64,000 nucleotides of DNA. It comes from Candidatus Methylomirabilota bacterium (GTDB lineage: Bacteria > Methylomirabilota > Methylomirabilia > Rokubacteriales > CSP1-6). The number at the start of each line of letters is the position of its first letter. Within the stretch, counting starts at the first letter, position 1. Where the stretch lies: NCBI GenBank assembly GCA_035311385.1, contig DATGCY010000129.1, positions 566 through 64,565 of the forward strand, given 5' to 3'. The notes beneath the pieces were generated by a model. It saw only the letters and a list, made by a program, of their open reading frames with translations, made no database searches and had not been told where the DNA came from. The translations under genes were made by a program, and so were the position numbers. Positions 1 to 64,000 of the stretch are shown here, one piece after another.

Positions 1-500
1 ATCGGCGCCTCGAGAGCGGCGACGGGATGCGGGGTATAGCGGGCGAGTGCCCACGCGCGCATGCCTGGCTCGAGATCGGCGAACATGCGCCCCTCCGCGT
101 CCTTGCGGGTAGGGGCGGTGGTCAGCTCGGTCACCTCGTTGGCCGCGGGGCGGCTCACGATGTCGGCGACGCGCTCCATGGGCAGGAGGGCGAGGGCGTC
201 CACGAAGACGAGGCGATCGATGCGGTCCTCCGCGAGCTCCGCCACCTGGCAGATGACCATCCCGCCCGAACTCGTGCCCACCAGCACCACGTGCTCGAGA
301 TCTTCGTAGAAGAGGAGCCGCGCCACTTCGTGGGCGTGCGTGCCCACGGTGATTCCCGGACGGATCTGGTCGTGCCGCTCGCCGCATCCCTCCAGGGTGG
401 GCGCATACACCTCGTGGCCGGCCGCGCGCAGCCGCTGGGCGACCGGCTTCCAGATCCAGCCGCCCTGATACGCCCCATGCACGAGCACGTAGGTCGCCAT
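1..500 (-). CDS. alpha/beta-fold hydrolase (esterase/methylesterase-like), 5' part only; C-terminus runs off the window start
   Basis: Minus-strand ATG at 500-498. Reverse translation gives MATYVLVHGAYQGGWIWKPVAQRLRAAGHEV..VLVGTSSGGMV (nucleophile-elbow GxSxG). Not in the ORF track because no stop lies inside the window. The upstream gene stops 5 nt before this start. Confidence 0.6.
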   Translation of the reverse strand, partial: MATYVLVHGAYQGGWIWKPVAQRLRAAGHEVYAPTLEGCGERHDQIRPGITVGTHAHEVARLLFYEDLEHVVLVGTSSGGMVICQVAELAEDRIDRLVFVDALALLPMERVADIVSRPAANEVTELTTAPTRKDAEGRMFADLEPGMRAWALARYTPHPVAALEAP

Positions 501-504
501 GGAC

Positions 505-1410
505 TCAGGCTCCCCCGCTCACGCGCACCCCGGCCAGCCGCTCGAACACCTTGATCAGCGCGGAGCCGTCCTCCTTGTTGAACCCCGCGGCCCGCGCCAT
601 CTGGTACACCTGCTGGGTCATGTTGGCCAGGAGCACGGGCACCCCGAGCTGCTTGGCAAAGGCCGTCTCCAGCTCCTGGTCCTTGAAGGAGATGTCGATG
701 GTGCCCCCCGGGGCGAAGTCTCGCGCGAGCATCTTGGGCGCCCGCGATTCGAAGGCGAAGCTCGTGCCCGTGCTCACCCGCACCACATCGTAGATGGTCT
801 GGGGATCGAGGCCGGCCTTGACCCCTAGGACGAGCGCTTCCGCCACCGCCACCGTGTTGACTTGCACGAGCATGTTGTTCACGAGCTTCATGGCCAGGCC
901 CTGGCCGAGGGCGCCTACGTGGAAAACGTTCTTGCCCATGGCCTCGAAGAGATCCTTGCAGGCGGCCACCGTCTCGGGCGCCCCGCCCACGATGATGGAC
1001 AGCTCTCCCGAGGCTGCCCGCTCGGTGCCGCCGCTCACCGGCGCGTCGAGCATGGCAATGCCGTGGGCGGCGAGCTCCCCGGCGAGGCGACGCGCCACGA
1101 AGGGATCGATGGTGCTCATGCAGGCTACGATGTGGCCGCGCCGCGCGCTCTTGGCGATGCCGCGCTCGCCCGCGATAACCGCCTCCGCCTGGGCCGTCGT
1201 CTCCACCATGCAGATGGTGCGATCGACGGTGGCGGCCACGCGCTCGGCGGACTCCACCATGGTAGCGCCGCGGGCGCGCCACGAAGCCGTCTTGCCGGGA
1301 TCGATGTCGTGCCCCACCAGCGAGAAGCCGTGCTTGACGAGATTGGCGGCCATGGGTCCGCCCATGGCGCCGAGACCGATGAATCCCACCGTGCCTGACA
1401 TGGCGATCAC
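505..1410 (-). CDS. NAD(P)-binding 3-hydroxyisobutyrate / 2-hydroxy-3-oxopropionate reductase family dehydrogenase
   Basis: 301-aa ORF with an N-terminal GFIGLGAMGGPMAANL Rossmann motif and 6-phosphogluconate-dehydrogenase-like C-domain residues typical of the HIBADH family. Confidence 0.85.
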   Translation of the reverse strand: MIAMSGTVGFIGLGAMGGPMAANLVKHGFSLVGHDIDPGKTASWRARGATMVESAERVAATVDRTICMVETTAQAEAVIAGERGIAKSARRGHIVACMSTIDPFVARRLAGELAAHGIAMLDAPVSGGTERAASGELSIIVGGAPETVAACKDLFEAMGKNVFHVGALGQGLAMKLVNNMLVQVNTVAVAEALVLGVKAGLDPQTIYDVVRVSTGTSFAFESRAPKMLARDFAPGGTIDISFKDQELETAFAKQLGVPVLLANMTQQVYQMARAAGFNKEDGSALIKVFERLAGVRVSGGA

Positions 1411-1477
1411 GCCTCCTTGGTTGAGAGCGACGGGGCCGGAGACACGGCGCTGATCCTGCCAGATCGCCCAGAGACGG

Positions 1478-3169
1478 TCAACGAGGCGGCGCGCCGCGCA
1501 CCACGGCGATCGCGTCGTGCAGCCGCTCGAAGATCCGCTCGTCGCGGATCACGTCCGAGAGATGGTGCCGGGCGAGATCCGATCGTAGCGCGGGGTCCGC
1601 GTGCGCGATGAGAAGCGTGATGCCTCTCGCCGTGAGCTCCTCGACGAGCGGCCGGACCACGCGGGCCGCCGAATAGTCGAGGGAGGTGATGGCCCCCGCG
1701 TCGAGCACCAGCCATCGCACAGGCGACGGCGCATGCCCCACCAAATCCCGGATCTCGGCCGCGAAGTGAGAGGCGTTGGCGTAGAAGAGATCGGCGCCGA
1801 ACTGGAAGATGACGAGGCCCGGCTCGCTCTGCGCCCCCGGCACCGCGGGAATGGGCCGCCAATGCCCATCCTGCTCGACGAGAACCGCGGTGTGCGGCTG
1901 ATAGCTGTGGCGCACGTGATGGAGAAGCGACAGCGCCATGGCCAGCACGATACCCGCGCCCACGCCGACCGCGACCACCACGCCGGCGGTGATCGTGGCG
2001 AGGGCGAACTCGGCAGGGCTCTCGCGCCGGATGTCGAGGAGTCCGCGCAGGTCGACCAGGCCGATGGCGATGGTGAACACGATGGCTCCCAGCACGCAGC
2101 GCGGCAGGTACTGGAGCGGGCCGGTCAGGAAGAGGAGGACGAGGGCGACCGTGCCCGCCGTGACGAGATGCGCGAGCTGGCTTCCCCCGCCCGAGCGCTC
2201 CACCATCGCCGTCTGGGTCGGGCTGCCATTGACCACGAAGGTGCCGCTCACCGCGGCGGCCAGGTTGGCGGCGGCCAGTCCCGACAGGTCGGTGTTCTCG
2301 TCGAACTGATCGCGATGCCGGAGGGCGTAGGCGCGCGCGGTGGCCGCGCTCTGCGCCACGATCATCACGAAGCACGAGAAGGCCACGGGCAGGATCGAGA
2401 GGAGCTCGTCCCAGCTCGCCTCGGGCACGTGGAGCCTCGGAAGTCCGCCCTCCACCGGCCCCAGCACGGTCACTCCCTGCCCCGCGAAGTCGAAGGCCGT
2501 GCTGGCCGCCACCGCTCCCACCACGGCAATGAGCGGGCCGGGAAGCCGCGGCGCCAGGCGGCGAGAGAGGAGGATCACCGTCACCACCGCTGCTGAGATG
2601 ACGATGGTGAGACCGTGCGCGCTCGCGAGATTGCGCAACACCTCGGCGAGCTGCGAGAGCGTGCTTCGCGCGTCGACGGCGATGCCGAGCATCTCGCCCA
2701 GAACGGCGATGCCCACCTGAAAGCCCACGCCAGTGAGGAATCCCACTAGCACGGTCTGCGAGAGGAAGTCCGCGATGAAGCCGAGCTTCAGGATCCGCGC
2801 GAGGAGAAGGAACACCGCGGCGAGCAGCGCGACCATGCCGGCCAGCTTCATGTAGTGGGCGCTTGCCGCATGCGCGAGAGGCTCGAGGCCGCCAGCGAGG
2901 ATGGCGGCGGTGGCGGAGTCCGCGGCGACCACGAGATAGCGCGAGGAGCCGAGGGCGGCGAAGGCGACCACGGGGAGGAGGAGCGTGTAGAGGCCCGTCA
3001 CCACCGGCGTGCCCGCGATCTTCGTGTAGCCGAGCGACTGCGGAATGTTCATGGCGGCCAGGGTGAAGCCGGCGAGCACGTCGCGCAGGGCGGCTTGATG
3101 CCCCACCGGCCGCGCGCTCCGGAAGAGCCAAGCCCCGCTCGTGTGCTGCGGCAGCCGTCCCGAGCTCAC
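1478..3169 (-). CDS. SulP-family sulfate/anion permease with C-terminal STAS domain
   Basis: 563 aa, multi-TM. The N-terminal FTLAAMNIPQSLGYTKIAG is the SulP signature region. The C-terminal ~120 aa look like a STAS domain. Confidence 0.85.
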   Translation of the reverse strand: MSSGRLPQHTSGAWLFRSARPVGHQAALRDVLAGFTLAAMNIPQSLGYTKIAGTPVVTGLYTLLLPVVAFAALGSSRYLVVAADSATAAILAGGLEPLAHAASAHYMKLAGMVALLAAVFLLLARILKLGFIADFLSQTVLVGFLTGVGFQVGIAVLGEMLGIAVDARSTLSQLAEVLRNLASAHGLTIVISAAVVTVILLSRRLAPRLPGPLIAVVGAVAASTAFDFAGQGVTVLGPVEGGLPRLHVPEASWDELLSILPVAFSCFVMIVAQSAATARAYALRHRDQFDENTDLSGLAAANLAAAVSGTFVVNGSPTQTAMVERSGGGSQLAHLVTAGTVALVLLFLTGPLQYLPRCVLGAIVFTIAIGLVDLRGLLDIRRESPAEFALATITAGVVVAVGVGAGIVLAMALSLLHHVRHSYQPHTAVLVEQDGHWRPIPAVPGAQSEPGLVIFQFGADLFYANASHFAAEIRDLVGHAPSPVRWLVLDAGAITSLDYSAARVVRPLVEELTARGITLLIAHADPALRSDLARHHLSDVIRDERIFERLHDAIAVVRGAPPR

Positions 3170-3244
3170 GGCTTTAAGTGGCGCGGCTCCCCGGGCTCGC
3201 GGGCGAGGGATCGGAAGCGGAGCGGAGCGAGACGGGACGGCCGC

Positions 3245-3607
3245 TCACGGCGGGCCGAGGAAGAGCGCCGGCCCCCAGGCTTCGAGCACCGCGGCGTCGG
3301 CCCGGAAGAAGTGGAAGCCCGCCTCACCCGCGAAGAAGTGATCCAGATCAGTGTCGCCGATGTGGAAGTAGGCCTCGGCGCGGAACTCGGACTTCACGTC
3401 GGCGAGGCGGTGCTTGAGCACGGTGAAGTCCGCCGCGATCTCGAGCCGCTTCCAGAGCTGCCGCTGATACGACACGGGCCGGTCCGAGCAGCTCCCGATG
3501 AGATAGCCGAGCTGCTTGCACTGCCGCAGCATCTCCACTCTGATCAGTCCGGGTGGGTCGCCCACTTCCAGCGTGCCGTCGATGTCGAAGCTGATCAGGG
3601 GGGGCAC
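3245..3607 (-). CDS. small HAD-superfamily hydrolase-like protein (start uncertain)
   Basis: Conserved HAD motif I (LISFDIDGTLE) sits right after a GTG at 3607; the rest of the track ORF upstream is Arg-rich junk. About 120 aa, short for a HAD enzyme. Confidence 0.4.
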   Translation of the reverse strand: MPPLISFDIDGTLEVGDPPGLIRVEMLRQCKQLGYLIGSCSDRPVSYQRQLWKRLEIAADFTVLKHRLADVKSEFRAEAYFHIGDTDLDHFFAGEAGFHFFRADAAVLEAWGPALFLGPP

Positions 3608-3630
3608 GGAGCGGACGGTCTCGAGACCCG

Positions 3631-4002
3631 CTACGCCTCGGACAGCGGCACGATGGCGTAGAAGCGCGGCTCGGATCCCACGACGCGCGTGATGTGCCCC
3701 TGCCCCGTGAGGTCCTCGGCAAGGACGATGTCGCCCGGGCCGATCCGGGCTACGGTGCCGTCGCCCACTTCGATCTCCGCATGACCGGAGAGAGAGATCG
3801 AGTATTGACGCCGGGGCGCGCAGTGCCAGTCGAGCACGTAACCCGGAGGGGAGATACGAAAGGCGATGCTCGTGGCCCGCTGCACTGCGGTCCCTTGCCC
3901 GTGGGCGCCCTCCGTGTCGACGAAGGGTTTCATGTCGAGCCGCAGCTCGGCGATCTTCGACTGGCCACTCGGGTCGCTGTACACGCGCCACGCCTTCGCC
4001 AT
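3631..4002 (-). CDS. cupin-domain protein
   Basis: 123 aa with a two-His cupin-like core (HCAPRRQYSISLSGHAEIEV..GDIVL). Compact beta-rich composition. Confidence 0.65.
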   Translation of the reverse strand: MAKAWRVYSDPSGQSKIAELRLDMKPFVDTEGAHGQGTAVQRATSIAFRISPPGYVLDWHCAPRRQYSISLSGHAEIEVGDGTVARIGPGDIVLAEDLTGQGHITRVVGSEPRFYAIVPLSEA

Positions 4003-4216
4003 TGCGTGACAGCCTACGTCAAAGGGTTGGCGGGAGACAAGGGCTGGGCTGAATCATGTCGGAGGGGACGCGGGTGTCGGACCTCTGGACAGTCCAGTGG
4101 GGAGCGCTCCGGAGGCGTCCCCCATGTGGCGAACAAGACAGCGCTGCCTGCAATGGCACAGACACTGCACAGGTGCGCCCGGGCTGTCGCATTCGTAAAC
4201 TGGGGGGGAAACAGCC

Positions 4217-4654
4217 ATCAAGCACGCCCTGATCGCGTCGATCCTCATTGCCGTCTCCGTCTCGACGGCGACCGCCGGACCGGGTGACTTCAACGTCACC
4301 ATCGGGGGGATCACGAGGCCCCAGCAGGGCAACGGCGTTGTCATCCCATCGCAGAACCGTCAGATCGACAAGCCCCAGATTGGCGGCTTGTCCGTTCCGG
4401 ACACATCGGGCTCGAACCGGCGCACCGATATTCCCGCGGCGGGCGGCAGCTCCCTATCCCTTGATACGAAGAATTCCCTCGGCTGGAGCACGCTGTCGTC
4501 GGGAAGCACCGGTCTCGGCGGAGCCTTCTCCGGGGGCGGCACGGTGGGCCAGCCCTCCAGCCAGTTCTGCTCGACCAACGAGGTCACGGTCGGCGAGGCG
4601 ACGCAGGGGCGCACCCACTGCTCGAACACCGTCAACGGCACCCTGAAGCAGTAG
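4217..4654 (+). CDS. small secreted Gly/Ser/Thr-rich protein; only non-canonical start candidates (ATC 4217 or CTG 4229)
   Basis: Frame opens after TAA at 4196-4198. GGGGGGGAA sits 8 nt before ATC. Encoded N-terminus KHALIASILIAVSVSTATA/GPGD is a classic signal peptide with an AxA cleavage site. There is no ATG or GTG before the TTG at 4388, which would delete the signal peptide. Confidence 0.3.
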   Translation: MKHALIASILIAVSVSTATAGPGDFNVTIGGITRPQQGNGVVIPSQNRQIDKPQIGGLSVPDTSGSNRRTDIPAAGGSSLSLDTKNSLGWSTLSSGSTGLGGAFSGGGTVGQPSSQFCSTNEVTVGEATQGRTHCSNTVNGTLKQ

Positions 4655-4663
4655 CCCCGCCCC

Positions 4664-4927
4664 TTAGAACTCGATCGCGATCCGCATGCCGAGCACGACG
4701 GCATTGCCGACACTCGACACGCCGCTGGGATTAATAACGTACTGCACGTCGGGCTGGATGGTCAGACGGCGCCCGAGCGCGATGGCGTAGGTCCACTCCA
4801 ACACCAGCTCGTAGGTGAGCCCGCATGCCCGGACGTTACCGGTAGGCGTCTGGGCCTGGCCGCAGGCGCCGGAAGACATTGCCGCGAGACTGACGGATCG
4901 ATGTCGGATGGTCAACTTTCTCCGCAT
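4664..4927 (-). pseudogene. orphan C-terminal remnant of an OprB-family carbohydrate-selective porin
   Basis: The 88-codon ORF ends ..LTIQPDVQYVINPSGVSSVGNAVVLGMRIAIEF*, which matches the terminal beta-strands and C-terminal Phe of OprB porins. No upstream porin body is present: the in-frame extension is low-complexity and overlaps the PrpD start. Confidence 0.45.
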
Positions 4928-5004
4928 CGACTCCCATCGAACCGCGTGATATTCTTGCCCGGCTTTCACGCGTTCCGCGCCTCGATCCTGACAGGAGAGC
5001 ACAC

Positions 5005-6384
5005 GTGTGTCCCTCGGTTGCCCGGCGCTATGCCCGCTTCGCGCTCGATCTGGCGCTTCCCGATATCCCTTCGCCGGTGGTCGAGCGAGCGAGCCTGCTG
5101 GTGCTCGACACGCTAGGGAGCTGCCTCGCGTCGTCTCGGGAGGAGTTCGGCCGCGCCGTCCTGGAGGCGGCCGAGCGCCTCGGTGGACAGCCGGAGAGCA
5201 CACTGATGGGCACCAAGTCCAGGGCGGGAGCGGCCAGCGCTGTGCTGGCCAACGGCACGCTCGCTCACGGCCTCGACTTCGACGACACGCGGGAGGACGC
5301 CATCGTGCACACGGGCTGCCTCGCCGTCACCACCGCGCTTGCCGTCGGGGAGGCGGTGGGCGCCTCGGGACAGGCCGCGCTCGAGGCAACCATCGCGGGC
5401 GTGGAAGTCATGTGCAGGATCGGCCTCGCCGTGCCCGGCCGCTTCCACGCGCGCCACTATCATCCCACCTCGCTCACCGCGAGCTTCGCCGCCGCCGCGG
5501 TGGCGGGTCGGCTCTACGGTCTCAGCGAGGATCAGCTCGTCCACGCCTTCGGTATCTGCGGCAGCCAGGCGGGAGGCATCATCGAGTACCTCGCCGACGG
5601 ATCCTGGACGAAGCGTCTGCATCCCGGATGGGCCGGTCACGCGGGCGTGGCCGCGACGCTCCTCGCCCGCGCCGGCTTCACGGGGCCGGAGACGGTTTTC
5701 GAAGGGACGCACGGCTTCTATCAGGCCTTTGCCGGGGTCTACCCCGAGGCGGCCGTCGAGGCCCTGCTCGCCACCCTGGGAGAGAAATGGGAGCTGAGCG
5801 AGCTCACCTTCAAGCCGTATCCCTGTGGCTCCATCGCCCAGCCCTACATGGACTGCGCACTGAGGCTCCGCAACGCGCAGGGGATCGGGCCCGAGGACAT
5901 CGCCGGCGTGACGTGTCGCACCGCGGAGGGGCCGGTGCCGCGCCTCTGGGAGCCTCTCGCCGACAAGCATCGTCCCGCCAACGGGTACGCAGCCAAGTTC
6001 AGCCTCCCCTATCTCCTCGCCGTGATGTTCGTGAAGGGGCGCGCCTCCCTCGCGGAGTTCACCGACGAGGCGGCCCGGGATCCACGCGTGCTCGCGGTGG
6101 CGCGCACCATCAGCTACGAGGTCGACCCCACCATCGACTATCCGCGTCAGTTCGTGGGACGCGTGGCGGTGCATCTCCGCGACGGACGCGTCCTCGAGGA
6201 ACGCCAGGACCGGCCCCGAGGCGGACCCGACCTTCCCATGTCGCGCGAGGAGATCGAGAGCAAGTTCCGTGGCAACGCCTCGCTGGCCGCGCCCGACGCG
6301 CAGGCGCGCACGGTGATCCGCCTCGCGCGAGACCTGGCGGGCCAGCCAGACCTGAACGCTCTGATGCGCGCCCTGGCCGCGTAG
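5005..6384 (+). CDS. MmgE/PrpD-family protein (2-methylcitrate dehydratase / cis-aconitate decarboxylase superfamily)
   Basis: 459 aa with full-length similarity to the family, starting with the characteristic RFALDLALPDIP..LLVLDTLGSCLAS N-terminus. AGGAGAG SD 5 nt before GTG 5005. Confidence 0.85.
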   Translation: MCPSVARRYARFALDLALPDIPSPVVERASLLVLDTLGSCLASSREEFGRAVLEAAERLGGQPESTLMGTKSRAGAASAVLANGTLAHGLDFDDTREDAIVHTGCLAVTTALAVGEAVGASGQAALEATIAGVEVMCRIGLAVPGRFHARHYHPTSLTASFAAAAVAGRLYGLSEDQLVHAFGICGSQAGGIIEYLADGSWTKRLHPGWAGHAGVAATLLARAGFTGPETVFEGTHGFYQAFAGVYPEAAVEALLATLGEKWELSELTFKPYPCGSIAQPYMDCALRLRNAQGIGPEDIAGVTCRTAEGPVPRLWEPLADKHRPANGYAAKFSLPYLLAVMFVKGRASLAEFTDEAARDPRVLAVARTISYEVDPTIDYPRQFVGRVAVHLRDGRVLEERQDRPRGGPDLPMSREEIESKFRGNASLAAPDAQARTVIRLARDLAGQPDLNALMRALAA

Positions 6385-6394
6385 AGGGAGATCC

Positions 6395-7417
6395 ATGACT
6401 CGTTGCCGCGCCGTCGCTCTGGTGCTCATCCTCGCGGGATTCTTCGCCGGCCGGCCCGGGCTCGCGCAGGACACGCGGGTGGAGGCGGCCCGGAAGGAAG
6501 GCAAGGTCGTCTGGTACACCTCCCTTGCCCTGTCCAGCGCGGAGAAAATTGCCAAGCTCTTCGAGGCCGAGTATCCCGGCATCAAGGTCGAGGTGCAGCG
6601 CACCGGCTCGCAGCGCATCCTGCAGCGCGTAATGCAGGAGCTCCAGGCCAACATCAAGAACGTGGACGTGATCCACACTTCGGATGCCGGCCACTACGTC
6701 CTTCTCAAGGACAAGAAGCTCCTCATGAAGTACACGCCGGCAGGCGTGGAGCGGTTCCCCGTCTCTTTCAAGGACAAGGACGGCTATCACTACGGGCTGC
6801 GGGCCACCGTCAACGTGATCGCCTACAACACCAAAGCCGTGTCGGCGAGCGACGCGCCCAAGACTTGGAAGGATCTCCTCGATCCGCGCTGGAAGGGCAA
6901 GCTCGTTACCGCGCATCCGGGCTACAGCGGCGTCACCGCCACCCACGTGCTCGCCCTCGTGAATCTCTACGGCTGGGACTACTTCAAGCAGCTCGCGCAG
7001 AACCGGCCCATGCTCGTGCAATCGGCGGTGGATCCCTCCACCGTGGTCGCTTCGGGGGAACGCGCGGTGGCCGCCAACGGCGGCGACTACACCTTCTACC
7101 AGATGAAGAAGAAGGGGAATCCCGTGGCGATCGTCTTCCCCAAGGAGGGCGTGCCCCTCGTGGTGTCGCCCACCGCCATCACGGCCTTCGCGCCCCATCC
7201 GAATGCGGCCAAGCTCTTCACCGACTTCATCTTCAGCCGTCCCATTCAGCAGGTCCTCGCGGACAGCGAAGGCCTCTACACCGGCCATCCCGACGTGTCC
7301 TATCCCGCCGACCAGCCCAAGCTTTCCGAGCTCAAGCTGCTGCAGGTCGACGCCGAGGAGCTGGAGAAGCGCAACGAGGAGATCAAGACGCGCTTCGTCG
7401 AGTTCTTCGGGGCCTGA
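6395..7417 (+). CDS. ABC transporter periplasmic substrate-binding protein (Fe3+/tricarboxylate-type SBP family 1)
   Basis: 340 aa. Signal peptide MTRCRAVALVLILAGFFAGRPGLAQD. Two-lobe SBP pattern. GAGGGAG SD. Starts 11 nt after the PrpD stop. Confidence 0.85.
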   Translation: MTRCRAVALVLILAGFFAGRPGLAQDTRVEAARKEGKVVWYTSLALSSAEKIAKLFEAEYPGIKVEVQRTGSQRILQRVMQELQANIKNVDVIHTSDAGHYVLLKDKKLLMKYTPAGVERFPVSFKDKDGYHYGLRATVNVIAYNTKAVSASDAPKTWKDLLDPRWKGKLVTAHPGYSGVTATHVLALVNLYGWDYFKQLAQNRPMLVQSAVDPSTVVASGERAVAANGGDYTFYQMKKKGNPVAIVFPKEGVPLVVSPTAITAFAPHPNAAKLFTDFIFSRPIQQVLADSEGLYTGHPDVSYPADQPKLSELKLLQVDAEELEKRNEEIKTRFVEFFGA

Positions 7418-7427
7418 TTCCGCCACG

Positions 7428-9170
7428 GTGAGCCGGGAGACGGGCGCCGCCTCCACGCCGATCCTGATTCGCCATCGCCCGGCCTGGCGGGAGCGGATCG
7501 ACCGCTCGGCGCCGGTCTGGGTTCTGGCCGCCGCCGCCCTCGTCCTCCTGATCCTCCTACCCCTGGCCTGGCTTGGCTACATGAGCGTGCAGGGCGAGGG
7601 CGGATTCACCCTCGCGCAGTATGCCCGCGTGTTCGCGGACCCGCGCCTCCAGCGGGCCCTCTGGAACACCGTGGTGCTCGCCCTCTGGTCCGGCGTCATA
7701 GCGGTGGCCATCGGCGCGCCCATGGCGTGGCTCACCGCGCGCACGGATCTTCCGTGGTCGCGCGCGATCCGGAGCCTCGTCATGGCGTCCTTCGTGACCC
7801 CGCCCTTCCTGGGCGCCTTCGCGTGGGTCATGCTCGCCGGCCCCAACGCGGGCTACCTCAACAAGCTCTACCGGAGCCTCACAGGGGCCGAGGAGCCGCT
7901 TTTCAACATCTTCACCATGACGGGGCTGATCTTCGTGGTCGCCCTCTACACCTTCCCGTACGTGTACATCATGATCGCCAATACCCTCGGCCTGATCGCC
8001 TCCGATCTCGAGGAAGCTGCGGCCATCCTGGGCGCCCATCGCCTGCAGGTGGCGCTCACCGTGACCCTGCCCATGGTGCTGCCTGCCATCCTGAGCGGAT
8101 TCATCCTCGCCGTGCTGCAGGCCTTGGCGCTGTTTGGCTCTCCCGCCATCCTCGCTTTGCCCGCGGGCTTCCACACCATCACCACCCAGGTGTGGGCCCT
8201 CTTCCAGTACCCCCCGAAGATCGAGATGGCGGCGGCCTGCTCGGTGCCCCTCCTTCTCTCCACCGCGCTCCTCCTTCTCGTGCAGAAGAAGCTACTCGGC
8301 CGGCGCGGCTATGCCTCGGTGGGAGGCAAGGGCGGCCAGCGCCGGGTCATCCCGCTCGGCGCCTGGCGCTATCCCGCGCTGGCGGGCTGCCTCGCCGTCC
8401 TGGCCTGCGCGGTGTTCCTCCCCTACAGCGTGCTCGCCCGCGCCGCCTTCTCGCGCGCGTGGGCAGAACCGCTCAGCTGGGAGAACTTCACCCTCGCCAA
8501 CTGGTCCTTCACCTTCCTCTACAGCGCGACCCAGAGCGCCATCGTCAACACCCTCGAGCTGGGCGTGCTCACCGCCTGCGTAGGCGCGGCGCTGGCCGCC
8601 CTCCTCGCCTACATCACCACCCGCAAGCTCGTGGTCGGCCACCAGGTTTTGGCCTTTCTCACCCTCGCTCCCGTGGTCATCCCGGGCATCGTGCTCGCCG
8701 TCGCCCTCTTCATCGCCTACACGCGCCCGCCCTTCCTCCTCTATGGGACGCTCTGGATCCTGTTCATCGCCTATCTCACCAAGGAGATGCCCGTCGGCTA
8801 CTCGCAGTCCGACGCGACCTTCCGCGGCATTCACCCGGAGTTGGAGGAGGCCGGGCGAATCCTGGGCGCCGGACGGCTCCGCGTGCTCGGCGAGATCACC
8901 GCGCCCTTGGCGAAGAGCGGCATCATCGCCACGTGGTGCTTCATCTTCATCGGGGTCATCCGCGAGCTGTCCGCGTCCATCATCCTCTTCACCCCCAGCA
9001 CCAAGGTCATGTCCGTCGTCATCTTCGATCTCAAGGAGGAGGGGCAGTTCGGAGCCATCGCCGTGCTCGGCCTCTTCATGCTGCTCATGACCTTCGTGGT
9101 GGTCGCCCTTATGCAGTCTCTCCTCGGCCGTGACGTGATGGGCGCGCGCTCGTCGAGCTCGGCGGGCTAA
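7428..9170 (+). CDS. ABC transporter permease, fused two-domain (FbpB/PotB-PotC-like)
   Basis: GTG 7428 is in frame 11 nt after the SBP stop. About 580 aa, about 12 TM segments, two EAA-like loops (e.g. EEAAAILGA, LEEAGRILGA). The N-terminal extension in the track is a frame artefact. Confidence 0.8.
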   Translation: MSRETGAASTPILIRHRPAWRERIDRSAPVWVLAAAALVLLILLPLAWLGYMSVQGEGGFTLAQYARVFADPRLQRALWNTVVLALWSGVIAVAIGAPMAWLTARTDLPWSRAIRSLVMASFVTPPFLGAFAWVMLAGPNAGYLNKLYRSLTGAEEPLFNIFTMTGLIFVVALYTFPYVYIMIANTLGLIASDLEEAAAILGAHRLQVALTVTLPMVLPAILSGFILAVLQALALFGSPAILALPAGFHTITTQVWALFQYPPKIEMAAACSVPLLLSTALLLLVQKKLLGRRGYASVGGKGGQRRVIPLGAWRYPALAGCLAVLACAVFLPYSVLARAAFSRAWAEPLSWENFTLANWSFTFLYSATQSAIVNTLELGVLTACVGAALAALLAYITTRKLVVGHQVLAFLTLAPVVIPGIVLAVALFIAYTRPPFLLYGTLWILFIAYLTKEMPVGYSQSDATFRGIHPELEEAGRILGAGRLRVLGEITAPLAKSGIIATWCFIFIGVIRELSASIILFTPSTKVMSVVIFDLKEEGQFGAIAVLGLFMLLMTFVVVALMQSLLGRDVMGARSSSSAG

Positions 9171-9174
9171 CCGC

Positions 9175-10263
9175 GTGCCCGGCGTCACCATCACGGGACT
9201 CCGCAAGAGCTACGGCGACGTGGGCGCGGTGTCGGGCCTCGACCTCCGCGTGGAGCCGGGTGAGCTGGTGGCGCTGCTCGGACCATCCGGGTGCGGGAAG
9301 ACGACCACCCTCCGACTCGTGGCCGGCTTCCTCACTCCGGAGGCAGGCGAGATCTGGGTCGGCGACCGCTGCCTCTCCTCGCCCTCCGCCGTCATCCCGC
9401 CTGAGCGCCGTCGCATGGCCATGATCTTCCAGAGCTACGCCTTGTGGCCGCACATGACCGTGCACCAAAACGTGGCCTACGGCCTGCGCTTCACGGGCAG
9501 CCCGCGCGCCGATCGCGAGCGGCGGGTGCGCGACATCCTGCGCGCGGTGCAGCTCGAGGGCTACGGGGCGCGCTATCCCGGTGAGCTCTCGGGCGGCCAG
9601 CAGCAGCGGGTGGCCGTGGCGCGGGCCCTCGTGGTCGAGCCGGAGATCCTCCTCCTCGACGAGCCGCTCAGCAACCTGGACGCGAATCTTCGCGAGGAGA
9701 TGCGCTTCGAGATCCGGCGCCTCCATGAGCAGTTCGGCATCACCACCCTCTACGTCACTCACGATCAAGCGGAGGCCATGGTCATCTCCGACCGGGTGGC
9801 CGTGCTCCAGCACGGCCGCGTGGCGCAGATCGGCTCCGCCGAGGAGCTCTTCGAGCGGCCGCGCACCCGCTTCGTCGCGGAGTTCATCGGCCGGACCAAT
9901 CTGCTCGACGCCGTGGCCGTCGGAGCGGACCGGGTGAGCTTCGGCCAGGTGCGACTGCAGGTGGCCGCGCGCGATCTCTCACCGGGCGCCCGCGTGGTCA
10001 TCTCCATCCGCCCGCACCAGATCGAGCTCGGGCCGGAGGCATCGGCGGTGGCGTCCGACAATGTGGTCGCCGGAGACGTGGTGCGCGCGAGCTTTCTGGG
10101 CGACAGCGTCGATTATCAGGTGAAGCTGACGGAGGGTGACGTGGTGCTGAGAGTGACCACGCCCACCCCGCCGCGCGCGCGGCCCGGTGAGCGCGTGCGC
10201 CTCCTCATCCCGGCGGGCGCCTGCTTCCCGCTTCCCGACGAGTCCCCGCGCAAACTCAGCTGA
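9175..10263 (+). CDS. ABC transporter ATP-binding protein (PotA/FbpC-like importer ATPase with C-terminal TOBE-like domain)
   Basis: Walker A GPSGCGKTT, signature LSGGQQQRVAVARAL, Walker B ILLLDEPLSNLD, H-loop YVTHDQ. Confidence 0.9.
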   Translation: MPGVTITGLRKSYGDVGAVSGLDLRVEPGELVALLGPSGCGKTTTLRLVAGFLTPEAGEIWVGDRCLSSPSAVIPPERRRMAMIFQSYALWPHMTVHQNVAYGLRFTGSPRADRERRVRDILRAVQLEGYGARYPGELSGGQQQRVAVARALVVEPEILLLDEPLSNLDANLREEMRFEIRRLHEQFGITTLYVTHDQAEAMVISDRVAVLQHGRVAQIGSAEELFERPRTRFVAEFIGRTNLLDAVAVGADRVSFGQVRLQVAARDLSPGARVVISIRPHQIELGPEASAVASDNVVAGDVVRASFLGDSVDYQVKLTEGDVVLRVTTPTPPRARPGERVRLLIPAGACFPLPDESPRKLS

Positions 10264-11257
10264 CGCCGGGCGTGATGGCCGTCTTGGCGCCGTGGCCGGC
10301 CGAAGCGTGGGCGAAGGCCTCGGCGACGCGGCTCAGGGGGAAGGTCGCGGTGACGAGCCTCTTCACGCCGAGCTTGGGCATGAGGGCGAGCGCGCGACGG
10401 AAGGACGTACCGCGGCCGAAGGCGCCGCTGATCCTGATCTCGCGGTAGTGCACGTCCCACAAGTCGAGAGGGAGCTGGCTGCCCTTCGGGTTCACGCCCA
10501 CGAGCTCCAGGTGACCCGTGGGGCGAGTCATGGCGAGCGCCTCGGCGACGAGCTCGGGCTTGCCCACCGCCTCCGCGACCACGTCCGCGCCTCGATCGCG
10601 CGTCAGGGCCATGATGCGTTCGCGCAGATTCTCCTTCGCGGGATCGATCACGACGTGGGCGCCGAGCCGGCGCGCGATCCGGCGGCGCTCCTCGATGGGA
10701 TCGGACAGAATCAGGCGCTTGGCCCCCCGGCGCTTGGCCAGAACCATGGTGAGTAGGCCCATGATGCCGCCGCCGATCACGAGCACGGTCGCTCCGCGTG
10801 GCATCTCGAAGGTCTCGAGCCCGGCGAGGCAGCAGGCGGCGGGCTCCGTGAGAGCCGCGGTGACGACATCGAGGCCGTCGGGCAGCGGATGCACGCAGCT
10901 CACTGGCAAGGTGACGCGCTCGGCGAAGCCGCCGACGCGGGAGGCGCGCGGGCACTGCGAGGTACGGCCCGCTTCGCAGGCGGAGCACTCGCCGCAGCCG
11001 TACGAGGGCTCGCAGGCCACGGCGCGCCCGAGCAGGCGCTTGCTCACCCCGCGCCCCACCTCGCGGACCACGCCGGAGTACTCGTGGCCGAGGACGAGCG
11101 GCGGCGTCCAGGGAAAGAGCCCTTGCGTCGCGTGAATGTCCGTGCCGCAGATGCCGGCCGCGTGCACGGAGACGACGACCTGCCCCGGCCCCGCCGCGGG
11201 ATCGGGCGCCTCGTCCACCGTGAAGTGACTGCCGCCGCGCCAGGTGGCGACCTTCAT
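10256..11257 (-). CDS. zinc-dependent alcohol dehydrogenase (threonine/sorbitol dehydrogenase-like MDR)
   Basis: ATG 11257 gives MKVATWRGGSHF..GICGTDIHATQG..GHEYSGVV..CGECSACEAG (catalytic and structural Zn motifs)..VIGGGIMG (Rossmann). The remainder of the track ORF is a frame artefact. Confidence 0.85.
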   Translation of the reverse strand: MKVATWRGGSHFTVDEAPDPAAGPGQVVVSVHAAGICGTDIHATQGLFPWTPPLVLGHEYSGVVREVGRGVSKRLLGRAVACEPSYGCGECSACEAGRTSQCPRASRVGGFAERVTLPVSCVHPLPDGLDVVTAALTEPAACCLAGLETFEMPRGATVLVIGGGIMGLLTMVLAKRRGAKRLILSDPIEERRRIARRLGAHVVIDPAKENLRERIMALTRDRGADVVAEAVGKPELVAEALAMTRPTGHLELVGVNPKGSQLPLDLWDVHYREIRISGAFGRGTSFRRALALMPKLGVKRLVTATFPLSRVAEAFAHASAGHGAKTAITPGVS

Positions 11258-12138
11258 CGGCCGTTCGTGCCCAGCCACTCGAGGGTGAAGCCCGAGCCGG
11301 CGGCGCGCACACGCCCACCGTGGGGCGCGGGGAAATGGCTCGGGAGAAGCAGCGCGTCCCGCTCGCTGCACGTCTCGAGGAGCTTCCGTCGGGAGACGGC
11401 GGAAACCGCCTGGTCGAGGCAGGCCACGGTGCTCCAGTCGGGGCGATAGACCTGGATCGGGTGGTGGATGACGTCGCCCCCGAAGAAGGCCTCCTGCCCT
11501 TTCGACGTGAGATGGATGTGACAGTTGCCCGGTGTATGGCCCGGGGCCAGCTCCACCACGAGGTGGCCGTCCACCTGATGCCCGTCCTCGATCATGTCGG
11601 CCCTCCCCGCCTCCACGATGGGAAGCACGCTGTCGTTGAAGGCGTTGCGACGAATGGGATTCTGCTCCTGCGGGGAGGTCCAGTGCTCGTACTCCACGCG
11701 CGCGAAGAGATAGCGCGCGTTGGGAAAGGTCGGCACCCAGCGCCCATTCTCGAGCCGCGTGTTCCAGCCCACGTGGTCGGGATGCATGTGGGTGCACATC
11801 ACGTAGTCCACGCTCTCCGGAGCCACTCCCGCCGCCTGCAGCCGTTCCAGGAATGGGTGCTGTTGCCGGTGCCAGTGGGCGCGCGGCATGCGCTCCTTGT
11901 CGTTGCCGATGCAGGTGTCGATGACCACGGTGTGTCGGCCCGTCTCGACCACCCACGCGTGCATGCTGAACACGAGGGCGCCGCGCTCGGGCAGGTAGTA
12001 GCGGGGGGCGAGCCAGGAGAGATGCGGCCGCATCACCTCGGGATCGAAGGTGGGGAAGAACCCCTCCGCGGTGAAGCTCGTATCCACGGTCTCCTCGATG
12101 CGGGAGAGCCGCGCGTCGCCGATCATCAGTCGATCCAT
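11254..12138 (-). CDS. metallo-beta-lactamase-fold hydrolase (AHL-lactonase-like)
   Basis: ATG 12138 gives MDRLMIGD... HxHxDH motif as CTHMHPDHVGW plus downstream His/Asp ligands. ATGA overlap with the ADH start implies translational coupling. Confidence 0.8.
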   Translation of the reverse strand: MDRLMIGDARLSRIEETVDTSFTAEGFFPTFDPEVMRPHLSWLAPRYYLPERGALVFSMHAWVVETGRHTVVIDTCIGNDKERMPRAHWHRQQHPFLERLQAAGVAPESVDYVMCTHMHPDHVGWNTRLENGRWVPTFPNARYLFARVEYEHWTSPQEQNPIRRNAFNDSVLPIVEAGRADMIEDGHQVDGHLVVELAPGHTPGNCHIHLTSKGQEAFFGGDVIHHPIQVYRPDWSTVACLDQAVSAVSRRKLLETCSERDALLLPSHFPAPHGGRVRAAGSGFTLEWLGTNGR

Positions 12139-12274
12139 GCCCGCCTCCTCTCGCCTGTCCTGGGGCTCGATGCCGTGCGCGCCACGCTGCGGCCAGATTC
12201 TAGCGGAAATCCGGAGCGCGGGGTCGCGCGTGCTATTCTTGCGCGTCCGCATCCGGAGCGAGGAGGAGACGAAC

Positions 12275-12511
12275 CTGGACACGGGAACCGCGTACGGGCG
12301 GCCACGGCCATCGTACGACGCCACGCTCACCCTGCACTCCGAAGAGCGGCTGGCCGCCAGCGATCGCGGCGTGGTGATGTTCCGACGGCTGCTGCGGCAA
12401 CAGATCGAGGCCGTGCAGGCAGGGCGCGATCCGCTGGGCGTGGCGTTCGACACGGCCTGCGCCACGGTCCAGGTCGAGGCGGGCAACTTCATCCTCGAGC
12501 CGGCCGGCTAG
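12275..12511 (+). CDS. orphan small ORF (possible C-terminal remnant of a Rieske-type oxygenase); non-canonical CTG start after a strong SD
   Basis: GAGGAGGAG lies 6 nt upstream of CTG 12275. Product ..HSEERLAASDRGVVMFRRLLRQQIEAVQAGRDPLGV.. is not low-complexity but has no N-terminal domain. Sits in a 468-bp spacer. Confidence 0.2.
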   Translation: MDTGTAYGRPRPSYDATLTLHSEERLAASDRGVVMFRRLLRQQIEAVQAGRDPLGVAFDTACATVQVEAGNFILEPAG

Positions 12512-12606
12512 TCGAGGCGGGCCAAAGAGAAGGGCACGGAGCCCAGAGGATGGACCGCCTTACCGCCGCCGGGGTCGGGGCCGTGCTGACGCAGATGGAC
12601 CTGGCC

Positions 12607-13632
12607 TCAGGATGACGAGCCGGTGCTGAGCACGATCTTGCCGAACTGACCTGCCTCTTCCATGCGGCGGTGGGCCGCCGCGGCGTCCGCGAGCGGGAAC
12701 GTCGTGTCGACCACGGGGCGGAGCCCGCCCTGGCCGAAGAGCTCCAGCATGGCCGCGAACTCTCGCGGGCTACCCATCGTGGTGCCGAGCAGCGTCGCCT
12801 GCTTCCAGAAGAGATTGCGGAGCACGAAATCCTTCACGGCGCCCGTGGTGGCGCCGAAGCTCGCGATGCGCCCGCCTGGTTTGAGGATCTCCACGCACTT
12901 CGCGAACGTCTCGCCGCCCACGCTGTCGATGACGACGTCGGGACCGCCGGCGGACAGCGTCAGGATCTCGCGCGCCCAGTCCTGCGTCCGGTAGTTGGCG
13001 CCTCCCATCGCCCCCATCTCGCGGGCGCGGGCGAGCTTGGCGTCGCTGCCCGAGGTGACGAGCACGCGCGCACCCAGATGGGCGGCGATCTGGAGGGCGA
13101 AGGCGGAGACCCCGCCGCCGATCCCCGTCACCAGCACGGTTTCGCCGGGCTGCACCTGCGCGCGGCTCACCACGGCGCGGTAGGCGGTGAGCGCGGCAAG
13201 GGGAATGGCCGCGGCCTCCTCGAAAGACAGGCGTGCCGGCTTCGGATGGATATTCTCCACCGGCACCCGCACCGCCTCCGCGTAGGTGCCGTCGTCGGGG
13301 AGCCCGAGGATGCGGAAGCTCGGCCCCTGAGCGAGGTCCCTCGCTCCCCAATCGAGGCTGGGGTTGATCACCACGGCTCGGCCCACCAGCGTCGCATCGC
13401 CCCCAGGTCCGACCGATGCGACCTCGCCCGCGCCGTCCGAGCCCAGGATCACGCGCTGCTTGAAACCGCCCGCGTAGGCTCCCGTCCCGCTTCGGATCCA
13501 CACGTCGCGATGGTTGAGCGCGGCCGCCTTGATTCGCACCACCGCCTCACCCGCGCCCGCCGTGGGATCTGCGAGCTCCGCCACCTTCAGGTTCTCCGCC
13601 GGTCCCGGCTCGTGCAGCACCACCGCGCGCAT
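12607..13632 (-). CDS. NADPH:quinone oxidoreductase / zinc-binding dehydrogenase family (MDR)
   Basis: 341 aa. MRAVVLHEPG..LKVAE N-terminus and GIGGGVSAFALQIA nucleotide-binding motif. Confidence 0.85.
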   Translation of the reverse strand: MRAVVLHEPGPAENLKVAELADPTAGAGEAVVRIKAAALNHRDVWIRSGTGAYAGGFKQRVILGSDGAGEVASVGPGGDATLVGRAVVINPSLDWGARDLAQGPSFRILGLPDDGTYAEAVRVPVENIHPKPARLSFEEAAAIPLAALTAYRAVVSRAQVQPGETVLVTGIGGGVSAFALQIAAHLGARVLVTSGSDAKLARAREMGAMGGANYRTQDWAREILTLSAGGPDVVIDSVGGETFAKCVEILKPGGRIASFGATTGAVKDFVLRNLFWKQATLLGTTMGSPREFAAMLELFGQGGLRPVVDTTFPLADAAAAHRRMEEAGQFGKIVLSTGSSS

Positions 13633-13635
13633 GGC

Positions 13636-14523
13636 TCAGAGGAGCCCGGCGCTCTGGAGCGCCTCGCGGATGCGCGCAGCCTGGGCGGCCGAGGTCGAGG
13701 GCATGGGCGCCCGCGGCGCTCCCGCCGCGCGGCCCTGGAGTTCCTGGGCGTGCTTCACGTTGGCGGGGAGATTGTCATGGAAGATCGCGTTCCAGATGGG
13801 CAGGAGCTTCTCGTGCAGGCCAAGGGCCTGCTTGTGATCGCCCGCCTGCACGGCATCCCAGAGCTGCACGCAGAGGGTGGGCGCCGCGGTGAGGATGGCG
13901 GCGATGGCGCCGTGCGCGCCGAGGGCGAAGGAGGGATACAGGAGCGCGTCGACCGCGGTCATGATCCGCGCCCGGTTGCCCACGAGGAGGAGCAGATCGG
14001 CGAGGAGCTTCATGTCGCCCGCGCTCTGCTTCACGCCGATCACCCCGGGCACGGCCCGAATGATGCGGTCGAGGAGCTGAGGCGAGAGATACGTCCACGG
14101 CACCACGTTGTAGATGATGATGGGCAGCTCCGTGCGGTTCGCGAGCGTATCGAAGTGTCGCACCATGGCGTCGTCGTCCGGACGGAACAGATAGTGGACG
14201 GGCGTCACCTGGAGCGCCGCGACGCCGAGGTCCTTCACGGCGAGCCCGCGCTCCACCGCGGAGGCCGTGCTGTCTGTGATGATGCCCGCGATCACCGGCA
14301 CCCGACCCCGCGCTTCCTCCGTGACGATGGCAACCACGCGGCGGACCTCGTCCGTGCTGAGGGCGTGGCCCTCGCCCGTGCTGCCGCTGGCGGCCAGACC
14401 GTGCACCCGCGCCGTCTCGATGAGATACCGCGTCTCCGCCCGCAGCGCGGCCTCGTCGATGGTGTCGTCGGGCCGGAAGGGCGTGGTCATCGGCGGAACG
14501 ATGCCGAAGATGCTCTCGCGCAT
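13636..14523 (-). CDS. dihydrodipicolinate synthase / N-acetylneuraminate lyase family (DapA-like class I aldolase)
   Basis: 295 aa. GIVPPMTTPF..SGSTGEG..YNVVP and the Schiff-base Lys region (GVKQS) are characteristic of the DapA/NAL family. Confidence 0.85.
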   Translation of the reverse strand: MRESIFGIVPPMTTPFRPDDTIDEAALRAETRYLIETARVHGLAASGSTGEGHALSTDEVRRVVAIVTEEARGRVPVIAGIITDSTASAVERGLAVKDLGVAALQVTPVHYLFRPDDDAMVRHFDTLANRTELPIIIYNVVPWTYLSPQLLDRIIRAVPGVIGVKQSAGDMKLLADLLLLVGNRARIMTAVDALLYPSFALGAHGAIAAILTAAPTLCVQLWDAVQAGDHKQALGLHEKLLPIWNAIFHDNLPANVKHAQELQGRAAGAPRAPMPSTSAAQAARIREALQSAGLL

Positions 14524-14708
14524 GTTGATTCCTCCCGGCTGAAGCAGTACCCTACCGCCCGGGCCGGCGTCAATGCTCTTCGCCGCCCGTCACCGGACCA
14601 GCGCCTGCGCTCGAGGAGGGGTGATCGCATGGCCAGCGGGCGTGCAGGGCATGAAGGTCGAGGACCGGGCGGCACGAAATCCACCGAAGATCTCCGACGC
14701 GTGATGCC

Positions 14709-17033
14709 ATGATCGGCGAGTCTCATCCCCGTCTCGGCGGCGACCGGCTCGCGAGCGGCGCCGGCTGCTTCGTCGCCGACGTGCGCGTGCCCGGGATGCT
14801 CCAGGCCGCCGTCCTCCGCTCGTCTCACGCGCACGCCCGTCTCGTCTCCGTCGATGGCAAGCGTGCGCTCGGGCTGCCCGGGGTGCGGGCCGTCCTCACC
14901 GCGGCGGACGTGCCCGTCACCGCCGTCATCCCGAACCGCGTGGGCGCCCCGCCCGGCACCGAGCGCTATCTCCAGCCCGCCATCGCCCGCGCGGTGGTGC
15001 GCTACGCCGGTGAGCCCGTGGCCCTCGTGGTTGCCGACGATCGCTACGTTGCCGAGGATGCCCTCGCCCTCATCGACGTGGTCTACCAGCCGCTGCCCGC
15101 CTGCTCCAGCGCCGCGCAGGCGCTCGCGCCGGACGCTCCTCTGCTCTTCCCGGGCACGGAGTCGAACAACGTGGCCCTAATCACCATGCGAAACGGCGAC
15201 CCGACGGCCGCTCTCCAGAAAGCGCCGGTGGTCATTCGCGAGCGCTTCGTGTATCCGCGCCAGACGGCCGCCGCGCTGGAGACGCGCGGGCTGGTTGCCG
15301 TGCCTCCCGACCCTGCGGGAGGCGAGCTCCACCTGATCGGGTCCACTAAGTGCATCCACATCAACCGCGGCATCCTCGCTCCCATCTTCGGCATTCCTCT
15401 GGGTGCGCTCCGCCTCACCGAGGTGGACGTGGGCGGCGGGTTCGGCGTGCGCGGCGAGCTCTACCCGGAAGACATTCTCGTCCCCCTCGCCGCTCTCAAG
15501 CTCGGCCGGCCCGTCCAATGGATCGAGAGCCGTCGCGAGAGCCTGCTCGCGACCAACCATGCGCGCCAGGTCGAGTATCGAGTGGAGATGGGCTTCGACG
15601 GTGAGGGGCGTATCGTGGGCTTGCGCGCTCTCATCCACGCCGACATCGGCGCCTACGTCCGCACGGCGGCCCTGGTCCCCGCGGAGTTCGGGGCCGCGCT
15701 CTTCCCCGGTCCCTATCGCGTGCCCAGCTACGACTGCGATCTCTGGTCGGTGGTGACCAACAAGACGCCCGCGGGCACGCTCCGCTCGCCCGGACGCCCC
15801 GAATGCAACTTCGCTCGCGAGCGCCTCATGGACCTGGGTGCGGCCCGGCTCGGCCTCGATCCGGCGGAGATCCGGCGGCGCAACCTCGTGCGCCCCGACG
15901 AAATGCCCTACGATTGCGGCACCAAGTCCTTCGGGGCGAGCACCGTGTACGACTCGGGCGACTTCCCCGCCCTCTTCAACGACCTGCTCCGTCGCATGGA
16001 CTATGCAGGCGCGCGACGGGAGCAGGCGAGCGTTCGCGGACGTCCCGGGGCGCGGCGTGGCATCGGTCTCGCCGTCTACGTGGAGAAGACCGGCCTCGGT
16101 CCCTTCGAGACCGCTCACATCGAAGCGCATCCGGACGGGCGCTTCACCGTGGACACGGGGGCGTCTTCCATGGGCCCGGGGCTCGAGACGGTGCTCGCGC
16201 AGATCGCCGGTGAGTCGCTGGGGCTCCCCGCGTCCTCCTTCGTCGTGCGCCACGCCGACACCGCCCACGTGGAGAGCGGCGTGGGCACCTACGGCTCGCG
16301 GGGAACAGTGACGGCCGGGAATGCCGCCGCGCTCGCCGCGGCCCGGCTCGTCCAGGAAGCGCGCTCGCGAGCGGCGACGGCCTGGGGACTGCCCGAGGCG
16401 GAGATTGCCTACGCCTCCGGTGTGCTCGACGCGCGGGGACGCCGAATCACCCTCGCCGATCTCGCCGCGGAGCGGCGGCTCGCCGTGGGCGCCTCGTTCA
16501 ATGTGTCGAAGATCACCTACGCGGGTTGCGCGGTCGGGGTGATCGCGGATCTGGATGCGGAAACCGGGACGGTGAGGCTCCGGCACATCACCGTGGGAGC
16601 CGACGTGGGCCGCGCCGTCAACCCCGCGCTGGTCGACGCACAGCTCGTGGGCGGCGTCGCCTTCGGCATCGGCAACACGCTCCACGAGACGCTCGAATAC
16701 GACGCGGGAGGCCAGGCGCTTTCCGGGACTTTGATGGACTACGCCCTGCCCTACGCGACCGACGTGCCGCCCGTGGACGGCTTCTATCAGGAGGTGCCGG
16801 CGACCACGAATCCCCTCGGGCTGCGCGGCCTGGGCGAATGCGGTAATCCGGGACTGGGTGGCGCTATCGCCAACGCCATCTGTGATGCGCTCGGCCAGCC
16901 CGCCCCCGGTCTCACTCGCCTGCCGCTCACCCCGGCCTCGATCTGGAACCAGGTCCTTCGTTCCCACCTTGGCGGGGGCCACGCATCCTTTTCGCGTTCG
17001 GGCACGTCTCAACGGCAGGAGGAACTTCCATGA
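14709..17033 (+). CDS. xanthine dehydrogenase-family molybdopterin-binding subunit (aldehyde oxidase / CoxL-like large subunit)
   Basis: 774 aa with an N-terminal a/b-hammerhead region (GAGCFVADVRVPGMLQAAVLRS) and the Mo-cofactor domain. No FeS or FAD subunit genes lie on either side. Confidence 0.85.
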   Translation: MIGESHPRLGGDRLASGAGCFVADVRVPGMLQAAVLRSSHAHARLVSVDGKRALGLPGVRAVLTAADVPVTAVIPNRVGAPPGTERYLQPAIARAVVRYAGEPVALVVADDRYVAEDALALIDVVYQPLPACSSAAQALAPDAPLLFPGTESNNVALITMRNGDPTAALQKAPVVIRERFVYPRQTAAALETRGLVAVPPDPAGGELHLIGSTKCIHINRGILAPIFGIPLGALRLTEVDVGGGFGVRGELYPEDILVPLAALKLGRPVQWIESRRESLLATNHARQVEYRVEMGFDGEGRIVGLRALIHADIGAYVRTAALVPAEFGAALFPGPYRVPSYDCDLWSVVTNKTPAGTLRSPGRPECNFARERLMDLGAARLGLDPAEIRRRNLVRPDEMPYDCGTKSFGASTVYDSGDFPALFNDLLRRMDYAGARREQASVRGRPGARRGIGLAVYVEKTGLGPFETAHIEAHPDGRFTVDTGASSMGPGLETVLAQIAGESLGLPASSFVVRHADTAHVESGVGTYGSRGTVTAGNAAALAAARLVQEARSRAATAWGLPEAEIAYASGVLDARGRRITLADLAAERRLAVGASFNVSKITYAGCAVGVIADLDAETGTVRLRHITVGADVGRAVNPALVDAQLVGGVAFGIGNTLHETLEYDAGGQALSGTLMDYALPYATDVPPVDGFYQEVPATTNPLGLRGLGECGNPGLGGAIANAICDALGQPAPGLTRLPLTPASIWNQVLRSHLGGGHASFSRSGTSQRQEELP

Positions 17034-17401
17034 GCTCCAGCCACAACGAACACGGATACGACAAGGGCGTCGTCCACCTCACCGAGCAGACGTTCGACGA
17101 GGCGCTGGCCGCCGCCGAAGGCATCTGGATGGTCGATTTCTGGGCGGCGTGGTGCGGTCCCTGCCGGGCCATCGCGCCCGTGCTCGAGGAGCTAGCCCAG
17201 GCCTCGAACGGAAGCGTGACGCTGGCCAAGGTCAACGTGGACGAGCAGCCGGGTCTGGCTGCCCGCTACGGCATCCGCTCCATTCCGACTATTCTCTTCG
17301 TCAAGGACGGCACGGTCGTGGACCAGGTGATCGGCGCGGTGCCCCGCGCGCAGGTTCAGGCGAAGATCACCCAGCTCGCCGGGGCGGGCGCAAAGGCCTG
17401 A
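17030..17401 (+). CDS. trxA: thioredoxin
   Basis: 123 aa with the WCGPC active site. ATGA overlap with the stop of the XDH-family gene. Confidence 0.9.
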   Translation: MSSSHNEHGYDKGVVHLTEQTFDEALAAAEGIWMVDFWAAWCGPCRAIAPVLEELAQASNGSVTLAKVNVDEQPGLAARYGIRSIPTILFVKDGTVVDQVIGAVPRAQVQAKITQLAGAGAKA

Positions 17402-17414
17402 GTCGGCCCGCGGC

Positions 17415-18212
17415 ATGACCGATTCCACTCCCGAGGAGGCGACGCCGACTCCGGGCGTTCCGGAGCGGGCCCGTTCCGCGAGATCTCCCCGGAAGGAGCC
17501 GACGCCGCCCCCGCGCGTGATGAGCATTCACGCGCATCCCGACGACCAGGAATTCACCGTGGGCGGCACCCTCGCGAAGTGGGCACGAGCGGGGAGCGAG
17601 ATCGTGACGGTATGCATCACGAGCGGGGGCGCGGGCTCCAACGACCACACGCCACCCGACATGACGCGCGAGGCGCTGGTGCCCATCCGCGAGGACGAGC
17701 AGCGCCGTGCCTGCCGCGTGCTGGGCATCTCCGACGTGCTGTTCTTGGGCTACGAGGACGGCATGCTCGAGCCGTCCCTCGATCTCCGCCGCGAGCTGAC
17801 CCGGCTCATCCGGCGTCACAAGCCCGACGCCGTGGTGTGCGGGGATCCGACCATGCGCTACTACGGCAACATGTACATGAACCATCCGGACCATCGCGCG
17901 GCCTCCGACGTGGCGCTGGATGCGGTGTTCCCCTCGGCGGAGACGCGATTGATTTTCCCCGAGCTCCTCGACGAAGGCCTCGAGCCCCACAAGGTCCGCT
18001 GGGTCTACATCCACGGCGCCACGCCGTCCGACACCTTCATCGACATCGCCGACGTCCTCGATCTGAAGATCGCCGCCCTCAAGGAGCACAAGACGCAGAT
18101 GGGGCCGTGGGATCCGACGGAGATGATCACGGGGTGGGCGCGCGAGCAAGGTGCGCGGCGCAAGCTGAAGGCCGCCGAGACTTTCCGTCTCATGCGCTTC
18201 CACGAAAGCTAA
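17415..18212 (+). CDS. PIG-L / LmbE-family N-acetylglucosaminyl deacetylase (copy 1; Pro-rich N-terminal extension or later start at about 17520)
   Basis: Motifs HAHPDDQE, HPDH and C-terminal His ligand. Disordered Pro/Thr-rich N-terminus of 35 aa. Confidence 0.8.
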   Translation: MTDSTPEEATPTPGVPERARSARSPRKEPTPPPRVMSIHAHPDDQEFTVGGTLAKWARAGSEIVTVCITSGGAGSNDHTPPDMTREALVPIREDEQRRACRVLGISDVLFLGYEDGMLEPSLDLRRELTRLIRRHKPDAVVCGDPTMRYYGNMYMNHPDHRAASDVALDAVFPSAETRLIFPELLDEGLEPHKVRWVYIHGATPSDTFIDIADVLDLKIAALKEHKTQMGPWDPTEMITGWAREQGARRKLKAAETFRLMRFHES

Positions 18213-18234
18213 ACGCGCGCCCTCACTCGGCCGG

Positions 18235-18387
18235 TTACATGTTGCCGGCCAGGCATCTCCCATCCGCGGTGAGAACCCCGCCCACGATGTCGCAGGCCTG
18301 CTGCGGATTGTAGGGCGTCTGCGACCACCCCGCGCACCCGCCCGCGAGGGCGGCGGCGAGGAGCACCAGTCCGGCCAGCCATCGCAT
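18235..18387 (-). CDS. small Cys-containing lipoprotein (about 50 aa)
   Basis: GGAGGAG SD 7 nt before ATG 18387. MRWLAGLVLLAAALAGGC lipobox signal peptide. Rest of the long track ORF is artefact. Confidence 0.5.
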   Translation of the reverse strand: MRWLAGLVLLAAALAGGCAGWSQTPYNPQQACDIVGGVLTADGRCLAGNM

Positions 18388-18410
18388 GAGCATTCTCCTC
18401 CGGGGCGCGA

Positions 18411-18683
18411 CTACAGGACGGCGGACTTGAGCGAGCGGCTGGGCTTGAAGCGAGGCACGCGCGTGGCGGGAATCCGAATGACCTTGCCCGTGCGCGGGTT
18501 GCGTCCGTCTCGGGCGATCCGCTTGCTCACCATGAAGGTGCCGAAGCTGCCAATGGTGACCCGTCGCCCCTTCTTGAGCGCGTCGAATACGCTCACGAAG
18601 AAGGCGTCGAGGGCCCGCTCCGCCGACACCTTGCTGCCGCCCGCGGCCTTGGCCATGGCGGCGACGAGATCGGCCTTGGTCAT
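18411..18683 (-). CDS. HU-family nucleoid DNA-binding protein
   Basis: 90 aa, MTKADLV..GRNPRTGK..I.IPA arm region typical of HU/IHF. Confidence 0.9.
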   Translation of the reverse strand: MTKADLVAAMAKAAGGSKVSAERALDAFFVSVFDALKKGRRVTIGSFGTFMVSKRIARDGRNPRTGKVIRIPATRVPRFKPSRSLKSAVL

Positions 18684-18695
18684 GACGCTTCCGAT

Positions 18696-21600
18696 TTACT
18701 CGATGGGCGCGCGCGAAGTCAAGACGCTGACGCGCTCCAGCGCGGCGAAGAGATGGTCCGCGGTGAAGGGTTTCTCGAGCACGGGCGCCTGTACCTCCTC
18801 CACGAACTGCCACGGAGCTGGATTGGCGGTGTCGCCTGTCATGAACACGAAGCGCCGGGCCAGTCCGGGCTGATCGAGGACGGCCGCGAGATAGAAATCC
18901 TCTCCGCTGCCGTCGGGCATGCGGATGTCCGAGAGCACGACGTCGAAGCGCATGCGGCGCACCCGCTCGAGCGCGGACCGTCCGGTGGCCGCGACCTCGA
19001 CCTGCCAGCCCGAATCCCTGAGCAGCGCGGTCACCAGCTCCACCATTCCCGGCTCGTCGTCCACCACCAGAGCGCGCCGGCCGAAGCCGTACACGCCGGG
19101 GGTCACCGGGGACCGTCCACCGTCCGCGGGCTCCGCCGCCACGATCGTGGGCAGCTCGACGGTGAAGACGGTCCGTCCCGGGACACTCTCACCGGTGAGT
19201 CGTCCTCCGTGTTGCTGCACGATGCCGTAGGAGACGGACAGCCCGAGGCCCGTGCCCTCGCCCACCTTCTTCGTGGTGAAGAACGGCTCGAAGATGCGGG
19301 GCATCACCTCGGCGGCAATCCCGGGACCGTTGTCCTCGAACTCGACCACCACCCAGTGGCGGCCGCCCTCGGCGCGCGTGCCGGTGCGAATGCGAATGGT
19401 GTCTCCACGGCCTGCGGAAAGGATGGCGTGCTCCGCGTTCAGAAGGAGATTGAGAAACACCTGCTGGAGTTGGTGCACATCGCCTTCCGCGGGCGGAAGG
19501 TCGGGCGCGTGCTCGGAGATCACGCGGATGCCGGAAAGGCGGAGGCGGGTGGTGCGGAGGGCCACCGTCTGCTCGATGACCGAGGGCAGGTTCACCGGCG
19601 CGCGCTCCGGCTTGCGCTGGCGCGAGAAGAGAAGCAGGCCCTGGACGATCTTGGCCATCCGCTCGCCCTGGGCCACGATCAGGTCGATGGGGCCGCGCAA
19701 CTCGGGCGGCAAGACCTTGCCCTTGAGAAGCTGGCCGTAGCCGATGACCACGGAGAGCGGATTATTGAGCTCGTGGGCCACGCCGGAGACGAGCTGGCCC
19801 ACCGCGGAGAGCTTGCCCGCCTGCACGAGCTGCGCCTGCGTCTCCTGGAGCTGGCGCACGCGCGCGGCGAGCTCGTCGAAGAGGCGGCTGTGCTCGATGG
19901 CGAGCGCGGCCGGCGCGGCGAAGGTGGCGAGCCGGTCGAGATCCTCGGGGACGAAGCGCCGATCCTGACCGCCCACATACGCGACGACTAGGGCCCCGAT
20001 GAGCTCACCGCGGATGAGAAGCGGATAGGAGATGGTCGCTCTGATCGTCTCGATGAACTCCGGCTTCGACGCCCGGTGAACGCGTCCGGACCAGGAGGAA
20101 TAGTCGTTGACGAGGATTCCTTCACGCTTTGCCGCCGCGAGCCCCATCGCGCCCTCACCGAGCGCGACGGCATGTCCCAGTTGCCCCGGCACGAGCCGAT
20201 ACCCCGCGCGGATGACGAGGTCATCGTGGCCCTCGGGCTTGAGAGCCACCACGGCCTGGTCGGCGTCGAAGAGCTCGGCGGCCTTGCGCGCGATCAGGTT
20301 GAGCCGCTCCTCGAGGCTCAGGGGCACCAGCACCTGCTCCACCACCTCGCGAATCGACTCCACGTGGCGCAGGCGCTGGCGCGTCTGCGCGTAGAGGCGC
20401 GTGTGATCGAGGGCGAGCGCGGCCTGGTCGGCGAAGGTCTGGAGAAGGGCCGCCTCCACCTCGGTGAACTGACGGCCCGTGATGTCACCGACGGCGAGCG
20501 TGCCGATGACCTGGTTGCGGAGGCGGAGCGGGACGGAGAGGTAGGCGCCGATCTTGGTCTCTTCCACATGGCGGCGCATCTCCGCGGTGAGCAGGATGTT
20601 CGGATCGGTCAGCACGTCCGCGCTGACCACGGGCCGCCCCTCCGCCACCACGCGTCCGGAGATCCCGTAGCCCGCCGGCACGACGTGGCCCGGGATGCCG
20701 ATGGTCCCCACGGCCTGCGCCTGGGCGAGGACCCGGAGCGAGCCGTCGGGCTGAAGGAGGCGGAAACCCAGGGACAGCGCGCGGAGCACGGGGAGCACGC
20801 TCGCCACGATGCGCTGGGCGATATCGTCCTCATCGAGGCTACCCGTGAGCGTCTGGGCGACGCGCGCGATCTCCTCCGACTCGCGCTGGCGGCGCGTGGC
20901 GTCGCCGTACAGCCGCGCGTTCTGCATGGCGAGGGCGGCCTGGTCCGCGAAGGCCTGGAGGAGATTGGCGTCGTCCTCGGCGAAGTCGTGGACGTTGCCC
21001 GAGGCCACGGCGAGGACGCCGATGAGCTCACCCTTGGCGCGCAGGGGCGCGGCGAGGAGGGAGCGCATCCCCGACTCCACGAGGCGCGTGCGCAGATCGT
21101 CGGTCAGGGTCAGCTTCTGGTCGTCGAGGACGTCGCGCGTGTACACCGCCTGTCCCTCGGTGACGGCGCGGGCGACGAGCCCGTCTCCCGGCTCCAGCAT
21201 GTGGCCGGGCTGGAAAAAGCCAAGGGCCGAGCCCGCCCACGCGATGGCCTCGAGCCGGCCGTCGGGGCGCATGAGCCGGAGGCCGGCCGCGTCCACGCCG
21301 AAGATGGGCAGGACGCTCTTGACCACGCGATCCGCGACCTCGTGGATGTCGAGGCTCTCCGTGAGCATGCGCGCCACCTGGGCAAGCTCCTCGGCTTCGC
21401 GACGGCGGCGCGTCGCCTCCGCGAAGAGGCGCGCGTTGCGCACGGCCACCGCGGCCTGGGAAGCGAACGAGGTGAGGAGCTCGCGATCGTCGGCCGCGGG
21501 CAGGTCCTTCTTACGCAGGCTCAGGGTGAGCACGCCGAGCAGATCATCACCGGCGACGACGGGCACGCCCGCGAAGGAGATGAGGCCGTGGGCCACCGCC

Positions 21601-22976
21601 CATTCGCGACCCCGGAGCCGATCGTCGGGGGTCACGTCTTCAATGAAGAGCGGCCGCCGGCTCCGTGCGACCAAGCCGACTCCACCGGCATCGATGCCGA
21701 CGGACATTGGCATCTGGTCGAGGGCGACGGCGGGGTTCGAGGTCCACGCCCGGCGCACGAGGAGCCCGCGCGCCTCGTCCACTTCCCAGAACACCACCGT
21801 GGCCGCACCCGTGAGCTGGGCGAGGGCCTGAGTGATCTGCCCGAGGAGTGGCTTGAGCTCGAGCTGCTGGGACAGCGCGACGTTGACATCGGCGAGGGCG
21901 CGGAGTCGGCGCTGGCGCTCGTCGAGGACGGCATGGGTCTGCCGGCGCTCACCGACCGCGCGATTGAACTGATCGGCCAGCTCCGCCAGCTCGTCCTTGG
22001 TGGACACCACGATTGGCGAGCCCTGATCGGTCTCGAGATCCCTCGCCCCCTGCATGAGGGCGCTGACCGAGCGGAGCATGCGGTTGCCGATCAGCCACGC
22101 CACGAGGAGGGCGAGCACGGTCGCCGCGCCCAGCGCGAGGAGATCGCGGGTGAGCCGGTTTGCCGCGGGAGCGGAGGCGGCGCCGCTCGGCATGGCGGCG
22201 ACCACGACCCACGGCGCGCGCGTCATGCTCGCCGCGCCGGCTAGATGCGCCACCCCGTCCTCGGCCGCCCACTCCGCGCTGCCCTCGCCGCGGCGGAGGA
22301 GGGCATCGGCCTCCGGCCTGCCGCTCAGGGAACGGGTGAAGAACTCGTGCGGGCTCACGGAGCGCGCGAGGACGTCGCCGTTCGTGGAGACCACGGCCAC
22401 CGTCTGCTCGCGACCCAAGGGGAGGGTGTTGAGATAGCGCGAGAGCGTCTCCAAGTCCACCTCGGCGCCGATCGCGCCCACGAGCTTGCCCTGAGGGTCC
22501 TGGACAGGCACCACCATGGCGACGACCTGACGGCTGTCGCTCCCGCTCGTGTGCGGCATGGTGACCACGGGCTCGCCTCGGCCCAGCACGGTGGCGATGG
22601 CCTCCGGAGTGAGGAACTTCGGGTCGCCGTCGCGGTACCCGCTGGTGGCGACCACGCGACCGTCGGGGCTGACGGCGACGAAGCGGCGCATGAAGGGATG
22701 CCGCTCGCGCACGCGCCCCGCGAGCGTCTCCAGATCGGCGTCCTGCACGCTGTCGAGACTGCGGAGGCTCGCGAGGGCGAGGAGACTCTCGATCTGGCCG
22801 GTGAGGATCTCGTCGAGCCGTCCTGCGATGAGGTTGGCGGTGTCGAGCTGGCTCTGGTTGCCGACACGGCGGCCCTCGGACATGTCGCCCCAGAACCTGA
22901 CGGCGGCGGCCGCGAGCAGCGGCAGCAACACGGCCAATACGAGGAGAGCGAGTTTGGTTCGAATGCTGAGTCGCAT
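18696..22976 (-). CDS. hybrid sensor histidine kinase: periplasmic Cache-like sensor – HAMP – about four tandem GAF domains – HisKA – HATPase_c – receiver
   Basis: 1426 aa. TM at about 8-25 and about 285-305. Repeated GAF-like blocks each ending ..AAVAIRNARLF/ALAMQNARLY/ALALDHTRLY/ALAIEHSRLF. H-box VAHELNNPL. N/G-box NLLLNAEHA..DNGPGI..GTGLGL. C-terminal REC (VVDDEP..DVVLSDIRMPDGSG..K). Confidence 0.85.
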   Translation of the reverse strand: MRLSIRTKLALLVLAVLLPLLAAAAVRFWGDMSEGRRVGNQSQLDTANLIAGRLDEILTGQIESLLALASLRSLDSVQDADLETLAGRVRERHPFMRRFVAVSPDGRVVATSGYRDGDPKFLTPEAIATVLGRGEPVVTMPHTSGSDSRQVVAMVVPVQDPQGKLVGAIGAEVDLETLSRYLNTLPLGREQTVAVVSTNGDVLARSVSPHEFFTRSLSGRPEADALLRRGEGSAEWAAEDGVAHLAGAASMTRAPWVVVAAMPSGAASAPAANRLTRDLLALGAATVLALLVAWLIGNRMLRSVSALMQGARDLETDQGSPIVVSTKDELAELADQFNRAVGERRQTHAVLDERQRRLRALADVNVALSQQLELKPLLGQITQALAQLTGAATVVFWEVDEARGLLVRRAWTSNPAVALDQMPMSVGIDAGGVGLVARSRRPLFIEDVTPDDRLRGREWAVAHGLISFAGVPVVAGDDLLGVLTLSLRKKDLPAADDRELLTSFASQAAVAVRNARLFAEATRRRREAEELAQVARMLTESLDIHEVADRVVKSVLPIFGVDAAGLRLMRPDGRLEAIAWAGSALGFFQPGHMLEPGDGLVARAVTEGQAVYTRDVLDDQKLTLTDDLRTRLVESGMRSLLAAPLRAKGELIGVLAVASGNVHDFAEDDANLLQAFADQAALAMQNARLYGDATRRQRESEEIARVAQTLTGSLDEDDIAQRIVASVLPVLRALSLGFRLLQPDGSLRVLAQAQAVGTIGIPGHVVPAGYGISGRVVAEGRPVVSADVLTDPNILLTAEMRRHVEETKIGAYLSVPLRLRNQVIGTLAVGDITGRQFTEVEAALLQTFADQAALALDHTRLYAQTRQRLRHVESIREVVEQVLVPLSLEERLNLIARKAAELFDADQAVVALKPEGHDDLVIRAGYRLVPGQLGHAVALGEGAMGLAAAKREGILVNDYSSWSGRVHRASKPEFIETIRATISYPLLIRGELIGALVVAYVGGQDRRFVPEDLDRLATFAAPAALAIEHSRLFDELAARVRQLQETQAQLVQAGKLSAVGQLVSGVAHELNNPLSVVIGYGQLLKGKVLPPELRGPIDLIVAQGERMAKIVQGLLLFSRQRKPERAPVNLPSVIEQTVALRTTRLRLSGIRVISEHAPDLPPAEGDVHQLQQVFLNLLLNAEHAILSAGRGDTIRIRTGTRAEGGRHWVVVEFEDNGPGIAAEVMPRIFEPFFTTKKVGEGTGLGLSVSYGIVQQHGGRLTGESVPGRTVFTVELPTIVAAEPADGGRSPVTPGVYGFGRRALVVDDEPGMVELVTALLRDSGWQVEVAATGRSALERVRRMRFDVVLSDIRMPDGSGEDFYLAAVLDQPGLARRFVFMTGDTANPAPWQFVEEVQAPVLEKPFTADHLFAALERVSVLTSRAPIE

Positions 22977-23010
22977 GCGCTCGAGTACCGAAGCTCTCGA
23001 TTAGTATAGC

Positions 23011-23018
23011 TGTATAAT
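23011..23018 (+). promoter_or_regulatory. extended -10 promoter (TGtTATAAT) for a leaderless transcript starting at ATG 23025
   Basis: TGTATAAT at 23011-23018 with exactly 6 nt (cccttc) before the ATG of the first operon gene and no SD. Geometry typical of leaderless mRNAs. Confidence 0.35.
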
Positions 23019-23024
23019 CCCTTC

Positions 23025-23534
23025 ATGCCGCGAGGCTTCTCGCTCGACCTTTCCGCCTTTGTTCTGATTGCTTTGGCCGTCATCACCGCCGCCGCCGCCT
23101 ACTGGAAGGATCCCTCGCTCCCGATCTTGGGCGCCAAGAACGGACTCAGCATGCTCTGGTTCGTCCTGCCCAGACTCGCGCCCGCGCTGATCCTGGCCGG
23201 TATGCTCCAAGTGCTCATTCCGCAGGAGACGGTGGCGCGCTACTTCGGCAATCAGTCGGGCTTCGGCGCCATCGCCATGGCCGCGATGGCGGGCATCCTG
23301 ACGCCGGGCGGGCCCATGGTGAGCGTCCCGCTCCTCGTCGTGCTCGCCAACTCCGGCATGGCCCTAGGACCTCTCGTCGCCTACATGACCTCGTGGTCGC
23401 TCTTCGGCGTGCAGCGCATCATCGCGTGGGAGGCGCCCCTCATGGGCTGGCGATTCGTCGTCGTGCGGATCGTTCCCAGCCTGGCCTTTCCTTTCATCGC
23501 GGGCTGGCTCGTGAAAGTCTGGTATCACGAGTAG
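23025..23534 (+). CDS. small integral membrane protein (predicted permease-like, about 5 TM)
   Basis: 169 aa, hydrophobic helices. Stop is 1 nt before the UbiD-family GTG start. Confidence 0.55.
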   Translation: MPRGFSLDLSAFVLIALAVITAAAAYWKDPSLPILGAKNGLSMLWFVLPRLAPALILAGMLQVLIPQETVARYFGNQSGFGAIAMAAMAGILTPGGPMVSVPLLVVLANSGMALGPLVAYMTSWSLFGVQRIIAWEAPLMGWRFVVVRIVPSLAFPFIAGWLVKVWYHE

Positions 23535-23535
23535 G

Positions 23536-24990
23536 GTGGTGGCTTTCGACGATCTCCGCGCCTTCGTCGCGCACCTCGACAAGCACGGGCAGCTCACGCG
23601 CGTGCCGGCCCGCGTCTCTCGCGACCTCGAAATCGCGGAGATCACCGACCGGGTTTCCAAGGGCCCCCCCGAGGGGAACCGTGCCCTCCTCTTCGAGCAC
23701 GTGGAGGGCTTCGACACGCCCGTCCTCATCAATGCCTTCGGCTCTTCCGCTCGCATGGCCGCCGCCCTCGGCGTGGAACGGCTCGACGATCTGGGCGCTC
23801 GAGTGGCCAAGCTCCTCGACCTGCGCATGCCCGGCTCCTTCCTCGACAAGCTGCGCAAGCTCGGCGACCTCTTCGACGTGGCCAAGGCCGGCCCGCGACG
23901 CGCACGCTCCGCTCCCTGCCAGGAGGTAGTGGAGACGGAGCATCCGAGCCTCGCCACCCTGCCCGTGCTCCAGTGCTGGCCAGGCGACGCGGGCCGCTTC
24001 ATCACCCTGCCCATGGTCTTCACCCGCGATCTCGCGACGGGCGCGCGCAACGTGGGCATGTACCGGCTGCAGGTCTTCGACGACCGTACGCTGGGCATGC
24101 ACTGGCAGATCCACAAGGGATCGGCCGAGCACGAGCGCGTGGCTCAGGAACGTGGGCGGCCCATGGAAGTGGCCATCGCGTTGGGTGGCGACCCTGCGTG
24201 CATCTATGCCGCCTCCGCGCCGTTGCCTCCGGGCATCGACGAGATGGTGTTCGCGGGCTGGCTGCGCGGGACGGGCGTGCCCATGGTCACGGCGAAAACC
24301 GTCGACGTCGAGGTGCCCGCCGACGCCGAGATCGTGCTCGAGGGCACGGTAGACCCGGCGGAACGCCAGATCGAGGGGCCGTTCGGCGATCACACCGGCT
24401 ACTACTCGCTCGCGCGCGAGTATCCCGTGTTCCATCTCACGGCCATCACGCGGCGCCGGCAGCCGATCTATCCGACGACTATCGTGGGCCGGCCGCCCCA
24501 GGAAGACTACTGGCTGGGCAAGGCGACCGAGCGCATTTTCCTCCCCATCATCCGGCTCATGCTCCCCGAGGTCGTGGACATGAACATGCCCGCAGAGGGC
24601 GTCTTCCACAACCTCGTCATCGTCTCCATCCGCAAGCGCTACCCCGGGCAGGCGCGCAAGGTCATGTACGCCCTGTGGGGGCTCGGGCTCATGATGCTGG
24701 CCAAGAACATCCTCGTGGTCTCCGAGCACGTCGACGTGCAGAACCTTTCGGAGGTCGCGTGGCGGGCCACCGGCAACGTCGATCCCAAGCGCGATCTCGT
24801 CCTCGTGGAAGGGCCCACCGACGATCTCGACCACGCGGCCCTTCGTCATCGCTTCGGGGGCAAGCTGGGCATCGACGCTACCGAGAAGACCGCCGATGAC
24901 GGCATCGGCCAGCCGTGGCCGCAGGAGATCGTGATGAGCGAGGAGATCCGCGCCCTCGTCACCCGGCGCTGGCGCGAGTACGGCTTGTAG
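23536..24990 (+). CDS. UbiD-family (prenylated-FMN-dependent) decarboxylase
   Basis: 484 aa with full-length UbiD architecture (MVAFDDLRAFVAHLDKHGQLTRV.., conserved E..G..R..E region). Confidence 0.85.
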   Translation: MVAFDDLRAFVAHLDKHGQLTRVPARVSRDLEIAEITDRVSKGPPEGNRALLFEHVEGFDTPVLINAFGSSARMAAALGVERLDDLGARVAKLLDLRMPGSFLDKLRKLGDLFDVAKAGPRRARSAPCQEVVETEHPSLATLPVLQCWPGDAGRFITLPMVFTRDLATGARNVGMYRLQVFDDRTLGMHWQIHKGSAEHERVAQERGRPMEVAIALGGDPACIYAASAPLPPGIDEMVFAGWLRGTGVPMVTAKTVDVEVPADAEIVLEGTVDPAERQIEGPFGDHTGYYSLAREYPVFHLTAITRRRQPIYPTTIVGRPPQEDYWLGKATERIFLPIIRLMLPEVVDMNMPAEGVFHNLVIVSIRKRYPGQARKVMYALWGLGLMMLAKNILVVSEHVDVQNLSEVAWRATGNVDPKRDLVLVEGPTDDLDHAALRHRFGGKLGIDATEKTADDGIGQPWPQEIVMSEEIRALVTRRWREYGL

Positions 24991-25841
24991 TGTCGCGCAC
25001 GCTCCGACACTTCCTCGACGCCATCAAGTTCGAGCACACCGTCTTCGCCCTGCCCTTTGCCTACGTGGCCATGGTGCTGGCCGCCCGCGGCTGGCCGGGC
25101 ACGCGGGTGGTCGTCTGGGTCACCGTGGCCATGGCCGCCGCGCGCACCCTGGCCATGAGCGTCAACCGCCTGGCCGACCGTCTGATCGACGCGGCGAACC
25201 CGCGCACGGCGGGACGGCACTTGCCCACGGGGCTGCTGCGCCCCTGGCACATGCTCCTCGCCGCCCTCCTCTCGGCCGTCCTCCTCGCCGTGGCCGCCTG
25301 GATGCTGAATCCGCTCTGCTTCCGACTCGCGCCCTGGGCGGCGCTGTTCCTCATCGGCTACTCGTACACCAAACGCTTCACCTGGACCTCGCACTGGATC
25401 CTTGGCTTCACCGACGGCATCGCTGCTGCGGGAGGCTGGATCGCCGTGCGCGGCGCCTTCGAGCCGCCAGCCTTCGTGCTCTGGTTCGCCCTTACCGTAT
25501 GGATCGCGGGCTTCGACCTGATCTACGCGTGTCAGGACGTCGACTTCGACCGCCGCGCGCGCCTCTACTCCTTTCCCGCCCGCTTCGGTATCGCCGCCGC
25601 CCTGTGGTGTGCGCGGATCTGCCATCTCCTCACCGTGGCCGCTTTCGTCGCCCTCGGCCTCATGACTGGCCTCGGGTGGCTCTACTGGCTCGGGGTGGCG
25701 GCGGTGGCCACGCTGTTCGTGTACGAGCACTCGCTCGTCTCGCCCGATGATCTGTCCCGGCTCGACGTCGCCTTCTTCAACGTGAATGGCTACATCTCGG
25801 TCATCCTCTTCGTAGCGGTCCTGGCGGGGCGCGTGCGATGA
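24990..25841 (+). CDS. UbiA-family aromatic prenyltransferase (4-hydroxybenzoate / naphthoate polyprenyltransferase-like)
   Basis: GTG 24990 overlaps the UbiD TAG (TAGTG). FLDAIKFEHTVFALPFAY N-terminus, Asp-rich motifs (NRLADRLIDA; DLIYACQDVDFD), about 8 TM. Confidence 0.85.
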   Translation: MSRTLRHFLDAIKFEHTVFALPFAYVAMVLAARGWPGTRVVVWVTVAMAAARTLAMSVNRLADRLIDAANPRTAGRHLPTGLLRPWHMLLAALLSAVLLAVAAWMLNPLCFRLAPWAALFLIGYSYTKRFTWTSHWILGFTDGIAAAGGWIAVRGAFEPPAFVLWFALTVWIAGFDLIYACQDVDFDRRARLYSFPARFGIAAALWCARICHLLTVAAFVALGLMTGLGWLYWLGVAAVATLFVYEHSLVSPDDLSRLDVAFFNVNGYISVILFVAVLAGRVR

Positions 25842-26557
25842 GCGTGGAGCTCGGAGAGGGACCGGGCAAGGCCCGCTACGTGAACGAGATGTTCTCGCGC
25901 ATCGCCGGGCGCTACGACCTCATGAACGGGCTCATGACGTTCGGGATGCACCACGCGTGGCGACGAGCGGCGGCCCGCGAGACCATTCCCTCGCCGGACG
26001 GCCCCGGTCTCGACCTCGCCACGGGCACCGGCGACCTCGCGCTCGAACTGAGCGAGATCCACCGGCACCGCACGGTGGTGGGCGCAGACTTCGCCCACGG
26101 CATGCTCACCATCGCGCGACTCAAGTGCCGCACGGAGGAGACGGCGGCTCGCGTCCGCCTCGTGGAAGCGGATGCCCTCGCCCTGCCCTTCGAGCCGCGC
26201 ACTTTCGCCTTCGTCACCTCGGCCTTCCTCCTCCGGAACCTCGGCGATCTCCGCCAGGGTCTCGGTGAGATGCGCCGCGTCTCGCGCCCGGGCGGTCGCG
26301 TGGTCGCCCTCGAGATCACGCAGACGAATCTCCCAGGCTGGGCCCCCCTCTTCCGCGCCTATTTCCATCACATCGTCCCGTGGGTCGGCGCCATCGTGGG
26401 TGGGGACCGCGAGGCGTACACCTACCTGCCACAGTCGGTGGACCGATTCGTCACGCCGCCCGCTTTGGCCGCCCTCATGGAGGAGGTGGGGCTTCGCGGT
26501 GTGAAGTATCGGCGGGTCGGCTTCGGTACCGTCACCATCCACACCGGCATCGCCTAG
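25838..26557 (+). CDS. class I SAM-dependent methyltransferase, UbiE/MenG (demethylmenaquinone/ubiquinone C-methyltransferase) family
   Basis: 239 aa. VNEMFSRIAGRYDLMN..LDLATGTGDLA motif I. ATGA overlap with the UbiA stop. Confidence 0.85.
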   Translation: MSVELGEGPGKARYVNEMFSRIAGRYDLMNGLMTFGMHHAWRRAAARETIPSPDGPGLDLATGTGDLALELSEIHRHRTVVGADFAHGMLTIARLKCRTEETAARVRLVEADALALPFEPRTFAFVTSAFLLRNLGDLRQGLGEMRRVSRPGGRVVALEITQTNLPGWAPLFRAYFHHIVPWVGAIVGGDREAYTYLPQSVDRFVTPPALAALMEEVGLRGVKYRRVGFGTVTIHTGIA

Positions 26558-27442
26558 GTGGTCGGGCCCCGCGTGGCCGAGGGAGAGAGCCGGATCGTCT
26601 GGACCCTCAACCTCGAGCGCCGCTATCCATACGGTGACATCTCCCCGGATCCCGAGCGGCTCGAGCCCGTGGGCTTTCCTCCACCGTGGCCGGACCGGCC
26701 ATGGACCTACGCCAACTTCATCGCCTCCCGGAACGGCGTCGTCGCGTGGAAGCGCCGCGGGCCGCACGACGATCCGGTCCGCGCGGTAGCGGGCGGCGAT
26801 CCGAAGCGACCGGGGCGGCGCGCGGATGTGCAACTCATGCGCTATCTCCGGGCCCATGCGGAGGCCGTCGCGGTGGGAGCACAGACACTGCGCGATCAGC
26901 CGGAACTGGTGGGCACTCTGAGCCAGGCGGGGTCAGACCTGGGGGCGCGCCTGGAGCGCTTCCGGCTGGAGCACGGGCTGCCTCGCGTGCCGCGCCAGGT
27001 CATCTACACGCGCAGCGGGGCGCTCGACATCGACGCCCGTATGTTCAACATCCCGGGAGTCGAGGTGGTCGTGGTGACGACGGGTCACGGCGCCCGCCAT
27101 CTCCGGGGGCTTGGCTGCGAGGCCAAGGGGGTGAGGCTACTCGTGGCGGGAGAAGACACCCTGGGCGCGCGAGAGCTCCGCCATGCGCACGAGCTGCTCT
27201 TCCGCGACCTCGGCGTACGCTACCTCGACTGCGAGGGGGGAGAGACCATTCTCGAGGCGCTGCGGGCCGCGGACCTCGTGGACGAGATCTTCGTCACCAC
27301 CAGCGACGTGGTGATCGATCCCTCGCAGCACGAGGAGGTGAAGCGGCTCGATCCGACCCCGGGCGCCCGCCTGATCGGGGAGGGTCGGGTCGCCGCTGAT
27401 CCCGGCTACGTATTCCGGCGCTGGCGCCTCCACGAGCGCTGA
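26558..27442 (+). CDS. RibD C-terminal-domain / dihydrofolate-reductase-like reductase family protein
   Basis: 294 aa. Starts the base after the MenG stop. YANFIASRNGVVAW and a Gly-rich NADPH region resemble the RibD_C fold. Assignment moderate. Confidence 0.6.
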   Translation: MVGPRVAEGESRIVWTLNLERRYPYGDISPDPERLEPVGFPPPWPDRPWTYANFIASRNGVVAWKRRGPHDDPVRAVAGGDPKRPGRRADVQLMRYLRAHAEAVAVGAQTLRDQPELVGTLSQAGSDLGARLERFRLEHGLPRVPRQVIYTRSGALDIDARMFNIPGVEVVVVTTGHGARHLRGLGCEAKGVRLLVAGEDTLGARELRHAHELLFRDLGVRYLDCEGGETILEALRAADLVDEIFVTTSDVVIDPSQHEEVKRLDPTPGARLIGEGRVAADPGYVFRRWRLHER

Positions 27443-27562
27443 TCCGTCGCCTCGCTTTTCATCCAGTTCTCATCCTCCTCTCATCCGGGAGCGAAACGGG
27501 GTGGTAGCCCGAGCCGTCTTATTCGTGGAAGACCCGAGAACTGCAAAGGAGGTGCAGAAACC

Positions 27563-27745
27563 ATGATCAAGATGATCAGCATCGTGCTCGCCGCCCTCTT
27601 CCTGGGCGGCTGTGCGGTCTACGCGGATCCATACGCGTACGCTCCGCCCCCGCCCGTGGCGGGGGTCTACGTGGCGCCGCCCCCGGTGGTCGTGGCCCCC
27701 TACCCGCATCACTGGGGTTGGCACGACGGCTGGCGGCACGCTTAG
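27563..27745 (+). CDS. small Pro-rich lipoprotein (60 aa)
   Basis: Perfect AAGGAGG SD 8 nt upstream. MIKMISIVLAALFLGGC lipobox. Mature part has two YxxPPPPV repeats and a His/Trp-rich tail (PHHWGWHDGWRH). Confidence 0.55.
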   Translation: MIKMISIVLAALFLGGCAVYADPYAYAPPPPVAGVYVAPPPVVVAPYPHHWGWHDGWRHA

Positions 27746-27911
27746 GCCGCTCGACCTTATCGCCTCCGATCGAGTCCCGGCGCGCTGGCCGCGCGCCGAG
27801 GCTCGTCGGTCACCGGCCGTCGTCAGCCATGCTAGGATTTTGCTCGGCCATGCCGTCCGCCATGATCTCCATCTCCGACGTGACGCATCCATCACCGCGG
27901 AGCTTCGCCGA

Positions 27912-28589
27912 GTGAGTGGCCCCTCCGTGGTCGGCCGCGTTGCCGAGGTCTTCTACTCGATCCAAGGCGAGGGTGTCACCGCCGGCCTTCCCGCCGTGTT
28001 CGTGCGGCTGCAGGGCTGCACCGTCGGCTGCGTCTGGTGCGACACCAAGTACTCGTGGGACGCGGCGGGGGGGCGCGCCGCCGATGTCGATGGTCTCCTC
28101 CGGGAGGCCTCGGCGTATCCGTGCCGACGCGTAGTGGTCACGGGCGGGGAGCCGCTCGAATCGCCGCTGTTCACCACTCTCACCCCCGCGCTGATTGACG
28201 CTGGCTTCGCCGTCGAGGTGGAGACGTCGGGTACCCTCGCTCCGCCCGTTGCCCTCGATCGAGCGATCCAGTGGAACGTGTCCCTCAAGCTCGCGGCCTC
28301 GGGCGTGGCCGACGCCACGCGGATCCGGCCCGCCGTCATTCGTGACTTCCTCTCGCGGGAGAGCTGGTGGAAGTTCGTGGTGACCGGCACGCGCGACGTG
28401 TCCGAGGTGCTGAGCCTGGCCGAGCGCTTCGCCCTGCCGAAGAGCCGCATCCTCCTCCAGCCGGAGGCCATCCGGCGCGAGGAGCTGATCGAGCGCGGGC
28501 CCTGGGTGGCCGAGATGTGCACGCGCCACGGCTTCCGCTTCTCTCCCCGTCTCCACATCATGCTATGGGGTCCCCGGCGGGGAGTGTAG
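27912..28589 (+). CDS. queE: 7-carboxy-7-deazaguanine synthase (radical SAM)
   Basis: [30 protein letters not shown] (CxxxCxxC-type cluster motif of QueE) ..VVTGGEP. Start is GTG 27912 or 27927. Confidence 0.8.
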
Positions 28590-29278
28590 TGGCTCCGCGC
28601 GCCGTCGTGCTGCTCTCGGGTGGCCTCGATTCCACGACCACTCTCGCCATCGCCCTCGCCGAGGGCTACGAGTGCTGCGCGCTGTCGTTCGACTATGGCC
28701 AGCGCCACGTGCGCGAGCTCGAGGCGGCGAGGCAGGTGGCCACGGCCCTCGGCGCCCGCCCGCACCTCACCCTGCGTCTCGATCTCCGCGCCATCGGCGG
28801 CTCCGCGCTCACCGCCGACATCGCCGTCCCCAAGGGACGGAACGAGGAGGCGATCGGCGAAGGCATCCCCGTCACCTACGTTCCCGCGCGCAACACCATC
28901 TTCCTCGCCCATGCCCTCGGGTGGGCCGAGGTGCAGCAGGCACAGGACATCTTCATCGGCGTCAACGCCCTCGACTACTCGGGCTATCCCGATTGCCGTC
29001 CGGAGTTCATTAAGGCCTTCGAGCGCTTGGCGAATCTCGCCACGCAGGCCGGCGTGGAAGGCAAGAGCCGCTTCCGCATCCACACCCCGCTCATCGCCCT
29101 GAGCAAGGGAGAGATCGTGGCCCGCGCCCACGAGCTCGGGGTGAACCTCGCCCTGACCTGGTCCTGCTATGCGCCCGAGGCCGACGGCCGCGCCTGCGGC
29201 CTCTGCGATTCGTGCCTCTTACGCAAGAAGGGCTTCGCCGCGGCGCGGCTCGTGGACCCCGTGCCCGTCGCGCATTGA
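28589..29278 (+). CDS. queC: 7-cyano-7-deazaguanine synthase
   Basis: GTG 28589 overlaps the QueE TAG (TAGTG) and gives (M)[16 protein letters not shown] (PP-loop) plus the C-terminal Zn-Cys cluster [10 protein letters not shown]. The track's upstream extension is a frame artefact. Confidence 0.85.
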
Positions 29279-29287
29279 CGGCCTGAC

Positions 29288-31285
29288 GTGACCGACTGGC
29301 GGAGCGTCCTTCAAGCCTTCCCCAAGGAGCGCACCTGGCTCCTGCCCGCCCTCCATGCCGTCCAGCACGAGCTGCGCTGGATTCCCGCTGCCGCGCTCGC
29401 CGAGGTCGCCGCACACCTCCGCGTGCCCGCCTCCGAGGCCTACGGGGTCGCCACGCACTATCCGGAGTTCAGGCTGACGGAGCCGCGCGCGCGGCTCATC
29501 CGTGTATGCACGGGCGTACCGTGCCGGATCCGCGGCGGAGTGGAGCTGCTCGCCTCCCTGCGCGCTGTCGCAGGGCCCGACGTGACGCTCGAGCCCTTCG
29601 ACTGCGCCTTCAACTGCTCCGTGGCGCCCGTGGTCGAAGTGGACGGCTCCTGTCATGGTCGCGTGGCGCGCGAGGACGTGAACCGCCTCCTCTCCTCGCC
29701 GGCTCCGCGGGCGTCATCCTCTCCGGAGTCGTCGCCCGCGCCGCCGGTGAAGGACCGGTCGTTCGCGGAGATCTTCCGCCGGGCGGCGGGGGCGGCGCGT
29801 CCCAGACTTCGCTTCCTGGTCGGCGTCGGCTCGTGCAGCCTGGCCGTCGGCGCGGAGGCGACCATGGAAGCGCTCACGCGCGAGGTGGCGCGCCGAGGTC
29901 TCGAAGCCGCCGTGGCCGCGGTGGGCTGCAACGGCATGTGTTGGGCCGCGCCCATGATGACGGTGGCGACGCCCGAGAGCGAGCTTCACCACCTGCCGCA
30001 CGCGACGGCCGATCGCCTCCCTGCGCTGCTCGACGCAGTAGCGGCGCGGCGGCTCGAGCCCCATCCCGGCATCACGGATGTGCTCAGGCATCAGCGCCGT
30101 GAGCTCACCGCCCGCTGCGGAGACGTGGAGCCTGACGACATCGGGGACGCGATCAGGCGCGGCTCCTATGCCACGCTGGCCGCCGCCCTCGAGGCGCGCC
30201 GGCCCGAGGCCGTCATCGAGGTGGTGAAGGCGGCGGGCCTGCGGGGGCGGGGCGGCGCCTATTTTGCCGCCGCCCTCAAGTGGGAAGGGACCCGCGGCGC
30301 CACGCGATCGCCCAAGTACTTCATCGTGAACGGCGAGGAGGGTGAGCCCGGCATCTTCAAGGATCGTCATCTCATGGAAGGCGATCCTCACCGCCTGCTC
30401 GAAGGCGCCCTCCTGGCGGCCTATGCGGCCGGCGCAGGCCACATCTATCTCTATGTTCACGGCGAAGCCCACCTCGCGGCCAAGCGAGTCGCCCGCGCCG
30501 TGGAGGAGGCACGAGCGTGGGGGCTCATCGGCCCACGTGTGCTCGAAAGCGACTTCTCCGTCGAGGTCGAGGTTCGGCGCGGGGCGGGCGGCTTCGTGCT
30601 GGGCGAGGAGACCGCGCTCATGGAATCGCTCGAGGGGCGGCGGGCCATGCCTCGCCCCAAGCCGCCCTTCCCGACGGAAGCGGGCCTCTTCGGGAAGCCC
30701 ACGGTCATCAACAACGTGGAGACGCTCTTCGCGGTGCCTCTCATCATGGATCGGGGCGCGGAGTGGTGGACCTCCCTCGGCGAGGGGCACGGGACGAAAT
30801 GCTTCGGCCTCTCCGGTCACCTGGCGCGCCCGGGCCTGGCCGAGGTCGAGATGGGAACGACGCTCCGGCATCTGATCGAGAGCATCGGGGGTGGGATGCG
30901 CTCCGGTCGCACGCTCACCGGCATGGTGCTCGGCGGGCCGTCGGGGATCATCGTGCCCCCACGCGAGCTCGACGAGCCGCTGGTGCCCGGCGGCCGCGTC
31001 AATCCGGGCACGGGGGGCCTCGTGGCCCTCGACGAGACGGCTTCTGTCCGCGACGTGATCCGCACCCTGCTCGACTTCAACACGCGCGAATCGTGCGGCA
31101 AGTGCACGCCCTGCCGCGAGGGTACGGCACGACTGCGCGACATGCTCGACGCTCCCGCCGGCGCGGACGTCGCCCGAGTCACGGAGCTCGCCGAGGTGAT
31201 ACGCCTCGCCTCCCTCTGCGGCCTCGGGCAGGCCGCGCCGCTGTCCATCCTCTCCGCCCTCCGCGACTTCCCCGGCGCCCTTTAG
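29288..31285 (+). CDS. NAD-dependent formate dehydrogenase diaphorase subunit, fused FdsG(NuoE-like)–FdsB(NuoF-like)
   Basis: 665 aa. N-terminal thioredoxin-like 2Fe-2S module (CTGVPC..FDCAFNCSVAP). C-terminal NuoF module (GRGGAYF..NGEEGEPG FMN/NAD site; C-terminal CGKCTPCREG 4Fe-4S). Confidence 0.8.
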   Translation: MTDWRSVLQAFPKERTWLLPALHAVQHELRWIPAAALAEVAAHLRVPASEAYGVATHYPEFRLTEPRARLIRVCTGVPCRIRGGVELLASLRAVAGPDVTLEPFDCAFNCSVAPVVEVDGSCHGRVAREDVNRLLSSPAPRASSSPESSPAPPVKDRSFAEIFRRAAGAARPRLRFLVGVGSCSLAVGAEATMEALTREVARRGLEAAVAAVGCNGMCWAAPMMTVATPESELHHLPHATADRLPALLDAVAARRLEPHPGITDVLRHQRRELTARCGDVEPDDIGDAIRRGSYATLAAALEARRPEAVIEVVKAAGLRGRGGAYFAAALKWEGTRGATRSPKYFIVNGEEGEPGIFKDRHLMEGDPHRLLEGALLAAYAAGAGHIYLYVHGEAHLAAKRVARAVEEARAWGLIGPRVLESDFSVEVEVRRGAGGFVLGEETALMESLEGRRAMPRPKPPFPTEAGLFGKPTVINNVETLFAVPLIMDRGAEWWTSLGEGHGTKCFGLSGHLARPGLAEVEMGTTLRHLIESIGGGMRSGRTLTGMVLGGPSGIIVPPRELDEPLVPGGRVNPGTGGLVALDETASVRDVIRTLLDFNTRESCGKCTPCREGTARLRDMLDAPAGADVARVTELAEVIRLASLCGLGQAAPLSILSALRDFPGAL

Positions 31286-31554
31286 CCTGCCCCAAGCAAC
31301 CTGGCCACCGACGGAAACGGACGGCCATGCGTTCGAATCGCCGTCGCTAACAGTCTGAGGTCCCTCACCAAGGCCTCACGGAGAAACGGGTGGGTGGCGC
31401 CGGGGGCTCCTCCCGCGCCAGCGGCGTAGTGGGACCTCCTCGTCCCGTGCGCCGCTTGAAGAGCGGCGATTCGGGCGAGCGGGTGGCGGAGCCGTTGGCG
31501 CGGGAGGGTCCCCGGCGACAGGACCCACCCGACTCGCGTAAGCGGTGAGCGAGC

Positions 31555-32712
31555 CTAAGTAGTCACCGCCGACAGAGGACGCGGCGCCGAGCCGATGTAG
31601 TCAGCCCGCGGCCGGATCAGCCGGTTGTCCGCGTACTGCTCGAGGGCATGCGCGCACCAGCCGGCCACACGCCCCACCGCGAAGATCGACGTGCAGAGAT
31701 CGGGCGGAATGTCCAACGCGTCGTACACCACCGCCGAGAAGAAGTCCACGTTGACGGGCAGCGTGGTGCGCGCGCGCATCCCCTCGTAGACACGCTCCGC
31801 CACCTCGAAGAGACGCTCCCGGCCCGTGGCCGCGGCCATCTCCTTGGCCAGACCGCGGAGCACCCGCGCCCGCGCATCGTCCACCTTGTACACACGATGG
31901 CCGAAGCCGGGCATCCGCGCCGCAGGGTTGCTCCGCTCCCGTTTGGAGAGTCCAGCACGAGCGCCGATGCGAGACTCGACGAAGGCCTCCGCCCGTCGCG
32001 GATCGTCGATTTCGCGGAGCATGGAAAGGACATCCTCGTTGGCCCCGCCGTGACGCGGCCCCTTGAGGGTGGCGATGGCGGCGACGACGGCGGCATGAAG
32101 ATCCGCCACGGTCGCCACCGCCACCCGGGCCGCGAAGGTGGAGGCGTTGAACTCGTGGTCGGCGTGGAGGGTCAGCACGAGGTCCATCACGCGCGCGACC
32201 TCGGGGGCGGGCTCGCGTCCGCTCAGGAGGTGGAGGAAACGGGCAGCGTGCGATCCGGCGGGCGCACGGTGCTCTGGCTCGCGGCCCGTCCGGATACGAT
32301 GCCAAGCCGCCACTGTCTCGGGAATCAGCGTCATGAGCCGGTAGGCCTTCCGAAGATTGGCCGGCTCCTCGTTCGAACGCGCGTCCCCATCGTAGGCCGC
32401 CGCCAGTGACACTGCGGTGCGGAGAGCGTCGAGCGGATGGCAGTCTCGCGGCAGCGAGCGCAGGAGAGCCTCGATGGGACCGGGGAGGCCACGACGCTCG
32501 TCGAGCCGCGCCTGGAACTCCGCCCGTTCTGCCGCCGTCGGCAGCTCACCGAACCACAGCAGGCGCGTCACGTCCTCGAAGCTGACGGCGTGGGCCAGAT
32601 CGCCGATCTCGTAGCCGCGGTAGTAGAGGCGCCCCGCCGCCCCATCCACCTGACAGATGGCCGACCGTGCAGCGATGACATCCTCGAGTCCCGCCTTCCA
32701 TGCCTGGTCCAT
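31555..32712 (-). CDS. citrate synthase (type II; could equally be a 2-methylcitrate synthase)
   Basis: 385 aa with catalytic-region motifs (GFGHRVYK..DAR, HAD..HEFNAST, GPRHGGAN). AGGAGGAG SD. Confidence 0.9.
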   Translation of the reverse strand: MDQAWKAGLEDVIAARSAICQVDGAAGRLYYRGYEIGDLAHAVSFEDVTRLLWFGELPTAAERAEFQARLDERRGLPGPIEALLRSLPRDCHPLDALRTAVSLAAAYDGDARSNEEPANLRKAYRLMTLIPETVAAWHRIRTGREPEHRAPAGSHAARFLHLLSGREPAPEVARVMDLVLTLHADHEFNASTFAARVAVATVADLHAAVVAAIATLKGPRHGGANEDVLSMLREIDDPRRAEAFVESRIGARAGLSKRERSNPAARMPGFGHRVYKVDDARARVLRGLAKEMAAATGRERLFEVAERVYEGMRARTTLPVNVDFFSAVVYDALDIPPDLCTSIFAVGRVAGWCAHALEQYADNRLIRPRADYIGSAPRPLSAVTT

Positions 32713-32771
32713 GTTCGCTCCTCCTGTGCGAGAGCTTGAGACGAGCCCCGGAACCCTTGACTTATCTGGGC

Positions 32772-32803
32772 TTGATTATAGTTGATTAATATTGATCAAA
32801 CAA
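32772..32803 (-). promoter_or_regulatory. AT-rich divergent promoter island: sigma70-like promoter for citrate synthase plus three TTGAT(T/C)A direct repeats at 10-bp spacing
   Basis: Minus-strand reading gives TTGTTT-17 nt-TATAAT (plus 32798-32803 and 32775-32780). Plus strand shows TTGATTAtag / TTGATTAata / TTGATCAaac at 32772-32801. This is the only strongly AT-rich patch in the window. Confidence 0.3.
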
Positions 32804-32850
32804 TACAGGACTGGATCGGGGCTGTGGATGGCTGCTAAGATAGCGAAGAC

Positions 32851-33108
32851 ATGGTGATCCTGGACGGCGAGCAGTACCTGACGGGAGAGGAGGCGGCGGC
32901 GACCCTCGGCATCAAGCGGGAAACGCTCTACGCCTACGTCAGCCGGGGCGTGCTCCGGAGCTATCGACAGGGCATCAAGCGCCAGCGCCTCTATCGCCGG
33001 ACGGACGTCGAGCGGCTGATGCAGCTCACACCCTCCTCGGAGGAGCCGCTCGCCAGCCGCGGGCCCGCCCCCGAGGTCCCTCTCGCGGAGTCCTGGATCA
33101 GAGACTAG
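32851..33108 (+). CDS. small helix-turn-helix DNA-binding protein (MerR/excisionase-type HTH_17-like)
   Basis: 85 aa. LTGEEAAATLGIKRETLYAYVSRGVL is a canonical HTH. Lies 52 nt upstream of fdsA, same strand. Confidence 0.6.
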   Translation: MVILDGEQYLTGEEAAATLGIKRETLYAYVSRGVLRSYRQGIKRQRLYRRTDVERLMQLTPSSEEPLASRGPAPEVPLAESWIRD

Positions 33109-33160
33109 CGTCCCGCAAGCTCGGCTAGAATGTGGGCGCAGCCGAGACCTGGATCAACCC

Positions 33161-35842
33161 ATGAGCCTCCGCGTCATCGTCGACGGCACGCCGGTCGAGG
33201 TTCCCGCGGGTGCCACGGTGCTGGACGCCGTGAACCGCCTCGGCCTCCCCCTGCCCCAGCTCTGCAAGGATCCCGACCGTGCCCCGCTCGGTGCGTGCCG
33301 CACCTGTCTCGTCCACGTGGAGGGCCAGCGTGGACTGCCCGCGGCCTGCCATCTTCCCGCGCGCGATGGCCTGGTCGTGAACACCCAGCACCCTGACGCC
33401 GTCAAGACGCGCAAGGCCGTACTCGACCTGACCTGGTCCATGCTCACGGCGAGCCCGGAACGCGACGGCTTCGGCCAGGTGGGCGTGGCCGCCCAGCATC
33501 ACGCGCTGACGGCTCCCGGGCATCCGCCCCAGCACCACTTCGCGGTGGACGAGTCGAAGAGCTTCTTCGTCCTCGACCGTGAGGCCTGCATCCTCTGCGG
33601 CCGTTGCACGACCGCCTGCGCCGATGTGCAGCACATCGGGGCCATCTCCATGATCGGACGCGGCCACGAGGCGCGGGTCGGGGTGGTGGGAGACGGGCCG
33701 ATGTCGGGGTCCATCTGCACCTCGTGCGGTCAATGCGTAGCGACCTGCCCCACGGGCGCCCTCCGCCCGAAGGAGCAGGCGATTCCCATCGTCCGCGAGG
33801 TCGAGACCACGTGTCCGTATTGCGGCGTGGGCTGCGGCATTCGGCTCCACATCAGGCAGGACGGTCGCCTCTCCGTCATGGCCGACGACGTGCCCGAGAA
33901 TCGATCGAGCGGGGGGACCCTCTGCGTCAAGGGCCGTTTCGGGACCGGCTTCGTCCACTCGCGGGACCGGATCACCTCGCCCATGGTCCGACGCGACGGC
34001 GTCTGGGTCGAGACGTCGTGGGACGAAGCGCTCGAGGCCGCCGCGGAAGGGCTGGCGCGGCACCACGGCCGATTCGGGGCCTTTGCGTCAGCCAAGGCGA
34101 CCAACGAGGACGGCTACGTCATCCAGAAGCTCGCCCGGGTAGTCATGGGCACCAACAACGTTGATCACTGCACGCGCCTCTGCCACTCGCCGTCGGTAGA
34201 GGCGATGCTCACCTCCATGGGGTCTGGCGCCACCTCGAACTCGTACCAGGACTATGAGGAGGCCGGGTGCATCATGGTGGTGGGGGCGGATGCCTCGGCT
34301 AACCATCCCGTCATCGCCATTCGGCTCCGCAAGGCGGTGAGCCGCGGAGCCCGTCTCATCGTGATCAATCCGAAGCGGATCGAGCTGTGCGACCAGGCCG
34401 ACCTCTGGATCCAGGAGCGGCCCGGGACCGACGTCGCCCTGTTCAATGCTATGGCCAGAGTGCTGCTCGACGAGGGGCTGGCTGACCTGGACTTCATTCG
34501 CTCGCGAACGGAAGGCTTCGAGGCATGGGCCGCCTCCCTCGAGCCGTACACCCTCGAGTACGCGGCGGGAGTGACCGGGGTGCCCGCCTCGAGCATCGCC
34601 CAGGCCGCCCGCTGGTATGCCCGACCAGCGTTTTCGGGGTCGTGCCTCATCTGGGGCATGGGGATCACCCAGCACATCAATGGGACGGCGAACGCGCACG
34701 CGCTGCTGAACCTCTCCCTCGCCGCCGGCCAGATGGGCTTCCCCGGCTCCGGCATTTCGCCGCTCCGCGGCCAGAACAACGTGCAGGGCTGCGGAGACGC
34801 GGGCGCCATTCCCACCAATCTCCCAGGCTACGCGGACTACTCGGCGGCGAGCCTGAGCCGCTTCGAGCGCGCCTGGGGAACGCGCCCACCGCAGAGGCCC
34901 GGGATGGTGGTCACCGAAATGAGCGAGGGCTGCCTCGACGGCTCGATCCGCGCCATATACGTGGTCGGCGAGAACCCCCTGCTTGCCGAGCCCGACCTTC
35001 ATCACGTGGAGAAGGCCTTCCGCCAGCTCGACTGCCTGGTCGTGCAGGATCTCTTCCTCAACGAGACCGGTGATCTAGCCCACGTCTTCCTGCCCGCCGC
35101 TGCCTTTGCCGAAAAGGACGGCACCTTCACCAACTCCGAGCGCCGCGTGCAGCGAGTCCGCCGCGCCATCGATCCGCCCGGTCAGGCCAAAGCCGACTGG
35201 TGGATTACCTGCGAGCTGGCCAAGCGCATCGCACGGCGGCTGGGGCGGCCCGTGCAGGGCTTCGACTTCGCGCACCCCTCGGAAATCTTCGACGAGATGG
35301 CCAGACTCTGGCCGGCCATCAATGGGCTGTCGTACGCACGGCTCGAGTCGGGGGGCATCCAGTGGCCCTGCCCCACGTCCGATCATCCAGGGACCCGCTT
35401 CCTCTATGGCGAGACCTTCCCCACGGGCAAGGCGAGGTTCGTGTCGGTCAGCCAGGGAAGTGCGGCGGCGGAGCTCCCCGACCCCGACTATCCCTTCGTG
35501 CTCAACACGGGCCGTCTCCTCTACCACTGGCACGGCGGGACGCTGACCCGTCGAGTGCAGGGGCTACTGGAGCTGGCGCCCAAGCTGCAGATCGCCGTCA
35601 ACCCCGCCGACGCGCGACGGCTCGGATTCGGCGACGGCGGCCCGGTCAGGGTCGTATCACGACGCGGGGAGCTGACCGGCTACGCGCACGTCACGGAGGC
35701 GGTACGCCCCGGAGCGCTGTTCGTCCCCTTCGTGAAGCTCGCCGACTCCGCGGCCAACTTCCTCACCAATTCCGCCCACGATCCCAGCTCCAAGATCCCC
35801 GAGTACAAGGTCTGCGCGGTGCGCCTCGAGCGCATAGCGTGA
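33161..35842 (+). CDS. formate dehydrogenase catalytic (alpha) subunit, NAD-dependent FdsA type, Cys (not Sec) at the Mo-ligand position
   Basis: 893 aa. N-terminal 2Fe-2S and 4Fe-4S Cys clusters (CRTCLVHV..; CILCGRCTTAC; CTSCGQCVATCP; CPYCGVGCG). Molybdopterin domain with VDHCTRLCHSPS. Confidence 0.9.
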   Translation: MSLRVIVDGTPVEVPAGATVLDAVNRLGLPLPQLCKDPDRAPLGACRTCLVHVEGQRGLPAACHLPARDGLVVNTQHPDAVKTRKAVLDLTWSMLTASPERDGFGQVGVAAQHHALTAPGHPPQHHFAVDESKSFFVLDREACILCGRCTTACADVQHIGAISMIGRGHEARVGVVGDGPMSGSICTSCGQCVATCPTGALRPKEQAIPIVREVETTCPYCGVGCGIRLHIRQDGRLSVMADDVPENRSSGGTLCVKGRFGTGFVHSRDRITSPMVRRDGVWVETSWDEALEAAAEGLARHHGRFGAFASAKATNEDGYVIQKLARVVMGTNNVDHCTRLCHSPSVEAMLTSMGSGATSNSYQDYEEAGCIMVVGADASANHPVIAIRLRKAVSRGARLIVINPKRIELCDQADLWIQERPGTDVALFNAMARVLLDEGLADLDFIRSRTEGFEAWAASLEPYTLEYAAGVTGVPASSIAQAARWYARPAFSGSCLIWGMGITQHINGTANAHALLNLSLAAGQMGFPGSGISPLRGQNNVQGCGDAGAIPTNLPGYADYSAASLSRFERAWGTRPPQRPGMVVTEMSEGCLDGSIRAIYVVGENPLLAEPDLHHVEKAFRQLDCLVVQDLFLNETGDLAHVFLPAAAFAEKDGTFTNSERRVQRVRRAIDPPGQAKADWWITCELAKRIARRLGRPVQGFDFAHPSEIFDEMARLWPAINGLSYARLESGGIQWPCPTSDHPGTRFLYGETFPTGKARFVSVSQGSAAAELPDPDYPFVLNTGRLLYHWHGGTLTRRVQGLLELAPKLQIAVNPADARRLGFGDGGPVRVVSRRGELTGYAHVTEAVRPGALFVPFVKLADSAANFLTNSAHDPSSKIPEYKVCAVRLERIA

Positions 35843-35948
35843 CCTGCCGACCCCCCGTTCGCGACAGGTGATCTCGATCACCTCCACCTCGTCGTAGAGG
35901 TGACGCGGCGAGGCCCGGCAGCCGCGGGACCTCAGCCTCGAGCTGTCC

Positions 35949-36800
35949 TCAGTCGGGCAGTTCCCGCAGGAAGTCGTCGAGGATGTGGGCGAAGGCCTCG
36001 GGTGCGTCCAGGACCAGATGGTGGTAGACGCCAGACATGGCCACGACCTTGGCCCGGGGCATGGCCTCGAGCATCCGCTCGACCATCTCCTTCGGCATGA
36101 TCGGCGATAGCTCGCCGCGCACGAGGAGTGTCGGCGCCTCGATCCGATCGAGAAGCTTCCAGCCGTCGACGGGGTTTCGGGCGCCGTTGCACTGCGGGTC
36201 GAAACGATAGAGGAAGTGGCCGTTGCGCTGCGTGATGCCCTGCCGTCCCAAGTGGTCGAGCAACTCGGGAGTGGCCAGCGTCTCGGGGGGCAGAAGCCGA
36301 AAGCTCCGGAGTGCCTGGTCGAGCGATTCGTGGCGGCGGGGGCCGCGGTGACCTCGCCGATGCATGGCCTCCAAGCGCCCTTCCGGCAGGGACGGGCGGC
36401 TGTCCACTACGCAGAGCATGCGTACCCGATCCGGATGCCACGCGGAGAAGCCGAGGGCATTGTGGCCGCCCATCGAGTGGCCGACGAGCGCCATTCGCCG
36501 CCAGCCGAGCGCATCCATGACCCCGACCAGGTCCGAGGCGAACTGCTCCGTTCCATAGCGAGAGTCGGGCGCCCAGTCGCTTTCGCCGTGGCCCCGCTGA
36601 TCGAGCGAGATCACGTGGAACCTGTCAATGAATGTCGGCACCACCGCGTCGAACCAATGGGCGTGGGCAGAGCCTCCGTGGAGGAAGCAGAGGGCCGGGC
36701 GACCAGGCTGGCCCCACTCGAGCGCACGGAGAGTCATTCCGTTGACGGTGAATGCACGGCGAGTTGCCGCGTCACAGATGAAAGAGGGGTGTGTAGTCAT
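35949..36800 (-). CDS. alpha/beta-fold hydrolase
   Basis: 283 aa. HGGSAHAHWF oxyanion region, GHSMGG nucleophile elbow, C-terminal His. Confidence 0.8.
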   Translation of the reverse strand: MTTHPSFICDAATRRAFTVNGMTLRALEWGQPGRPALCFLHGGSAHAHWFDAVVPTFIDRFHVISLDQRGHGESDWAPDSRYGTEQFASDLVGVMDALGWRRMALVGHSMGGHNALGFSAWHPDRVRMLCVVDSRPSLPEGRLEAMHRRGHRGPRRHESLDQALRSFRLLPPETLATPELLDHLGRQGITQRNGHFLYRFDPQCNGARNPVDGWKLLDRIEAPTLLVRGELSPIMPKEMVERMLEAMPRAKVVAMSGVYHHLVLDAPEAFAHILDDFLRELPD

Positions 36801-36862
36801 GCCCGACAGTGTAGCAGCGAAAAAAAAACTTGGGCTTCTCGCACGCTCCTCGTAATTTGGGG

Positions 36863-38272
36863 ATGAGAATGAATCGCGCTCCGGACAACAACGAGAAGAA
36901 GCAGCGGCCGATCCTCTTGGGCGTTCTGGTCGGGTCTTTCGTCGCCCTCGTCATCACGGGTTGGATGGTGCTCTCGCCCTCCGCCTTCCTCCACCGCCAG
37001 CTCGCAGCCGCATCTTCCTCGCCGGCCGCCCCCGCGGCTCCCCCCGTGGAGCGTCCCGTGCGCGGCCGCGTCCTCGCCGCAGACACGGGTGCGCCCCTGC
37101 GCGGGGCCTCGGTGTGGGCGGGCAAGGAAGAGCTCCGGACGGACGAGGAGGGCCGGTTCACCACGCCGCCCATCGGGCTGGGAGCCGCCTTCCTCGTCAA
37201 AAGCCCGGGCTACGAGCTTCGCCGGCTCGTCGCTGACAAGGACGAGATGACGATCAGCCTTCCCCCGCGCCCGGTGCGCGCCGCCTACCTGACGTATTTC
37301 GGCGTCGGCGACAAGACTATCCGCGAGCGGGTGCTCGACCTCGTCTCCAAGACCGAGCTCAACGCAGTGGTCATCGACGTGAAGGGTGATCGAGGCATGA
37401 TCCCCTATCGCACCCAGGTGCCGCTGGCCCTCGAGGTGGGGGCGCAGGGACCGGTGATCATCAAGGACTTCGAGGGCTTGCTCGCCGGGCTCAAGGCTCG
37501 CGGGATCTACACCATCGCTCGCATCGTGACCTTCAAGGACAATGTCCTGGCCCAGGCCAAGCCGGAGTGGGCCATCATCGACACGCGGACGGACAAGCCC
37601 TGGATCGACAACGAGAAGCTCGCTTGGGTCGATCCCTTCCGCGAGGAAGTCTGGAGCTACGACATCGCCATCGCCAAGGAGGCGGTGAGCAAGGGCTTCG
37701 ACGAGGTCCAGTTCGACTACGTCCGCTTCCCCACCGACGGCAAGCTCTCGGCGGCGCGGTACTCTCAGCCGAACAACTCGCAGACGCGCCTGCCCACCAT
37801 CGCGGCCTTCCTCGCCCAGGCCCGTCGCGAGCTCGCCCCCACCGGCGCCTTCGTGGGAGCGGACGTCTTCGGGTATACGGCGTTCAACGAAAATGACACG
37901 GACATCGGCCAGCGGGTCGAGGAGCTCTCCGCGCACCTCGACTACATCTGCCCCATGGTCTATCCTTCCGGCTATCACCGCGGGATCCCCGGCGTGCGCA
38001 ATCCCGTGGCTCAGCCCTACGAGATCGTGAAGGAGAGCGTGCGGCTCACCCGCAAGCGCTCCACGGGAACGGTGGTGGTACGACCCTGGCTCCAGGATTT
38101 CAAGGACTACGCCTTCGACAAGCGCATCTTCGGCGTGCCCGAGATCAAGGCGCAGCTTCGCGGCGCCAAGGACGGCGGCGCCATCGGCTACATGCTGTGG
38201 AACCCGAAGAACGACTACACGGGCGCGGCTCTGCCACCCAAGACCACGGCCACGGCAAAGGTCAGCCCCTAG
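36863..38272 (+). CDS. DUF4015-type putative glycoside-hydrolase-like (TIM-barrel, GHL) protein
   Basis: About 470 aa. N-terminal TM anchor. Conserved NAVVIDVKGDRG and FDEVQFDYVRFP blocks typical of the DUF4015/GHL family. Confidence 0.65.
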   Translation: MRMNRAPDNNEKKQRPILLGVLVGSFVALVITGWMVLSPSAFLHRQLAAASSSPAAPAAPPVERPVRGRVLAADTGAPLRGASVWAGKEELRTDEEGRFTTPPIGLGAAFLVKSPGYELRRLVADKDEMTISLPPRPVRAAYLTYFGVGDKTIRERVLDLVSKTELNAVVIDVKGDRGMIPYRTQVPLALEVGAQGPVIIKDFEGLLAGLKARGIYTIARIVTFKDNVLAQAKPEWAIIDTRTDKPWIDNEKLAWVDPFREEVWSYDIAIAKEAVSKGFDEVQFDYVRFPTDGKLSAARYSQPNNSQTRLPTIAAFLAQARRELAPTGAFVGADVFGYTAFNENDTDIGQRVEELSAHLDYICPMVYPSGYHRGIPGVRNPVAQPYEIVKESVRLTRKRSTGTVVVRPWLQDFKDYAFDKRIFGVPEIKAQLRGAKDGGAIGYMLWNPKNDYTGAALPPKTTATAKVSP

Positions 38273-38274
38273 GC

Positions 38275-39225
38275 GTGTACCGCTTCCTCCGTCTCATCCC
38301 GCTGCTGGCCGCGGCCCTTCTCCCCGTCGCGACCTCGGCGGGCGAGCTCCCGTCCAACGAGCTCGGGCGGATCATGATCCTCGAGTACCACAAGATCGAC
38401 GTGCCCGAGGAGCGTTGGACCCGCACCCCGGCCAACTTCCGGCGTGATCTGGAGCGACTGTGGGAGCGCGGCTACCGCCTGGTCGCTCTCAACGACGTCC
38501 TTGACGGAAGGATCGGCATTCCCCGAGGGACGACACCGGTCGTCCTCACCTTCGATGACTCCTCGCCCGGGCAATTCAAGCTGATCGAGAAGAACGGCGA
38601 GTGGGTGACCGATCCCGACTGCGCGGTGGGCATTCTGGAGGCCTTCGAGCGCCAGCATCCGGAGTTCGGGCATGCCGCCACCTTCTACGTGCTGCCCGGA
38701 GCGGATCCGCCCAATCGTCTCTTCAATCAGAAGGAACTCGCGGCCCGCAAGCTCCAATATCTGGCGAGCCGCTACGAGATCGGCAGCCACACCCTCTGGC
38801 ATGCGAATCTCTCCAAATATCCCGAGCGCGTGGTGCGCCAGCAGATCGCCACCGCCCAGGAGTGGATCCAGAAGGACGTGCCCGGCTACCGCATTCGGAC
38901 CCTCGCCCTCCCCATGGGCGCCTTCCCCAAGGACCTACGCTGGGCCATCGAGGGGGTGGAGGGCAAGACCACCTATCGCCACGACGGCATCCTGATGGTG
39001 GCGGGAGGCGCCGCATTGTCGCCCTTCGCGCGCTCCTTCGACCCGTATCGGCTGCCTCGCATCCAGGCGGTGGAAGCCGAGCTCGGACACTGGCTGAGTT
39101 ACTTCGAGCGCAATCCCCAGGAGCGCTACGTGAGCGACGGCGACGCCGCAGTGATCACGGTCCCCACGGGCGCTCTCGACAAGGTCCGGCGCTCCCCGGG
39201 CGCGAAAGTAGTGGAGCGGCCCTAG
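38275..39225 (+). CDS. polysaccharide deacetylase (NodB-homology domain), secreted
   Basis: GTG 38275 lies 2 nt after the upstream stop. Signal peptide. TFDD (Asp-Asp motif), His residues for metal binding (HTLWH). Confidence 0.75.
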   Translation: MYRFLRLIPLLAAALLPVATSAGELPSNELGRIMILEYHKIDVPEERWTRTPANFRRDLERLWERGYRLVALNDVLDGRIGIPRGTTPVVLTFDDSSPGQFKLIEKNGEWVTDPDCAVGILEAFERQHPEFGHAATFYVLPGADPPNRLFNQKELAARKLQYLASRYEIGSHTLWHANLSKYPERVVRQQIATAQEWIQKDVPGYRIRTLALPMGAFPKDLRWAIEGVEGKTTYRHDGILMVAGGAALSPFARSFDPYRLPRIQAVEAELGHWLSYFERNPQERYVSDGDAAVITVPTGALDKVRRSPGAKVVERP

Positions 39226-39232
39226 CAGGAGA

Positions 39233-41571
39233 CTACTTGTAGATGAGGTACGACGCGCGCCGCTGGAGGAAGCTGGCCAGATCCGCTTCCGCCCACTGCC
39301 TCAAGCGCGCGAGAGAGTCCCCCCGCAGGAGAGCCCATATCGTCGAGCGGTTCACCAGGAGATTCTGGATGGCCGCCGCGCGGAACTGCAGCGGGTAACG
39401 CTCGATCAAAGTCCGGCCGAGTGTGAGCCCCACCGTCACCGGGCGCAGGGCATCGCGATCGCTGACGACCAGCCGCACCCCACCCACCATCTGTCCGGCA
39501 TAGACGCTCGAGGTGGGCTGGAAGTTGACCGGCTGGAAGAGCACGCCCGGCAGGTCGAGGGCGTTCATGGCATCCGCGAGCGCCTTTGGATCGGTAATCC
39601 ACGGCGCCCCGACCACCTCGAAAGGGGTCTCCGTGCCCCGTCCCACGGAGAGATTGGTCGCCTCGAGGAGCCCGACGCCGGCGTAGAGGAGAGCCTGGTT
39701 CAGCGAGCGAATGTTCGGCGACGGATTGACCCAAGGTAGCCCCGTCTCGTCGAACCACATGCGTCGCTCCCAGCTCTCCATGGAAATGACCGTTAGCTTC
39801 ACGGGGATTTTCCGCTCCGCGGCCACCATCCTGGCGAACTCGCCCATGGTCATGCCGGTCCGTACGGGTATGGGATGAGGAGCGGTGAAGGAGCGGAGAT
39901 CCGTGTCCATCACCGGGCCTTCCACGATCGTCCCCGTGAGCGGATCCGGCCGATCGAGGACGATCACGTTGATGCGATGGCGGGCGGCTTCCTCGAGAAC
40001 GTACACGAGCGTCGTGAGGTAGGTGTAAAAGCGCACGCCGACGTCCTGGATGTCGAAGACGAGGGTGTCGAGGCCCTGCATCATGGCGGCGGTGGGCCGG
40101 CGGTCGCTGCCGTAGAGACTCCACACCGTGATGGGCGGGCTCTGGTTCCCGCTCGCGTACGTGCCGTTCGGCACTTTCTCGTCAAGGGTGCCGTCGAGGC
40201 CATGCTCCGGCGAGAAGATCGCCTGGAGACGCACTCCGGGCGCCTGGGCGAGGAGGCTGACGCCGCGGCGGCCCTCGCCGTCCACACCCGTTTGATTCGT
40301 AACGAGCCCGATCACTTTTCCCTTGAGCGGCGCCCACCCCTGCCGCTCGAGCACGTCCAGTCCGGTGCTCACGCGAATGCGCGCGGCGCTCTGAGGCCGG
40401 GCCGTCTCGGCGGTGGTGACCTCGCCCGGTCCGCTTTCCGGCGTGGCATTGGGAGAGAAGAGCTTGGCACCCACCGCTGCGCTGACCCGACGGCGCAGCT
40501 CCACCACGGAGCCCTTGCCCGCGGGGTGGACGCGGTTGGTCAGGACGATGGCGTAGGTCCGCGTCGGCGGATCCATCCAGATCGAGGTGCCGGTGAAGCC
40601 GGTGTGCCCGACTGAGCCCAGGGGGAAGAAGGAGCCAAGGGTGCGCGAATAACCGGAGGAGATATCCCAGCCGAGGCCGCGCGTGGCTTCGCCCGCCTCG
40701 TTGGGGGCGAACATGGCGGCCACGGACGCGGCGGACAGATAGCGGCGTCCGTTGAAGATGCCGCGGTCGAGGAGCATGCGGCAGAAGCGGCTGAGATCGT
40801 CGGCGGTGGAGAAGAGCCCCGCGTGCCCGGCCACGCCGTGCAGCTCACGGGCCCGAGGATCGTGGACGACTCCGCGCAGCATCACGCCCTGCACGAACTC
40901 CGTGGGAGCGATGCGAGCCCGCCAGGACTTGGGCGGGTTGAACGTGGTGTCCCGCATGCCCATGGGCTGATAGAAGCGCTTCTGAGTGAAGCGGTCGAGC
41001 GGCTGGCCGCTTACCCGGTGGACGAGCTCGGCGAGCACGATGAAGCCCGTGTCACTGTAGTGGAAGGGCGCGGTCGCGGATGGCTCGCCCACGCTCGCCG
41101 CGAGATAGCGCATGGCCTCGGGGAAGCCCTTGGCCATGGCCTCCTTCGGGGGAATGTCGGCGAAGCCGGCGGTGTGCGTGAGCACGCGACGGAGGGTGAG
41201 CCAGGTCAGGCGTGGTGATTGGAATTCTTTCAGGTAGCGCCCGAGCGGCGCATCGAGATCGAGCTTGCCGTCGTCGACGAGGGCGAGGACGGCTGGCGTC
41301 GTCGCTATCACCTTGGTGAGAGACGCGATGTCGAAGATGGTATCGGTCGTCATGGCCTCGTTGGCGGGCACCAGAGCGCGCGAGCCCACGGCCTTCCGAT
41401 AGAGCACGCGATCGCCCTGGCCGACCAGGATCACCTCGCCCGGCGTGTCGCCTGCCGCCACGGCGTCTCGCGCGGCCCGATCGAGATCGGACCAATCCAG
41501 ACTCTGGCCGGTGACGAGAGCGGGAAAAAGGAGGACGACGGCCAGGACGGCCGCGGAGCGCTTCAGCATGC
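39233..41571 (-). CDS. fusion of a class C beta-lactamase/transpeptidase-like serine hydrolase and a DUF1343 (NamZ-like exo-MurNAc-ase) domain
   Basis: Signal peptide MLKRSAAVLAVVLLFPALVTG. SxxK as ASLTK, YSD, HTG box in the N-terminal half. C-terminal about 400 aa match the DUF1343 pattern. Confidence 0.7.
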
Positions 41572-41643
41572 TCCCATGATAGCGAGGACGGCCCGCGGGG
41601 CCCTCGGGAAAATGACTTGCCTGCATGCTACGATTCGAGTGTC

Positions 41644-42546
41644 ATGCAGCGCATTTTCGTGACAGGAGCCACGGGCTTCGTGGGCCATGCTGTGGTGCGT
41701 GCGCTCCTCGCGCACGGCTTCCTCGTGCGTTGCCTCGTGCGGCCGGGCTCCGAGGCGCTGCTTCGCGGCTTCGAATCCATCGATCGCGTCCCGGGTGACG
41801 TGCTCGAGCCCGATGCCCTGCCCGCAGCCGTCGAGGGCTGCGCGGGCATGATCCATCTCGTGGGAATCATCCGCGAGCACCTCGCCACCCGGGTGAGCTT
41901 CGATCGCCTCCACACGCAAGCCACCGCCAACATGCTGGGCGTAGCGCGCGAGGTCGGTGTCAAGCGCTACATTCAGATGAGCGCGGTGGGCACGCGACCC
42001 GGCGCGGTTTCCCGCTACCACCGGACGAAGTGGCAGGCCGAGGAGGTGGTGCGCGCGAGCGCGCTCGACTGGACCATCATCCGCCCCTCGCTCATCTTTG
42101 GTCCCGAGGACGAGTTCATCACGGTGCTCGCCCGTCTCATTCGCCGCTCGCCCGCCGTCCCTGTACTGGGCGACGGGCAATACCAACTCCAGCCCGTTCC
42201 CGTGGAGCAGGTCGCGGAAGGCTTCGCGCGCGCGCTCCGTCTTCCCGTCACCGTGGGACAAACCTACGAAGTGGGCGGACCCGAGCCGTATCGCTTCGAC
42301 GAGCTTCTCGACCTTATCGGCCATGCCCTCGGCGTGGCGCGCGTGCGGAAGCTCCACATGCCCCTCGGACTCGTCAAAGCGGTGACGCGGGCCTTCGGGT
42401 GGCTGCCCTTCTTCCCCGTGACCATGGATCAGATCACCATGCTGGAAGAGGGCAACGTGACGGATCCCTCGCGCTTCTACGCCGACTTCAGCCTGAAACC
42501 CGAACCTCTCGCGGCCGGGCTCCGCCGCATGTTCCCGGCGCCGTGA
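41644..42546 (+). CDS. NAD(P)-dependent epimerase/dehydratase-family (NmrA / complex-I NDUFA9-like) protein
   Basis: MQRIFVTGATGFVGHAVVRALL Rossmann N-terminus. YxxxK-like RYHRTK. Confidence 0.8.
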   Translation: MQRIFVTGATGFVGHAVVRALLAHGFLVRCLVRPGSEALLRGFESIDRVPGDVLEPDALPAAVEGCAGMIHLVGIIREHLATRVSFDRLHTQATANMLGVAREVGVKRYIQMSAVGTRPGAVSRYHRTKWQAEEVVRASALDWTIIRPSLIFGPEDEFITVLARLIRRSPAVPVLGDGQYQLQPVPVEQVAEGFARALRLPVTVGQTYEVGGPEPYRFDELLDLIGHALGVARVRKLHMPLGLVKAVTRAFGWLPFFPVTMDQITMLEEGNVTDPSRFYADFSLKPEPLAAGLRRMFPAP

Positions 42547-43004
42547 ACGAGAATCCCTTCCGCACCACGGGCCTGCGTCACGGAAGGGACGACCCGCGCG
42601 GGCTCCGCGAGCGCATCGAGGCGCAGCTCATTGAGCGTATCGAGGAAGCCGTCGAGATGGCCGCCCTCCATCTGCTCGTGGAGCTGCGCAAGCGCCAGGG
42701 CCGTCCCGCTCCGGAGACGGACAGCCAAGCGGATCGCCGCGAGTTCGCCCTGCTCACCATGGATCTGCTCCGCTACCTGGGCGAGGCGTTCGAGCGCGAG
42801 CTCGGAGAGGGTCAGCGACGCGAGCTCGACGCGGCGCGGGAGGGCGCCGACGGCCGTGCCCGTGAGCTCCACGGGCAGGTCTGGCTCTCGCGACAGCTGC
42901 CGGACTACTGGCAGCGCTTCGAGGGCCATCGCGCCGCGCACGCCGAGGCACGGCTCGCCTCACCGCCCCAATCGGGCGGTTTGCTCAAGCGGCTCTTCGG
43001 GTAG
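42543..43004 (+). CDS. hypothetical helical protein, translationally coupled (GTGA overlap) to the epimerase gene
   Basis: 153 aa, charged alpha-helical composition, no recognisable motif. An equally long antisense ORF (42477..42941) exists; the plus one is preferred because of the GTGA coupling. Confidence 0.35.
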   Translation: MNENPFRTTGLRHGRDDPRGLRERIEAQLIERIEEAVEMAALHLLVELRKRQGRPAPETDSQADRREFALLTMDLLRYLGEAFERELGEGQRRELDAAREGADGRARELHGQVWLSRQLPDYWQRFEGHRAAHAEARLASPPQSGGLLKRLFG

Positions 43005-43008
43005 CGCT

Positions 43009-43290
43009 TCACGCCGCGCGACGGGTGCCCCCTGCCGCCGTCTGCTCCAACTCGAGTTGGGCCACCGCCCAGAGATCCTCACAGGCTGCGAGGGCATCCT
43101 GCCATTCGGCGTAGTGGTCGAGTAGCACTTGGCGCTTAGCAGAGAGCCGGGCCTCGGCCTCATCGAGGCGAGGACGCAGATCGGGGAGTTGCCGCTCGGA
43201 CGCCTTGGCCACGCCAGGCCGGGTGGACGCAGCGATCCGATCCAGCAAGTGGTGCAGCTCATCACGCAATAGACGATCCATCGGGTTCAT
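43009..43290 (-). CDS. hypothetical small protein (93 aa)
   Basis: Perfect AAGGAGG SD 6 nt before the ATG. Helical, Arg/Glu/Leu-rich. Confidence 0.5.
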   Translation of the reverse strand: MNPMDRLLRDELHHLLDRIAASTRPGVAKASERQLPDLRPRLDEAEARLSAKRQVLLDHYAEWQDALAACEDLWAVAQLELEQTAAGGTRRAA

Positions 43291-43514
43291 GACTGCCTCC
43301 TTCTCCCAGCATAACGATGGACTCCAATACTAAACATAAGATGAGTATGGTGTCAAGGGCCATCCATCGAGGGTGCTCCAGTCGTGACGGGCCGGTGGAT
43401 GCCCACCCTCGGTTCGAGGCGGACCATGAAGACCCGCATCTTCCTCTACTATCAGTTCTGAGCATGGCGGGAGACGACCGCGGAGCCGAGTGGGACAGCG
43501 CGTGAGGACCGTGC

Positions 43515-44666
43515 GTGGGACGTGACGCGCGTCTCGTCCTCCTCGCGAAGACCGCGCGCACGTTCTGCTATGGCTTTCTCGGGGTCCTGCTCCCCGTCTA
43601 TCTGACGGATCTAGGACTGGACGCCCGCGGTGTCGGTATGGCGGTGACCTTGACCCTTCTCGCCAGCACCGCCATGACCTTCGCCATTCGATGGCCCGCG
43701 GAGCGCTTTGGCCCGCGTCTCGCCCTCGTGGGGCAGTCCGCCCTGATCGTGGTGTCCGCCCTCCTCTTCCTCGCCACCCGCCAGCCGTGGCTCGTCGTGG
43801 TGGCGGCCATGATCGGCAATCTCGCCGTGAGCACGGGCGAGACCGGCCCCTTCCTCGCCCTCGAGCAGGTCATCGTGACGCGGGCCACCGGCCGTGCGCA
43901 CCTGACCATGGCTCTGGCTTTCTACAACCTCGCGGGCTACGCCGCGGCAGGGCTGGGCGCGGCGGCAGTGACTCGGGCGGGCGCCGCGCCCCGCTCGCTC
44001 TTCACGCTCTTCCTCGTGAGCGGGCTGGTGCAGATCGCCGCCTACTCGCTCCTCTCGTCAGAGCGGCCGCCGTCCATGGACGGGCGCTCGGCAGCGGGCA
44101 TGCCCTCCCGGCCCTTCGTGCGCCGCATCGCGGCCATCTTCGCCCTCGACTCCTTCGCGGGCGGCTTCGTCGTGCAGAGCCTCATCGCGTATTGGTTCCA
44201 CACGCGCTTCGATCTCGGGCTGGCCGAGCTCGGCTGGATCTTCTTCGGGGTGCAGATCCTCTCCGGCCTCTCTCTCATCCTGGCCGCCCGCCTAGCCCCG
44301 AGGCTCGGCCTGGTCAACACCATGATCTTCTCCCACCTGATCTCGAACCTGCTCCTCATCGGCGTCGCCCTCGCACCCCTGGCCTGGATGGCCGTGGCCG
44401 CTCTCCTCGCACGCCATCTCCTCTCGCAGATGGACGTGCCCACGCGCCAGACTTTCCTCATGCTCGCCGTGGCGGACCACGAGCGAGAGCACGCGGCGGC
44501 GGTGACCAACCTGAGCCGAACGCTCGCGCAGTCCGTCACTCCCGTGGCCACCGGTTGGATCATGCAGGGGCTTTCGCTCACCGCCCCCTTTTTCCTGGGC
44601 GGCGAGCTCAAGATCGTCTACGACGTGCTGCTCTACGCGGCGGTACGGAACGTGGAGACGAAGTAG
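43515..44666 (+). CDS. MFS transporter
   Basis: 383 aa, about 12 TM, MFS-type loop motifs. Confidence 0.8.
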   Translation: MGRDARLVLLAKTARTFCYGFLGVLLPVYLTDLGLDARGVGMAVTLTLLASTAMTFAIRWPAERFGPRLALVGQSALIVVSALLFLATRQPWLVVVAAMIGNLAVSTGETGPFLALEQVIVTRATGRAHLTMALAFYNLAGYAAAGLGAAAVTRAGAAPRSLFTLFLVSGLVQIAAYSLLSSERPPSMDGRSAAGMPSRPFVRRIAAIFALDSFAGGFVVQSLIAYWFHTRFDLGLAELGWIFFGVQILSGLSLILAARLAPRLGLVNTMIFSHLISNLLLIGVALAPLAWMAVAALLARHLLSQMDVPTRQTFLMLAVADHEREHAAAVTNLSRTLAQSVTPVATGWIMQGLSLTAPFFLGGELKIVYDVLLYAAVRNVETK

Positions 44667-44673
44667 GCGGAGC

Positions 44674-45453
44674 TCAGCGGAGCATCCGGCGCATCCCGAG
44701 GTCGACGAGACGGGGGGCGAGCACGCTGGCCACGGCGAAGAGCCACGAGGGCCGGAACGGATACACCTCGGGCCGAGGACGGCGGATGCAGCGCAAGATC
44801 GTCCGGGCCACGTGCTCGGATGACTGGATCGGGCCCTGGCGCCCGCGGCCGGCCCGCCGGCTCTCGACCTCATGGAATTCCGTGGCGGTGCCGATGGGAT
44901 AGACGAGGCTCACGTGGATCCCGCTTCCCATGAGCTCCACGCGCAAGGCCTCGCTGAGGCCGCCCAGGGCAAACTTGGTGGCGCTGTAGGCACCGCGAAA
45001 CGGCACTCCGCGGCGCCCCACGATCGACGACACGTTGATGATGTGGCCACGGCCGGCCCGCCGCATCCACGGGAGCACGGCCTGCGTCCCCGTGAAGACC
45101 GCCATCACGTTCAACTCGAGGAGCTCGCGGAACTCCTCGGGCTTGGTGTCTTCGACGGTGGTGGAGAGCCCGCGCCCCGCGTTGTTGACGAGGACGTCGA
45201 TGCCACCCCAACGGGCTCCGACGTCGTCGACCATGGCCCGCACGGCGGCGGCATCGGTCACGTCGAGACCGTACGCAAGCGCCTCGCCTTCTGCGGCGCG
45301 GAGGGTGGCGGCGAGGTGCTCCACGCGGTCGCGCCGCCTCGCGCAGATCGCCACCCGCATCCCGCTCACGGCGAGCTGACGGGCCGTCGCCTCGCCGATA
45401 CCGGCCGAGGCGCCCGTGACGATGGCAATTCGCCCGGCCAGGCTGCTGATCAC
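44674..45453 (-). CDS. SDR-family short-chain dehydrogenase/reductase
   Basis: TGASAGIG cofactor motif, NNAG, catalytic YSATK. Confidence 0.85.
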   Translation of the reverse strand: MISSLAGRIAIVTGASAGIGEATARQLAVSGMRVAICARRRDRVEHLAATLRAAEGEALAYGLDVTDAAAVRAMVDDVGARWGGIDVLVNNAGRGLSTTVEDTKPEEFRELLELNVMAVFTGTQAVLPWMRRAGRGHIINVSSIVGRRGVPFRGAYSATKFALGGLSEALRVELMGSGIHVSLVYPIGTATEFHEVESRRAGRGRQGPIQSSEHVARTILRCIRRPRPEVYPFRPSWLFAVASVLAPRLVDLGMRRMLR

Positions 45454-45463
45454 CCTGCCGGCG

Positions 45464-46819
45464 CTACTTGCCGGTGACGGCCTTGACGGCCTCCTGGGTG
45501 ACAGAGACCATCCGGTCGAGCTCGGCTTCGGTGATCACGAGAGGCGGCGAGAAGAAGAGGTGCTCCTGGCGCGCCCGCGTGATGACGCCGCGCTTGCTCA
45601 TCTCCTGCAGGATGCGCGCGCCGATCTTCTTGTCGGCGTCGAAGGGCTTCTTGGTCGCCTTGTCTTCCACGAACTCGACGGCGGCGAGGAGGCCCTTGCC
45701 GGAGCGGATGTCGCCCACGTTGGGATGGCTGTCGAAGGCCGAGTGCAGGGCCTTGTGGAGCCGCGTGCCGAGGGTGGCCGAGCGCTCGGCCAGCTTCTCC
45801 CGCTCCATGATCCCCACGTTCTTGAGGCCGACCGCGCAGCACGTGGGATGGCCGGAGTAGGTGTAGGCGTGCATCCACTTGTCCTCGGGCTTCACCGTGT
45901 CCATGGCCTCCTTCACCTCCTTGGAGACCATGATCCCGCCCAGAGGGAGATAGCCGGAGGACACGCCCTTGGCGAAGGACATGATGTCGGGCAGCACGTT
46001 CCAGTGCGTCATGGCGAACCAGTGGCCGGTGCGGCAGAAGCCGGTGATCACCTCGTCGGCGATGAACAGCACCTGGTGCTTGTCACACACCTTGCGCACG
46101 AGGGGGAAGTAGTCATCGGTGGGATAGAGCACACCACCGCCGCCATGAATGGGCTCGGCGATGAAGGCAGCCACCGTGTCGGGCCCTTCGCGGAGGATCG
46201 CCTCTTCGAGCAGGCGCGCTGCCGTCTGCCCCGCCGTCTCTCCGGGCTTGGCCCCTTCCTGCCGATAGGGATAGCAGGTGGGGATATGCACGAAGTTGGG
46301 CACACGCGGCTCGAACATCTTCCAGTACGGTGACATGCCGGTGGCGCTCATGGCCTGGAGCGTCACCCCGTGATAGGCGAGCGTGCGAGCGATGATCTTC
46401 ACCTTGTCGGGCTTGCCCTTGGCCTTCCAGTAGAAGCGCGCCGTCTTGAAGGCGGACTCGTTCGACTCGGCCCCGCCGCAGGTGAAGAAGACGCCCTGCA
46501 TGTTCTTGTAGGAGATGGAGATGAGCTTCTCGGCGAGCTCCACCGCGGGAATGTTGGACGAGCCGGCATAGGCAGAGAAGTAGGCGAGCTCGCCCATCTG
46601 CTCCGCGGCGGCCTTGGCGAGCTCTTCCCGCCCATGGCCCACGTTGGTGTTCCAGAGACCGGCGAGGCCATCGATGTACTCCCGCCCCTGGATGTCGGTG
46701 ATGGTGGCCCCGCGGCCCTTCACGTACACCATGGGCTCGAGGTGATCGCTCGGATGGTGCAGCGGATGGATCAGATGATCCTGGTCGGACTTGATCAGCT
46801 CTGCCGGCTGCACGGCCAT
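45464..46819 (-). CDS. class III (omega) aminotransferase, PLP-dependent
   Basis: 451 aa. Fold-type I class III hallmarks including DEVITGFCRTG and the PLP-Lys region SFAKGVSSG. Confidence 0.9.
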   Translation of the reverse strand: MAVQPAELIKSDQDHLIHPLHHPSDHLEPMVYVKGRGATITDIQGREYIDGLAGLWNTNVGHGREELAKAAAEQMGELAYFSAYAGSSNIPAVELAEKLISISYKNMQGVFFTCGGAESNESAFKTARFYWKAKGKPDKVKIIARTLAYHGVTLQAMSATGMSPYWKMFEPRVPNFVHIPTCYPYRQEGAKPGETAGQTAARLLEEAILREGPDTVAAFIAEPIHGGGGVLYPTDDYFPLVRKVCDKHQVLFIADEVITGFCRTGHWFAMTHWNVLPDIMSFAKGVSSGYLPLGGIMVSKEVKEAMDTVKPEDKWMHAYTYSGHPTCCAVGLKNVGIMEREKLAERSATLGTRLHKALHSAFDSHPNVGDIRSGKGLLAAVEFVEDKATKKPFDADKKIGARILQEMSKRGVITRARQEHLFFSPPLVITEAELDRMVSVTQEAVKAVTGK

Positions 46820-46837
46820 GGAAGCCTCCTCGAATGA

Positions 46838-47224
46838 TCAGCGATGATGAATGGACCTGGCGGGCGCGTGCGCCCGGTAGTCGCCGCCCCGGATAGGCAC
46901 CGCCCCGCCGAGCGGGGCGACGTACCAGTAGATGGCCGCCGTCACCTCTCCGCCGGACGCGAGCCTTACCCTCACCTCCCCGCGATGATACTGGCTGCCC
47001 TCCGCGGAGTCCAGAGCCTGCCACAGCTCGGGATGGGCCACGCGATAGACCTCGCCGCGGATGCGGCCGCCCTCGCCCGGCAGCGCGGCGGGGTAGGCGC
47101 CGAGGTCGAAGAGGAGGCCCGCGACCTCACTCTCGCCCTGATACTCGGCTCGGCCCGCGAGGAGGCGATGCAGACCGAAGCCGCGCATCAACGTGCCGTA
47201 GACGAAGAGAAACTCAGTCGCCAC
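46838..47224 (-). CDS. gamma-glutamyl cyclotransferase-like (AIG2/GGCT fold) protein
   Basis: 128 aa. N-terminal FVYGTLMRG and conserved Glu in EVYRV. Confidence 0.75.
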   Translation of the reverse strand: MATEFLFVYGTLMRGFGLHRLLAGRAEYQGESEVAGLLFDLGAYPAALPGEGGRIRGEVYRVAHPELWQALDSAEGSQYHRGEVRVRLASGGEVTAAIYWYVAPLGGAVPIRGGDYRAHAPARSIHHR

Positions 47225-47975
47225 GGAGGCGAGCCTCGAAGTCCCGGAGGGCCAGCGCGTAGCGCGGCCCGGCGACCGTGACGAAGTCGTTGTGGTGCGC
47301 GCCGGGGACGGTCGCCAGCATCTTCGGCTCGGGCGCCAGATCGAAGAGCCGGCGGCCGTGCCAGACGGGCACGATCTCGTCGTCCTCCCCGTGCATGATC
47401 AGGACGGGGCAGGTCACGCGGCCGATCTTGGCCGAGTTGCGGAACTTGTCCACGGGAAAGAGCGAAACGCGGGTCATCACACGGAAGGCCGAGAGGAACG
47501 GGCTCTCGAGGACGAGGCCGCCGAGGCGTCGGTGGGCGGCCAGATCCACCGCGGCGCCAGCGCCCAGCGAGCGTCCGTAGGCGACGATGCGCTCCGGTCG
47601 CACCCGGAGCTCGCGCACCAGATGCTGGTAGGCCGCGTCGATATCGGCGTATACTCGCGCTTCCGATGGAGTCCCTTCGCTGCGCCCGTAGCCGCGATAG
47701 TCATAGGCAAACACGCTGAAACCCAGATCGCGCAGGCCGGCGAGCAGCGGCATCGTCGAACCCAGATCCTCGGCGTTGCCGTGGCTCAGCAGCAAGGTAT
47801 ACGTCGCCGAGGGGTTGATGAGGTAGACCGCGGCGATGCGCTGCCCGTCGCCCGTGGGTACCTTGAGGATTTCCGGCCCGTCGGGATAGCCGGGAGGCGG
47901 CGGCAGGAAGATGAGCCGGTCGGCGTAGAGCCACGCGCAGCCCCCCACCACCGCATAGACCACCGCAAGGGACAA
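47214..47975 (-). CDS. alpha/beta hydrolase (S33/ABHD-like) with N-terminal membrane anchor
   Basis: LLSHGNAEDLG oxyanion region, GRSLGAG nucleophile elbow, C-terminal His (GAHHNDF). TTG/CTG start. Overlaps the GGCT start by 11 nt. Confidence 0.8.
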   Translation of the reverse strand: MSLAVVYAVVGGCAWLYADRLIFLPPPPGYPDGPEILKVPTGDGQRIAAVYLINPSATYTLLLSHGNAEDLGSTMPLLAGLRDLGFSVFAYDYRGYGRSEGTPSEARVYADIDAAYQHLVRELRVRPERIVAYGRSLGAGAAVDLAAHRRLGGLVLESPFLSAFRVMTRVSLFPVDKFRNSAKIGRVTCPVLIMHGEDDEIVPVWHGRRLFDLAPEPKMLATVPGAHHNDFVTVAGPRYALALRDFEARLRGD

Positions 47976-48176
47976 GAGGGCACGGAGCAGGACGGCCCCG
48001 GCGATCAGCGCCGCTCAGGGCGCGGTGGTTTCGCGGGCCTTCGGCGGCTCCTCACGGGAGCACGCGGCATCGTTCCCTCAACCGAGACGGATGCCAAAAC
48101 GCGGCAAGACGAAGCGGAGAAGGACGACCCCGCCGACGAGGACGCCGATCACGATGACCGCGCCGAGTCCGTCCAT

Positions 48177-48830
48177 CTAGGTGCTCGCGCCGTCCGCGGC
48201 CTGGAGTACCGCTTTGACGAAGTCTTGCTCGGGGATGGCGCCCTCGAACTCGACGCGATCGTTGATCACGATCTTGGGTACCGCCATCACCTGATAGCGG
48301 CGGGACAGGTCGGGGAACTCGTTGGCCTCGACGCACTCTGAGCGGATCCGGTCCGAGGCGATCGACATGTGCTGCGCCAGGCGCACGGCCCGGGGGCAGT
48401 GCGGTCAGGTGGGGGTGGCGAAGACCTTGATGGTCACGTCCTGGGCGAGTCCAGCCAGCGCGGCCTTGCTCTCGTCCTTGAGCTGCGGCTCGCCTCGCGA
48501 CACCGCGATGATGGCGTCGATCAGATTGGAGAATTCATAGCCGGCCGGCACCCCCAGGAAGCGGATACCGTAGTCCTTGCTGCCCTCCACCGCCACCGCG
48601 GGGGTGACGGAGATCCCGTAGGCGGCCGTCTCGTCGCGCTCGATGTACGGATTGAGCACCTTGACGGTGATCTTGTCGGAGAGCGCGCCCACTTCCTTGA
48701 TCAGGGCCACCACCTGCGAGTTGTTCTCCGACCCCAACTCGGAGGCGAACACGCTGAGGGTCACGGGGCCGGTCAGCTTCTCGAACTCTTTCTGAACCGC
48801 CTGCTCGTCCTGTGTCGTGAGGAATCCCAT
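48177..48830 (-). CDS. thioredoxin-fold (glutaredoxin-like, two-domain) protein with an in-frame TGA replacing the first Cys of the CxxC motif: candidate selenoprotein (UxxC) or nonsense pseudogene
   Basis: Track ORFs 48405..48830 and 48177..48386 are in the same frame. They are separated only by TGA at 48405-48407. Read through gives ..KVFATPT-[TGA]-PHCPRAVRLAQHM.., the canonical Trx/Grx active-site context (..TPTCPHCP..). Confidence 0.55.
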
Positions 48831-48845
48831 GGCGTCAGTATAGCC

Positions 48846-50459
48846 TCAGGCGCGCGGCTTGCCGCGGACGATCTCGAGCATGGCCCGGTAGCCCGAGGGA
48901 TCGATACGGGCGTCGATCACGGCCGGTCCCCGCTCGCCCTGGGCAGCCACCAGGGCGGCAGTGAAGCCCGGCTCGTCCGTCACCGTCCGCGCCGCCACCC
49001 CGAAGGACCGGGCCAGCGCGGTTAGATCCGGGCCGGTATAGCGCATGGGGGCTCCCGTATAGCCGCGCTGCTCCTGCTTCACCTCGATGAGGGAGAGCGC
49101 AGCGTCGTCGAACACGATCACGGTGATGGGCAGGCGGAGCCTCGCCATCGTCTCGAGCTCGGAGGCAACCATCATGAAGCCGCCGTCACCCGTGAAGCCC
49201 AGCACGCGCTGCTCGGGGTAGAGGAGCTGGGCAGCGATAGCCGCGGGCACGGCAAAGCCCATGGTGGCGAGACCGTTCGAGATGAGGAACTCCCCGGGAC
49301 TGACCGCCTGCCAGTACTCCGCGGCGGGAAACATGTGCGCGCCCGCGTCCACGGTGGCGATGGTGCCGGCCGGCGTGTACTCGCGCGCGATCTGCACCAG
49401 GCGGTGCGGGGCAAGGCCGGGCACGGGGATCTCGAGCGCGCGCTGGCGCTCGCGACGCAGCCGGTCCACCTCGACCACGTCCCAGTCGGCGTGATGGCTC
49501 CGGAGACGCGGCGCGAGCTCCTCGAGGACGAGGCCGAGATCACCCACCAGCTCGAGGGCGGGGCTGAAATACCCCCCGGGGGACGGGGCACGGACCAGGC
49601 TCAGCACGGGCGCGGTGTAGCTCCAGGGCCTCGGAGTCAGCTCTACGGTGTCGAGGCCGAGAGCGATGATGAGGTCGGCGCGGCCGACCGCCGGCTCCTC
49701 GAGAGCGCCGTTCGTGAATACGCCGAGGGCGAGGGGATGCGGATCCGGGAGTGCGCCCTTGGCCTTGTAGGTCGCGAGGACAGGAGCGGGAAGCGCCTCC
49801 GAGAAGGCCCGTAGCCACTTCGCATCGGCGCCTCGACACTGGAGACCGACCAGCACCACGGGCCGCTTCGCGCCTTTGATCATGACCGCCGCGGCGTCGA
49901 GATCCATGGACGCCGGAGTGGGCGCCGCCGCGGGCATCACGTTTGCCGCGAGGGGCACGGCGGCTCGAGCCGCCACATCGGCGGGAAGATCGAGATGGAC
50001 GGGCCCCCGCGGCTCCGCCAGGGCGAGCTGGACGGCGTGAGCGGTCCAGTGGCTCGCCGAATCCGCGCTGACGGTGACGCTGCCCTTCACGACGGGCGCG
50101 AGCATGGCGGCGTGGTCGAAGGCCTGATGCGTGGTGTAACCGAGGGCCGAGGCCGGATGACGGTCAGAGAGATAGATCACCGGGCTCCGGTCGAGGAAGG
50201 CATGGGCCAGGCCGGTGACGCTGGCACTCACTCCGGGTCCGAGCGTGGAGAGCACGGCGCCCGGCACTCCCGTGAGCTCACCGGTGACCGCGGCCATGAT
50301 GCAGGCCGCGCTCTCCTGATGGCAGAGCACGAAGGGCAGACCGGCCGTCCGCGCCGCTTCGAGGAGCTCGAGATTGGAGCCACCACCGGGCACACCGAAG
50401 ATCCGCGACACGCCGGCCCGGCGGAGACCATCGACGAGGACGTCGGCGACGGTGGGCAT
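48846..50459 (-). CDS. thiamine-pyrophosphate-dependent enzyme (acetolactate synthase / benzoylformate decarboxylase / Xsc-like family)
   Basis: 537 aa. N-terminal PYR domain (GVSRIFGVPGGG..CHQESAA). C-terminal TPP-binding GDGGFMM...N motif. Confidence 0.85.
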   Translation of the reverse strand: MPTVADVLVDGLRRAGVSRIFGVPGGGSNLELLEAARTAGLPFVLCHQESAACIMAAVTGELTGVPGAVLSTLGPGVSASVTGLAHAFLDRSPVIYLSDRHPASALGYTTHQAFDHAAMLAPVVKGSVTVSADSASHWTAHAVQLALAEPRGPVHLDLPADVAARAAVPLAANVMPAAAPTPASMDLDAAAVMIKGAKRPVVLVGLQCRGADAKWLRAFSEALPAPVLATYKAKGALPDPHPLALGVFTNGALEEPAVGRADLIIALGLDTVELTPRPWSYTAPVLSLVRAPSPGGYFSPALELVGDLGLVLEELAPRLRSHHADWDVVEVDRLRRERQRALEIPVPGLAPHRLVQIAREYTPAGTIATVDAGAHMFPAAEYWQAVSPGEFLISNGLATMGFAVPAAIAAQLLYPEQRVLGFTGDGGFMMVASELETMARLRLPITVIVFDDAALSLIEVKQEQRGYTGAPMRYTGPDLTALARSFGVAARTVTDEPGFTAALVAAQGERGPAVIDARIDPSGYRAMLEIVRGKPRA

Positions 50460-50875
50460 CAGGACGCGGGCAGGATCACGGTGGCGGTGGCGGGCACCGT
50501 CACCTCGCCCCCGTTCTCGATCCAGAGCTCGAGATCCACCCGGTCGGGCGCGATGGTCTTCCGCACACGACCGCGAACGGCGATGGTTTCCCCGAGGAAG
50601 TTGGGGCGCCGCATCTGGAAGCTGAGCGCGCGCAGGAACCCGTCGGCCCCCATCCAGTCCGTGACGATGCGGCAGAGACAGCCACGGAGGAACGCGGTAT
50701 TGGCGAAGATGTCGCGATGGCCGCCCTGCCGGGCAAACTCCGGATCGTGGTGGACCGGGTAGAAGTCCTGGGTCCCCGAGACCTGCGCCACCATGCGCGT
50801 CATGGTCAGCTCGAGGGAAAAGCCCTTGAGCTCCTCACCCGCCCGCACCTGGCTCCAGCAGAGCCCCGCCGTCAC
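50459..50875 (-). CDS. MaoC-like (R)-specific enoyl-CoA hydratase hotdog-fold protein
   Basis: 138 aa. Hydratase motif region DFYPVHHDPEFA. 1-nt overlap with the downstream TPP enzyme start. Confidence 0.8.
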   Translation of the reverse strand: MTAGLCWSQVRAGEELKGFSLELTMTRMVAQVSGTQDFYPVHHDPEFARQGGHRDIFANTAFLRGCLCRIVTDWMGADGFLRALSFQMRRPNFLGETIAVRGRVRKTIAPDRVDLELWIENGGEVTVPATATVILPAS

Positions 50876-51369
50876 GCCCGGCTCGTCCCCGCGGCGATTT
50901 CCTCGGGGGTGCGGTGGACCAGAATCTGGTTGGTGCGGCGGGCGACCAGCTCGTCACGCTGATTGACGATGCTCGTCTCCGTGCGGATCCACACGGAGAG
51001 CGGATCGAGGCGCGTGCCCCGCTGGTGGATGGCCACCACCTTGTGGCTCGCTCCCAGCCGGTCCCCGACCTTCACGGGCCGGAACCACTCGAACTCCTGG
51101 TTGAGGTTGATGAGGCGGTCGCCCGGGGTGGGAATGGCGCGGATCACGGGGAAGATATCGTAGTCGGCGGGAGGATATGGCCCGAGCGAGGCAAAGTAGT
51201 CCACCATCACGGGCGGGCAGTGCCCCTCCTCGAGGAAGCGCGGGTTCTCGTCCTCCAGCATGTGGCAGTGACGGCGGATCGGCTCGTGCTCCACGGGATA
51301 CCGGCCCCACTGCCGCGGGGTCTCGTATCCCTCCCACTGGCGTTTCACCGCCTTTACGTCGTACGCCAC
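50872..51369 (-). CDS. MaoC N-terminal-like hotdog-fold protein (non-catalytic partner of a HadAB-type hydratase pair)
   Basis: 165 aa, hotdog composition. ATGA-type 4-nt overlap with the MaoC gene. Confidence 0.7.
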   Translation of the reverse strand: MAYDVKAVKRQWEGYETPRQWGRYPVEHEPIRRHCHMLEDENPRFLEEGHCPPVMVDYFASLGPYPPADYDIFPVIRAIPTPGDRLINLNQEFEWFRPVKVGDRLGASHKVVAIHQRGTRLDPLSVWIRTETSIVNQRDELVARRTNQILVHRTPEEIAAGTSRA

Positions 51370-51376
51370 GGACGAG

Positions 51377-52546
51377 CTAGCCGGAGAGGCGAGTGAGGAC
51401 GGGCCGCATCCAGCTGAGGGCCTTGGTGATGTTGGCCTCGGAGTTGGCGTAGGAGAGGCGGAGATAGCCCTCGCCGAACTGGCCGAAGGCGGTGCCCCCG
51501 AGCACGGCGACCCCGCCCTCCTTGAGCATGGCTTCCGCCACCTGGCCGGACGGCTTGCCCAGCGCCTTGATGTTGGGGAACACGTAGAAGGCGCCCTTGG
51601 GCGTGCGGCAGCTCACCCCGGGCAAGGCGTTGAGCCCCGCCACGATGAGGTCACGCCGGCGCTTGAACTCGGCGACCATCTGGCGCACCGGCAGCTGGTC
51701 GCCCTGCAGCGCGGCGATGCCCGCCCACTGCGTAAAGGAGGCGGTGCACGAGTTCGAGTTGACCATGAGCCGCGTCACGTGCTCGGCGAGCGGGATGGGC
51801 ATCACGCCGTAGCCCATGCGCCAGCCCGTCATGGCGTAGGCCTTGGAGAAGCCATCCAGGATGATGGCGAGATCGCGCATGCCGGGGAAGCGCGTGATGG
51901 AGACGAACTCGCCCTCGTACAAGAAGGCCTTGTAGATTTCGTCGGTGAGCACGGGGATCTTGTAGTGGACGGCCAACTCCGCGATGCGCCCGAGCTGGTC
52001 GGTGCCCAGCACACCCCCCGTGGGATTCTGCGGCGAGTTGATGATGATGAGCTTCGTCTTGGTCGACACCGCCTTCTCGAAGGCCGCCATGTCGAAGCCG
52101 AAGTCGCTCTCTTCTCGCAGCGGGATGGGCACGGGCTTGCCGCCCACGAAATTGATCACCGACTCGTAGATGGGGAAGCCGGGATTGGGATAGATCACCT
52201 CGTCGCCTGGATTCACGAGGGCGGTGATCACGAAGTACATGATGGGCTTGGCCCCCGGCGTCACCACGATCTCCTCGGGGGAGACGGGAATGTTGCGGGT
52301 CGCCCCCACGTCCTTGGCCACGGCTTCGCGCAGCTCGGGCAAGCCAGCGGCGGGGCCGTAGTGCGTGGCGCCCTCGTCGAGGGCTTGCTTGCCCGCCTCG
52401 CGGATGTGCTTCGGCGTGTCGAAGTCGGGTTCGCCGATCTCGAGGTGGATGATCTCCCGTCCCTGCCGCTCCAAGGCCTTGGCGCGGGCCAGCACCTCGA
52501 AGGCGGATTCGGTTCCCAGACGTGACATGCGCTCGGCGAAGTTCAT
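51377..52546 (-). CDS. class I/II (aspartate/aromatic) aminotransferase, PLP-dependent
   Basis: ATG 52546 gives MNFAERMSRLGTESAFEVLARA..NSPQNPTGG..FSKAYAMTGWRMGY (PLP-Lys). The track's N-terminal extension is artefact. Confidence 0.85.
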   Translation of the reverse strand: MNFAERMSRLGTESAFEVLARAKALERQGREIIHLEIGEPDFDTPKHIREAGKQALDEGATHYGPAAGLPELREAVAKDVGATRNIPVSPEEIVVTPGAKPIMYFVITALVNPGDEVIYPNPGFPIYESVINFVGGKPVPIPLREESDFGFDMAAFEKAVSTKTKLIIINSPQNPTGGVLGTDQLGRIAELAVHYKIPVLTDEIYKAFLYEGEFVSITRFPGMRDLAIILDGFSKAYAMTGWRMGYGVMPIPLAEHVTRLMVNSNSCTASFTQWAGIAALQGDQLPVRQMVAEFKRRRDLIVAGLNALPGVSCRTPKGAFYVFPNIKALGKPSGQVAEAMLKEGGVAVLGGTAFGQFGEGYLRLSYANSEANITKALSWMRPVLTRLSG

Positions 52547-52561
52547 GGTGGCGCCGATTAT

Positions 52562-53240
52562 ACTCGACGCCATGGAGCTCGTGGAAATCGCCGCGGGCTG
52601 GTTCTGGATGGGTTGGAGCGAGGGACATCCGGGGGAGCGGCCTCGGCATCGCGTGTGGATCGACACCTTCGAGATCGCACGGAGCCCCGTCACCAACCAC
52701 GAATACGCGCGCTTCCTCAACGCCACGGGGATGTCCCCACCGCCGTGGTGGAGCGATCGCCGCTTCGCCGACCCGCAGCAGCCCGTGGTCGGCGTCAACT
52801 GGTTCGAGGCGGTGGGCTACTGCGAGTGGCTGTCGACAATCGACGGGCCGCATCGTCTCCCCACCGAGGCGGAGTGGGAAAAGGCCGCGCGCGGCGGCCT
52901 CAACGATGCGCGCTACCCATGGGGCAGCGAGCGGCCTGATATCGCCCAGGTCGATCGGCCGCCACGGGTCACGGAGACGCTGGCCAACCCTCTCGGGCTG
53001 CTCGGCCTCTCCGGCGTCTGCCACGAGTGGTGCCTCGACTGGGAGAATGAAGCGTACTACGCGGCGTCGCCGGAGCGGAACCCCACGGGCCCCCCGCACG
53101 GCTCACGTCGTGTCTCCCGCGGTGGAGCGTGGCGGCACCAGGACATGTGGAGCCCCGTGGCGCACCGCTCATCCCTGCCCCCTGCCCTGCGCTACTCGGA
53201 CTATGGGCTGCGCGTGGTCCGGGACCGATCGCTCGGCTGA
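52562..53240 (+). CDS. formylglycine-generating-enzyme (SUMF1/FGE-sulfatase domain) family protein
   Basis: 226 aa. WFWMGW, PVTNHEYARF, PTEAEWEKAARGG, GNVWEW-like (GVCHEWCLD) and C-terminal RGGAW motifs. Divergent from the aminotransferase with only about 15 bp between the starts. Confidence 0.8.
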
Positions 53241-53264
53241 CCGCGCCGCCGCATCGCCCGCGGC

Positions 53265-53659
53265 GGTATTGTCACAGATGCGCGACGGCCTCGATCTCGA
53301 CGAGGGCACCCGCGGGCAGCTTGGCCGCCTGCACGGTGGACCGCGCGGGCGGCTCGCTCCCCGCGTGGCGCTGGTAAACCTCGTTCATCTCCGCGAAGTC
53401 CTCCATGCGCGAGGAACACCGTGGTCTTCACGAGCCGATCGAGCCCGCTCCCCGCCGCTTCCAAGATAGCGCGGAGATTCGCGAAGATCTGCTCGGTCTG
53501 CTCGCCGACGGTAGCGCCGGTCAGCGCCGTTGCTCCGGGCTTGAGGGCGATCTGGCCGGACACGAAGACGAGGCTGTCCACCTTGATCGCCTGCGAGTAC
53601 GGCGCGCCCTGGAGCGGGGCGGGCGCCTTGTCGGTCCGCACGACGAGCTTCTTGGGCAT
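53265..53659 (-). pseudogene. RidA/YjgF-family protein interrupted by a frameshift near 53398
   Basis: N-terminal part MPKKLVVRTDKAPAPLQGAPYSQAI..TTVFLA in one frame. Canonical C-terminus MEDFAEMNEVYQRHAGSEPPARSTVQAAKLPAGALVEIEAVAHL* in the +1 frame (gcg-c-atg junction). GAGAGGAGAG SD before ATG 53659. Confidence 0.6.
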
Positions 53660-53690
53660 CACGCTCTCCTCTCGATGAATGCTCACGAGG

Positions 53691-54152
53691 TCACGGCAAT
53701 TCCCCGGCCGGCGCGCCACCAAGCTCGACGGCAAGGGCGTGCAGATCACGAAGCTGCTCCTCCGCCTGCGAGATCGCGTGGTCGAGCAGCGCATGTCCCG
53801 TCTGCGGTCCCCGGCCCGTCTCGATCACACGGGTGAACTCCGCGGCGCCCGCGCCCTCGAACCATCCCGCGATCCGGCCGCGCACGAGGGCGCCGTAGCG
53901 CGCCACGGCGGGTCCATCCACCAGATCGGGCGGCGCGCTCTCGCGGAGCCATGCCTCGGGGCGTTCGCCCATGTCCATCCCATCGACGTAGGCCAGCGCC
54001 CACCGGAAGAGACGAAAGGCGAGATCGCGCACGCATCCTCCACGCGAGGGAAGCGGGCGGTCGAGGGCCCGGATGGGCAGCCTCGCCACCAGCGCCTCCC
54101 CCTGGGCGAGCAGCGTGTCGAGGCGAGCGCCCAGCTCGCGAGGCGATGGCAT
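53691..54152 (-). CDS. hypothetical protein, possibly DinB/YfiT-like four-helix-bundle metal-dependent protein
   Basis: 153 aa. Helical with spaced His residues (HALLDHAISQAEEQLRDLH). Weak assignment. Confidence 0.35.
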   Translation of the reverse strand: MPSPRELGARLDTLLAQGEALVARLPIRALDRPLPSRGGCVRDLAFRLFRWALAYVDGMDMGERPEAWLRESAPPDLVDGPAVARYGALVRGRIAGWFEGAGAAEFTRVIETGRGPQTGHALLDHAISQAEEQLRDLHALAVELGGAPAGELP

Positions 54153-54156
54153 GAGG

Positions 54157-55584
54157 CTAGCGAACGCTCAGGAAGAGATGCAGGGCGCCGCGATCGGCCA
54201 CCACGAGGTCGAGCAGCCCGTCACCGTCGAGATCATCGATGAGGAGATTCGACTGCATGGGGCCCGCAAGCTGGAGCGCCCATTGCTCTTCCCAGCGCCC
54301 GTTCGACAGCTCGAGCGCGGCGAGGACATCGCGGCTCTGGCGAGGGAGGATCACGGCAAGCCGTCCATGGCCGCTCAGGTCGGCGATCACCGCCTGATCT
54401 TCGTTGCGTGATCCAAGGGCGTGGGAGGAGTAGCCGAGGGCTTTGGCCATCGGGACGAGCGCGGCGGCCCGCCGCTCGTAGGCCACGAGCACGCCCGCGA
54501 CGTGCGGGGTGTTCGTCACGATGAGCTCAGGCACCTGATCTCCCGTCACGTCGGCGGCGCCGATGACGTGCACCCATCGATTGCTCTGTCCAAGCGCCGG
54601 TCCCTCCGCCAGCGTGTCGAGCCCACCCTCGCGCCAGCCGAGCACGAGCACGGACGAGCCTTGGCGGGCCGCGCTCTTGACCATCACCAGCGCCGCCCGG
54701 GTTCCTTCCCCGATGGGGGCGAACACGGGGATGAGGTCTTCGATGACCGCGGGTGGCTTGACCACGTAGCGGAAGCGGATGGCTAGGACATTCGCGGCGA
54801 CGTCGATCACCGTCACCGACGCGGCTTCCACCTTGTCGCCGAGGGCGCCGTGCCGGTAGCGCTCGGTGCCCTCGGAGAGCACGACAGCCTGAACGGGCGT
54901 GGCCCCGTCGAGACTGCCCACGGTGATACGTGCGTCGGGGAGCGCCCGGGCATCCACTCGCGCGACGACGCGCGGACCGGAGGGCAAGCCGCCGATGAGC
55001 AGCACGGCGCCGTCGGCGGCCACCGCGAGCAGATCGTCCCAGGACTTGCCCTCGAGGCTGATGGGCACGGGGAAGGTCAGACGGGACAACGGGCTTCCCA
55101 CGTCGAAGGCGCGTAGCACGCCCTCGCTCCACACGAGAAGGCGCCCCTCGGGCGACACGGCGAGCACGGCCCACTGCCCCTTGCCGAGGGCGGCCACGGC
55201 GGGTGGCCCCTCCGCGCTCGCCACCTCGCCGTAGCGCCCGAGGACCTGAAGCTCGGCCGGGGTGATCTTGAAGATCCAGAGCGTGCCGGCGGCGTCGATG
55301 GCGGCAAGCCGCTTCGGAGGCAGCGAGACGACCCAGCGAAACGGCACGTCGCCGGCGGCGGAGAGCACGACGAGCCTCGGAAAGGTGCCGCGCCCGGAAA
55401 CGACCCGGTTGGCGCCCACCGCGCCGAAGGTGAGCGGGCCCGCGAAGGCGGGAGCGACGAGGGCCGCGACCACGAGCGCCGCGGCGAGGAGTCGCGCGAT
55501 CGCCCTCCTAGCGGCCGTGGAAGAGCACCGGCTGCTTCTTGGCGAACGCCGCCACACCGTTCTTGAAGTCTTCCGTGTGGCCAC
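54157..55584 (-). CDS. secreted FG-GAP/VCBS-repeat (beta-propeller) protein; start uncertain
   Basis: Signal or Tat-like N-region (..AARRAIARLLAAALVVAALVAPAFA). Repeats with DxDGDG-like motifs (IDDLDGDGLLDLVVAD). The ATG-55584 model overlaps the upstream gene by 76 nt. Confidence 0.6.
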   Translation of the reverse strand: MATRKTSRTVWRRSPRSSRCSSTAARRAIARLLAAALVVAALVAPAFAGPLTFGAVGANRVVSGRGTFPRLVVLSAAGDVPFRWVVSLPPKRLAAIDAAGTLWIFKITPAELQVLGRYGEVASAEGPPAVAALGKGQWAVLAVSPEGRLLVWSEGVLRAFDVGSPLSRLTFPVPISLEGKSWDDLLAVAADGAVLLIGGLPSGPRVVARVDARALPDARITVGSLDGATPVQAVVLSEGTERYRHGALGDKVEAASVTVIDVAANVLAIRFRYVVKPPAVIEDLIPVFAPIGEGTRAALVMVKSAARQGSSVLVLGWREGGLDTLAEGPALGQSNRWVHVIGAADVTGDQVPELIVTNTPHVAGVLVAYERRAAALVPMAKALGYSSHALGSRNEDQAVIADLSGHGRLAVILPRQSRDVLAALELSNGRWEEQWALQLAGPMQSNLLIDDLDGDGLLDLVVADRGALHLFLSVR

Positions 55585-56296
55585 TGGCCGCGATGGCCTG
55601 CGCTTCGAGCTCCATCTGCGTCTCGAGGCTTTCGTGCGTGGACTGGTGGAAGAGGAGCTTGGCCTTGCCGAAGGCCAGTGTCGGTCCCTGGGCGAGCTCC
55701 CGGGCCAGGGCGGTCACCGCTCCCGGGAACTCCGCGTCGGGATGGACCCGGTTCACCAGCCCCCAGTCCATTGCCTCGCGGGCGGACAGCACGCGGTTCG
55801 TGTAGTGCAGCTCCAGCGCGCGGCGGAGCCCGATCAAGCGCGGCAGAAAATACGACGAGGAACCGTCGGGGGAGGCCGCGATCTTCGAGTAGGCCATGGT
55901 GAAGCGCGCCGACTCCGCCGCGACCACGAGGTCGCCCGCGAGGGCGAGGCTCATCCCGCCTCCCGCGGCCACCCCGTTGACCGCCATGATTACGGGCTTC
56001 TGGGTGCGGCTGAGGCGCGAGACGGCGCCGTGCAGATAGGTGGTGAGCTCCTTGATGACGATGCCGATGCGGTCGGCGTTGTCGTTGAAATCCTTGACGT
56101 CGCCGCCCGCGCAGAAGGCTTTCCCCGCCCCCGTGAGGACGATGCAGCGCGCGGCGCGGTCCTCATCGGCCTCGAGGGTGGCACGGAAGAGCTCGCCCCC
56201 CAGAGTGAGGTTGAGCGCGTTGTAGGCGTCGGGACGATTCAGGGTGATGGTGGCGACACCGTCCTTGACCTCGTAACGAATCGTCTCGTAGCCCAT
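55508..56296 (-). CDS. enoyl-CoA hydratase/isomerase (crotonase) family protein
   Basis: 262 aa. Crotonase oxyanion motifs (VLTGAGKAFCAGGD; AVNGVAAGGG). Confidence 0.85.
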   Translation of the reverse strand: MGYETIRYEVKDGVATITLNRPDAYNALNLTLGGELFRATLEADEDRAARCIVLTGAGKAFCAGGDVKDFNDNADRIGIVIKELTTYLHGAVSRLSRTQKPVIMAVNGVAAGGGMSLALAGDLVVAAESARFTMAYSKIAASPDGSSSYFLPRLIGLRRALELHYTNRVLSAREAMDWGLVNRVHPDAEFPGAVTALARELAQGPTLAFGKAKLLFHQSTHESLETQMELEAQAIAASGHTEDFKNGVAAFAKKQPVLFHGR

Positions 56297-56308
56297 GCCC
56301 TCTCCTTC

Positions 56309-57727
56309 CTAGCGGCGGTCGCCGATGCGATGGAGCTTGAGGAGATTGGTGGTGCCCGTGACCCACATAGGCGCGCCCGAGATGATCACGATCACGTCCC
56401 CGTTGCGCACGGTGCCGTCACCGAGCAAGGTCGCCTCGACCTCGTGAACCATCTCGTCCGTGGTCTCCACCTTGCGAATGAGCCGCGAGCTCACCCCCCA
56501 GTAGAGGCCCAGTCGCCGCTGCACCTCGGGGAACGGCGTGAGGGCGACCACAGGCACGTCGGGACGCTCGGAGGAGATGAGCCGTGCGCTGAACCCCGAC
56601 TGGGTGAACGCCACGATCGCCTTCGCGTGGAGCACCTCGGCGGCACGACAGGCCGCCTCCGCCACCGCCTCCGGAAAGCCATAGGCTTCGGGGCGCGACG
56701 GCTCGATGAGGGCGCGCGGTCGCTCCCGCTCCGCCCGTGCGGCCACGCGCGACATCACCTCCACCGCCTCCACGGGATGCTGGCCCGAGGCCGTCTCCGC
56801 GGAGAGCATGAGGGCGTCCGCCCCCTCGAAGATGGCGGTGGCCACGTCGCTCACCTCGGCGCGCGTGGGGCGCAGGTAGGTGACCATGGACTCGAGCATC
56901 TGGGTCGCCACGATCACCGGAACCTTGGCGAGGCGGGCCTGGCGGATCACGTCGCGTTGGATGATGGGCACCTCCTCGATGGGCACCTCCACCCCGAGAT
57001 CGCCGCGGGCGACCATGACGGCGTCCACGAGAGCGAGGATGCCGGGGAGATTGGCCACGATCTCCGCCCGCTCCAGCTTGGCGATGATGGGGAGACTCGC
57101 CCGCTGATCGAGGACGAACTTGCGCACCTCCTGGATGTCGGAGGCCGAGCGCACGAAGGAGACGGCGACGTAGTCGACGCCCTGCTCGATGCCGAAGCGG
57201 AGGTCGGCCTTATCCTTGGCGGTGAGGCACGAGAGCGGCAGCGGGAGACCCGGCAGGGCCACGCCTTTGTGGTCGGAAACCACGCCGCCTGCGGTGACCC
57301 GACAGCGCGCCTCGCGCGCCTGGACCTGCTCCACCGCGAGCTGGATCGTTCCGTCGTCCATCCAGATCTGGTCGCCGGGCCGTAGCGCGGCGAAGAGGTC
57401 GGGGTGATCGAGGGAGGCGCCCGCCGACGTCCCCTGCACGGGGTCGGCGGTGAGCATAAAGGGCTCGCCCGTCATGAGCATGGCGCGGCCGCCCACGAAG
57501 TTGCCGAGCCGCACCTTGGGTCCTTGCAGGTCCTGGACGATGGTGACGGGATGACCCCACTCGCTCTCGCCTTCCCGGATGGCGCGAATCACCGCCGCGT
57601 GTTGTTCGTGCGTGCCGTGAGAGAAGTTGAGCCGAGCCACGTCCATGCCCGCCTGGACGAGCTTGCGCAGGGTGGCCACGTCGCGACTGGCCGGACCGAT
57701 GGTGGCGACGATCCGGGTGCGCCTCAT
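56309..57727 (-). CDS. pyk: pyruvate kinase
   Basis: 472 aa. [14 protein letters not shown], active-site and C-terminal regulatory domain signatures. Confidence 0.9.
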
Positions 57728-60492
57728 GCCAGCACCTTGGCGAGGATCTGCCCCGTATAGGAGCGATCCGCTTGTTTCACCATGTCCTCCGGCGAACCGG
57801 CAGCGACGACGCGCCCGCCGTCGTTGCCGCCCTCGGGCCCGAGGTCGATGATCCAGTCCGCCGTCTTGATGACGTCCATGTTGTGCTCGATGATCACCAC
57901 GGTGTTCCCCTGATCGACGAGCTGATTGAGCACCTCGAGCAGCCGGCGGATGTCCGCGAAGTGCAGCCCGGTGGTGGGCTCGTCGAGGATGTAGAGGGTG
58001 CGGCCGGTGGCCCGGCGCGAGAGCTCAGTGGCGAGCTTCACTCGCTGGGCCTCCCCTCCCGAGAGCGTGGTCGCCGACTGTCCCAGGCGGATGTAGTCGA
58101 GTCCGACGTCGTGGAGAGTCTGGAGCTTCTGCTTGATGGCGGGCACCGGCTCGAAGAACCCGAGGGCCTCCGCCACCGTCATGTCGAGCACCTCCGCGAT
58201 GTTCTTGCCCTTGTAGCGCACCTCGAGGGTCTCGCGATTGTAGCGCTTGCCCTTGCATACCTCGCAGGTGACGTAGACGTCGGGGAGGAAGTGCATCTCG
58301 ATCTTCACCAGCCCGTCGCCCTGGCAGGCCTCGCAGCGTCCGCCCTTCACGTTGAAGGAGAATCGGCCCGGCTGATAGCCGCGCATCCGCGCGTCCGAAG
58401 TGCGCGCGAGGAGCGTCCGAATCAAGGTAAACACGCCCGTGTAGGTAGCCGGGTTCGACCGCGGCGTCCGCCCGATGGGAGACTGGTCGATGTCGATGAC
58501 CTTGTCGAGGTGCTGCGCGCCCTCGATGCGCTCGTGAGCGCCCGGGCGCTCCTGCGCCCGGTGGAGCATCTGGGCCAGCGCTCGGTAGAGGATGTCGTTG
58601 ACGAGGGTGGACTTCCCCGAGCCAGACACGCCGGTGACCGCGGTGAAGGTCCCGAGGGGGATCTTCACCGCCATGCCCTTGAGGTTGTGCTCGCGCGGGT
58701 TGTGGATGATCACGTGCTTGCCGTTGGGCGCGCGGCGCATGGGAGGGACGGCGATCCGCTCCGCTCCCGAGAGGAACTTCCCGGTGAGGGAGGCGGGATG
58801 CGCGGCGATTTCCTCGGGGGTGCCTACGGCGACCACGTGCCCGCCCAGCTCGCCCGCCCCCGGACCCAGGTCCACCACGAAGTCGGCGGCGCGGATCGTC
58901 TCCTCGTCGTGCTCCACCACGAGCACGGTGTTGCCGAGATCGCGCAGGCGCTTCAGCGTATCGAGGAGCCGGCTGTTGTCGCGTTGGTGAAGACCGATGC
59001 TCGGCTCGTCGAGGATGTAGAGGACGCCGACCAGGCTCGAGCCGATCTGGGTGGCGAGGCGGATGCGCTGTCCCTCACCACCCGACAGCGTCGCCGCCGC
59101 GCGGTCGAGGGTGAGGTACTCGAGCCCCACGTGGGCGAGGAAACCCAGCCGCTCGCGGATCTCCTTGAGCACGCGGCGGGCGATCTGCGCGTCGCGCTCG
59201 GACAGGGCGAGGGTGTCGAAAAACTGGCGCGCCGACTTGATGGAGAAGTGGACCACATCGGCAATGGAGCGGCCGGCGATCTTCACGGCCAGCGTCTCCG
59301 GGCGCAACCGCGAACCCTGGCAGGCGGGGCAGTCGCGCAGGGCCATGAAGTGCTCGAGCTCCTGGCGCACCTCGGGCGACAGCGTCTCCTTGTAGCGCCG
59401 GTCGAGGATCTTCACCGCGCCCTCGAAGCCGTCGCCGGGCTCCCCGTGGAGGATGATGTCGCGCGTCTTCTTCGGCAGCTTGCCCCACGGCGTGGAGAGG
59501 TCGAACTTGTAGCGTCGCGCGAGAACGGCCAGCGTCTGCTTGAAGGTGTTCCCCGCCGTACTCGCCCACGGGACGAGCGCTCCGTCCTTCAGTGAGCGCG
59601 CGGGATTGGGCACGACGAGGGCGGGATCGATCTCGTAGCGCGAGCCGATGCCGCCGCACTCCGCGCAGGCCCCGTAGGGATTGTTGAAGGAGAACATGCG
59701 CGGCGACACCTCCGGGAAGGAGATGCCGCAGGCGGCGCAAGCCAGCCGCTCGGAGAAGACGTAGGAGAGGCCGTCGACCACCTCGACCTGGACCACGCCC
59801 TCGGCGAGGCGCAACGCCGTCTCCAGCGAGTCGTTGAGCCGCGAGCCCAGGGTGTCGCGCACCACGAGGCGGTCCACCACCACCTCGATGGTGTGCTTCT
59901 TGGTCTTGGCGAGCTCGATCTCCTCGGAGAGCTCGCGCAGCTCGCCGTTGACCCGCACGCGCACGTAGCCCTGGCGGCGCAGATCGTAGAAGAGCTTGCG
60001 GTACTCGCCCTTGCGCCCCCGCACCACGGGGGCGAGCAGGACGAGACGGCTCCCCGTGGGCAGGGCCATCAGGCGATCGACCATCTGCTGCACGGTCTGG
60101 GCGGAGATCACCGCGCCGCAGCTCGGACAGTGCGGCACGCCGATGCGCGCGAAGAGCACGCGGAGGTAATCGTAGATCTCCGTCACCGTACCCACGGTGG
60201 AGCGCGGGTTCTTCGAGGTTGTCTTCTGCTCGATGGAGATGGCGGGCGACAACCCCTCGATGGAGTCGACGTCGGGCTTCTCCATCTGCTCGAGGAACTG
60301 CCGCGCATAGGCGGAGAGCGACTCGACATAGCGGCGCTGTCCCTCCGCATAGATGGTGTCAAAGGCGAGCGAGGACTTGCCGGAGCCGGAGAGGCCCGTG
60401 AGGACCACGAGCTGGTCCCGCGGGATCTCGAGATCGATGGATTTGAGGTTGTGCTCACGCGCGCCGCGGACGACGATCCTGTCGTTGGCCAT
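57724..60492 (-). CDS. uvrA: excinuclease ABC subunit A
   Basis: ATG 60492 ([26 protein letters not shown]..). Two ABC ATPase modules (GLSGSGKSS; GVSGSGKST). Zn-finger Cys pairs. 4-nt overlap with pyk. The 63-codon N-terminal extension in the track is artefact. Confidence 0.95.
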
Positions 60493-60503
60493 CGGCTCCC
60501 ATT

Positions 60504-61979
60504 CTAGCCTCTGTGTGGTCGGCGGGCGAGCCTCAGCACGATGGCGGCCACGGGCGCTGCCACCACCGCGGGATAGGCAAGCGGCAATCCCACCCAGCCT
60601 TCGACGCCGCGCGTCCACTGGCCGCCCAGGGCGAGCGCACCGAAGATACCGAGCCCGACGACCCCGGCCACCGTCGCCCATCGTTCACGCTCCGTGGGCG
60701 GCGGCCAGAGGGCGGCGGGCGCCAACGTGGACGCGGCGAGGCCCAGTGCCACCACGACGAGCATCCACGGTTCGGCCGGCCACAGGCTCGCCAACGCCGC
60801 CGCGCCGATGATGGCCGACCACAGGCCGACGTCGTGGCCGATCTCGCCGCCGCCGGTGACATCGAGGTTTCCGATGCGCTCACGTAACACAACGCTCGAG
60901 GCGAGGAAGCTCGCGAGGGCGGCCGCGGGCAATAGCGGCGGCACGAAGCGGCCCAGGCCGGTCGGCCAACCGAGCGACGGCGGCCGCGCCAGACGCTCGA
61001 TGGCAACGCCACCCAAGAACAGGTCGGGCGCCCCGAGCGCGCAGTACACGGCCCAGATCACGCCCCAGCCGAAGACCAGAATGAGCGCAGCGCCGACGGT
61101 CGCGAGCTGGGCACGCGTGGGACGACCAGCCACCCCGACGTCGAGGAGCGCGAGGGCGCCGCCGACCACCGTGAAGAGCAATCCCCAGCGCCGCACCGAA
61201 TCCCCTCGCCGGCCATCCGCCCACGCGATGCCCGAGGACGGCGCGCCGGGCACCGCCTTGCCGACCTCGAAGCGTAGGCGCGCCCCCGTCGGCCAGCGCA
61301 GCTCGTCGCCCGAGCGCAGGGTGACGGTCTCGCCTGGCCGGAGATCCCAGTCGCTCTCCGTGACGCGTGCCCCGTCGACGGCACGGATATGCAGCTGGGC
61401 AGGGCCGGCCGCCGTGACTCGGTGCTCCTCCTCGAAGAGGAGCGAGGTCGGCCCGCGCCCGGCACGCAGTTCGTGCCCCGGATCCACCCACGGACTCGAC
61501 GCGGGAAGGCGGAATCCGGGTAGCGATGCGACCCGCCCCCACGCCGCGAGGGGGCCGATGTCCGCTTCGTAACCGAGGGCGATAAGGGGGACGACGAGGC
61601 CGCAGGCGGCGGCGAGGAGCAGCCCGGGCACGAGCCTGGACGACCCACGCCAGACGAGCAGAAGCCAGGCGCCGCCCGCGGCCACCGCGATCCCGCGCCA
61701 GCGCGGCCAGCCGAGCCACGCCGCCACGTCGCCCGCAAGCACGAGATTGCCCCACAGGAGCAAGGCGACCACCAGCAGCAGCGCGACCACCGGAAAGAGC
61801 TCGTTACGAGACGGTGACGCCGGCCCCCGCTTCCCCGTCGAGAGCGCGAGGAGCGGGGCCACGAGGAGGAGCAGCCCCACCCACAGCCCGTCGGGTCCGC
61901 TCTCCAGTACGAGGGCGGGCAGAGCAAGCCACGCCGCCGGCGTGAGCCAAAGGGCGATGGTGCGCGCGGCGAACGTCAC
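60504..61979 (-). CDS. polytopic inner-membrane protein of unknown function (about 490 aa)
   Basis: GTG 61979 overlaps the stop of the upstream small membrane ORF (GTGA). Many Trp/Leu/Ala-rich TM helices and one large soluble loop. Stop is 11 nt before uvrA. Confidence 0.5.
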
Positions 61980-62203
61980 CGGTGGAGGACGACGGTGATC
62001 AGCCAGGCGAGGACGGGTACGGCGACCGCGCCATACCACCAGAGCAGCGAGAGGCCGGCGACACGAATGCTGCCCGGCTCGGACGGCACGAGGGCGAAGA
62101 GGGGAAAACCGGCCAGCAGCACGAGGAGCAGGACGGGGCGCGTGAGCTTCACGACGGCCGCCATCATAGCAAATCGGGGTAAAATGACCGAGCGGCACAT
62201 CAT
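61976..62203 (-). CDS. small membrane protein (75 aa, 2 TM)
   Basis: Hydrophobic helices. Coupled by GTGA overlap to the downstream membrane protein. Divergent from the PIG-L gene. Confidence 0.4.
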   Translation of the reverse strand: MMCRSVILPRFAMMAAVVKLTRPVLLLVLLAGFPLFALVPSEPGSIRVAGLSLLWWYGAVAVPVLAWLITVVLHR

Positions 62204-62220
62204 CGAGCACAGGAGACGAC

Positions 62221-62922
62221 ATGTCCGAGCGCATCCAGCGCGTGATGGTCATCACTGCGCATCCCGACGATTCGGAGTTCGGCGCGGGGGGCACGGTGGC
62301 CAGGCTCACCCGCGAAGGCAAGATTGTCACCTACTGCATCCTCACCAACGGCGACAAGGGGTCGAACGATCGCGGCATGACCCCCGAGCGACTGGCCCAG
62401 ATCCGCGAGGAGGAACAGCGGAACGCCGCCCGGGTTCTCGGGGTCGATCTCGTGGAATTCCTCGGCTTCCCCGACGGCGAGCTGGAGGACACCCGCCAGA
62501 CGCGGATGGCCGTGTCGGGAGCGATTCGGCGCCATCGCCCAGACCTGGTGATCTGCCAGAACCCCCACCGCACCAAGAACCTCGGGGCCTCCCATCGCGA
62601 TCACCGCACCGCCGCGGGCATCGCCATCGACTGCGTCTATCCGCTGGCCCGCGACCACATGGCCTTCCCTGAGCTCATGGACCAGGGGCTCGAGCCGCAC
62701 AAGGTCAAGGAAGTGCACATGATGTGGTGGGACACGCCCGACGTGATCGTGGACATCACGGAGACGATCGACCTCAAGATGAAAGCACTGCAGTGCCACG
62801 CGAGCCAGTTCAAGGACTTCGCCGCGGTAGAGAAGCGCATCCGCGACCGCAACGCCGAACTGGGCAAGTCCCACGGGCTGGCCTACGCGGAGACGTTCGA
62901 GCGGATCGTCATGGACCGGTAG
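62221..62922 (+). CDS. PIG-L / LmbE-family deacetylase (copy 2)
   Basis: 233 aa. VITAHPDDSEFG, HRDH, and the same architecture as the 17415 paralog. Confidence 0.8.
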   Translation: MSERIQRVMVITAHPDDSEFGAGGTVARLTREGKIVTYCILTNGDKGSNDRGMTPERLAQIREEEQRNAARVLGVDLVEFLGFPDGELEDTRQTRMAVSGAIRRHRPDLVICQNPHRTKNLGASHRDHRTAAGIAIDCVYPLARDHMAFPELMDQGLEPHKVKEVHMMWWDTPDVIVDITETIDLKMKALQCHASQFKDFAAVEKRIRDRNAELGKSHGLAYAETFERIVMDR

Positions 62923-62972
62923 CCCCGCCTCCACGCGCGCGTCTGAACCCTCACCGCGGAGGAATTCGCTGA

Positions 62973-64000
62973 TGGCTGAGACGGCGACCACGCTGGTCGA
63001 GTTGATGGCCAGGAGGGTGTCCGCGGAGCCGGACACGGCCTACTTCCACCTCTACGACGAGACGGTAACCTACGCCCAACTCTGGCACGAGAGCGGGCGT
63101 TACGCGGCGGGGCTGCGCGAGGCCGGCGTCGACCGCGGCGACAAGGTCTGCCTCATCTATCCCACCTGCAAGGAGTTCTTCTTCACGTTCTTCGGTGCGC
63201 TGCGTCTGGGCGCGGTGCCGGTGCCGCTCTATCCCACCCTGGGAGTCGAGGCCACCGCCAACGTGTTCCGCGACTCCGAGGCCAAGGTGGTGACGACCAT
63301 CGGCTGGTTCCGCAAGGGCGTGGAGGAGAGCCAGGCCGCGGCGCCCGAGATGCGTCACGTGCTCGAGCCACAGGACCTGGAGGTGGACCACCCCACCCTC
63401 GCCCTGCCCACTCCCGAGGCGAGCGACACCGCCTTCATCCAGTACACGTCAGGCAGCACAGGCAGTCCGCGCGGCGTGGTCCTGAGCCACGCCAACGTCA
63501 CCCGCACCGTGGCCTTCATGGCGGAGGCGGCGCTGCTCAAGCGCGATGACGTGGTCGTGTCCTGGCTGCCCCTCTATCACGACATGGGGCTGATCGGCTG
63601 CGCCTTCACTCCGCCCTCCATCGGCGCGCCGCTCTGGCTCCTGCCTCCCGATCTCAAGAACCCGCGCACCTGGCTCGAGCTGGTGACGCGGGTCAAGGCC
63701 TCCTTCACGGTATCCCCCGACTTCGGCTTCCGGAATTGTGTGCGCAACATCGGCGACACCACGGGCATCGATCTCTCCTCGCTCAAGCAGGCCCTGTCCG
63801 GAGCGGAGCCGGTGCGGCTCAGCACCATCGAGGCTTTCGAGAAGAAGTTCGATTGCCCGAACCTGATCTCCCCGTGCTACGGGCTCGCGGAGGCGACCCT
63901 TGCCGTGGCCATCTGGCCGCGCCGCACGCCGCTCCGTCTCGATAGCTCGGGGAAATTTCTCTCCGTGGGCCCGCCGTGCCGGGGCGTCTCCGTGCGCATC
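62973..64000 (+). CDS. AMP-dependent synthetase/ligase (fatty-acyl-AMP ligase-like), N-terminal part; continues beyond the window
   Basis: GGAGGAA SD 8 nt before ATG 62973. AMP-binding motif IQYTSGSTGSPRGV and YGLAEAT motif. No stop inside the window. Confidence 0.8.

Follow-up and report, generated by a model that had tools for sequence, protein, structure and literature searches.

A citrate synthase gene and a divergently transcribed small helix-turn-helix gene lie between fdsGB and fdsA of a predicted formate dehydrogenase in Methylomirabilota

Results

Organization of the Locus

The window considered here, namely a 64,000-nucleotide stretch of DNA from a Candidatus Methylomirabilota (Rokubacteria) genome, contains two genes predicted to encode the subunits of a formate dehydrogenase, fdsGB and fdsA, between which lie a citrate synthase gene (gltA) and a gene encoding a small helix-turn-helix (HTH) protein (Table 1). 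These four ORFs, together with the identities assigned to them in a preliminary description of the sequence, were all confirmed. As fdsGB and fdsA are 1875 nt apart and the gap contains gltA on the opposite strand as well as the HTH gene, the two are not adjacent as are genes of a compact operon. Three independent metagenome contigs (L001-L003) show the identical arrangement, which therefore does not reflect an assembly artefact.

Table 1. Features of the fdsGB-fdsA region of the window
Feature	Position	Strand	Length	Basis
queE-queC pair	27912..29278	+		Radical_SAM and QueC domains in gene calls (contig L001, identical to the window)
fdsGB	29288..31285	+	665 aa	Pfam, NCBIfam
Convergent spacer, fdsGB stop to gltA stop	31286..31554	.		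Fold energy, inverted repeat
gltA	31555..32712	-	385 aa	Pfam Citrate_synt, full length, E 1e-119
AT-rich divergent control island, gltA-HTH	32713..32850	.		Repeat scan and alignment of islands
Small HTH gene	32851..33108	+	85 aa	HTH_17 / TIGR01764 'excisionase family' domain
-10-like box TAGAAT, candidate fdsA promoter	33126..33131	+		Conservation among relatives
fdsA	33161..35842	+	893 aa	TIGR01591 Fdh-alpha

Upstream of fdsGB, the queE-queC pair ends 9 nt before that gene. Across most loci of what is termed below the near clade, the distance between QueC and FdsGB is 12-46 nt, with the loci identical to the window giving 12 nt, as measured between the ends of tblastn hits, stop codon not counted. 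The pair is missing from the distant clade, such that queE-queC probably joined the block in the near clade, where it is probably co-transcribed with fdsGB. A generic scan for sigma-70 promoters and terminators across positions 29000-36900 returned no predictions; what is said below of promoters, and likewise of operators and operons, is thus drawn from conservation.

The convergent spacer separating fdsGB from gltA, earlier described as some 270 bp of GC-rich, structured DNA, is indeed of this nature. It comprises 269 nt of ~71% G+C, with a minimum free energy of -162 kcal/mol, far more stable than that of shuffled controls (z = -6.2). An imperfect palindromic element of ~150 nt within the spacer (~31387-31535; inverted repeat I1) recurs at the same place in locus L004 and is matched at 77% in L072, an unrelated locus. 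The spacer spans just 5-13 nt in L026, L033, L054, and L082, while different REP-like palindromes occupy it in L009, L011, L019, L060, and L076. Because an Rfam search of the whole window matched no family, the structured spacer does not correspond to a known RNA. The element is lineage-specific filler, and the spacer may serve as a two-way transcription barrier.

The Predicted Formate Dehydrogenase

FdsGB is composed of a FdsG/NuoE-like [2Fe-2S] domain (residues 1-136; Pfam 2Fe-2S_thioredx, residues 7-136) and a FdsB/NuoF-like part (residues ~175-662) that comprises an N-terminal thioredoxin-like domain, a FMN/NADH site, and a [4Fe-4S] domain (Complex1_51K, SLBB, and NADH_4Fe-4S at residues 313-662). 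Residues 175-661 align with full-length FdsB, HoxF, and HydB chains, and matches to PDB sequences included FdsB (6vw7_B and 6tg9_B, over residues 181-663) and MeFDH1 beta (7e5z_B). The N-terminal Pfam domain and the full-length FdsB alignment together indicate that a complete FdsG is joined to a complete FdsB. The cluster cysteines are invariant in the alignment of homologues, as befits the diaphorase part of a formate dehydrogenase. Judged by these sequence features, fdsGB encodes the diaphorase subunit of a NAD-linked Mo/W formate dehydrogenase. Homologues numbered 6017, with nearly all of the best 120 being full-length proteins of 660-715 aa with the same domains. The FdsG-FdsB fusion to which attention had been drawn is thus real but not unusual, being the norm in the lineage and already known from Methylobacterium MeFDH1.

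FdsA scored 729.8 bits against TIGR01591, above the cutoff of 666.25, and contains the Pfam domains Fer2_4, Fer4, Molybdop_Fe4S4, Molybdopterin, and Molydop_binding. N-terminal [2Fe-2S] and [4Fe-4S] domains are followed by a Mo/W-bis-PGD domain in which the ligand is Cys rather than Sec. As in a catalytic subunit, the Cys-His motif TRLCH(S) and the Arg motif PLRGQNNVQG align with those of 7vw6_A. Together, FdsGB and FdsA are predicted to act as a formate:NAD+ oxidoreductase.

The best PDB matches of FdsA were the alpha subunit of Methylobacterium extorquens AM1 MeFDH1/FoDH1 (Fdh1A/Fdh1B; PDB 7E5Z, 7VW6, 8J83), the closest of all (E 1e-200, residues 7-889; 7vw6/7e5z), and Rhodobacter capsulatus FdsA (6tg9). 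MeFDH1 is a two-gene alpha/beta enzyme whose beta subunit contains FdsG plus FdsB in one chain (PMC10869683). The MeFDH1 beta subunit lacks the N-terminal domain of FdsB, whereas the 665-residue protein of the window retains it; moreover, an interval of 1.9 kb, occupied by two unrelated genes of which one is on the opposite strand, parts fdsGB from fdsA in the window. The cofactor-binding domains of the R. capsulatus and Cupriavidus necator FdsABG(D) enzymes (PDB 6TG9/6TGA, 6VW7) match the window proteins subunit for subunit, with FdsB aligning from residue 10-12 to its end with FdsGB residues 181-663, and FdsA aligning over its full length. In those species, however, fdsG and fdsB are separate genes of a contiguous fdsGBACD operon, while in the window they are fused and neither fdsC nor fdhD was detected within the 64 kb or in the flanks examined around related loci. 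A tblastn search with Escherichia coli FdhD, of limited sensitivity, gave a best E of 0.88 in the window, and no apparent FdsD was present among the neighbouring gene calls. With no fdhD/fdsC detected nearby, the maturation genes must lie elsewhere.

The Citrate Synthase and the Small HTH Protein

GltA matches Pfam Citrate_synt with 400 bits over profile positions 1-357 of 357 and scores 418.2 against TIGR01800, just below the cutoff of 421.3. With the full-length type II fold and the catalytic columns conserved as H, H, and D, the protein is, by sequence, a type II citrate synthase or 2-methylcitrate synthase with an intact catalytic His/His/Asp.

The product of the HTH gene matches the HTH_17 and MerR_1 profiles. 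In its AF2 model, the core is predicted with pLDDT values of 84-91, and strands and helices extend up to residue 59, after which the chain is disordered; as such, a winged HTH (wHTH) core (residues 1-60) is followed by a variable linker and a C-terminal tail. The top Foldseek matches were BldC-DNA complexes (6ama, 6amk), followed by Pukovnik Xis, with the comparison to BldC giving a TM-score of 0.80 (normalised to the BldC target) at 29% identity. Streptomyces BldC (6AMA, 6AMK), the founder of the MerR-like, wHTH-only BldC family, thus offers the best structural match to the core, and both proteins are small and without the MerR coiled coil and effector domain. On this model, the HTH gene encodes a small winged-helix protein resembling BldC. 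This protein differs from BldC in its additional linker and in a conserved C-terminal P-x-A-E-x-W-I tail, a motif not described for BldC, as well as in being linked, both genomically and evolutionarily, to citrate synthase.

The tail (peptide APEVPLAESWIRD) is strictly maintained, with E75-V-P-L-A-E-S-W-I-R84 being invariant in 35 close homologues and conservation of P77, A79, and W82 reaching 90% or more among homologues of 42-67% identity. Long homologues of the HTH protein proved to be HTH_17 + Citrate_synt fusions in each case tested (9/9). The N-terminal domain of these fusions, annotated as 'citrate synthase family protein' (e.g., Polyangium aurulentum WP_275976828.1), is homologous to the HTH protein (E 1e-7 to 1e-11). 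The fusions are single chains, whereas in the window the HTH gene and gltA are separate and divergently transcribed; in addition, one or more catalytic residues have been lost from nine of the 16 fusions examined, while GltA of the window keeps all. In two fusions, P0340 and P0385, the motif L-P-x-A-x-S-W-V is kept between the HTH and enzyme domains. A literature search on HTH_17 or excisionase-type domains with citrate synthase returned nothing relevant, and no published study of the fusions was found.

Some fusions pass from the HTH domain directly into 'GEPVLESAITAI', which resembles 'VPLAESWI'. The idea that the tail descends from what was once the first citrate synthase beta-strand was, however, not adopted, since eleven residues are statistically untestable and since in P0340 and P0385 a separate first strand is present in addition to the tail motif.

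The divergent gltA-HTH pair also occurs in a different neighbourhood, in loci L104 and L105, where the HTH homologues carry Chloroflexota names. In three of five Chloroflexota-type contexts, the HTH gene has no adjoining citrate synthase, and so the association of the protein with a neighbouring gltA is not strict. The HTH protein is probably a regulator and/or partner of the neighbouring citrate synthase, and the P-x-A-E-x-W-I tail and the homology to the fusions suggest that it contacts the enzyme physically.

An excisionase, or recombination directionality factor, is encoded in a mobile element beside an integrase and attachment sites. The earlier designation of the HTH protein as excisionase-type does not hold: no integrase was found among the called or domain-scanned neighbours, the gene lies at a fixed site in over 30 loci, its composition is native, its fold is BldC-like, and its relatives are fused to citrate synthase domains.

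The gltA-HTH Island and the Box Upstream of fdsA

The gltA-HTH island, with a GC content of 0.59 as opposed to ~0.70 around it, contains three direct TTGAT(T/C) repeats, at 32772, 32782, and 32792, that is, 10 bp apart. The double-repeat pattern is unique to this island within the 64 kb (chance expectation, 0 matches), and the triple repeat is found exactly once per locus in 30 loci, all of which carry the gltA-HTH pair; the alignment comprised 19 distinct islands. The first repeat alone is well conserved in L104, and in those Chloroflexota-type loci without gltA that were examined, the HTH gene is present and the repeats are absent. Read in reverse complement, repeat 1 gives TATAAT (32780-32775), facing gltA. 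On the other side, TGcTAAGAT (32833-32841) forms an extended -10-like box situated 9 nt upstream of the start codon (ATG) of the HTH gene, a spacing that suggests a near-leaderless HTH mRNA. Putative promoter and operator roles can accordingly be assigned to the elements of the island.

BldC binds direct repeats head-to-tail (PMC5859096). The phased direct repeats in the AT-rich DNA beside the HTH gene resemble this type of site, such that binding by the HTH protein is suggested; the repeat is TTGAT(T) with a 10-bp period in the window, as compared with AATTNNNN(C) with a 9-bp period for BldC. Equally, the repeats could be promoter/UP-type elements of gltA instead of sites for the HTH protein.

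Classical MerR regulators have a C-terminal coiled coil and effector-binding domain and act at a palindromic operator in a promoter with a long spacer. Assignment of the HTH protein to this class was rejected, the protein being of 85 residues with no helix past residue 59 and the conserved elements of the island being direct repeats rather than a palindrome.

The TAGAAT box lies 29 nt before the fdsA ATG. Boxes are found at the equivalent position in one sub-clade of insert-bearing relatives, clade B (GTGTAGAAT), in L076 (GGTATGATA), and in insert-free relatives (GTGTATCAT, GCTATAATG). Although not called by the generic sigma-70 scan, the box is, from its conservation, a candidate promoter of fdsA itself. 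The HTH gene and fdsA are 52 nt apart in the window and 51 nt apart in L076, making read-through from the HTH gene into fdsA possible in the window; in clade B, the gap is 308-961 nt, and most insert-bearing relatives have a gap of 300-960 nt. The preliminary description had considered it plausible that fdsA is under the promoter and control of the HTH gene. As the fdsA box is shared with insert-free relatives, HTH control of fdsA is not supported and is unlikely to be the main arrangement; in addition, the scan of the window found TTGAT repeats only in the gltA-HTH island and none near fdsA, the gap is mostly long, and the HTH gene is kept where fdsA has been lost.

Direction and Age of the Insertion

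The locus was compared with ~100 related loci. In about 50 of these, fdsGB is directly followed by fdsA within the same syntenic block. In 28 loci of a distant clade, which carry neither queEC nor gltA-HTH, the distance from the fdsGB stop to the fdsA start is -10 to +2 nt, while insert-free loci of the near clade have a widened spacer of 43-195 nt. Since the genes are contiguous in the distant clade and gltA-HTH lies between them in a nearer one, an insertion is indicated, as had been proposed from the sequence of the window. An ancient conserved gltA/HTH order had been named as evidence that would speak against insertion; a conserved order was found, but within one clade only.

In neighbour-joining (NJ) trees, the sole kind constructed, the near and distant clades were separated with 100% bootstrap support, and all gltA/HTH-bearing loci were monophyletic in 83% of replicates when five flank markers were used. 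In the NJ tree of the fds genes themselves, the insert-bearers did not form one clade, with insert-free L006 grouping with clade B. To account for this placement, either recombination or a single secondary loss of the insert must be invoked, and there may have been two independent gains of gltA-HTH.

The opposite polarity was also considered, namely that the fds genes came to flank a resident gltA-HTH pair, or that the ancestral order was interleaved, with contiguous operons being produced by deletion of the pair. Many loci do present queC, gltA-HTH, and the abhydrolase gene, with neither fds genes nor detectable remnants thereof, the 43-195 nt spacer of insert-free near-clade loci could be a deletion scar, and the insert-bearers are not monophyletic in the fds-gene tree. 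Yet, at least 28 distant-clade loci have abutting or overlapping fdsGB and fdsA in the same block without queEC or gltA-HTH, the separate arrival of two subunits on either side of a resident pair is unlikely, and the loci without fds genes are polyphyletic and nested within clade B (100% support for clade B). This polarity is therefore held to be highly improbable.

A recent or foreign origin of the insert is contradicted by the comparison. gltA has a GC content of 0.697 and a GC3 of 0.829, with values of 0.690 and 0.907 for the HTH gene; neighbouring genes span 0.653-0.719 and 0.817-0.905, such that the insert falls within their ranges save for the GC3 of the HTH gene. Between the window and L011, dS was 0.84 for gltA and 1.03 for the HTH gene, matching the flanks (UbiD, 0.63; QueC, 0.92; FdsA, 0.82; FdsGB, 0.90). 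At least 13 species-level genomes, falling into two sub-clades, have inherited the arrangement. On these sequence comparisons, the insertion is old, native-looking, and stably inherited.

These data also bear on a reading in which a mobile gltA-excisionase cassette was recently inserted, bringing fdsA under the promoter and control of the HTH gene. Such a reading can call on the match of the HTH protein to the TIGR01764 'excisionase family' domain, on a phage Xis being the second-best fold match, and on the HTH gene being co-directional with fdsA, 52 nt upstream and with no predicted terminator, a spacing much the same (51 nt) in L076. It is countered not only by the composition, dS, and fixed site of the insert, but also by the lack of any integrase or transposase among called or domain-scanned neighbours, by an fdsA box older than the insert, by the 308-961 nt gap of clade B, by the lack of TTGAT repeats near fdsA, by retention of the HTH gene where fdsA is deleted, and by the fusion of HTH homologues to citrate synthase. 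Regarding an insertion sequence, transposon, or MITE as vehicle, the fdsGB-fdsA interval of the window contains no transposase, and visual inspection of two insert junctions revealed no direct repeats. Such a recent arrival is thus largely refuted by the comparative data already and is given very little credence.

Fate of the Formate Dehydrogenase Genes

In loci L084-L100, gltA-HTH is kept at the same site and both fds genes are gone, with no remnants of fdsGB or fdsA being detected. As these loci are not monophyletic within clade B, the fds genes were lost at least twice. L016 and L075 contain fdsGB without fdsA. IS110 and IS1595 elements are found at the locus in single relatives only (L084 and L066).

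These losses, together with the lone fdsGB genes, the insertion sequences, and the lack of a detectable fdhD nearby, could be read as decay, with the formate dehydrogenase being non-functional in this lineage, on its way to being lost, and the split marking that state. Against this, neither fds ORF is disrupted, conservation extends to the Cys-His and Arg motifs of the active site and to the cysteines that bind the clusters, and dN/dS values between insert-bearing genomes (fdsA, 0.11-0.19; fdsGB, 0.21-0.32) are similar to those of flanking housekeeping genes. Indeed, with gltA at 0.14-0.20, all four genes, the HTH gene included, are under purifying selection. Decay is hence considered very unlikely.

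Discussion

The reading judged probable is that a two-subunit formate dehydrogenase operon was split by an old, inherited gltA-HTH module, with fdsA being expressed from its own box and the HTH protein tuning gltA. As such, fdsGB and fdsA would encode a MeFDH1-like, NAD-linked Mo/W enzyme and would originally have formed a tightly coupled operon, in a block reading arsP-ubiD-ubiA-ubiE ... fdsGB-fdsA, followed by the abhydrolase gene (-), DUF4015, deacetylase, and namZ (-). The order of events suggested by comparison of the loci begins with queE-queC joining upstream in one sub-lineage. The fdsGB-fdsA junction would then have widened and gained a -10-like box for fdsA, after which a pre-formed module of gltA (-) and the HTH gene (+) would have entered downstream of the fdsGB stop codon and ahead of that box. 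The module would have been vertically inherited from then on, with the fds genes remaining functional as separate transcription units, presumably queE-queC-fdsGB and fdsA from its own box, possibly with read-through from the HTH gene. Finally, several descendants would have deleted both fds genes while retaining gltA-HTH. The HTH protein most likely binds the three 10-bp-phased TTGAT repeats head-to-tail; as these overlap the -10 of the putative gltA promoter, binding would tune gltA and probably the HTH gene itself.

A broader proposal, tentative and on balance rather unlikely, is that relatives of the HTH protein form an undescribed, cross-phylum family of BldC-like citrate synthase regulators existing in fused and split forms, with the tail of the split form docking onto active enzyme in a trigger-enzyme circuit. 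If true, the citrate-synthase-like domain of the fused form, often catalytically dead, could be a sensor, citrate synthase would report on TCA-cycle entry (oxaloacetate/acetyl-CoA/citrate) to the promoter, and the position between the fds genes might couple C1 oxidation with TCA entry.

Rokubacteria are an abundant soil group, and Methylomirabilota is an uncultured soil phylum. As regards the biology of formate dehydrogenase, the finding serves mainly as a warning: the genes for the diaphorase and catalytic subunits are separable in Rokubacteria and each can be lost, so that genome-based calls of 'formate oxidation' in this group should check both. The locus also offers a clean natural series of operon dismantling, from gene overlap, to a spacer with a promoter-like box, to module insertion, to loss of the fds genes. 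The split of the fds genes is in itself ordinary; the regulator-citrate synthase pair, as yet undescribed, is of more interest. With its three-repeat site, BldC-like fold, tail peptide, and Rosetta-stone fusions, the gltA-HTH module is the more useful lead, defining a candidate regulator through which uncultured phyla and, with the fused form, culturable myxobacteria may control central carbon metabolism.

Genes of the interrupted operon

All four genes named in the preliminary description were present in the ORF list at the positions tabulated below, and the identical arrangement was seen on three independent metagenome contigs. The claimed fusion of FdsG and FdsB was likewise borne out, both domain sets being found in one product, with full-length FdsB, HoxF and HydB chains aligning to residues 175-661, FdsB N-terminal domain included. 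This fused form is the rule in the lineage. The enzyme closest to FdsGB and FdsA is MeFDH1, whose beta subunit also combines FdsG and FdsB in one chain but is missing the FdsB N-terminal domain present in window FdsGB. FdsA most resembles the W-FDH alpha subunit of Methylobacterium extorquens and FdsA of Rhodobacter capsulatus, with which its Cys-His pair and conserved Arg motif align. Between the FdsG-like and FdsB-like parts, a thioredoxin-like domain (residues ~181-218) contains only three invariant cysteines (C183, C214 and C218), where a CX4C...CX3C [2Fe-2S] site would have four. A search for fdsC and fdhD, as the preliminary description had advised, returned neither gene within the 64-kb window nor in the available flanks of fetched loci.

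Coordinates of features in the window and in related loci (L numbers)
Feature	Locus	Position	Description
fdsGB	window	29288-31285 (+)	665 aa; NuoE/FdsG-type [2Fe-2S] domain, residues 7-136; NuoF/FdsB-type FMN, SLBB and [4Fe-4S] domains, residues 313-662
gltA	window	31555-32712 (-)	full-length citrate synthase, E 1e-119
HTH gene	window	32851-33108 (+)	85 aa; HTH_17/'excisionase family' protein
fdsA	window	33161-35842 (+)	formate dehydrogenase alpha subunit, score above TIGR01591 cutoff
TTGATT repeats	window	32772, 32782, 32792	
~150-nt element	window	31387-31535	imperfect palindrome, GC-rich
~150-nt element	L004 (closest relative)	12039-12141	
~150-nt element	L072 (unrelated locus, another genome)	16407-16522	77% match
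fdsA -10-like box	window	33126-33131	GGCTAGAAT
fdsA -10-like box	clade B		GTGTAGAAT
fdsA -10-like box	L076		GGTATGATA
fdsA -10-like box	six insert-free loci		GTGTATCAT
fdsA -10-like box	L006 (insert-free)		GCTATAATG
HTH-tail coding sequence	window	33085-33100	GCGGAGTCCTGGATCA
Repeat of HTH-tail sequence	window	33141-33156	GCCGAGACCTGGATCA; 14/16 bases, just before fdsA start
IS110-family transposase	L084	7196-8080	at place of lost fdsA
IS1595-family transposase	L066	9188-10150	between TTGAT repeats and HTH gene

Gene order in related loci

A scan of a genome collection with the FdsGB alignment yielded 80 loci, nearly all from Methylomirabilota/Rokubacteria MAGs, and 15 window proteins were mapped onto all loci for synteny. 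This revealed one conserved block, namely, arsP-ubiD-ubiA-ubiE-(variable)-[queE-queC]-fdsGB-[gltA(-)-HTH(+)]-fdsA-abhydrolase(-)-DUF4015-deacetylase-namZ(-), with three states at the site across the compared loci. In most, fdsA comes immediately after fdsGB. The distant clade comprises loci without queEC and with UbiD 72-81% identical to that of the window; here, the distance from the fdsGB stop to the fdsA start is -10 to +2 nt, such that the genes are, judging by their spacing, a tightly coupled operon. The proposed insertion into an ancestral contiguous operon is therefore real, given these abutting or overlapping genes. By contrast, gltA(-)-HTH(+) lies between fdsGB and fdsA in the window, L005, L076, L009, L011, L019, L026, L032, L033, L054, L060 and L082, and partly in L066 and L079. 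In the third state, found in L084-L100 by look-up of HTH homologues, queC, gltA(-)-HTH(+) and the abhydrolase gene follow one another, with both fds genes missing; no fds remnants were found in these loci.

In two loci, L016 and L075, fdsGB is retained but no fdsA lies beside the abhydrolase gene, showing that the formate dehydrogenase also occurs as a remnant of one subunit. In L066, gltA also appears disrupted. Ten contigs (L008, L011, L013, L014, L019, L026, L032, L057, L075 and L080) present typical Rokubacteria synteny and FdsA, where present, ~74-81% identical to window FdsA; with MAG names pointing to Nitrosocosmicus (an archaeon), Verrucomicrobiia, Limnocylindria, Binatia, Acidoferrum, Dormiibacterota, Deferrimicrobiaceae and Vicinamibacteria, they are probably mis-binned.

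Direction and age of the insertion

The split between the near clade (loci with queE-queC) and the distant clade was recovered in 100% of NJ bootstraps, while all gltA/HTH-bearing loci formed one group in 83% of replicates based on five concatenated flank markers. Loci lacking the fds genes are nested within clade B, an insert-bearing group of the near clade, and are not monophyletic. The simplest history would thus lead from a contiguous operon, through one gltA-HTH insertion, to the loss of both fds genes on two or more independent occasions. In the NJ tree of the fds genes, however, insert-free L006 falls in with clade B and the insert-bearers are thus not monophyletic, such that, on these NJ trees, the insert may have been lost secondarily once, been subject to recombination or been gained twice.

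As to the age of the single insertion favored here, comparison of the window with clade B gave a dS of 0.84 for gltA and 1.03 for the HTH gene, the same as that of the flanking genes (UbiD, 0.63; QueC, 0.92; FdsA, 0.82; FdsGB, 0.90); by this measure, the insert is not recent. The composition check proposed in the preliminary description exposed no anomaly, with gltA (GC 0.697, GC3 0.829) and the HTH gene (GC 0.690, GC3 0.907) matching their neighbors. Judged from sequence, then, this is an ancient, vertically inherited insertion of native composition. Both fds genes are, on dN/dS ratios after the split (fdsA, 0.11-0.19; fdsGB, 0.21-0.32), still under purifying selection.

Junctions of the insert and control of fdsA

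The insert starts right after the fdsGB stop codon; in L026, L033, L054 and L082, no more than 5-13 nt separates the convergent fdsGB and gltA stop codons. The 270-bp structured spacer of the preliminary description (269 nt) is indeed GC-rich and forms a much more stable fold than shuffled sequences do (z = -6.2), yet is not part of the design of the insert; as its content differs among loci, the window spacer is lineage-specific filler. The ~150-nt palindromic element after fdsGB differs from the REP-like palindromes of other loci; these are a second family (CCCCTCACCCTGCCCTCTCCCC ... GGGGAGAGGGCAGGGTGAGGGG), which directly follows the fdsGB stop in L009, L011, L019, L060 and L076. The occurrence of the ~150-nt element in L004 and L072 suggests that it belongs to a family of MITE/REP-like repeats dispersed in Methylomirabilota.

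At the other junction, near-clade loci with and without the insert have a -10-like box 29-45 nt ahead of the fdsA start, and hence the insert arrived upstream of a pre-existing fdsA element. This older box is evidence against the HTH protein being the main regulator of fdsA, as had been proposed, as is the lack of TTGAT repeats near fdsA. Moreover, the HTH-fdsA gap measures 51-52 nt only in the sub-clade of the window and 308-961 nt in clade B, the HTH gene persists in loci without fdsA, and wherever a fetched locus has the HTH gene beside fdsA, gltA adjoins the HTH gene on the opposite side. Transcription may read through from the HTH gene into fdsA in the window genome, no terminator being predicted in the 52-nt gap. 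The repeated HTH-tail sequence may reflect chance or be the trace of a deletion that shortened this gap in the window sub-clade.

The gltA-HTH module

Between gltA and the HTH gene, GC drops to 0.59. When 19 distinct gltA-HTH intergenic regions were aligned, TTGATT was seen to recur as three direct repeats spaced at 10-bp intervals. The pattern of two repeats is unique to this site within the 64-kb window, where chance would predict 0 matches, and the triple repeat occurs exactly once per locus in 30 loci, each (30/30) with the gltA-HTH pair. The reverse complement of repeat 1 is TATAAT, facing gltA, and a conserved TGnTAnnAT box 6-9 nt upstream of the HTH start codon suggests a near-leaderless HTH mRNA.

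The label of an excisionase was not upheld and this identity was rejected, given the lack of an integrase among the genes called or scanned nearby and a site fixed in more than 30 loci. In the AlphaFold model, a winged-helix core (pLDDT 84-91) is accompanied by a disordered remainder; the best solved-structure matches are BldC-DNA complexes, followed by mycobacteriophage Xis and MerR DNA-binding domains. BldC forms head-to-tail multimers on AT-rich direct repeats (PMC5859096). The HTH protein would bind the TTGAT repeats, tuning gltA and probably also its own gene. Alternatively, the repeats could be gltA promoter elements, since they are absent from the examined gltA-less relatives of the L104 group despite HTH being present; in L104, a homologous pair in another neighborhood, good conservation is confined to the first repeat.

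The HTH family comprises 2140 matches, the best 120 of these being 64-95% identical, and its members often bear the JGI label 'citrate synthase' because many homologues are fusions. Indeed, in a search against 50%-identity cluster representatives, many homologues were 400-457 aa long, and 9/9 tested were N-terminal HTH_17 + Citrate_synt fusions, such as Polyangium aurulentum WP_275976828.1. Such citrate-synthase-like fusions are a widespread class in the representative library (P0315-P0387). At least one catalytic residue is lost in 9/16 fusions examined, which would fit a sensor role, whereas window gltA and its orthologues keep the catalytic His, His and Asp.

The C-terminal E-V-P-L-A-E-S-W-I-R of the HTH protein, following a variable linker, is invariant in 35 close homologues, and among stand-alone homologues sharing only 42-67% identity, conservation of its P, A and W still reaches 90% or more. 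The motif (I/L)P-x-A-(E/D)-x-W-(I/V), found after the hypervariable linker in HTH alignments A2 and A3 (window residues 75-85), is retained between the HTH and citrate synthase domains of fusions P0340 and P0385. This pattern of conservation is typical of a docking peptide.

The same divergent pair is seen in a second phylum, in contigs whose HTH homologues bear Chloroflexota names (L102-L105), flanked by an Acetyltransf_6 gene on one side and NHL/thioredoxin genes on the other. There, L104 has an intact citrate synthase and L105 one that is split into two ORFs, while 3/5 Chloroflexota-type contexts lack it but keep HTH. A literature search returned no account of the fusions or of a BldC-like protein tied to citrate synthase.

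What the preliminary description observed is confirmed, and its reading of the locus is upheld in part. The split operon is a lineage-specific gene-order variant, in itself of low interest. The HTH protein belongs with gltA, rather than with fdsA or a mobile element, and the gltA-HTH module offers a modest but testable lead.

Follow-up and report, generated by a model that had tools for sequence, protein, structure and literature searches.

A conserved in-frame UGA, probably decoded as selenocysteine, in a two-thioredoxin-fold protein disulfide oxidoreductase gene of Rokubacteria

A minus-strand gene in a 64-kb stretch of Candidatus Methylomirabilota DNA (64,000 nucleotides, referred to here as the window) carries an in-frame UGA codon that is very probably decoded as selenocysteine (Sec) through a bacterial SECIS element (bSECIS) directly downstream, so that the gene would be an intact selenoprotein gene rather than a broken one. 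We infer Sec insertion from the standard comparative criteria for selenoprotein genes. A reading made from the letters of the window only (the sequence-only reading) had proposed a UxxC selenoprotein, with a nonsense mutation as the alternative, and its first proposal is upheld by four lines of evidence: conservation of the TGA, selection on the region downstream of it, a SECIS hairpin, and a match to the TIGR02187 family. The gene is a genuine but ordinary member of an already catalogued selenoprotein family.

The layout described in the sequence-only reading, i.e. two same-frame minus-strand ORFs of 141 aa and 69 aa split by the TGA at 48405-48407, is confirmed. Upstream of the TGA lies an ATG-initiated ORF of 141 codons (48830-48408, minus strand). 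Past the TGA the same frame remains open for 75 codons and ends at a TAG (48177-48179, minus strand); the 69-aa ORF is the GTG-started portion of this stretch (48386..48177, minus strand), as set by the ORF lister. The read-through product has 217 aa and reads ...DVTIKVFATPT-U-PHCPRAVRLAQHM... across the junction. The TGA had been placed at the first Cys of a CxxC motif, and in the alignment with the Pyrococcus furiosus protein disulfide oxidoreductase (PDO) it does correspond to such a residue, the first Cys of CPYC in the C-terminal unit. Coordinates of all features are collected in Table 1.

Table 1. Features of the predicted selenoprotein gene and its surroundings, in window coordinates.
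Feature	Position	Strand	Remarks
Predicted selenoprotein gene	48177..48830	minus	217 codons + TAG stop
Putative Sec codon UGA	48405..48407	minus	TGA invariant in 78 loci and the window
Predicted active-site motif U142-P-H-C145 (UGA CCG CAC UGC)	48396..48407	minus	Aligns with CPYC of 1A8L
N-terminal thioredoxin-like unit, residues 16-82	48585..48785	minus	PF23357 DUF7088, E=2.8e-8
C-terminal thioredoxin/glutaredoxin-like unit, residues 133-209	48204..48434	minus	PF13192 Thioredoxin_3, E=3.8e-21; PF00462 Glutaredoxin, E=8e-6
Candidate bSECIS hairpin	48372..48399	minus	28 nt; MFE fold and RNAalifold consensus
Apical loop CGUGC, G-U at loop positions 2-3	48383..48387	minus	Same in 77/78
29-33-aa single-helix membrane micropeptide, ...R[WF]VLPRFGI...	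48078-48176	minus	Conserved in one Rokubacteria clade

The window was scanned for TGA codons that have, on both sides, coding-like GC3 and a stop-free run of 25 codons or more, a length requirement with which Sec codons close to gene termini could be missed. Three sites were returned, two of which are ordinary gene ends before a same-frame neighbour, and the scan thus leaves no further in-frame TGA candidate in the window. Of the 34 genes called in the window, 17 have UGA as their stop codon, and 61 of 78 orthologues of the present gene themselves end in TGA. Since UGA is a normal terminator elsewhere, its recoding must be site-specific. These counts bear on the idea that no Sec is involved and that UGA is either reassigned genome-wide (to Trp or Gly, as in codes 4 and 25) or read by leaky near-cognate suppression. 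UGA reassignment does occur in some uncultured lineages, but a codon that ends half of the called genes, is found within a frame only once in the scan, and aligns with a catalytic Cys instead of a Trp or Gly makes this explanation extremely improbable.

Related loci were assembled with one genome per species, giving 80 loci, of which 79 are informative at the UGA codon; nearly all are listed under Candidatus Rokubacteria, Rokuibacteriota or Methylomirabilota. TGA is present at the homologous codon in 78 of these 79 species-level loci (78/80 overall); the exceptions are L002, which has AGA, and L028, which is cut by a contig end. The closest locus (L001, JBKOVG010000218.1) is 96% identical, identity in the N-terminal part falls as low as 53%, and all 78 orthologue nucleotide sequences are distinct from one another. 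In each of the 78 TGA loci the frame past the TGA begins with P[H/Y]CPRAVRLAQHM and runs through about 75 conserved codons up to the real stop, being intact in 78/78, and the motif U-P-[H/Y]-C can be read in all 78 orthologues. A frame interrupted by TGA in this way is far beyond chance.

In a comparison of 79 sequences, entropy downstream of the TGA is close to zero at the first two bases of each codon and about 1 bit at the third. The same coding-type pattern is found at P+1, the codon directly after the UGA and ahead of the hairpin. This substitution pattern indicates that the region after the TGA is translated and under purifying selection, unlike a 3'-UTR or a decaying pseudogene.

The alternative offered in the sequence-only reading, a single-base nonsense mutation, is effectively refuted by the TGA in 78 of 79 loci together with the intact downstream frame. 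Such a mutation would have left a pseudogene, with a 141-aa fragment or nothing functional made. In its favour are that UGA is the commonest stop codon of the genome, that gene callers in all public sources end the protein at 141 aa, and that no sel genes lie in the window. Against it are the presence of the same TGA in 78 species whose proteins have diverged down to the identity given above, the 75 downstream codons, which stay in frame and have changed in the manner of a translated gene, and the synonymous constraint on the hairpin beside the UGA (see below). As no two of the 78 sequences are alike, the orthologues are not assembly copies of one sequence. We consider the chance that the gene is dead to be minute.

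A search for proteins related to the read-through product gave 3016 relatives (E <= 1e-10), and the best 120 clusters were examined. Among these 120, 101 clusters are exactly 141 aa long and eight more are 153-205 aa; of the eight, P0023 and P0065 were inspected, and both likewise stop at ...TPT, their extra length lying at the N-terminus. Because they are truncated at the UGA codon, these 109 of the best 120 clusters are marked as Sec forms. The orthologues cut by gene callers at this codon are 71-99% identical to the query. The sequence-only reading had held that Cys in all of the closest homologues would speak against Sec, and the truncated clusters show a different picture. A Cys form (P0002, with CPHC) does occur inside the same clade, and Cys-type homologues have TGC or TGT at the codon homologous to the UGA.

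The sequence-only reading had also proposed a SECIS search downstream of the UGA, and this yields a conserved hairpin that agrees with the bSECIS model. It consists of a lower stem (CUGC/GCAG), an internal loop (CC/C), an upper stem (CCGGGC/GCCUGG) and an apical loop (CGUGC), with the hairpin beginning 5 nt, the upper stem 11 nt and the loop 17 nt from the UGA. PMC13188914 gives the limits of the model as 3-9 nt for the apical loop, 4-16 bp for the upper stem, 16-37 nt for the UGA-to-loop distance and an MFE <= -7.5 kcal/mol, with a G among the first two loop positions (usually as G[G|U]). The hairpin found here falls within all of these limits: its loop has 5 nt with GU at positions 2-3, its upper stem 6 bp, the distance is 17 nt and the energy -14.2 kcal/mol. 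The G-U of the loop is presumably the contact for SelB; the one loop variant among the 78 sequences (GGUAC, in L049) still has GU.

RNAalifold and pair counting were applied to an alignment of the 78 sequences over 108 columns. The hairpin is the sole consensus structure found by RNAalifold within the 108 columns, and 98.8% of its cells are paired, versus 23-60% after the 3' partners have been displaced by 1-3 columns. Covariation is seen at one pair only, with the remaining stem invariant: pair 27-48, which joins the third base of a Cys codon to the third base of an Ala codon (i.e. wobble to wobble), is C-G in 39 sequences, U-G in 17, U-A in 17, U-U in four and C-U in one, with no C-A, so that 17/17 A's stand opposite U. 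The invariance of the rest of the stem supports constraint, and not pairing as such. The constraint can be seen in the wobble sites of codons +4 to +9 (CCC CGG GCC GUG CGC CUG), which have an entropy of 0-0.17 bit, compared to 0.9-1.7 bit in other invariant four-fold codons of the gene (T-3, P-2, P+1, A+10, A+16, V+42 and A+56). The SECIS is frozen at the nucleotide level across the phylum, which could reflect an unusually sequence-specific SelB.

As a control, we took four Cys-type homologues, in which the codon is TGC or TGT, and threaded their corresponding 28 nt onto the hairpin structure. The resulting energies are -3.0, +2.5, +10.1 and +1.4 kcal/mol, versus -14.2 to -10.3 kcal/mol in the 78 Sec forms, and the Cys forms have largely the same CP[RQ]AV residues (CPRAV in 3/4). 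As the hairpin is absent from Cys forms with similar residues, it is not a by-product of the protein sequence. Folded as a single sequence, the region is no more stable than its shuffled versions (z=+0.9; 81 nt, from 3 nt before the UGA), as is expected for a short hairpin in sequence of 69% GC, and the support for the hairpin comes from the comparative analysis. A search of the whole window against Rfam at the gathering threshold gave no match, there being no matching Rfam family for this bacterial SECIS.

Another hairpin, UGCGC-CUG-GCGCA, had been noticed by eye in the sequence-only reading. It turned out not to be a conserved element: it is broken in 22/78 sequences, shows no covariation and has no G at loop positions 1-2.

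The hairpin also bears on whether the two ORFs could be a split gene, in which a 141-aa N-terminal domain and a 69-aa C-terminal thioredoxin unit, begun at the GTG at 48386, are made as two polypeptides. The GTG does stand six codons past the UGA, but it is the Val codon within the hairpin loop, and the product begun from it would be without the whole U/C-P-H-C motif. The codons of that motif nevertheless are translated, as shown by the conservation of the first two bases of P+1, H/Y+2 and C+3 while the wobble base varies freely at P+1 and C+3, and all full-length Cys homologues are single chains. There is accordingly very little to recommend two polypeptides, and we regard a split gene as highly implausible.

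A subtler alternative accepts recoding through SelB and the SECIS but has Cys inserted at the UGA by a non-canonical tRNA(ReC)/SelC*, so that the mature protein would carry CPHC. A passage of PMC13582414 describes tRNA(ReC) as reading UGA as Cys given a downstream SECIS (Vargas-Rodriguez et al. 2018) and as occurring in part of the Sec-using MAGs, and the CPHC form P0002 indicates that Cys is tolerated at the site of U142. The same source finds tRNA(ReC) to be rare in UxxC/CxxU-type genomes, at about 2.3%. None was found in the window, and keeping UGA and a SECIS in 78 species merely for Cys would have no obvious advantage over a TGC codon. Insertion of Cys is thus quite unlikely, if somewhat less so than the other alternatives, and Sec remains by far the preferred assignment of the UGA.

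The machinery for Sec insertion would be encoded outside the window. Neither selA, selB nor selD was found in the 64 kb by Pfam annotation of about 40 window ORFs, and ARAGORN found no tRNA-Sec, or any other tRNA, in the window or in 60 related loci (L001-L060). As the sequence-only reading stated, the formate dehydrogenase in the window uses Cys: the FdhA-like alpha subunit gene at 33161-35842 (plus strand) has CTRLCHSPS at the Sec-equivalent site. The phylum is already known for Sec use. A passage of PMC13188914 cites 63 selenoprotein genes predicted in one Methylomirabilota MAG (Deng et al. 2026), and PMC13582414 mentions Sec-type hydrogenases in Methylomirabilota; our literature search on Rokubacteria together with selenocysteine found nothing specific. 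We infer the capacity of the organism to decode Sec from the conserved signal and from this phylum-level literature.

Family assignment of the read-through product is clear. With C substituted for U, it scores 248.9 bits against TIGR02187.2 (PDO_seleno_TRX, ‘protein disulfide oxidoreductase’, NCBIfam), for which the cutoff is 185, and residues 6-211 cover positions 2-209 of the 209-position model. The two-domain thioredoxin-fold architecture claimed in the sequence-only reading is borne out by the Pfam units (Table 1), and the predicted protein has two such units in tandem and belongs to the ~210-240 aa class. The redox motif sits in the C-terminal unit, where Sec is predicted at the N-terminal Cys position of the CxxC (UxxC). 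The N-terminal unit has no CxxC, and carries GSENNS where distant Cys homologues (P0085, P0113 and others) have CELC or CQYC. PMC13188914 gives the TIGR02187 family one Sec, in a UxxC motif, and Sec in this family was first described by Zhang et al. 2006 (PMC1794560), whose examples were Carboxydothermus hydrogenoformans and Symbiobacterium thermophilum.

Two other identities were considered and rejected. Orthologue entries at NCBI and JGI are labelled as a 141-aa ‘hypothetical protein’ or ‘alkyl hydroperoxide reductase subunit AhpF’. Against the AhpF model TIGR03140, the protein scores 83.8 (cutoff 502.9), matching the N-terminal part of the model only, and it ends at residue 217; given this low score and the lack of a reductase module, the JGI label ‘AhpF’ is wrong. 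A classical glutaredoxin or thioredoxin does not fit the two domains of the protein or its scores against GRX_bact (21.7 vs 90) and the MJ0307-type thioredoxin model (74.2 vs 92.75).

The gene begins 15 nt past the stop of a gene for a TPP-dependent enzyme. The sequence-only reading had linked the two in an operon, a link that is conserved in part: a TPP-enzyme homologue lies within 3 kb in 46/80 loci, upstream in those inspected. A class-III aminotransferase homologue is found in 75/80 loci, downstream in those inspected. Conservation of the neighbourhood may reflect shared ancestry rather than shared function, since all loci come from one phylum.

Neighbours of Cys homologues were also noted. 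The Cys homologue of L085 is directly downstream of a Pyr_redox_2 flavoprotein gene, and those of L081 and L084 adjoin AhpC-TSA/Redoxin genes. By analogy, these neighbours fit, and hint at, a role as a thiol/selenol-disulfide oxidoreductase with a thioredoxin reductase (TrxR)-like partner. In the window, Pfam annotation of about 40 ORFs found neither TrxR nor peroxiredoxin genes.

On the other side of the gene, in most loci of one Rokubacteria clade, there is an unannotated gene 3-9 nt past the stop of the Sec-PDO gene. In the window it would encode the membrane micropeptide of Table 1, which matches no Pfam family. The Sec-PDO and the micropeptide might conceivably form a previously undescribed membrane-tethered selenol redox module, but we hold this to be improbable.

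The preferred reading, Sec at the UGA, suggests the following mechanism. The mRNA would fold inside the coding sequence just after the UGA into the bSECIS, with its 17-nt upper stem-loop 11 nt on, and the hairpin would recruit SelB-GTP-Sec-tRNA(Sec) to the ribosome, so that Sec is inserted at the UGA. The predicted product is a 217-aa PDO with two thioredoxin folds, built like the N-terminal domain of AhpF and the PDOs of archaea and Aquifex, in which the second fold alone would be redox-active, via U142-P-H-C145. The selenolate of Sec142 would attack a disulfide or sulfenate of the substrate, and Cys145 would then resolve the mixed selenenylsulfide, leaving an internal Se-S bond. The oxidised Se-S form would probably be re-reduced by a thioredoxin-reductase-like flavoprotein encoded elsewhere.

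The main value of the result is in annotation. A Sec predicted to be catalytically essential has been missed, and more than 100 orthologue clusters are recorded as 141-aa fragments. A correct annotation is what the databases are missing, as the family and Sec use in the phylum are already known, and understanding of Sec decoding and of the PDO_seleno_TRX family is unchanged. The 78 species provide sequence evidence that Rokubacteria/Methylomirabilota of soil and groundwater use Sec in thiol-redox proteins, in agreement with recent reports of very large Methylomirabilota selenoproteomes.

Comparison with known systems can be made for both the RNA element and the protein. Like bacterial SECIS elements in general, the present hairpin is part of the coding sequence and follows the UGA immediately, and its apical loop is small and contains G[U]. 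The minimal SECIS of Escherichia coli fdhF is reported (Liu et al. 1998) to have the same geometry, with an upper stem-loop of 17 nt set 11 nt downstream of the UGA. The two are unrelated in sequence, and the upper stem here does not have the bulged U of the E. coli element.

At the protein level, the N-terminal domain of AhpF (1HYU, 1ZYN) is matched with E ~1e-13 and likewise has tandem thioredoxin folds with a redox motif in the second only, whereas AhpF carries a fused FAD/NAD(P)H reductase module that the present protein is without. By analogy, this likeness suggests an electron shuttle from a TrxR-like flavoprotein to an acceptor of the peroxiredoxin type. Closer similarity is found to the PDOs of P. 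furiosus (1A8L), P. horikoshii (1J08) and Aquifex aeolicus (2AYT/2YWM), which are matched end to end with E=1e-43 to 1e-40; the P. furiosus match is full-length (residues 1-211, E=1.1e-43), and the PDO of Aeropyrum pernix was also matched. The PDOs have their active site at the equal place in the second thioredoxin unit and share the AVPK and FEGA motifs. Unlike the protein described here, with its predicted Sec, they carry Cys, and at least the P. furiosus PDO, as well as distant Cys homologues, has a further CxxC in the N-terminal unit, where the present protein has none. In the TIGR02187 family the architecture is the same: two thioredoxin folds and one Sec, with the sole UxxC lying in the C-terminal fold. 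Differences are that the lineage here is Rokubacteria/Methylomirabilota instead of Firmicutes or Symbiobacterium, and that the N-terminal unit of the present clade is entirely free of Cys.

Matches to the read-through sequence are widely deposited as 141-aa proteins, accounting for more than 100 clusters (90% identity) among the matches listed, for example P0003, P0004, P0011, P0015 and P0077. These are labelled “hypothetical protein” by NCBI and “alkyl hydroperoxide reductase subunit AhpF” by JGI. All are cut at the Sec codon, and the entries represent a systematic mis-annotation. The Rokubacteria-type gene additionally occurs, 57-72% identical, on contigs L006, L012, L017, L020, L021, L024, L026 and L056, from MAGs labelled in their record titles as Dormiibacterota, Deferrimicrobiaceae, Verrucomicrobiia, Nitrosotalea sp. 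(an archaeon), Binatia, Acidoferrum, Limnocylindria and Actinomycetota. Binning contamination is the most likely explanation for its presence in these MAGs. A class-III aminotransferase homologue is found at 75 of the 80 loci overall.

Within the Sec clade the Sec codon has rare single-base variants, namely AGA, TTA and one Cys form (see table). The SECIS hairpin is still intact in the TTA variant, L083, while the AGA variant, L002, retains the upper stem and loop, with two stem positions changed. AGA and TTA are expected to be rare codons in a genome of approximately 69% GC. Sequencing error or recent loss may account for these variants.

The sequence-only reading held that the formate dehydrogenase of the window uses Cys rather than Sec, and this is borne out, the Sec-equivalent position being Cys (CTRLCHSPS). 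A Cys-type formate dehydrogenase coexists with Sec use predicted from sequence elsewhere in the same organism. Another TGA, at window 29276-29278 (+), has long coding sequence on either side in the same frame, because the next gene, NuoE/F-like and starting at 29288, shares the frame of queC (28367-29278); it was rejected as a Sec candidate, being the stop codon of queC.

Features of the window and variants of the Sec codon
Feature	Location	Strand	Description
Hybrid sensor kinase	window 18696-22976	-	1426 aa (very large); dCache, four GAF, HisKA/HATPase, receiver domain
Fused NuoE/NuoF-like diaphorase subunit	window 29288-31285	+	upstream of FDH molybdopterin subunit
NAD-linked formate-dehydrogenase-type molybdopterin subunit	window 33161-35842	+	Fer2_4, Fe4S4, Molybdopterin, Molydop_binding
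Micropeptide gene	window 48078-48176	-	directly after TAG of selenoprotein gene; MDGLGAVIVIGVLVGGVVLLRFVLPRFGIRLG
Sec-codon variant AGA (Arg)	L002:568-570		one groundwater MAG
Sec-codon variant TTA (Leu)	L083, protein P0005		metagenome contig, 1.4 kb
Cys form, CPHC	protein P0002		within Sec clade

The micropeptide encoded 3′ of the selenoprotein gene is 29-33 aa long across conserved copies and has one hydrophobic helix and a conserved R[WF]VLPR[FL]GI motif at its C-terminal end; comparison with Pfam returned no family. In most loci its gene lies 3-9 nt from the selenoprotein stop, with a 1-nt overlap in two. Besides the window, the closer clade carries it in 24 of 28 loci, the carriers lying among L001-L027 and L067. 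In the more distant clade (L029-L080) the scan gave a single candidate, L042, which does not carry the motif.

In Cys-type homologues, the place of the micropeptide downstream is taken by a YgaP-like_TM gene of 65-67 aa. At two of their loci, L081 and L084, YgaP-like_TM and AhpC-TSA/Redoxin genes lie downstream, and at a third (L085:1-941) a Pyr_redox_2 (thioredoxin-reductase-like) gene is immediately upstream. These gene contexts of the Cys-type homologues hint at redox partners.
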